Assembly: GCA_002704825.1 (NCBI GenBank) | Contig: PAIY01000049.1 | Location: 17,470 to 41,469 of the forward strand | Direction: 5' to 3' | Length of the DNA: 24,000 nucleotides | DNA from: Phycisphaeraceae bacterium | GTDB taxonomy: Bacteria; Planctomycetota; Phycisphaerae; Phycisphaerales; Phycisphaeraceae | Shown here: positions 1 through 24,000 of the stretch, piece after piece | Position numbering within the stretch: the first letter of the stretch is position 1 | Layout of the letters: the number at the start of each line of letters is the position of its first letter | Translations under genes and position numbers: made by a program | The notes under the pieces: generated by a model | What the model saw: only the letters and a program-made list of their open reading frames with translations | Told to the model about the DNA's origin: nothing | The model's database searches: none

Positions 1-1866
1 CGCTCCGGGTGCCAGTTGGATCACCTGCGAGACCTGATCGACGGGCAAAGCCTTGCCCCCCTCCGGTGCATTGGACTGCCAGACGACCTTGGAGACGCGC
101 GAGATTTCAAGGCTGCTATCCGTCGGATTGAAGGCCAATGTCACATCCGACTGACCGGCACGTTGAACCTTGATCGCAAGGATACCTTCTGCCAAAGTCT
201 CAAGCGAGGCTTGATGACCGGCTTGCCCGATCTGGGAGACGGATAATCCGTAGCCGTAGCTGTCACCGGCCTGATGCGTTTGTTTGTCCGTCACATCAAT
301 CCAGAACGACCGCGTCTTTTCCTTGACAGTGTACGGCTCGATCTTTGTCACCTGCTGCCCCCAAACCTGCACCTGCAAGGCGCCGCTTTGGACCATCCGA
401 CCATTGGCTGAATCGAGCACCACGTCATGCCCCATCGCGACATAGCCACGCGGCAATGCCTTGTCCGTATCCTTGTCCGCCATCACGCTGATCCAACCCG
501 CTGCCCCCTGCTCATCAGCAAACCAGAGTTGGGCAAGCTGCCAATCACCGGGCTGAGGTTCGGGGAAGTTGGCAAAGAAGGGTTGACGGGGTTTGAAAGT
601 CCAAGCGCTGGCAATCCAGTTCTCTCCCACCACGCAACGTCGATTCGCAATGGCGTCGGTGCTGGCGGTGATCAGTGACTTGGGACGGTCATGCGGTGAG
701 GTTGCGCCATGGCGCAACACCGGCAAGGCGGCGACACTCAAATACCCCTGATAACCAAATCGCTCTTCCCCCGTCACGACAGTCACGCCAATATTGGTGT
801 CCGCATACGCTTTACCCGGCATAACCACCTGCCAGGCATCCTTACGCAGTTGCGGGCCGCCAATGTTGGTGTTGTATCTCAGAATGTCTGAACCCAAAGG
901 GACATCACTCCGGATCGTCGGGTCCCAGAAGTACATTGCGTAATAGCCGAACATGTACGGTTGACCACCATGCTCGATGCGATAGCGAGCAATGCTTCGG
1001 GTCAACGGATCACGTGACAGCCCCGCAGCAATCTCAACGCCATGCATCGGACCGCCCTGTCCCCAATGATGCTTCCACCACGGTGCGGATGACGCTTCCA
1101 TCAAGCCGTTGGCAAGCACGTCATGCGAATAACCTGCCAACTTGATCAACCGCTCTTTGGCTTCTTCATCACGCGAGAGCTGGTAGTACCGCCCCAGAAA
1201 TGTCGCATCAAAACCGTAGTAAACCTGTGACGGCCCGGATTGGCGGATGTAGTTGAACGCGCCATCTTTGTTCTGCAATGTCGCAGCGGTGTCCACGAGT
1301 TGTTTGGCACACTTCGCGTACTTGGGCTGATCGTAAATCAGACTCGCCAATTGCAGGATGGTGGCAGACTGATGCAAGGTGTTGGGCGCGACGGAGGTCC
1401 AACTGTCCTTGGCAACATTGAGTTGATAGTTCTTCTCCGCCAAAGGCAGGATGTCTGCTTTCCACTTGGCAAGCTTCTCCGCTGGCGGATTCTCCGCACG
1501 TTCCCAAAGTCGCAGACATTCCAGATTCCCCGTCAAACTCCAGAACGTTTCCTGCTTCTCAACGGCTTTGGCAACTTCCTTGTCAAAAAGTTCAATTGCC
1601 TGCTCGTGGAGTTTGGCATCGTTGCAAAATTTGCTCTCCGGCGCGGTCGCTCCCCATGTCAACCAGAACGCACTGGGACGCTGGGATCGTGCCCGCTGGA
1701 CATTGGCGTGCGCCAGTTTCACATAGGGATTATCCACCGACTGAATCGCATCGGGATTACCACACCAGTCCGATCCACCACGAAAACTGCCGGGGTCCGC
1801 AAAGGCAAGACCAGTGAAACTCAAACTCAGAACAAGCACGACCGTGATCGCTTGATGAAGTGACAT
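1..1866 (-). CDS. Secreted protein, 3'-truncated by the window edge (622 codons visible). The helical N-terminal part and beta-rich C-terminal part suggest a possible polysaccharide lyase or hydrolase.
   Basis: Absent from the ORF track because it has no stop inside the window. My manual reverse-strand translation from ATG at 1866-1864 stays open to position 1. The N-terminus MSLHQAITVVLVLSLSFTGLAFA/DP is a typical Sec signal peptide, and AGGA lies about 7 nt upstream. The helix-rich region (QNKDGAFNYIRQ..., WWKHHWGQGGPMHG) is followed by beta-rich sequence. It is co-oriented directly downstream of the LacI and pseudopilin genes. The family assignment is not established. Confidence 0.8.
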   Translation of the reverse strand, partial: MSLHQAITVVLVLSLSFTGLAFADPGSFRGGSDWCGNPDAIQSVDNPYVKLAHANVQRARSQRPSAFWLTWGATAPESKFCNDAKLHEQAIELFDKEVAKAVEKQETFWSLTGNLECLRLWERAENPPAEKLAKWKADILPLAEKNYQLNVAKDSWTSVAPNTLHQSATILQLASLIYDQPKYAKCAKQLVDTAATLQNKDGAFNYIRQSGPSQVYYGFDATFLGRYYQLSRDEEAKERLIKLAGYSHDVLANGLMEASSAPWWKHHWGQGGPMHGVEIAAGLSRDPLTRSIARYRIEHGGQPYMFGYYAMYFWDPTIRSDVPLGSDILRYNTNIGGPQLRKDAWQVVMPGKAYADTNIGVTVVTGEERFGYQGYLSVAALPVLRHGATSPHDRPKSLITASTDAIANRRCVVGENWIASAWTFKPRQPFFANFPEPQPGDWQLAQLWFADEQGAAGWISVMADKDTDKALPRGYVAMGHDVVLDSANGRMVQSGALQVQVWGQQVTKIEPYTVKEKTRSFWIDVTDKQTHQAGDSYGYGLSVSQIGQAGHQASLETLAEGILAIKVQRAGQSDVTLAFNPTDSSLEISRVSKVVWQSNAPEGGKALPVDQVSQVIQLAPGA

Positions 1867-1923
1867 ACGAAATCCTTATACCATTGTGAAACTGATTGTT
1901 TTGTTGCAAGGGATGAAACGAAT

Positions 1924-2625
1924 TTAAAAGTTGGGCGGAGAACGCTGGTCGTAATTCAGCCAATACTTGCCGGGTGTGTATGCATGCACGAGAGGCAGAA
2001 TGCTGGCGGAGACGGCGATGACCTGCCCATCAAGAAAGCTCATGTTCACGGCATTGTCGCTATGACGTGTTGCCAACGCACCGTCGGGCGCCAAAGAGAA
2101 TTGGCCATCCGCATTGATCGCAAGACGCACACCTTTATCCGAGTCCACCGTAAAGACTTTGCCCTTGGTGTAGCGATAATCGCGCATGCGATGTGCCGGC
2201 CAGATCGGTGCTTCGCCCCCTGCTTTGCTGCCAAGTCCGGTGCTGACAAGATACGAAGGTGAATTGGAAGTATTGCCTTGGGGTTTGGAAGGGCAGTTGA
2301 AAATCTCACTGCCCGGTTCGGTGGGATTGGGCATGCTGGACTTGTTGCCGACATACCGAGCCAACCGATCCATCGACGCCTTGGTGGCATACTGATTCCC
2401 GCTGGTGGGATTGTTATTGCTATAGCCATGTGGCAGATAATCGTTGTTCTCATCAATGTACATCACGTTCGCCAGGTAGAGTTGGCGTTGGTGATTCAGA
2501 CAGATCACGCTGCGTGCTGCTTTGCGTGCGCTACTCAGTGCCGGCAGCAGGATGGCGATGAGCAGACTGATGATGCTGATGACCACGAGTAATTCAATCA
2601 ATGTGAAAGCATGCTTCCTTGTCAT
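1924..2625 (-). CDS. Prepilin-type N-terminal cleavage/methylation domain protein (DUF1559 / H-X9-DG-like pseudopilin paralog)
   Basis: The N-terminus [30 protein letters not shown] is the canonical type IV pilin/pseudopilin leader plus hydrophobic helix. The C-terminal [16 protein letters not shown] resembles the H-X9-DG motif, with one extra residue. ATG at 2625 is preceded by AGGAG (2632-2636, reverse strand) at a 6-nt spacing. The track start at 2658 is a TTG extension. Confidence 0.9.
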
Positions 2626-2661
2626 GGGAAACTCCTGTGGTTTTAAGCTTATTTTCAAGGC

Positions 2662-3675
2662 TTATACGGATACCTTCCCGCCACACGACTGGCGGATGAT
2701 CAACTGGGGTTGGACCCAGATATTGGTTTGGGTGACTTTTTCGGGCTGCGTGAGTTTGTCGATGAGCAGTTGTGCAGCTTGCATGCCGATCTGGTCAGCC
2801 TGTTGACTGACGGTACTCAAACGCGGTCGGATGTACTGGCCTTCCTTGAGGTCACCGACACCGATGACCGCGACATCTTTGGGAACGCGCAGGCCGGCAT
2901 CCATGAGTGTTTCAATTGTGCCGATGGCAGCCATATCGGTGGAAGCAAACACCGCAGAGAACGTCTGTTTGCTTGCAAGCAATTGCTTGATGCCTTGTTG
3001 GGCTTCGGTCAGGCCAAAGTCATTTTCCACTTCGACAGCCAACGGTTTGAGTCGAGCGTCGGACATCGCCTGGAGATAACCTTCATGTCGTTTGCGACTC
3101 ATGTTACCAATGGTTGGCGAATAGAGATGCGCGATGTGTTGATGGCCTTGTGCAATCAGATGCTCCGTTGCCATCCGGCCGATCTTCACGTCATCGACAT
3201 CGACAAAGGGAATCGCCATCTCTTCAGGCTGACCGTCCAGCAGGATCATGTTGACCTTGGCTTTGTGCAGCCGCTTGATCAACGATTGATGGTCAGGCCA
3301 CCACGCGGTGATGATCAAACCATCCACACGGCGCTGACGGAGCATGGTGATCTGCTGATCAAGTAACTTGGCATCGGAATGAAACTGGCAGATGAGAACT
3401 TGATAGCCCAACTTCGCCGCCTGAGTTTCGATGGCATTGAGAATCTGCGGGTAGAACGAATAGGTCACCGACGGGATCACCACACCCAGCACATGCGTCT
3501 GCTTGGTGCGCAGTGACTGGACCAATGCGTTGGGCTGAAAGTCGTACTTCCTGACCAGTTGCATGATCTTCTCACGCTTCTGGGCACCGACTTTATGCTC
3601 GCGCCCATTGAGCACGTGACTGACGGCGGTGCGCGATACTCCGGCTAGGTTGGCAAGTTCCTGAATGGAGATCAA
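2662..3675 (-). CDS. LacI-family transcriptional regulator
   Basis: The N-terminal HTH is MISIQELANLAGVSRTAVSHVLNG. It is followed by a periplasmic-binding-protein-like sugar-binding core (VLGVVIPS..., DGLIIT..., VIGVGD). The length of 337 aa is typical of the family. Confidence 0.93.
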   Translation of the reverse strand: MISIQELANLAGVSRTAVSHVLNGREHKVGAQKREKIMQLVRKYDFQPNALVQSLRTKQTHVLGVVIPSVTYSFYPQILNAIETQAAKLGYQVLICQFHSDAKLLDQQITMLRQRRVDGLIITAWWPDHQSLIKRLHKAKVNMILLDGQPEEMAIPFVDVDDVKIGRMATEHLIAQGHQHIAHLYSPTIGNMSRKRHEGYLQAMSDARLKPLAVEVENDFGLTEAQQGIKQLLASKQTFSAVFASTDMAAIGTIETLMDAGLRVPKDVAVIGVGDLKEGQYIRPRLSTVSQQADQIGMQAAQLLIDKLTQPEKVTQTNIWVQPQLIIRQSCGGKVSV

Positions 3676-4052
3676 GGTGTGGCTCCTGTGTCACGGACTA
3701 CTAAGTATCATATGTGACCTAGCTGTTTTTTCAACATTTCAATGCAGTTTTTTTTGTATCTCAAATCGCTGTGATTGATCGGAACGGCCGATTCGCCATC
3801 GTCTCTGAGCCTTACCCCCGCACAGATTCGGACAGATGCAAAAGAAAATCGGGGAATTTTTTCACATTGCCCAAGGTGCATCTCCGTCTGAGCAGGTTCT
3901 ACGTGCTGCGCCTGCCATTGAGCCCGGACGAGAATTTTTTTCAGCTTTCTGTGCTTGCCTGGCTCAAGTTTGGATGTCTGTTACGCCCAGCATCGCAACC
4001 AACGGGGTCTGCGGAAAAAAAGATGACACGCAAGCACAAGCGAGTTGAAGAA

Positions 4053-4820
4053 ATGAACAAACACCTCATCACCACCATGTTAAGTTGCCTCATCCTTGTT
4101 GGACTGAGCAACTTTGCCAAAGCCACCTACTACTACGACAACTGCAAGTACGATGGCAATGTCGTTGTCCGTGACTCAAGTGCCTCCTCAGGTTACTACC
4201 TCAGCGGCACCAAAGACACCGACCTGCAAGTCGAAAAGCAATACGGTGGCTACAACAACATCTCCACCGGCACACTGAACCTGGACATCCGTGAAAAGAC
4301 CAACCCCGGTTCGAACCCTGCCAGCTGGTACAACTTCCAGGCTTACTGCCTTGAAATGAATCAGACCGCCAAATTCGACACCAATCCCACCGACACCTAT
4401 GGTTGGACCTACCAGACCTCAAGCCTTGCTGGCTACAGCGGCATCAGCAGCTCGGATGTCACCTTCCTGGGTAAGCTCTGGGCCAACGCGTTTGAAACCT
4501 CCAAGACCGGCGAAGTCGAAGCTGCAGCCTTCCAGGCCTTGGTCTGGGAAACCGTGCAGGACAGCAAGATCGACCTGGACGATGACAACTTCGACCTTTA
4601 CCGCACCAACGGTTTCACCAAAGATGTCTACGCTCTTGCCAACGAATGGATCGACAACATCAACAACGGCATCTGGACCGACACCGTTGACCTGTATGTC
4701 CTCAAGGACCACTGCTCACAGGACTTCATCACCACGGTTCCCGAACCCACCAGCATGGCTCTTGCACTCGTCGGTGGCCTGATGCTTCTGGGTCGCGGCC
4801 GTCGTCAGCGTATCGCATAA
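4053..4820 (+). CDS. PEP-CTERM-anchored secreted surface protein with TED/TQXA-like Cys and Gln motifs
   Basis: The C-terminus VPEPTSMALALVGGLMLLGRGRRQRIA has the PEP motif, a TM helix and an Arg-rich tail, which together form an exosortase sorting signal. The signal peptide is MNKHLITTMLSCLILVGLSNFAKA. An alternative start lies at 4023 (MTRKHKRVEE...). The track start at 3771 (GTG) adds 94 implausible residues. Internal motifs are AYCLE (Cys codon 4347-4349) and AAFQALVWE (Gln codon 4533-4535). Confidence 0.88.
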   Translation: MNKHLITTMLSCLILVGLSNFAKATYYYDNCKYDGNVVVRDSSASSGYYLSGTKDTDLQVEKQYGGYNNISTGTLNLDIREKTNPGSNPASWYNFQAYCLEMNQTAKFDTNPTDTYGWTYQTSSLAGYSGISSSDVTFLGKLWANAFETSKTGEVEAAAFQALVWETVQDSKIDLDDDNFDLYRTNGFTKDVYALANEWIDNINNGIWTDTVDLYVLKDHCSQDFITTVPEPTSMALALVGGLMLLGRGRRQRIA

Positions 4821-4873
4821 CATCAACAACAAGTCAGTGACCACAGGGGGTCCGAATTCAACCCCCTTGTGCA

Positions 4874-4917
4874 ACACAGGCCCGGTCGCAGAGACGCACT
4901 GGGCCTGTGTTTTTTTG
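4874..4917 (+). terminator. Rho-independent terminator of the PEP-CTERM gene
   Basis: A 10-bp perfect stem pairs ACACAGGCCC (4874-4883) with GGGCCTGTGT (4901-4910). A T7 run follows. Confidence 0.8.
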
Positions 4918-4964
4918 TTTGAGGGAGTCGTGATTAGGGATTAGGGAGCAGGTATAAGACACTT

Positions 4965-5002
4965 TGTCTTCGCGAGCCGGTTTCCGGGGGCGTGTCGATC
5001 CG
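4965..5002. repeat. Left copy of a short GC-rich intergenic repeat (TGTCTTCGCGAGCCGG ... CGTGTCGATCCG)
   Basis: The 16-nt block at 4965-4980 is identical to the reverse complement of 5398-5413. The block at 4991-5002 matches the reverse complement of 5386-5397. The two blocks are separated here by TTTCCGGGGG. Confidence 0.7.
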
Positions 5003-5017
5003 AAATCAAGACACGCA

Positions 5018-5257
5018 TTACGAGGTCCACTTCGCGATCTCTTTGAAAATCTCCAAAGCTTTATCGCCAACCAATCCGCAAACAATGCCACAGGCCAGTG
5101 GCACCACGACGAGTATCCACCACTGATCCATGTCAGTCACCCACCACATCAGACTGATCGCAATGATCAAGCCCAGGACAAGTCCAATGAGTAACGCCGC
5201 GATTCGCTGAGCAATGAGATCAAGCATGGTGAAAAGAGTTTGGTTTGATTGTTTCAT
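5018..5257 (-). CDS. Small two-helix membrane protein (79 aa), hypothetical
   Basis: This is the distal part of track ORF 5018..5716. The sequence MKQSNQTLFTMLDLIAQRIAALLIGLVLGLIIAISLMWWVTDMDQWWILVVVPLACGIVCGLVGDKALEIFKEIAKWTS has two clear hydrophobic helices. It starts downstream of the pgi terminator. No convincing SD is present, so the call is tentative. Confidence 0.5.
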   Translation of the reverse strand: MKQSNQTLFTMLDLIAQRIAALLIGLVLGLIIAISLMWWVTDMDQWWILVVVPLACGIVCGLVGDKALEIFKEIAKWTS

Positions 5258-5303
5258 TTTGTCAATGACAATTCGATTCCGTGATGCGTGACAGAATGAA
5301 GTC

Positions 5304-5352
5304 AAAACAAAAACCGCGTCACATGTTGGACACGTGACGCGGTTTTGTTTTT
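5304..5352. terminator. Hairpin terminator downstream of pgi, with U-tracts possible on both strands
   Basis: The stem pairs CCGCGTCAC (5314-5322) with GTGACGCGG (5334-5342). It is flanked by AAAACAAAAA on the left and TTTTGTTTTT on the right. Confidence 0.75.
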
Positions 5353-5382
5353 GATATTCACATAACGCTACAGATGGTCTGA

Positions 5383-5413
5383 CCGGATCGACACGATCCG
5401 GCTCGCGAAGACA
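5383..5413. repeat. Right (inverted) copy of the intergenic repeat; contains the hairpin CCGGATCG-ACA-CGATCCGG
   Basis: Positions 5384-5403 are the exact reverse complement of 22335-22354 (20 nt). Positions 5398-5413 are the reverse complement of 4965-4980 (16 nt). Confidence 0.75.
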
Positions 5414-5426
5414 TGACTTCCGGGGG

Positions 5427-7007
5427 TCAGGCCTTGTAGCGGAAGCGGCCGCGGCTCTTGACGATGCCGCGTTTGTTGGCGGCCATGTGTTCAAGGATGT
5501 GGAACAAGGTTTCGACTTCGTGGGGTTGGCCCATCTTGTCAGCAATCTGTTCGACGGTGAGATTCTCGCCGGTCTCCTTAAGCCAACCGACAACCTTGCC
5601 CTGCAGTTCGAGGACAGTGGTCGCAGCCTTTTTGCCAGCTTCGACGCCGGGTTGATGGTAGGCGTTGATGTTGACCAACGTGGCATAGTAACCCACAGCA
5701 CGTTCGTAGAGAGCAATCAAACTGCCCAATGCCGGTGCGTCGAGTTTCTTGAGGGTGATGGTGATCGAGTCACGGCCCTTTTCACTCAGTGCGGTACGGG
5801 TACCTTGCCAGAAACCGTTGAGGTAGTCGCCGGAAGTGACGCCCTCTTCGACATCAGGCGCGGTCTTGGCGATGTTGGGTGCCCGGTCCTGAAGCACGAC
5901 GATGAAGGTGGCAAAGAAGTTGTTGACACCTTCACGCAGTTGCTGAACGAATGCGTGCTGGTCGGTGGAACCCTTGTTGCCATAGACAGCGATGCCCTGG
6001 TTGACTTCGTTACCTTCAAGGTCGAACTCTTTACCGAGCGATTCCATGACGAGTTGCTGCAGATACCGACTCATCAGAAGCAGGCGATCCTTGTACGGCA
6101 GGATAACCATGTCCTTGGCACCAATGCCCTCGGTGCAGTGAAGCCACATCAGGGCAAGGCGGGCAGCCGGGTTTTTCTTGGTGTCATCCAGACGGGTGAC
6201 CTTGTCCATCTCGGCAGCGCCTTGAAGCAGTTGATCAATGTCAATGCCTTGCAGTGCTGCGGGGAGAAGTCCGACCGCTGAGAGCACGGAAGTCCGACCG
6301 CCGACCCAATCCCACATGGGGAAAATGTCGATCCAACCTTCTTCCTTGGCAACATTGAAAAGCTGCGAACCATCGGACGTCACGGCGACGGCCTGCTTGG
6401 CGAACTCCAGATCCTTGGAAGCAAAGGCGTGCTGAATTTCGAGCATGCCGTTGCGGGTTTCCTTCGTGCCACCAGACTTGGAGATGACGACGACCATGGT
6501 GCTCTTGAGACGTGCACCGAGGTTGGCGACCACGCGGTCAAAGCCATCAGGATCGGTGTTGTCAAAGAAGTGAAGCGCCATCTTGTCACGCTTGGAACCC
6601 AGGCAGTCAGCCACGAGTTGCGGACCCAATGCCGAGCCACCAATACCCACGATCACCAGGTCGGTGAAACGCGAACTCTTGGGCGGTGTGATTTCACGGT
6701 CATGCACCTTGGCAGCAAACTGCTTGATGCGCAGGACGGTCTGCTCGATTTCGTGAGCGATTTCGTCATTGGGTGCCAGATGCGGGGTGCGCAGCCAGTA
6801 ATGTCCGACCATGCGACCTTCGTCAGGGTTGGCAATATCGCCAGCTTCCAGACCGCGCATCGCCTTGTAGGCTTCCTGCATTTTGTCTTCATGGTCGATG
6901 AAGAACTTGTTGGGGAAATCAACACGTGAAATATCAAGCTTCATGCCCACGGATGAGCATTCACAGAGATACTTGCGATAACGACGCCACAATTCCAACG
7001 AATCCAT
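5427..7007 (-). CDS. pgi: Glucose-6-phosphate isomerase
   Basis: Full-length similarity to bacterial PGI is recognisable ([68 protein letters not shown]). I chose ATG at 7007 because AGGAGG lies about 7 nt upstream. The track start at 7070 would overlap the upstream gene. Confidence 0.95.
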
Positions 7008-7041
7008 GGCATACCTCCTGAGTGTTTGAGGTGAAGAAATT

Positions 7042-7701
7042 TTAGAACTGACTGTGTGTTTTCTGGACAATCAGACGGTGGCGTTGATTGGTGTTGGGCT
7101 CAACAAGCTCAACAAGCAACGCCGGGAAAGAACGATCCGGGCGAAAGAGTCCGGGAACGGGATACTTTTCGCCGTATTGATTCATCAGTAATTTGAGCGC
7201 AACCGAAGTCGTCTTGCCAGCGGGAATGGAATCCACACGCGTGACATAACGCTGATTGACCCAGACCTGCACATCGTTGTACGTCTTGACCGTGCGGTTG
7301 GTGATCTTGATCGACTTGCGATCCTGAATGACTGTCATGTCCAGGTCGCCAGCAAATTGCTCCTTGGACGCAGGATATTTCAGTGACCACAACGGCGGCG
7401 CACCGACCGGCTCCACAACCTCGGCTTTGACGTCAGCAGCCGGAACATCCTCGGCAACAGGTGTCGCAGACTCCGCAGGCGGCAGCGCAACCACGGCGTC
7501 ACCCTCCACGGGCGGCTGGGGGTTGGTGTCCATCACCGCGCTGGTTTCAGGCTCCGGTGTCGGAATGGCGGTGGTCTGTGTACTTTGATCCCCCGGTTCC
7601 CCCGTCGCCTGGCCAGCAGGTGTTGAGGACTTACAACCGGTGAACACGGTCAGACCCACGAGCAGCAAAAGGCATAGCAGTCTTTGCGCAAGATAATTCA
7701 T
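7042..7701 (-). CDS. Hypothetical lipoprotein with a Pro/Thr/Glu-rich linker
   Basis: [26 protein letters not shown] is a signal peptide with a lipobox-like FTGC. A low-complexity linker follows, then a roughly 120-aa C-terminal domain with no family I recognise. The gene sits 34 nt upstream of pgi on the same strand, so the two are probably co-transcribed. Confidence 0.75.
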
Positions 7702-7755
7702 GTACCCGTCATCCTTCTATTTTGAAGTCAAAATCGACCTGGGATTCACACTATA

Positions 7756-8790
7756 ATGCCTTGCATGACACAAATCGGCAAGCTGACAATCGATGCGCCC
7801 TTCTTTCAGGCCGGACTGGCGGGGTATTCTGACACCGCGATGCGGCTCGTCGCCCGCAAGCATGGGTGCCCCCTTTGCGTCACCGAAGCGCTGCTGGATC
7901 AGTTCCTGATCAACGGCGGAAAAGCCTTGGTACAAGCGGAAATCGACCCGGATGACCATCCCATCGTCGGTCAATTAATGGGCTCAAACCCCGAGGATAT
8001 TGCCAAAGGCTGCAAGATTCTGGTCAAACTCGGCTATGACATCGTGGACATCAACCTGGCCTGCCCGGTGAAAAAAATCCGCAAAAAAGCGCGTGGCGGA
8101 CACCTGCTTTCCGAGCCGGATACGGCGATCGACATCCTCAAAGCGGTGAAACAGGCCGTCGGTGATGACGTGCCGCTGACGGTGAAATTGCGTCGCGGGA
8201 CGGATGATTCGGCGGTGGCAACATCCAATTTCCACAAACTTTTCCAGGCGGTGATCGATCAGGGCTTTGCCGGCGCGGTCGTGCATGGTCGGTCGGTGAC
8301 CCAGAAATACATCGGCCCATCACGATGGAGTTTCCTTAAATCACTGGTCGACGAGTACGGCCAAACCCCCAATTTCAATATCGGCGGGTCCGGCGACATC
8401 TGGGATGCACACGACATTTTCCGCATGATCGCCCACACCGGCGTCCGGCTCGTCTCCGTTGCCCGAGGCTGCATCGGTAACCCGTGGATCTTCCAGCAGG
8501 CGCGACTGCTTATGGACAACCCCGATGCTGACCCCACCTCGCTTGCCCCGACCATCGACCAGCAACGCCAGGTCCTGCTCGAACATTTCGAACTCTCCCA
8601 ACGCATCCACGGCGAACGCATGGCCTCCCTGATGATGCGCAAATTCGGCATCAAGTTCTCCGTCCATCACCCTGCCCCAATGGATGTCAAAGATGCCTTT
8701 ATCAAGGTCAAATGTTTAGACGATTGGCATGGCGTATTGGAGGCGCATTATGGTTTATCACAATCGCAGGATTGCGTTGCAGCATTGTGA
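7756..8790 (+). CDS. tRNA-dihydrouridine synthase (Dus family, FMN TIM-barrel)
   Basis: Motifs seen: AGLAGYSDTAMRLV, IVGQLMGSNPE, DIVDINLACPVKK (catalytic Cys region), LTVKLRRG, VHGRS and ARGCIGNPWIF. Confidence 0.9.
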   Translation: MPCMTQIGKLTIDAPFFQAGLAGYSDTAMRLVARKHGCPLCVTEALLDQFLINGGKALVQAEIDPDDHPIVGQLMGSNPEDIAKGCKILVKLGYDIVDINLACPVKKIRKKARGGHLLSEPDTAIDILKAVKQAVGDDVPLTVKLRRGTDDSAVATSNFHKLFQAVIDQGFAGAVVHGRSVTQKYIGPSRWSFLKSLVDEYGQTPNFNIGGSGDIWDAHDIFRMIAHTGVRLVSVARGCIGNPWIFQQARLLMDNPDADPTSLAPTIDQQRQVLLEHFELSQRIHGERMASLMMRKFGIKFSVHHPAPMDVKDAFIKVKCLDDWHGVLEAHYGLSQSQDCVAAL

Positions 8791-8954
8791 ATCACAGGTT
8801 GATTGCAAGCGTTAAAACACTGCGATGCAGTGTCAGCGACACGTGGTATCGCAGCTATTGACTCATGCAGTTTGGATTGTGTTCGCAATCAAAATAGCTG
8901 CATCACCACGTGATGCTGATCATGCAACACATGATGACAGACCATCGATATAAC

Positions 8955-8995
8955 AAAACACCGCCTGCGGATTGCAGACGGTGTTTTGTTTTATT
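8955..8995. terminator. Bidirectional terminator between the convergent dus and DUF11-protein genes
   Basis: The stem pairs AAAACACCG (8955-8963) with CGGTGTTTT (8979-8987), with inner CTGC/GCAG pairing. T-rich tracts follow on both strands. Confidence 0.8.
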
Positions 8996-9014
8996 GCGAT
9001 ATTGTGATGTCGAA

Positions 9015-10703
9015 CTAGTTGTAGAAGTTGGTCGCTTCGGTTTCGACGACGTGGCGGGAAATCTGGTCGCTGGTCATCTTAACCATGAAACGAACGTCGC
9101 CGGATTGGACGGCACGGACGACCACCTTCCACGAGGCACGGGCCTTGGGTTTGAGACTTGGCAGTGCGTCGAAGACGACCTTGTTCTCCAATGGCGTGGC
9201 CATGGTGGCACCGGCGGAGGAGACGTATTGCATGGAGTTTTCGAGCGTACATTCGATGCGAATGTTCGTGCCTTCCGCTGAGCCCTGATTGGTGACGGTG
9301 ACCATATACGTCACGTTTTCACCGACTTCGATCGGGTCTTCGATGTCGACAACTTCAAGCAGGATGGCAGGGATGCCTTCGATGCGTGTGGTCGCTGAAG
9401 CATTGACACTGGGGGCACAGTCTGCCACGGCGGTGGCGGTGTTGGTCAACTCGCCAATCTGGTTGGGGACGATTTCCAGTGAGAGTTGACGTGATTCGCC
9501 GCCGGGGATTTCGGGGATCACCCAGAGGACTTCGTTGGTTTGTTGATTGAGTTGGCCACCACTGCTGGCGCCGGAGACTTTCACGCTGCTGGGCACACGA
9601 TCCACCACGCGGACATTCTTGGCCGGGACGGTGGACTTGTTGGTGACGGTGATATCGTATTTGAGTTTGCGGCCGACGAGTTGTTTTTCCTTGGCCTTCT
9701 TGGTGATGGCCAGGATCGGTTGCTGCACGGTGAACTTGCTGCTGGCATCGGAGGTCTGACCGTCAGTGCTCCTTGCCGTGGAAGTCACAGTAAAGTCCGA
9801 CGGAGATGCGGCTTTGAGTTGCACGGGGACCTGGGCACATTTGCCAGCGGGGATATCACCAACATTGGCAGCGACGGCGGTCTGCCCATCCATGGTGGTG
9901 ACACCCTGGGGCAGTTGTGCAAAGACGCGGACACCACGTGCCGTACCGGTGCCTTCGTTACACACTGTCAACTGCAACGGCAACGGATCACAGATCAGAT
10001 TCACCGGCGGGATCGTCGAGCTGAGTTTAAGCTTGGGTTCTGCAACTCGGATCGCCCAGCAGCCGGTAACATCGTGGGTCACGGTGACACAAGAAACGAT
10101 CTGCTGAGCCTTGGGATCGGCGACCTGGCCGTTGATCTGAATCTCACGGGTACTGCCTGGCGCGACATCACCTAACGCCCATTGCTTACCGTCCTTGGCA
10201 TTGGATGCCTGGGGGATGGAGCTGATGAGTTTGAAGGTGGCCGGCTGGGTTTCCTTGACGATGACATTGCGCATCGCTTCCTGCGTGGGATTGATCACAC
10301 GGATGACATAGCTGAAAGGCTGATTGGGTCGGACTTCCACGGGGGCATGCTTTTCGATGATGAGCGTGCCGGAGGAACCCTGGGGATACACGCGTTTACC
10401 GACCGCCAGGGTTTGGCGTGGTGCCGCCTGGTTGACGGGCTGCATCCCGTTGTAGGGTTGCTGACCCGCCTGGGCCTGATATTGCGCTTGTTGCTGCACC
10501 TGACCGGGAGTCTGGGTCTGGTACTGCTGCTGCCCCGCCTGATTGGGGGAATAGGTATTGGGGTAGCTTTGCTGGTTCTGTTGGTAGGTCTGCGGCTGTT
10601 GCTGTTGCTGCAAGTCTTGCTGCGCCGAAGCTGGCGTCCCGATTGCGGTGACACACAACAAGGCCAAAACGGTGAGCGATAGGACCAATCGCTTGATCAT
10701 CAT
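9015..10703 (-). CDS. Secreted Gln-rich protein with about four DUF11 ('conserved repeat domain', OmcB-like) repeats
   Basis: The signal peptide is MMIKRLVLSLTVLALLCVTAIGTPASA/QQ. It is followed by an approximately 65-aa Q/P/Y-rich tract. Four repeats then carry the DUF11 signature: YVIRVINPTQEAMRNVIV, LQLTVCNEGTGTARGVRV, YDITVTNKSTVPAKNVRVVD and YMVTVTNQGSAEGTNIRI. The start at 10703 has GGAGA 5 nt upstream; ATG at 10715 is the alternative. Confidence 0.85.
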   Translation of the reverse strand: MMIKRLVLSLTVLALLCVTAIGTPASAQQDLQQQQQPQTYQQNQQSYPNTYSPNQAGQQQYQTQTPGQVQQQAQYQAQAGQQPYNGMQPVNQAAPRQTLAVGKRVYPQGSSGTLIIEKHAPVEVRPNQPFSYVIRVINPTQEAMRNVIVKETQPATFKLISSIPQASNAKDGKQWALGDVAPGSTREIQINGQVADPKAQQIVSCVTVTHDVTGCWAIRVAEPKLKLSSTIPPVNLICDPLPLQLTVCNEGTGTARGVRVFAQLPQGVTTMDGQTAVAANVGDIPAGKCAQVPVQLKAASPSDFTVTSTARSTDGQTSDASSKFTVQQPILAITKKAKEKQLVGRKLKYDITVTNKSTVPAKNVRVVDRVPSSVKVSGASSGGQLNQQTNEVLWVIPEIPGGESRQLSLEIVPNQIGELTNTATAVADCAPSVNASATTRIEGIPAILLEVVDIEDPIEVGENVTYMVTVTNQGSAEGTNIRIECTLENSMQYVSSAGATMATPLENKVVFDALPSLKPKARASWKVVVRAVQSGDVRFMVKMTSDQISRHVVETEATNFYN

Positions 10704-10993
10704 CTGGTTCTCCATTCCCAGGTCTCTGTCAATATTGGAGATGTCTCTCCATGAGGTAGGCGGTCTACGGGGTTGTTATCGGTCATTTTACCCAAGTTTC
10801 GCCAAAACGGCCTGTGGGGCGTCATCAGGTGGACACCCCAGCAGCAAAACCTGCGATATCTTGGCCTTGTAGCCTGTTTTTTTCCAGATTGGCTATTTGC
10901 TCGTTGTAGATGTTGTTACAATCCGTATCATCGGGGTATCCAATGGGATAAACCGTGTTCATGAATGACGAAAAGTGTAACGGGAGAGTTGCG

Positions 10994-11614
10994 ATGCAAA
11001 AGATGCTGGTGCTTGGATTGATCATGGCTATGAGCCTTTGTGTGGGTTGCAGCAAAAACAAATCGGCACGTCAGGTCCAACCGGTCCCCATGCCCCCCGG
11101 CTCGTCATCAAGCGCAAACTACGGTGATTACAGCAACAATGGCGCTAACGGCAACGGTGGCACAGTCGCCCCGCAACCGATCAACACTGAACCCATGTCT
11201 GTTGAAGGTGTCCAGAACCAGACCAGCTACGTCGCCAGCCCCGAGTCGCCTTACATCGAGTTGCCTGCCGTCTCGGTCTCCAATGGCAATATGGTCGAAC
11301 CCATCGAGCAACCTATCCCGCAAGATCCGTCCACCAGTGTCGCGCCATCAACTTACACCTTCAGCGAACAACCGATGGAGTCCACCCCGACGCCAACCTA
11401 TGTTCAACCCAGCCAACCGGTTGTGTCCGATCCCGTCCCGACACCCGCTTCGCCCTCAAGTGCTATCCACGTGGTCTCCAAAGGTGAAACCCTCTGGCGC
11501 ATCGCCAAGAAGTACTACGGCAGCGGCAAGCGTTGGACCGACATCGCCCAGGCCAACAACATCTCCGACCCCAACCGCATCTACGTCGGCATGAAGCTGA
11601 CCATCCCGCGGTAA
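10994..11614 (+). CDS. LysM domain-containing probable lipoprotein
   Basis: The signal peptide is MQKMLVLGLIMAMSLCVGC/SK. A Pro/Ser-rich linker follows. The C-terminal LysM domain is HVVSKGETLWRIAKKYYGSGKRWTDIAQANNISDPNRIYVGMKLTIP. GGGAGAG lies 5 nt upstream of ATG 10994. The track start at 10955 adds 13 residues. Confidence 0.88.
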   Translation: MQKMLVLGLIMAMSLCVGCSKNKSARQVQPVPMPPGSSSSANYGDYSNNGANGNGGTVAPQPINTEPMSVEGVQNQTSYVASPESPYIELPAVSVSNGNMVEPIEQPIPQDPSTSVAPSTYTFSEQPMESTPTPTYVQPSQPVVSDPVPTPASPSSAIHVVSKGETLWRIAKKYYGSGKRWTDIAQANNISDPNRIYVGMKLTIPR

Positions 11615-11638
11615 TGGCGATCATCCAAGACAAAATCC

Positions 11639-11671
11639 CAAACGCTGTTCGGAAACGGGCAGCGTTTTTTC
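11639..11671 (+). terminator. Rho-independent terminator of the LysM gene
   Basis: The stem pairs AACGCTG (11641-11647) with CAGCGTT (11660-11666). A T6 run follows. Confidence 0.8.
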
Positions 11672-11688
11672 ATGACAACTCAGGCGAG

Positions 11689-11785
11689 CCGCGTTGTGTC
11701 AACGCGGGGTAAATGAGCCGCGCACGCAGTAAGCGGTTGCTTTGTCAATGATGCCCAAGACGTCCGCTTACTTCGTGCGCGGCTC
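11689..11785. repeat. Two adjacent GC-rich hairpins: an 8-bp stem with a TGT loop, and a 21/22-bp long stem
   Basis: Hairpin 1 is CCGCGTTG-TGT-CAACGCGG (11689-11707). Hairpin 2 pairs GAGCCGCGCACGCAGTAAGCGG (11715-11736) with CCGCTTACTTCGTGCGCGGCTC (11764-11785), with one mismatch and a 27-nt loop. No ORF is associated with either. Confidence 0.7.
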
Positions 11786-11835
11786 TTGAGAACCCTTAAT
11801 CCCCCACATTTCCCCAATCCTGCTCCCGCCACAGC

Positions 11836-11863
11836 TTGCAATCGCCGGTCTCTTTGCTACAAT
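11836..11863 (+). promoter_or_regulatory. Candidate sigma-70 promoter for rpmI-rplT
   Basis: TTGCAA (11836-11841), a 16-nt spacer, then TACAAT (11858-11863). The element ends about 45 nt upstream of the rpmI ATG, which has an AAGGAAG SD. Confidence 0.5.
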
Positions 11864-11909
11864 GCTCGGCTCGATTTAAGGGAATTTGCACACGTAAAGG
11901 AAGTGTTCC

Positions 11910-12155
11910 ATGCCCAAGCTTAAGTCTCACAAAGGTTTGACCAAGCGCATCAAGGTGACCGCCAGTGGTAAAGTCAAGTTCAAAAAGGCTTTCTCCGGCC
12001 ACCTGATGAGTCACAAGTCCGGCAAAAAGTGCCGTCACTTGCAGCTCAAGAGCCTGGCAACCAAGGCCGACCTCGGTCGTCTGTCTGCCATGCTTCACCG
12101 TCCGCTGAAGCGCGGCGATGCAACAGCTCAGCCCGTCGAAAAGTCGGAAGACTAA
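11910..12155 (+). CDS. rpmI: 50S ribosomal protein L35 (bL35), with a C-terminal extension
   Basis: [44 protein letters not shown] is canonical bL35. At 81 aa it is about 15 residues longer at the C-terminus than typical bL35. Confidence 0.93.
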
Positions 12156-12272
12156 ATTCCAAAACCATGATTCGGGTGACAGCGTGTTGCCCTGTATCGC
12201 ACTGCAAGTCGGGCCCAAGCGTCAGCAAAGTGGCTGGCCCCCGCCGTTGCGTGAAACTATGAGGAGAAACTC

Positions 12273-12632
12273 ATGCCCCGTGCACAAAAAGGCGCCGCAC
12301 GTCGCCAAGCCAAAGTTCGCTGGTTCAAACAGGTCAAAGGTAACCGCGGCTCGCGTAAGCGTGCCTGGCGTACCGTCAAGCAGACAGTCATCCGCTCTGG
12401 TGTTTACCAGACCCGTGACCGTAAGCTCATCAAGCGTGACTACCGTCGCCTGTGGATCACCCGTATCTCCGCAGCATGCGAAATGCGTGACTTCAACTAC
12501 AGCCGCTTCATCGCGGGTCTGAAGAAGTCCAACATTACGCTTAACCGCAAGATGCTCAGCCAGATCGCCATCGCTGATCCGACAGCATTCGACAGCCTGG
12601 TCGAAACCGCCAAGGCTGCCAACGCTGCGTAA
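12273..12632 (+). CDS. rplT: 50S ribosomal protein L20 (bL20)
   Basis: MPRAQKGAARRQAKVRWFKQVKGNRGSRKRAWRTVKQ...DRKLIKRDYRRLWITRISAA...NRKMLSQIAIADPTAF is canonical bL20. A GAGGAG SD lies upstream. Confidence 0.95.
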   Translation: MPRAQKGAARRQAKVRWFKQVKGNRGSRKRAWRTVKQTVIRSGVYQTRDRKLIKRDYRRLWITRISAACEMRDFNYSRFIAGLKKSNITLNRKMLSQIAIADPTAFDSLVETAKAANAA

Positions 12633-12658
12633 AGCGACGATCAACACGATCAATTCAA

Positions 12659-12692
12659 TAACCGCTGGCGAGTTTCGTCAGCGGTTTTTTGT
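12659..12692 (+). terminator. Rho-independent terminator of rplT
   Basis: The stem pairs ACCGCTG (12661-12667) with CAGCGGT (12679-12685). A T-run follows. Confidence 0.8.
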
Positions 12693-13044
12693 TGCGCCCC
12701 CGGAAGCCCCGGAAGTTGACCCCTGAAATATTCGTCCCTGATATCTCCCCAATATGTCGACGACACCATTGCACCAAAAGCCGTGTCGCTCCCGCGGCAC
12801 GGGTTGCCTTTAAATCCAAGCCTTGAGTTCCATGTCACAAAACCCCAACGCCCCAAGGCAACCCGTGACTCAGGAGAGTCACGGCTTTGAAAACAACGCC
12901 GCGTCTTTACGACTTGCATGATCAGCATCTCGATGCTGCCATTGGTAAAAGCGGGTTAACGCCCCATCACCATTCGCCCCCCAACCATCACATCGCGTAT
13001 ACTCTCAAACTCCGCTATCCAATCAAACTCCAACGGGATCAAAC

Positions 13045-13962
13045 ATGAGCATCCAAGAACTCAACGAAAAACTCAACGGACAATTCGGCATCGATGGTGT
13101 CGTCAAGTTCACCACCGGCAAGAATAATCTCCCCTGTATCAAAGTCACCAGCCCGCTGGCCTCCGCGTGCATTTATCTCCACGGGGCACATGTCACGCAC
13201 TTCCAACCCGTTGGCGAAGAGCCCGTCCTTTTCATGAACTCCAAAAGCTGGTTCGAAGACGGCAAGCCCATCCGTGGTGGCGTCCCCGTCTGCTTCCCAT
13301 GGTTCGGCCCGCATCTGGTCGATGACACCAAACCCGCACACGGCTTTGTCCGCTTAAGCCAATGGGATGTCCAATCGGTCACGCAGGATGCAGCAGGCAA
13401 CATCGTCATCACCCTCTTCACCGAGTCCAACGATGACACCTACGACCTCTGGCCGTTCGAGTTTGAACTCCGCCACATCATCACCATTGGTAAGACGCTG
13501 ACCATGTCCCTTCAGACCACCAACACGGATGAAAAGGACATGAAGATCACCGAAGCGCTGCACACCTACTTCAGCGTCACCGACATCCACGAAGTCTATG
13601 TTGCAGGTCTTGAAGGTCGTCCCTACTTCGACAAGGTGGCGGACGTAGACACGACTGCACCCAACGGCCCGCTGCATTTCACCGGCGAGTTCGACAGCGT
13701 GTTCTGTGACACCAAGTCAACCGTCATGATCGTCGATAAACGCAAAAAGCGCGAGATCAGCATTGCCAAGGAAGGTTCAGACACCACCGTGGTCTGGAAC
13801 CCCTGGATCCGCAAGAGCAAGGAATTGCCGGACATGGCAGACAACGAATGGTCGGACATGCTCTGCGTCGAAACGGTTAATGCAGGTGATAACATCGTCA
13901 CCATCAAACCCGGTGCCCAACACACCATGTCAAGCATCATCAGTGTGACGAAACTCAAGTAA
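13045..13962 (+). CDS. D-hexose-6-phosphate mutarotase (aldose 1-epimerase family, YeaD-like)
   Basis: Motifs seen: GAHVTHFQP, IRGGVPVCFPWFGP and PAHGFVRLSQW, with a beta-sandwich-type sequence throughout. The 305-aa length is typical of glucose-6-phosphate 1-epimerases. Confidence 0.85.
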   Translation: MSIQELNEKLNGQFGIDGVVKFTTGKNNLPCIKVTSPLASACIYLHGAHVTHFQPVGEEPVLFMNSKSWFEDGKPIRGGVPVCFPWFGPHLVDDTKPAHGFVRLSQWDVQSVTQDAAGNIVITLFTESNDDTYDLWPFEFELRHIITIGKTLTMSLQTTNTDEKDMKITEALHTYFSVTDIHEVYVAGLEGRPYFDKVADVDTTAPNGPLHFTGEFDSVFCDTKSTVMIVDKRKKREISIAKEGSDTTVVWNPWIRKSKELPDMADNEWSDMLCVETVNAGDNIVTIKPGAQHTMSSIISVTKLK

Positions 13963-14004
13963 GTTTTCGATCACGCCTCAAAACGCATGACATTTGAAAT
14001 AAAG

Positions 14005-14109
14005 CCCTGGGGTTTTAACCCCAGGGAGATTGGTGTTGTATGCGTCTGTGATGTGTAAGCGCCAGCTGTGTCTTACGCGCGTCACGTCCCTGGGACTGAA
14101 GTCCCAGGG
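14005..14109. terminator. Pair of related, inversely oriented hairpins between convergent genes
   Basis: The hairpins are CCCTGGGG-TTTTAA-CCCCAGGG (14005-14026) and CCCTGGGAC-TGAA-GTCCCAGGG (14088-14109). Each reads ...CCCAGGGCTTT on one strand (minus for the first, plus for the second). The U-tracts are weak. Confidence 0.5.
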
Positions 14110-14162
14110 CTTTCATGTGCATTCGAACACCAAATGGTGATGCGTAAGGTTGCTGAAACACG

Positions 14163-15731
14163 TTACTCACAAATGACTGTCGCTAGTTCGGCGTTCCCTT
14201 CGCTGGATATCTTCAGAGCTTTGGGATCGGTAATACATTTGCCGTTGACGATGTAGTTTTTGAAAGTAATGTTACTCACGGACTTTTGCCCATCGGGGCG
14301 ATCCATGCCAAAGAGCTTGGATTTCACCACGCGGTCAGCATGGATGTTTTCAATCAGCACATCGCGGACAAGTCCGACCTGAGATTCGGGTGTGCGTTTA
14401 CGGTAGTAGACATAGAAGAAATAGGTCTGCCCCTGATCGCGCTTTTTCTTGACGCGTTCAATTTCATCAAAGCCAAGGTCCTGCACGTAGAGTGTGTATT
14501 CTTCGACCCAGAGATTCTTAAAGACGATGTCATGAATATCCGCACCGTCGTAGTTGTAGATGCGGATCATTGTGTTGGCACGCAGAAAGTCGATGTTCTC
14601 AAAGGTCATGTTGGCAAACTCAGCACTATGCGTCTCAGCACCCAGTCGGATACCGGTTGCCATCTGTGACCAGAGGACACAATCGCGGATGACGAAATTT
14701 CGCGCATCGCGTCGCTGGTCTTTAAGCCAGGCACCTTTGGGGGTGATCGCATCGTCTTCAGCAAAGATCAGACAGTTCTCAACGAGCACGTCATGACAGC
14801 CATCAATGTCCAGGCCGTCGCCGTTGGAGTTGGTCATGGAACTGAAAACCTTGATGCGATCCAGATGGAGATTATCCGTTGCAACAAAATGCATGTTCCA
14901 CGAATAGGACTCACGGAAGGTGGTGTTCTTGATGGTGAGATTCTTGACGTTGACGGTGAGAAAGCAGCGGCCTGCGACTTTGCGTTTGGCTTTCTCGACT
15001 TCCCATGCCCGTCGGATCGGTCCGCCGTTGGCATCAATCATGCCATGCCCGAGGATGCGGATGTTCTGTTGATTTTCAGCCCGGATAAAATAGAGATAGC
15101 TGCCACGGAACTTGTGCAGTTTAAAATTGTCCGAGCCTTTGATCAGCGTATGGCGGTCCACGTAAAGCGTCATGTCACTTTTAAGTTCCAACGAACCTGT
15201 GCGGTAGTGGCCTGCGGGGAAATAGAGCGTGCCCCCGGTTGGCAGACCGTCGATGGCTTGCTGGAGCAGTTGCGTGTTATCCCGCTTTCCTGTGGAATCT
15301 GCCCCGATATTTTTGACATTGATGACCGACTTATTGTTAAGATCAGGAAAGTCCGGGTCGGGCAGTTGCGGGACGATCACAAGCTTGCGCATCAGGTCAA
15401 TGTTGATGACCAGGTGCCTGGGCGCGTCCATCTCAAAACTGAGATTGGCCTGTTTGATTTGGCTGGTGATGCCCAGTCGAACCGGTCTGATACGCGTTTC
15501 GGTGATGGGCTTGGCGTCCAGGCGGGTGACATTGATTTTGGCTTTACCTTGCCAGGGGAAAGTGATGTAATCCATGTCTTCATAGCTGTAAACCGTGACC
15601 GGCTTGCCATCGACGGTGACCGCATAACGTGTGCTCAGCAAGTCCTGCGTAATTGGATCTGTGGCAGCAGAAACATGAGCAACCAACAGAGATAACAGCA
15701 GGACGGAGCAATGTACTTGGCGTAAAGGCAT
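14163..15731 (-). CDS. Secreted glycoside hydrolase family 28-like protein (right-handed beta-helix, polygalacturonase/pectate-lyase-superfamily fold)
   Basis: The signal peptide is MPLRQVHCSVLLLSLLVAHVSA/AT. The N-terminal part resembles the pectate_lyase_3 domain (NVKNIGADSTGKRDNTQLLQQAIDGLPTGGTLYFPAGHYRTGSL). The GH28-like catalytic block is SNGDGLDIDGCHDVLVENCLIFAEDDAITPKG. The track start at 15953 adds 74 non-secretory residues; ATG 15731 has AAGGAA upstream. Confidence 0.85.
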   Translation of the reverse strand: MPLRQVHCSVLLLSLLVAHVSAATDPITQDLLSTRYAVTVDGKPVTVYSYEDMDYITFPWQGKAKINVTRLDAKPITETRIRPVRLGITSQIKQANLSFEMDAPRHLVINIDLMRKLVIVPQLPDPDFPDLNNKSVINVKNIGADSTGKRDNTQLLQQAIDGLPTGGTLYFPAGHYRTGSLELKSDMTLYVDRHTLIKGSDNFKLHKFRGSYLYFIRAENQQNIRILGHGMIDANGGPIRRAWEVEKAKRKVAGRCFLTVNVKNLTIKNTTFRESYSWNMHFVATDNLHLDRIKVFSSMTNSNGDGLDIDGCHDVLVENCLIFAEDDAITPKGAWLKDQRRDARNFVIRDCVLWSQMATGIRLGAETHSAEFANMTFENIDFLRANTMIRIYNYDGADIHDIVFKNLWVEEYTLYVQDLGFDEIERVKKKRDQGQTYFFYVYYRKRTPESQVGLVRDVLIENIHADRVVKSKLFGMDRPDGQKSVSNITFKNYIVNGKCITDPKALKISSEGNAELATVICE

Positions 15732-15892
15732 GCATGATTCCTTGTGAACGGATAAGATGACTTGTTTAAAAGTGTAGACAAGAAATGTTTCTTTTCTAGT
15801 CATTCGACCAATATTTCTGAACACAACACAGCCACCCTTGATCCAAGTCCCCCTGCCAAGACACGGAAACAGCCATTGATCAACCTGAATGC

Positions 15893-15957
15893 AACAAATC
15901 AAAAAAAACACTTTATTAAACAAATCATATTGTTTTAGAACAACTTGAAACAAATCA
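15893..15957. promoter_or_regulatory. Three direct AACAAATCA repeats plus a TTGTT-N4-AACAA palindrome in the divergent GH28/regulator intergenic region
   Basis: AACAAATCA occurs at 15893-15901, 15919-15927 and 15949-15957. TTGTTTTAGAACAA lies at 15930-15943. The context is AT-rich and contrasts with the flanking coding DNA. Confidence 0.45.
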
Positions 15958-16022
15958 GAACCTGGTACCTTAAAATTAATTCCCTGTGACTTGATCTGCC
16001 CAAAACGGCGGCCTAAAATTTA

Positions 16023-16037
16023 ATACAAAGTTTGTAT
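16023..16037. promoter_or_regulatory. Perfect 7-1-7 palindrome ATACAAAGTTTGTAT, a candidate operator of the adjacent GntR/AraR-type regulator
   Basis: The palindrome is read directly from the sequence. It ends 23 nt upstream of the regulator start codon (16061). Its half-site ACAAA/TTTGT is shared with the repeats at 15893-15957. Confidence 0.5.
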
Positions 16038-16060
16038 CTTTTTTAAAACAGATATTCACT

Positions 16061-17119
16061 ATGGTCAAATACAAACAAATCTCACAACTCCTGGAAAAGC
16101 GCATTCGCTATGGCGATTATGTCAGTGAAGAGTTGCCAACCGAGATGAATCTGGCGTCGGAGATTGGCGTTTCCCGGACCACCGCCCGCAAGGCGATCAT
16201 GCATCTGATTGACCGTGGCGTGCTGATGCGGGGTGAGAACGGACGTGTGCTCTGCTCTGAAGAACATGGCCAACAAACCACGCGCGTCGCCTTTCTGACG
16301 CCGGCGTGGCCGAGTTCGGAGATGCACATCTGGCGTTATGCCCTGGAACAGGCTGCAGCCAAACTCGATATCCAACTTCGGCCGATTGATTATGTCCATC
16401 CTGACGATCCTGCCATCCTTCAGGCCGCCGAAAGCTTCGATGGCATCTTCCTGCTCCCTGGCCCTGAAGCCTTCCCTCAGCCGGTGATTGATCGGCTCAA
16501 GCGATGCCCGCGTATCGTGGTGGTTGGGCAGGATTATTCATGGGCGAATTTGTTGTCGATTCACTGCTTCCCGCCTGAACATATCCGACAATTACTCGAC
16601 ATCTTCTCAGCCAGGCATCTAACACACGTGGACTTTCTGGCAGCTCAGCCCATCGGTCCAACCATGGAAGGCCGCATCGGTCAATGGTGGGCGTTTAAGC
16701 GCGATACGGGTATCACTGGTGAATTGATCACCAGTCAACTCAAGCCCTACACGATGACGGCACACAACGGCTATGAACTGATGCGCCAATATCTCAAGCA
16801 GACCCCCTGCCCGATCAAACCGGAGAATGGGCCGCATGGACTGTTGTGCGGTTCGATCAATGCATCAATCGGCGCCAGCCGGGCGGTTACCGATGCGGGA
16901 TTGAAAGTCGGCAAGGATGTGCTCATCGCAGCAATCAACGGTGAGGAAATCAACCGTTATCTCCAACCTTCCATTACATGCCTCGAATCGCGTGATGCCA
17001 GCGCGTATCTGGAAAAAAGCCTGAACTGGATCAAGCTCAAAACACAGGCATGGGACGGGCCGATCCTCATGGAGCCGGCCGCCCCGAGTTTATATATCGG
17101 CGAATCCACCGGCCATTAA
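16061..17119 (+). CDS. AraR-type transcriptional regulator (GntR-family winged HTH plus a LacI/PBP1-like sugar-binding domain)
   Basis: The N-terminus YKQISQLLEKRIRYGDYVSEELPTEMNLASEIGVSRTTARKAIMHLIDRGVL is a GntR HTH. The roughly 270-aa C-terminal region has the periplasmic-binding-protein pattern (RVAFLTP..., DGIFLLP..., IVVVGQD..., LIAAING). Confidence 0.85.
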   Translation: MVKYKQISQLLEKRIRYGDYVSEELPTEMNLASEIGVSRTTARKAIMHLIDRGVLMRGENGRVLCSEEHGQQTTRVAFLTPAWPSSEMHIWRYALEQAAAKLDIQLRPIDYVHPDDPAILQAAESFDGIFLLPGPEAFPQPVIDRLKRCPRIVVVGQDYSWANLLSIHCFPPEHIRQLLDIFSARHLTHVDFLAAQPIGPTMEGRIGQWWAFKRDTGITGELITSQLKPYTMTAHNGYELMRQYLKQTPCPIKPENGPHGLLCGSINASIGASRAVTDAGLKVGKDVLIAAINGEEINRYLQPSITCLESRDASAYLEKSLNWIKLKTQAWDGPILMEPAAPSLYIGESTGH

Positions 17120-17218
17120 GTGCGGTGTCTGTTAGACGTCTGAACATTGCGTCCGTTTTGTTGCTCCAAAGAGCTGACATGACGCAAGCACGACAATCCT
17201 CCATCCAGGAGATTGAAC

Positions 17219-17962
17219 ATGACACACATGACACGTTCACAAAGCGCCTTCACACTCATTGAATTGCTGGTGGTCATCTCGATTATTTCCATTCTCGTTG
17301 CCATTCTCCTGCCGGCCTTGGCCAAGGCACGATCCAGTGCGCGCATGGCACAGTGTCTTTCAAACATTCGCTCAAGCGCCCTGGTGATCACCGTCTACTC
17401 CAACGACTACAACAGTTGGACCATGAAAATGTATAACGCTGATTGGGATCCTTTCTCGGGAACCACTTCAGACCGATACTGGCCTGCACCACTGGGCATG
17501 GGCAACTACCTGCCTTATTTCCCGGAAAAAGGCAACGGCTACGGCACGGTCTGCCCCGATGCCATTACCAGTAAAGCACGCATCGGCACTTTCAATGACA
17601 TCCTCAACAGTTACACCATGCGCGGTGTCGACAAGATGAACACCACAACCAAAATCGCCACCAACTTCCGACTCGGTGGCTATATCACCAACAACGGTAA
17701 TGCCACAGGCGGCTACGATCCGGAACAACTCGAAGAAGGTCCCAGTGATTCAGTATGGCTATTTGATGGCTGTGCGCATGTCGGCAGCGGTGTCTATGCG
17801 TTGCATGCAGGTGTGGACAAGGGCAACTTCGGACCCTGGCATGATGGTCGGGGCAGTGTCGTGTTCTTTGATGGTCATGCTACGGTCGCGCTGCGCCGAT
17901 TCGATTATCTTTACAAGTCGCGCGATCCCAACGGCGTGAACAGTGTCATCATGGAAGACTGA
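17219..17962 (+). CDS. Prepilin-type N-terminal cleavage/methylation domain protein with an H-X9-DG motif (DUF1559-like pseudopilin paralog)
   Basis: [38 protein letters not shown] is a pilin-type leader and helix. The C-terminal WHDGRGSVVFFDGHATV is an exact H-X9-DG. AGGAG (17207-17211) lies 7 nt upstream of ATG 17219. The track start at 17213 is TTG. Confidence 0.9.
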   Translation: MTHMTRSQSAFTLIELLVVISIISILVAILLPALAKARSSARMAQCLSNIRSSALVITVYSNDYNSWTMKMYNADWDPFSGTTSDRYWPAPLGMGNYLPYFPEKGNGYGTVCPDAITSKARIGTFNDILNSYTMRGVDKMNTTTKIATNFRLGGYITNNGNATGGYDPEQLEEGPSDSVWLFDGCAHVGSGVYALHAGVDKGNFGPWHDGRGSVVFFDGHATVALRRFDYLYKSRDPNGVNSVIMED

Positions 17963-18016
17963 TCCTGATCAGCTTCGAGACAGCATCTTACTTAAACGCA
18001 ATGAACACCAAACAAC

Positions 18017-19648
18017 TCAGTGAATAAACCGGACATCGCCGAAGTTGGGGATGATGCCCGGGCCGGTGGCCTTGATGCGATGCGGTGCCGGGAAGTAGAC
18101 GAAGAAAGCTTTGCCAATCATCAGTTCGCGAGGCACCACGCCGGTGACCTGGTTCTTGTCGCTCAGAAAACGCTCTTCAATCCAGGGATTCACATTCGGC
18201 CAATAGCGACTATCCATACTGAATGGGCTGTTATCACCAAGGCAGAAAAATTGATCCGACTCAAGTTTAACCGGATCACCTTCCCGAGGAACCGTGCGCT
18301 TGTACATGCCCCCCAAAGCGTCTTTGTGATTGTTGGGACTTGAGGAATAGTAGATGTCACGATCCAGATCCAGCTGTGTGATTAAGGCGGATGCCCCCGC
18401 GATTCGCACGGACGTCGTCGGGTAAACCGGTGGGTTGGGTCGACTGATTAACGTCTCCAATGGCACATCGTATTGCCAAGTCAACGCCTTGCGACCATCA
18501 ATCCAGAGACTGACTTCCTGATCCACAAACCAGAACTCAAACTGATGAGCGCGATTGAGTTTCACAGGCGCCATGCTGCCACTGGCACGGGTTGTCCAGA
18601 CCTGCGTCAGCGGGTCAACCGTATCGGCGGTGGCAATCTGAATCGTCCCGTCTTTGGCCAACGTCGCACGAATTGGAACAGGCCGGACATCATCAATACG
18701 CCCGGTGGTCTGGAAGGTCAGCTCAACCGGCCCGTTTTTATCTGGTGTCACCTGCGAGCGAGCCAGGCTCATCACCACGCGGATGTCTTCAATTGGTTCG
18801 ACTTGGTTGGAACGATTGGCATTGAGTTGGCCATACGGATACCAACCAACAGAACGTCCAAAGTAATCGACCTGGCTATCGATCATCTGCTGATAATTGA
18901 AGGACAGTTCGACGGGCTGACTGCCGTCGTAGTCCAGGAAGGTGCGATGGGTTCGGGTGAGTGTTTGCTGTTGGCGGGTTTGCCAGGGAAACTTCCATTG
19001 GTACATGGCGCGGCGATCGGTGGTGATCTGCCCTTGATCCAATGGGTAAAACGCGCTGTGATACACTGGCTGAAAGACAGTTCGTTGGACAATCTCACGC
19101 GAGGTCTTGCGTTGAATCTGCCAGGGGTCGGACTCCTGGGCATTGAGGGGTTGGGTGAAGATATTGCCATCAATAATGAAGAGTTTTTCCTCAGGCAAAC
19201 CGACCAGACGTTTGATGTAGTTCTCCGTGGGTGTCCCCGGGAACTTGAAGACGACAACGTCCCATCGTTTGGGTTCGGTGATGTTGTAGATGAACTTGTG
19301 GACGAGGATGCGGTCACCGGGATGGTTCTGCGTCTGCGTGTTGGACTTGACCGGGAAGGAACACATCGGGCAGGTGATGGTGACATTGCTCAGGCTGTAT
19401 TCCGGATCCACGGGTGAAGCACTGGAGTGCTGGAGGTCAGCACTGAACCGGTAGCCACACTGTGGGCAGGTGACGTCGGCATGTTGCCCCAGCAGTGTCG
19501 GGGCCATCGAGCCGGTGGGTATGACAAAGGCTTCCACGACAAAGGCACGGAAGACAAAAGCGAGAATGAAAGCCATGACAATCGACTCGAACGTTTCCTT
19601 GAACGATTCGGAGGGCTTGTCATCTTTTTTCGTGGCGGTGTGCTTCAT
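18017..19648 (-). CDS. lepB: Signal peptidase I (S26 family) with a zinc-ribbon-like insert and an enlarged non-catalytic domain
   Basis: Box B is IPTGSMAPTLLG (catalytic Ser) and box C is GDRILVHKF...RWDVVVFKFP. Box D is YIKRLVGLPEE (catalytic Lys) and box E is GDNSPFSMDSRYW. CPQCGYRF...(27 aa)...CPMC lies between boxes B and C. About 300 aa lie between boxes D and E. I chose the start at MKHTATKKDD (19648); the track start at 19747 adds 33 residues. Confidence 0.9.
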   Translation of the reverse strand: MKHTATKKDDKPSESFKETFESIVMAFILAFVFRAFVVEAFVIPTGSMAPTLLGQHADVTCPQCGYRFSADLQHSSASPVDPEYSLSNVTITCPMCSFPVKSNTQTQNHPGDRILVHKFIYNITEPKRWDVVVFKFPGTPTENYIKRLVGLPEEKLFIIDGNIFTQPLNAQESDPWQIQRKTSREIVQRTVFQPVYHSAFYPLDQGQITTDRRAMYQWKFPWQTRQQQTLTRTHRTFLDYDGSQPVELSFNYQQMIDSQVDYFGRSVGWYPYGQLNANRSNQVEPIEDIRVVMSLARSQVTPDKNGPVELTFQTTGRIDDVRPVPIRATLAKDGTIQIATADTVDPLTQVWTTRASGSMAPVKLNRAHQFEFWFVDQEVSLWIDGRKALTWQYDVPLETLISRPNPPVYPTTSVRIAGASALITQLDLDRDIYYSSSPNNHKDALGGMYKRTVPREGDPVKLESDQFFCLGDNSPFSMDSRYWPNVNPWIEERFLSDKNQVTGVVPRELMIGKAFFVYFPAPHRIKATGPGIIPNFGDVRFIH

Positions 19649-19899
19649 GGGGTCTAAATTATTTCGTGCCTGTGGAACCTCATTGCCATATCGGGGAGGG
19701 CAAATCTCCATGTCAACCGTCTGAAGTCCGACTGAGGCGCGGGGCAAATCATCAACAGTGTGATTCGTCCGTTATCAGCCGGTCTCCCGGTCAACCCAAA
19801 CATTGTACAGACCTTGGCGGCCTGAGGTTGCCAAGCGGGTCATTTGCGGCTAAAAAGTACACTTACAAACCGCTGTTTACACCTATTTTGGACTCCGAC

Positions 19900-21129
19900 A
19901 TGAGTGCACAGTTTATTGCCAGCCTGATCATCATGCTCGTGATGCTTCACGTGTTCCTGGGCTCGATCTCCTACCTGATCCTGCTCGAACGCAAAGTCGC
20001 ATCATGGATTCAACACCGCCTTGGCCCCAACCGAACCGGTCTGCCCTACGGTGCCTTTATCCCCGGTCTTCCCAAAACACTTTGGGGACTGGGCCAGCCC
20101 ATCGCAGACGCCATTAAGAACTTCCTCAAGGAAGACTTCATCGCTCCCGGTGCAGACCGCATCCTATTTATCATCGCACCAGGCCTGGCATTGATCCCCG
20201 CATTGGTCGGCTGGATCATTGTCCCCTTCGGCGGATACCTGCACTTTAACGGCACGGACCTGTTGATGGGTGGCGCACCACTGAACATCGGCATCATCTT
20301 CGTCCTGGCGACCGGATCACTGGCGGTCTACGGCGTCGTCCTCGGCGGCTTTGCTTCCAACAACAAGTATTCCTTCCTCGGTGGTATGCGTGCAACCGCA
20401 CAAATGGTCAGCTACGAAATCCCGCTGGGCATGACGATTCTCACCATCATCCTCATGTACGGTACAGCCCGTGCAGACTATCTCATCGAGTTTCAGGCAG
20501 GCGGTGTGTGGAACATTATCTACCAACCCGTCCTTGCCATGATGTTTTACATCTGCGGTCTTGCTGAGTGTAACCGTGCACCGTTTGACCTTGCTGAATG
20601 TGAACAGGAACTCGTCGGCGGCTTCCACACTGAATACTCGTCGATGAAATTCGCCCTGTTTTTCATGGGTGAATACTTCCACATGATCACCAGTGCAGCC
20701 ATCTTCAGCCTGCTGTTCCTTGGTGGCTGGGACATCATCCCCTTCGTCAAACTCCTGCCTGCAATGGGTGAGCAGACCACGCTCCTCTGGGGCATCATCG
20801 CCGTGCTTCTGAAGATCGGTGTCTTCTGCGGCAAGATCACATTCCTGATCTTCCTGGCCATGGTCATTCGCTGGTCCCTGCCGCGTTTCCGCTTCGACCA
20901 ACTCATGCGTCTTGCCTGGCAGAGCCTGATTCCCATCAGCCTGATGATGCTGATCATGACCGGCCTGGTGGTCTTCTTCGGACTCAATCGCTGGTGGTTG
21001 CTGCCGGGTAACTTCCTGGTGGTCGGCATTGTGTATGTCCTGATGCCCTACATGCCCAAAGGCCCCAACGTCAACCGCCGCGTCCCACTGGAAGGCTCGC
21101 GCTTCTGCCCACCGGTTGCTGAAGCGTAA
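19900..21129 (+). CDS. nuoH: NADH-quinone oxidoreductase subunit H (NuoH/ND1 family)
   Basis: MSAQFIASLIIMLVMLHVFLGSISYLILLERKVASWIQHRLGPNRTG...GQPIADAIKNFLKED...YSFLGGMRATAQMVSYEIP...CNRAPFDLAECEQELVGGFHTEYS...LPRFRFDQLM matches NuoH along its length. The track start at 19666 adds 78 non-membrane residues. Confidence 0.92.
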   Translation: MSAQFIASLIIMLVMLHVFLGSISYLILLERKVASWIQHRLGPNRTGLPYGAFIPGLPKTLWGLGQPIADAIKNFLKEDFIAPGADRILFIIAPGLALIPALVGWIIVPFGGYLHFNGTDLLMGGAPLNIGIIFVLATGSLAVYGVVLGGFASNNKYSFLGGMRATAQMVSYEIPLGMTILTIILMYGTARADYLIEFQAGGVWNIIYQPVLAMMFYICGLAECNRAPFDLAECEQELVGGFHTEYSSMKFALFFMGEYFHMITSAAIFSLLFLGGWDIIPFVKLLPAMGEQTTLLWGIIAVLLKIGVFCGKITFLIFLAMVIRWSLPRFRFDQLMRLAWQSLIPISLMMLIMTGLVVFFGLNRWWLLPGNFLVVGIVYVLMPYMPKGPNVNRRVPLEGSRFCPPVAEA

Positions 21130-21169
21130 GACACTTGCCGGAGTCCCGGAAGTTCAACAACACGAAACT

Positions 21170-21204
21170 AAAACGCTGCTCAATACGGGCAGCGTTTTTT
21201 ATTT
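21170..21204 (+). terminator. Rho-independent terminator of nuoH
   Basis: The stem pairs AAACGCTGC (21171-21179) with GCAGCGTTT (21189-21197). A T-run extends to about 21204. Confidence 0.85.
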
Positions 21205-21269
21205 GTCATTTTTCGCATACACTCAATATGACATCAACTGCACAACGCACCTGTTGTATTGGATCAGCC

Positions 21270-22295
21270 ATGTACTGCCCCCTTATCCATCTGCGATTGC
21301 ACACTTCCGGATACCCGGTGGCAATGCTGCTGGTACTGCTGCTGGCTGGATGCATGCAGGCTCAAACGCAACGTATCTGTGCTGGTGTCCCCGAGCCGGG
21401 CAAGACAATGCTGCTCGTGGGACAGGACGTGCAGTCCATCGATGCGTATCTGAAACAGGTCGATCCAAACCCCGCGGGACTGATGCTCTACACCGATCTT
21501 CGCACACTCTCAGGGCTCCAACGTCCGGCGGATGACGGGGCAGGTCAACGCCATGCTGCACACTTCACACAAAACCCCGCGTGTGATCACATGGTCTTCC
21601 AACTGGGCCTGTACCTGGTCGACGACCTTCTAAACATTACCTCCGGCAAACGTGACAAGCAGATCGTCAAACTCGGCCAATGGATCAACTCGGTCAAACG
21701 CCCTGTCTACCTGCGGATCGGCTATGAATTTGACGGCCCATGGAATCACTACCAACCGGATCACTACATCCATGCCTATCGCCACATCGTCGACATCATG
21801 CGTCGCCAGCCGGTCACCAACGTCGCCTATGTCTGGGCTTCGGCAGCAGTGCCCACCTATCAGTCCCACCCCATCGATGCCTGGTATCCCGGCGATGACT
21901 ACGTCGACTGGATTGGCTTGAGCGTCTTCCAGCAACCAGCCGGCACACTGGGCACCATGGATGATATCCACCGACTCTGCCAATTCGCACAAGCAAAAAA
22001 ACGCCCCATCGGCATCATGGAATCAACCCCCTATGGCAGCATCGGAGGTATTGCTGACCGTCAATGGGATCAATGGTTCAAGCCTGTCTTCAAACTCATC
22101 GAACAGTACGACATCGCCATGTTCTGCTATATCAACGCCAACTGGCAAAGCCAACGCATGTGGACCAACCAGGGATGGGGAGACTCCCGCCTGCAAGGCA
22201 ACCCTTCAATCCTCCAACGCTGGCTCAAACAAACCACGCAACCACGCTATCTCCATGCAACAGACGATCTCTTGGCTGAACTCAAATGCAAGTGA
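21270..22295 (+). CDS. Glycoside hydrolase family 26-like lipoprotein (clan GH-A, beta-mannanase-like)
   Basis: The lipoprotein signal is ...VAMLLVLLLAGC/MQ. GH26-type blocks are LRIGYEFDGPWNHY (acid/base Glu region), DAWYPGDDYVDWIGLSVF and PIGIMESTPYG (nucleophile Glu region). The start must lie after the nuoH terminator. Candidates are ATG 21228, 21270 and the Met of MLLVLLLAGC, so the start is uncertain. Confidence 0.8.
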   Translation: MYCPLIHLRLHTSGYPVAMLLVLLLAGCMQAQTQRICAGVPEPGKTMLLVGQDVQSIDAYLKQVDPNPAGLMLYTDLRTLSGLQRPADDGAGQRHAAHFTQNPACDHMVFQLGLYLVDDLLNITSGKRDKQIVKLGQWINSVKRPVYLRIGYEFDGPWNHYQPDHYIHAYRHIVDIMRRQPVTNVAYVWASAAVPTYQSHPIDAWYPGDDYVDWIGLSVFQQPAGTLGTMDDIHRLCQFAQAKKRPIGIMESTPYGSIGGIADRQWDQWFKPVFKLIEQYDIAMFCYINANWQSQRMWTNQGWGDSRLQGNPSILQRWLKQTTQPRYLHATDDLLAELKCK

Positions 22296-22334
22296 TCACG
22301 CCAGATGACTGACAAAATTCATGATGCCTTAGCT

Positions 22335-22354
22335 AGCCGGATCGTGTCGATCCG
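22335..22354. repeat. Third copy of the intergenic palindromic repeat (AGCCGGATCGTGTCGATCCG)
   Basis: These 20 nt are identical to the reverse complement of 5384-5403. They contain the hairpin CGGATCG-TGT-CGATCCG. Confidence 0.75.
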
Positions 22355-22390
22355 AGTAGAGCGAAGCTCTATTGTCGGCGGTAAATTTAT

Positions 22391-22428
22391 AAGTCAATTA
22401 TTGACTTTTAAATCAATCAGCCTAAACT
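22391..22428 (+). promoter_or_regulatory. Perfect 8-1-8 palindrome AAGTCAATTATTGACTT overlapping a candidate promoter (TTGACT-N16-TAAACT) of the XRE-ACP operon
   Basis: The palindrome spans 22391-22407. The -35-like TTGACT lies at 22401-22406 and the -10-like TAAACT at 22423-22428. The ATG at 22436 lies only about 7 nt after the -10 and has no SD, which would fit a leaderless or near-leaderless mRNA. Confidence 0.5.
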
Positions 22429-22435
22429 GTCTTTC

Positions 22436-22771
22436 ATGAACAAGAAAAAGTCCCCTATCGCATACGAGCGCGTCAAACTCAACGGTGAGTGGTACGCCAT
22501 CCTGCCAGAGTCTGATTTGCTGCATCATCTTGAGCACGGCTCACAAGCCCGGAAGATGGACACACTGCAACAGATGACCATCAGTGACGAACGCCTGGCC
22601 CAGCGTCTGGTCGAACGTCGCACACAGGCAGGTTTGAGCCAAAAGGAGTTGGCCGAGCTGGCAGACGTCCGCGTGGAAACACTTAACCGGATCGAAAAAG
22701 GCAAGACGACTCCGGACTTCAAGACGATCCGCAAACTGGTTACTGCTATCACCGAACACACTGAAAGGTAA
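22436..22771 (+). CDS. XRE-family helix-turn-helix protein with a roughly 45-aa non-HTH N-terminal region
   Basis: The C-terminal part LAQRLVERRTQAGLSQKELAELADVRVETLNRIEKGKTTPDFKTIRKLVTAI is a typical Cro/C1 (XRE) HTH. I did not recognise the N-terminal part MNKKKSPIAYERVKLNGEWYAILPESDLLHHLEH. Confidence 0.85.
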   Translation: MNKKKSPIAYERVKLNGEWYAILPESDLLHHLEHGSQARKMDTLQQMTISDERLAQRLVERRTQAGLSQKELAELADVRVETLNRIEKGKTTPDFKTIRKLVTAITEHTER

Positions 22772-22775
22772 TCCA

Positions 22776-23042
22776 ATGCAAACGCAAAGACAGTCATTAA
22801 GCGAGCTTCAACAGAAAGTCATTCAAATCGCCGCAGAACAAGTTGGCATGGATTGCCAGGAAGTCAACCTGGCTTCGCATTTTGAAAATGACCTGAGTTA
22901 CGACAGCCTGGATCAAACCGAGTTCGTCATGGAGATCGAGGAACAGTTTGAGATGAACGTGCCAGACGAGGAAGCGATCAAGATCAAAACGGTTGGTCAA
23001 GCCGTGGCCCTGATTCAGGTGAAATTACAGATCACTACCTGA
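22776..23042 (+). CDS. Acyl carrier protein (orphan, not in a fab cluster)
   Basis: NLASHFENDLSYDSLDQTEFVMEIEEQFEMNVPDEEAIKIKTVGQAVALI carries the DSLD phosphopantetheine-attachment motif and the acidic helix II/III pattern of ACPs. It starts 4 nt after the XRE stop, with a GAAAGG SD. Confidence 0.88.
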   Translation: MQTQRQSLSELQQKVIQIAAEQVGMDCQEVNLASHFENDLSYDSLDQTEFVMEIEEQFEMNVPDEEAIKIKTVGQAVALIQVKLQITT

Positions 23043-23047
23043 GCATA

Positions 23048-23082
23048 AAAAAACCGTGGCCGATATTCGACCACGGTTTTAG
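23048..23082. terminator. Bidirectional terminator between the ACP gene and the convergent GH16 gene
   Basis: The stem pairs AAAACCGTGG (23050-23059) with CCACGGTTTT (23071-23080). It is flanked by A-rich sequence on the left and T-rich sequence on the right. Confidence 0.8.
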
Positions 23083-23120
23083 GTAATGCGTCCACAGATC
23101 ATTGCGGAGGGATATCCAGC

Positions 23121-24000
23121 TTATTTGATGCGGTCCTTGAGTTGCCAGACGCGGACATAGTCGACGAGCCATTTGTCTGGGAGTGCTGAGTCGTCGATGT
23201 TCTTGGTGGCCCAGCGACCGGTTTGGACATTGAGGATCATGAACATGGGGGTTGAACCGACGCGTTCGTTTTTGAACTCTGCCATCTGCTTGCCGTCAAC
23301 GTAGAACACCAGACGACCCGGTTCCCAGAGACAGCCGAAGGTGTGGTAGCCGTCTTCGGTTGGCAGGTGATAGAGATGCGAAGTGCCCCATGACTTGTGG
23401 TCTGCACCGTAGCCATCCCAGTGTGCTGCCACGTTGTAGCGACCGGGGCCCCACTCACAGAGATACTCGTAGATGTCGATTTCCATGCCTTGGCCTTTAG
23501 TGTCGCCACGCTGCCAGATGTTGCCCGCTTCGGGACCACGGTCAGGCATCAGCCAAAAGGCAGGCCAGAGACCACGGGCGGTCGGTGCTTTGAAGCGGGA
23601 TTCAAAATAGCCGTACTTCTGCGTGAACTTGTCATAGCTTTGGATGACCGCTGTGGTGTAATCACGCGTGGGCAGCTTGGGATCATCGTATTGATGGCCG
23701 TGTTTCTTTTCACAGAGGAAGACGAGATTGCCATCCTTGATGGACAAGTTTTTCTCGGAGTAAACCTGCAGTTCACCCTTGAGCGGGCCGTCGTAACGCA
23801 TGCGCGTGTTCCAGAGATTTTTATTCAGTGTCGACTCGTTGAAGTCTTCATCAAGCGTCATCTTCCAGTCGCCTTCAACGGGCGGACGCTTGCCCAACCA
23901 GTCGGGAATCTCAGCGTATTTCTTGACGTTGGCTTTGATGTTGGCAACTGCTACGGAAGCCTGTTTACTTGGGCCAACGATCAGGAGTTGGGTGATGTTA
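23121..24000 (-). CDS. Glycoside hydrolase family 16 domain protein (beta-glucanase/laminarinase-like), 5'-truncated by the window edge
   Basis: WPAFWLMPD and the catalytic GMEIDIYEY (E-x-D-x-x-E) are present, along with a jelly-roll-type sequence. The track shows a TTG start at 23897, but the same frame stays open to position 23999 (…NITQLLIVGPSKQASVAVANIKANVKKYAEIPDWLGKRPP…). The true N-terminus therefore probably lies outside the window. Confidence 0.85.
   Translation of the reverse strand, partial: NITQLLIVGPSKQASVAVANIKANVKKYAEIPDWLGKRPPVEGDWKMTLDEDFNESTLNKNLWNTRMRYDGPLKGELQVYSEKNLSIKDGNLVFLCEKKHGHQYDDPKLPTRDYTTAVIQSYDKFTQKYGYFESRFKAPTARGLWPAFWLMPDRGPEAGNIWQRGDTKGQGMEIDIYEYLCEWGPGRYNVAAHWDGYGADHKSWGTSHLYHLPTEDGYHTFGCLWEPGRLVFYVDGKQMAEFKNERVGSTPMFMILNVQTGRWATKNIDDSALPDKWLVDYVRVWQLKDRIK

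What the first reader, a model, noticed from the sequence alone, without database searches (positions are those of the whole stretch)
4053..4820. PEP-CTERM (exosortase-sorted) surface protein carrying motifs that resemble the internal Cys-Gln thioester domain of Gram-positive adhesins
The mature protein contains FQAYCLEMNQ (Cys codon 4347-4349). About 62 residues later it contains EVEAAAFQALVWETV (Gln codon 4533-4535). Thioester domains (TED / TQXA-domain proteins such as S. pyogenes Cpa and SfbI) are defined by a [YF]-C-[LIV]-[DENQ] Cys motif and a downstream T-Q-x-[A]-[LIV]-W Gln motif. Those two residues form a reactive intramolecular thioester used for covalent attachment to targets. In the known examples the domain sits on LPXTG/sortase-anchored proteins. 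Here the same two-motif pattern sits on a protein with an unambiguous PEP-CTERM tail (VPEPTS, a TM helix, then RGRRQR). That would be the exosortase analogue of a covalent 'chemical harpoon' adhesin in a Gram-negative-type envelope, encoded divergently from a sugar-regulated locus. One caveat is that the residue before the Gln is Phe rather than Thr. I also cannot run a profile search.
Basis: partly seen in the sequence, partly recalled or inferred. Interest (0 to 1): 0.7.

Follow-up and report, generated by a model that had tools for sequence, protein, structure and literature searches.

The report
Thioester adhesin domain on PEP-CTERM protein

Summary
The ORF (4053-4820, +, 255 aa), both motifs and the PEP-CTERM tail are at the stated coordinates.

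The protein belongs to a large family: about 1,900 clusters at 50% identity. Nearly all members are 220-260 aa, built as signal peptide, a ~195-aa domain and an exosortase-type tail. Sources name them only "hypothetical" or "PEP-CTERM sorting domain-containing protein".

Four lines tie the domain to Gram-positive thioester domains (TEDs):
- Weak, full-length Pfam TED matches: 15.2 bits here (cut-off 22); 31 of 144 relatives at E<=0.01, best 8.8e-7.
- The only PDB sequence hit of the trimmed family profile is SaTIE-TED.
- hhalign against class II TEDs gives 86-88% probability, E about 3-5e-6.
- In a pLDDT 94.9 model, the two TED structures 5A0N and 6FX6 are the only credible Foldseek hits.

Gln161 (AAAFQALVWE) matches the helical TQxxΦW motif, which does not form the bond. 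The predicted partner of Cys99 is Gln223 (SQDFI), six residues before VPEP. It aligns with SaTIE Gln467. All six relatives that lack the Cys also lack Gln223 but keep Gln161.

Verdict: new variant of a known kind; interest about 0.68.

The parts
4053..4820 (+). ORF of 255 aa plus stop codon: signal peptide, TED-like domain, PEP-CTERM tail. An alternative ATG at 4023 gives a 265-aa form.
4053..4124 (+). Predicted Sec signal peptide, aa 1-24, with an AKA|T cleavage site. This is read from the sequence; no predictor was run.
   Evidence: modelled as helix 4-21
4152..4736 (+). TED-like domain, aa 34-228. Six β-strands are followed by a three-helix bundle and a terminal β-hairpin.
   Evidence: AF2 model with pLDDT 94.9 and pTM 0.92; Foldseek top hits 5A0N and 6FX6; hhalign
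4344..4355 (+). Y98-C99-L100-E101, matching the [YFL]CΦζ motif at the end of strand 93-99. Cys99 (4347-4349) is the predicted thioester Cys.
4521..4550 (+). AAAFQALVWE, aa 157-166, on helix 154-169. It is the equivalent of the TED TQxxΦW motif, with Phe in place of Thr. Gln161 and Trp165 are predicted to hydrogen-bond the Cys backbone, not to form the bond.
4716..4730 (+). S222-Q223-D224-F225-I226, matching the ΦQζΦΦ-type motif at the start of the last strand. Gln223 (4719-4721) is the predicted thioester-forming and target-linking Gln.
4737..4817 (+). PEP-CTERM sorting signal: V229-P-E-P, a hydrophobic helix (aa 234-246), then RGRRQR.
4873..4918 (+). Intrinsic-terminator-like hairpin followed by a U-run. 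The gene appears to be monocistronic.
   Evidence: -28.5 kcal/mol, z-score -3.6

Best explanation
The gene encodes a minimal, stalk-less thioester domain (TED) that is displayed through the exosortase/PEP-CTERM pathway. The proposed sequence of events is as follows. The protein is exported by Sec and its signal peptide is cut after Ala24 (inferred). The ~200-aa domain folds into the TED β-barrel plus three-helix bundle (shown at the level of a confident model and fold match). The Cys99 thiol attacks the Gln223 side-chain amide, releasing ammonia and forming a buried Cys-Gln thioester (inferred by homology, conservation and co-loss; not demonstrated). Gln161 and Trp165 on helix α2 brace the Cys backbone, as the TQxxΦW motif does in known TEDs (inferred). 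The C-terminal helix holds the precursor in the inner membrane until an exosortase cleaves at VPEP and passes the domain to the cell surface or matrix (inferred from what is known of PEP-CTERM proteins). A primary amine on a target then attacks the thioester and becomes amide-linked to Gln223, tethering the cell covalently (inferred). The target is unknown. Candidates are protein lysines or amino groups on algal or particle surfaces, or on the cell's own exopolymer.
For: Family: an exhaustive profile search found 1,881 cluster representatives at E<=1e-3 and 268 at E<=1e-10, nearly all 220-260 aa. Conservation in 144 diverse members: Cys99 138, Gln161 142, Trp165 142, Gln223 137. Homology to TED: Pfam TED aligns over profile positions 2-101 of 102 on aa 97-204; it matches 11 of 12 close homologues and 31 of 144 wider members, best E 8.8e-7. 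The only PDB chain hit by the tail-less family profile is SaTIE-TED, with FCIE and (T/F)QxxIWE in register. hhalign against six Gram-positive TEDs gives Prob 86%, E 5e-6. With the class II insert removed it gives Prob 88%, E 3e-6 over 141 columns, pairing Cys99 with SaTIE Cys296 and Gln223 with SaTIE Gln467, the mapped bond-forming residues. Fold: AF2 pLDDT 94.9, pTM 0.92. Foldseek against PDB returns 5A0N (prob 0.97, TM 0.45) and 6FX6 (prob 0.93, TM 0.54) as the top two; every other hit has prob <=0.05. The order of secondary-structure elements matches the published TED topology, with Cys at the end of a strand, the Q/W motif on the second helix and Gln at the last strand. Coupling: all 6 members lacking Cys99 also lack Gln223 but keep Gln161; this happened at least twice independently. 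The 2 members lacking Gln161 keep both Cys99 and Gln223. The Cys-Gln spacing of 124 residues is close to that of class I CpTIE, 129. No His is conserved, which argues against a Cys-His enzyme.
Confidence: 0.65

Rival explanations
1. The domain is a true TED with a Cys99-Gln223 thioester, but it is not an adhesin for foreign surfaces. It cross-links the cell's own exopolymer or matrix (floc or biofilm cement), or the bond mainly stabilises the fold.
For: PEP-CTERM proteins are linked to exopolysaccharide and floc formation; that is background knowledge, reflected in the NCBIfam floc_PepA family name. There is no stalk: Gln223 lies six residues from VPEP, so the domain would sit close to whatever exosortase attaches it to. 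Relatives occur in Rhodocyclaceae and Desulfobacillus MAGs.
Against: Nothing ties this family to an EPS locus; neighbourhoods are unrelated. The floc_PepA matches are well below cut-off (23.2 bits against 80 here) and mostly come from the tail. In known TEDs the thioester is a reactive warhead, not a stabiliser.
Confidence: 0.2
2. The domain has a TED-like fold but forms no thioester. The conserved Cys, Gln and Trp serve something else, such as an acyl-enzyme catalytic Cys, ligand binding or a redox role.
For: The TED profile score is sub-threshold and the fold match moderate. A clade of five relatives has lost Cys99 and Gln223 yet keeps the rest of the domain, so the fold can persist without the pair.
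Against: Joint conservation and joint loss of exactly the two residues that align with the TED bonding pair. There is no conserved His, or other conserved group I could identify as a catalytic partner. There is no similarity to any enzyme family in Pfam, NCBIfam or PDB.
Confidence: 0.1
3. One reading: the thioester forms between Cys99 and Gln161 of the FQALVW motif.
For: Both residues are nearly invariant. In TED structures the motif's Gln lies next to the thioester.
Against: In solved TEDs the Gln of this motif hydrogen-bonds the Cys backbone, does not form the bond, and is dispensable by mutagenesis. Gln161 sits on a helix that aligns with the TQ motif of SaTIE. Members that lost Cys99 keep Gln161 but lose Gln223, and members that lost Gln161 keep Cys99 and Gln223.
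Confidence: 0.03
4. The motifs resemble TED motifs by chance, in an unrelated PEP-CTERM protein.
For: The motifs are short, and single-sequence profile E-values are weak.
Against: Profile-profile, PDB-sequence and fold searches each return TEDs as the top or only credible match.
Confidence: 0.02

Closest known systems
Class I thioester domains of Gram-positive TIE adhesins (PnTIE-TED 5A0N, CpTIE-TED 5A0G, SfbI-TED 5A0L; Walden et al. 2015)
   Same: Single lobe of about 200 aa, made of a β-barrel plus a three-helix bundle. The Cys lies in a [YFL]CΦζ strand motif, the Q/W motif on the middle helix and the Gln at the last strand. There is no β-sandwich insert. The Cys-Gln spacing is 124, against 129 to 153 in class I. 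5A0N is the best Foldseek hit.
   Different: Sequence identity is about 14%. A full α0 helix between strand D and α1 appears to be missing; only 3 helical residues are modelled. The family motif is AAAFQxxΦWE, with invariant Phe for Thr. There are no isopeptide or ester stalk domains and no LPXTG signal; instead a PEP-CTERM tail starts 6 residues after the Gln. The hosts are diderm bacteria (Planctomycetota, Pseudomonadota).
Class II thioester domains (SaTIE-TED 6FX6, BaTIE 6FWV, EfmTIE86; Miller et al. 2018)
   Same: This is the only PDB chain found by sequence profile and the highest TM-score (0.54). Like class II, the domain lacks a long α0 helix. hhalign gives 86-88% probability.
   Different: It lacks the defining ~75-residue β-sandwich insert and slipknot. 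It also lacks the CnaB stalk and sortase anchoring.
PEP-CTERM / exosortase cargo proteins (TIGR02595, PF07589; for example flocculation protein PepA, NF033554)
   Same: N-terminal signal peptide, and a C-terminal VPEP, helix and Arg cluster. The protein is small and its gene stands alone away from the exosortase gene.
   Different: No named PEP-CTERM family in NCBIfam covers the passenger domain. All family-specific hits are far below cut-off, and for this protein and most relatives checked they extend little beyond the tail. The passenger here has a recognisable reactive-domain homology, which is unusual for this cargo class.
Complement C3 / α2-macroglobulin thioester proteins
   Same: They use the same Cys-Gln thioester chemistry for covalent capture of nucleophiles (background knowledge; PMC4462647 is listed).
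   Different: The fold is unrelated and the motif is a contiguous CGEQ. This is convergent chemistry, not homology.

Membership tests
Bacterial thioester domain (TED; Pfam PF08341; Walden 2015, Miller 2018) | Bond-forming Cys in a [YFL]CΦζ motif within a β-strand | tested here: met
   Y98-C99-L100-E101 lies at the end of modelled strand 93-99. Cys is kept in 138 of 144 relatives, with Y or F before it in 140 of 144. It aligns with FCIE of SaTIE-TED.
Bacterial thioester domain (TED; Pfam PF08341; Walden 2015, Miller 2018) | Bond-forming Gln in a weak ΦQζΦΦ motif in the C-terminal β-strand | tested here: met
   S-Q223-D-F-I immediately precedes strand 225-227. Gln is kept in 137 of 144 relatives. 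It aligns with the mapped Gln467 of SaTIE once the class II insert is removed. It is lost together with Cys99 in 6 of 6 cases. The first position is Ser, not hydrophobic, but the motif is described as weak.
Bacterial thioester domain (TED; Pfam PF08341; Walden 2015, Miller 2018) | Helical TQxxΦW motif next to the thioester (common, not universal) | tested here: met
   F160-Q161-A-L-V164-W165 lies on helix 154-169. Gln and Trp are each kept in 142 of 144. Thr is replaced by Phe, which is invariant in this family. The papers note that no residue of this motif is fully conserved.
Bacterial thioester domain (TED; Pfam PF08341; Walden 2015, Miller 2018) | Score above Pfam's gathering threshold for PF08341 | tested here: not met
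   This protein scores 15.2 bits against a cut-off of 22, E 0.03. At family level, 31 of 144 relatives match at E<=0.01, best 8.8e-7. By extrapolation from the listed scores that best hit is about 30 bits. This is my estimate; the bit score was not printed.
Bacterial thioester domain (TED; Pfam PF08341; Walden 2015, Miller 2018) | TED fold: β-barrel plus three-helix bundle | tested here: met
Bacterial thioester domain (TED; Pfam PF08341; Walden 2015, Miller 2018) | Cys Sγ and Gln Cδ within bonding distance in the structure | not testable with these tools
   Structure prediction returns no coordinates.
Bacterial thioester domain (TED; Pfam PF08341; Walden 2015, Miller 2018) | A thioester actually forms (-17 Da, abolished by Cys-to-Ala; reacts with methylamine) | not testable with these tools
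   This needs an experiment.
TQXA domain (NCBIfam TIGR03934) | Match to the TIGR03934 profile | tested here: not met
   TIGR03934 is not listed at E<=10 for this protein. It is not among the 20 families matched by the 144 relatives at E<=0.01.
PEP-CTERM sorting domain (PF07589 / TIGR02595) | Extreme C-terminal PEP motif, hydrophobic helix and basic cluster | tested here: met
   The tail reads VPEPTSMALALVGGLMLLGRGRRQRIA. P230 and P232 are kept in 141 and 139 of 144 relatives, and Glu at position 231 in only 69.
PEP-CTERM sorting domain (PF07589 / TIGR02595) | Profile score above the curated cut-off | tested here: inconclusive
   Pfam gives 18.5 bits against 20.7, and TIGR02595 gives 14.5 against 16, both just below cut-off. 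All 12 close homologues match, best E 4.7e-5, and 67 of 144 wider relatives match, best 1.2e-9. Other relatives carry VPAPG-, VPTPG- or VPLPA-type tails.
PEP-CTERM sorting domain (PF07589 / TIGR02595) | An exosortase is encoded in the same genome | not testable with these tools
   Only about 30 kb of this genome was visible (the window plus L001), and no exosortase lies in it.
Flocculation-associated PEP-CTERM protein PepA (NF033554) | Score above the equivalog cut-off of 80 bits over the full length | tested here: not met
   The score is 23.2 bits, covering only aa 184-252. In the relatives checked, the hits mostly cover the tail and all are below cut-off.

The most novel reading that the evidence does not exclude
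A third, minimal class of thioester domains exists and is widespread in diderm bacteria, at least in Planctomycetota and in Beta- and Gammaproteobacteria. About 1,900 sequence clusters share one architecture, in which the reactive Gln sits about six residues before an exosortase-type sorting motif (PEP-CTERM, VPLPA, VPxPG and other variants). If the thioester forms, covalent 'harpoon' adhesion is not a Gram-positive speciality. PEP-CTERM cargo, whose biochemical function has stayed largely obscure, would also gain its first passenger domain with a defined and easily assayed chemistry.
Probability: 0.55. Interest if true: 0.78.

Novelty: new variant of a known kind. Interest (0 to 1): 0.68.

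Why it matters
TEDs are described in the literature I could search as a Gram-positive feature. PSI-BLAST hits were "exclusively in Gram-positive bacteria" (Walden 2015). [quoted passage not shown] No paper in the searchable library mentions both a thioester domain and PEP-CTERM.

Three things would follow from a large diderm family with the same bonding pair:
- The known range of covalent adhesion chemistry would extend to environmental Gram-negative bacteria that colonise particles, algae and flocs.
- The exosortase field would gain a cargo whose activity can be read out by mass spectrometry or amine probes. That gives a handle on where and how PEP-CTERM proteins are displayed.
- The family would offer a compact TED of about 200 aa, with no stalk or insert, as a possible protein-ligation tool.

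Some relatives probably already pass Pfam's TED threshold. The domain call may therefore exist silently in databases, even though the sources I saw name these proteins only as hypothetical or PEP-CTERM proteins.

Tried and rejected
- **PrsK/PrsR/PrsT regulation.** A histidine kinase, a sigma-54 response regulator and an 834-aa TPR protein lie 5-10 kb upstream in the parent contig. NCBIfam shows generic AtoC/NtrC-type matches. PEP_resp_reg scores 370 bits against a cut-off of 502.6 (on a truncated query), and the TPR protein matches no PEP-CTERM-system family. Dropped.
- **Sigma-54 promoter upstream.** The only candidate (3960-3975) has 3 mismatches, and such matches occur at the chance rate in the window.
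- **Link to the divergent LacI-type regulator or the sugar genes.** The neighbourhoods of distant relatives are unrelated. The arrangement is kept only in close Phycisphaerae relatives.
- **Nitrospiraceae members.** Loci L014-L016 from the genome scan are spurious antisense matches inside a HemN-like gene.
- **Sequence searches of PDB.** The single protein and the close-homologue profile found no TED. The untrimmed wide profile was dominated by matches to the signal peptide and tail.
- **Foldseek with the full-length model.** No TED appeared among the 50 hits listed. Only the trimmed domain recovered TEDs.
- **hhalign in global mode.** It produced a meaningless alignment.
- **Wide-profile protein search.** The search with the untrimmed alignment was swamped by tail words and returned only 18 proteins.
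- **Membership in a named PEP-CTERM family.** floc_PepA, XDP1, FxDxF and the others were all far below cut-off.

Full report
**1. The observation**

- Cys99 is at codon 4347-4349 within FQAYCLEMNQ.
- Gln161 is at codon 4533-4535 within EVEAAAFQALVWETV.
- The C-terminus is VPEPTS, a hydrophobic helix, then RGRRQR.
- The N-terminus looks like a Sec signal peptide ending in AKA|T.
- A strong hairpin with a U-run follows the stop codon at 4873-4918 (-28.5 kcal/mol, z -3.6), so the gene looks monocistronic.
- The PEP-CTERM profiles hit just below their cut-offs: PF07589 18.5 bits against 20.7, and TIGR02595 14.5 against 16. All 12 close homologues match PF07589.

**2. The family**

The word-indexed search found only 12 close relatives, from Phycisphaerae MAGs and marine metagenomes. 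In their alignment (A1), Cys99 and Gln161 are invariant.

An exhaustive HMMER search with that alignment found 1,881 cluster representatives at E<=1e-3 and 268 at E<=1e-10. Nearly all are 220-260 aa and match end to end. This is therefore a large family with one architecture: signal peptide, a ~195-aa domain, and a C-terminal sorting tail.

The tails vary. Glu occupies position 231 (VPEP) in 69 of 144 members. Others carry VPAPG, VPTPG or VPLPA-type tails, and a few carry dockerin-like ends. One relative of 1,130 aa places the domain in front of a Kelch propeller.

The sources name the members "hypothetical protein" or "PEP-CTERM sorting domain-containing protein". Named hosts are Phycisphaerae, Planctomycetota, Variovorax, Aquisalimonadaceae, Rhodocyclaceae and Candidatus Desulfobacillus. 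The precomputed Pfam column shows PF07589 or nothing. An Isosphaeraceae locus and a Phycisphaeraceae locus with two tandem copies were confirmed with a local profile search. Three "Nitrospiraceae" loci were spurious.

**3. Conservation**

In 144 members sharing 22-67% identity with the window protein, the near-invariant positions are:

| Position | Kept in (of 144) |
|---|---|
| Cys99 | 138 |
| Leu142 | 138 |
| Ala159 | 139 |
| Phe160 | 139 |
| Gln161 | 142 |
| Trp165 | 142 |
| Glu166 | 133 |
| Ala196 | 132 |
| Gln223 | 137 |
| Asp224 | 120 |

The tail prolines are also near-invariant. No His is conserved.

**4. Is it a TED?**

- *Pfam.* PF08341 aligns nearly its whole length (profile positions 2-101 of 102) to aa 97-204, but scores only 15.2 bits, E 0.03. 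It matches 11 of 12 close homologues, best E 1.6e-4. It matches 31 of 144 wider members at E<=0.01, best 8.8e-7. TIGR03934 does not hit.
- *PDB by sequence.* A profile of the domain alone (A3, 43 sequences) hits exactly one chain at E<=10. That chain is SaTIE-TED (6FX6). The alignment places FCIE on FCIE and AFQxxVWE on ATQMLIWE.
- *Profile against profile.* I collected six Gram-positive TED sequences from enterococcal, Vagococcus and clostridial plasmids. One of them is identical to SaTIE over the 66-aa query. hhalign of A3 against their alignment gives Prob 86%, E 5.1e-6.
- *Fold.* The full-length AF2 model (pLDDT 90.2) gave no meaningful Foldseek hit. The trimmed domain model (pLDDT 94.9, pTM 0.92) returned PnTIE-TED 5A0N first (E 6.5e-3, prob 0.97, TM 0.45/0.42). 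SaTIE-TED 6FX6 came second (E 0.068, prob 0.93, TM 0.54/0.46). Every other hit had prob <=0.05 and TM <0.2.
- *Topology.* The order of elements is six strands, three long helices, then a terminal hairpin. Cys99 ends a strand, Gln161 and Trp165 lie on the second helix, and Gln223 heads the last strand. This is the published TED topology.

TEDs are notoriously divergent. Pairwise identity can be as low as 12%, and my SaTIE-based profile found only itself in PDB. Weak scores are therefore expected. I regard homology as well supported, at about 0.85-0.9.

**5. Which Gln?**

The primary papers say otherwise.
- The thioester joins the Cys of [YFL]CΦζ to the Gln of a weak ΦQζΦΦ motif in the last β-strand.
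- The TQxxΦW Gln and Trp lie on helix α2 and hydrogen-bond the Cys backbone.
- Neither is needed for bond formation (Walden 2015; Miller 2018).

By that rule Gln161 is the bracing residue, and Gln223 (S-Q-D-F-I) is the candidate partner. Three results support this.

First, the Cys-Gln spacing is 124 residues. In class I structures it is 129 (CpTIE), 152 (SfbI) and 153 (PnTIE).

Second, I removed the class II β-sandwich insert from the TED alignment and reran hhalign. The alignment then extends over 141 columns (Prob 88%, E 3.1e-6). It pairs Gln223 with the Gln that lies 171 residues after the SaTIE Cys, which is the Cys296/Gln467 pair of Miller 2018.

Third, there is a co-loss pattern.
- All six family members without Cys99 also lack Gln223 (R, S, C, G, A, A) but keep Gln161.
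- The two members without Gln161 keep both Cys99 and Gln223.
- In a neighbour-joining tree five of the six form one exclusive clade and the sixth lies elsewhere, so there were at least two independent co-losses.
- The naive Fisher p of 9e-11 overstates the evidence, because the sequences are related.

**6. What could not be tested**

**7. Mechanism proposed**

The steps are:
1. Sec export.
2. Folding, with spontaneous formation of the Cys99-Gln223 thioester.
3. Exosortase processing at VPEP, six residues after the reactive Gln, so the domain is displayed without any stalk.
4. Attack by a target amine, which leaves an amide link to Gln223.

The fold and the residue assignments rest on computation. 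The rest is inference from TED and PEP-CTERM biology. The target is unknown. The domain may serve foreign-surface adhesion or self-matrix cross-linking, and I cannot separate the two.

**8. Context**

The window holds:
- a divergent LacI-family regulator;
- glucose-6-phosphate isomerase;
- a dihydrouridine synthase;
- a secreted protein with four DUF11/CLIPPER domains;
- a LysM protein;
- glycoside hydrolases;
- two prepilin-type proteins.

Nothing in this context recurs around distant family members. The upstream two-component system and TPR genes are not the PEP-CTERM regulators, and no sigma-54 promoter is evident.

**9. Novelty**

The domain type and its chemistry are known. What I found undescribed is a compact form with no stalk or insert, in diderm bacteria, joined directly to exosortase-type signals.

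The searched literature describes TEDs as Gram-positive only. No paper combines the thioester domain with PEP-CTERM. NCBIfam has no model for the passenger domain.

Some members probably exceed Pfam's TED threshold, so a silent database annotation may exist.

I rate this a new variant of a known kind. Interest is 0.68. Confidence in the full mechanism is 0.65.

Noticed in passing
Family members P0059, P0061, P0064, P0070, P0078 (one NJ clade) and P0057: These relatives have lost both Cys99 and Gln223 but keep the AAAFQxxΦWE helix and the rest of the domain. The five that form one clade carry a Cys near alignment position 221 instead (…ECGGS, VCCGT, PCFGP, DCSAP, GCTAP). The window protein also has a Cys at 221, which is not conserved (11 of 144). 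The function of these 'disarmed' variants is unknown.
   Followed up: partly
window 9015-10715 (-): A 566-aa secreted protein with a Gln-rich N-terminal region and four DUF11/CLIPPER domains. A 2025 paper (PMC12617251) showed this domain family carries intramolecular isopeptide bonds. The protein has no PEP-CTERM tail. It lies about 4 kb from the TED-like gene on the other strand. In Gram-positive TIE proteins, thioester and isopeptide domains share one polypeptide; whether the proximity here means anything is unknown.
   Followed up: partly
L017 6867-7541 and 7545-8453 (uncultured Phycisphaeraceae contig): Two tandem paralogues of the TED-like family lie 3 bases apart.
   Followed up: no
P0072 (1,130 aa, JGI metagenome) and L019 9036-11036: One relative fuses the TED-like domain to a Kelch β-propeller and a dockerin/EF-hand-like C-terminus. 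In an Aquisalimonadaceae contig, the family member sits next to a glyoxal/galactose-oxidase-like Kelch protein. This may be coincidence.
   Followed up: no
L014, L015, L016 around 8001-8141: The genome scan's 'Nitrospiraceae' and 'uncultured bacterium' matches are false. The AFQALVWE pattern occurs in an antisense ORF inside a HemN-like radical-SAM gene.
   Followed up: yes
L001 1-5091 (parent contig, left of the window): A histidine kinase, a sigma-54-dependent response regulator and an 834-aa TPR protein resemble the PrsK/PrsR/PrsT layout. They score as generic AtoS/AtoC/NtrC-type and YbgF-like TPR proteins, not as the PEP-CTERM regulators.
   Followed up: yes
window 1924-2658 (-) and 17213-17962 (+): Two proteins carry prepilin-type N-terminal methylation motifs, one of them next to the LacI-type regulator.
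   Followed up: no
PDB chain 8s6c_A, residues 499-527: A solved 'lactoperoxidase' chain ends in …QDNVFLIPEPATLGLLMFGAAFLRKRR, a PEP-CTERM tail preceded by a QD as in this family. It surfaced only because of the tail.
   Followed up: no
window 4023-4052: An in-frame ATG 30 bases upstream gives the 265-aa form stored as P0001. All other homologues align from the Met at 4053, so 4053 is the likelier start.
   Followed up: partly
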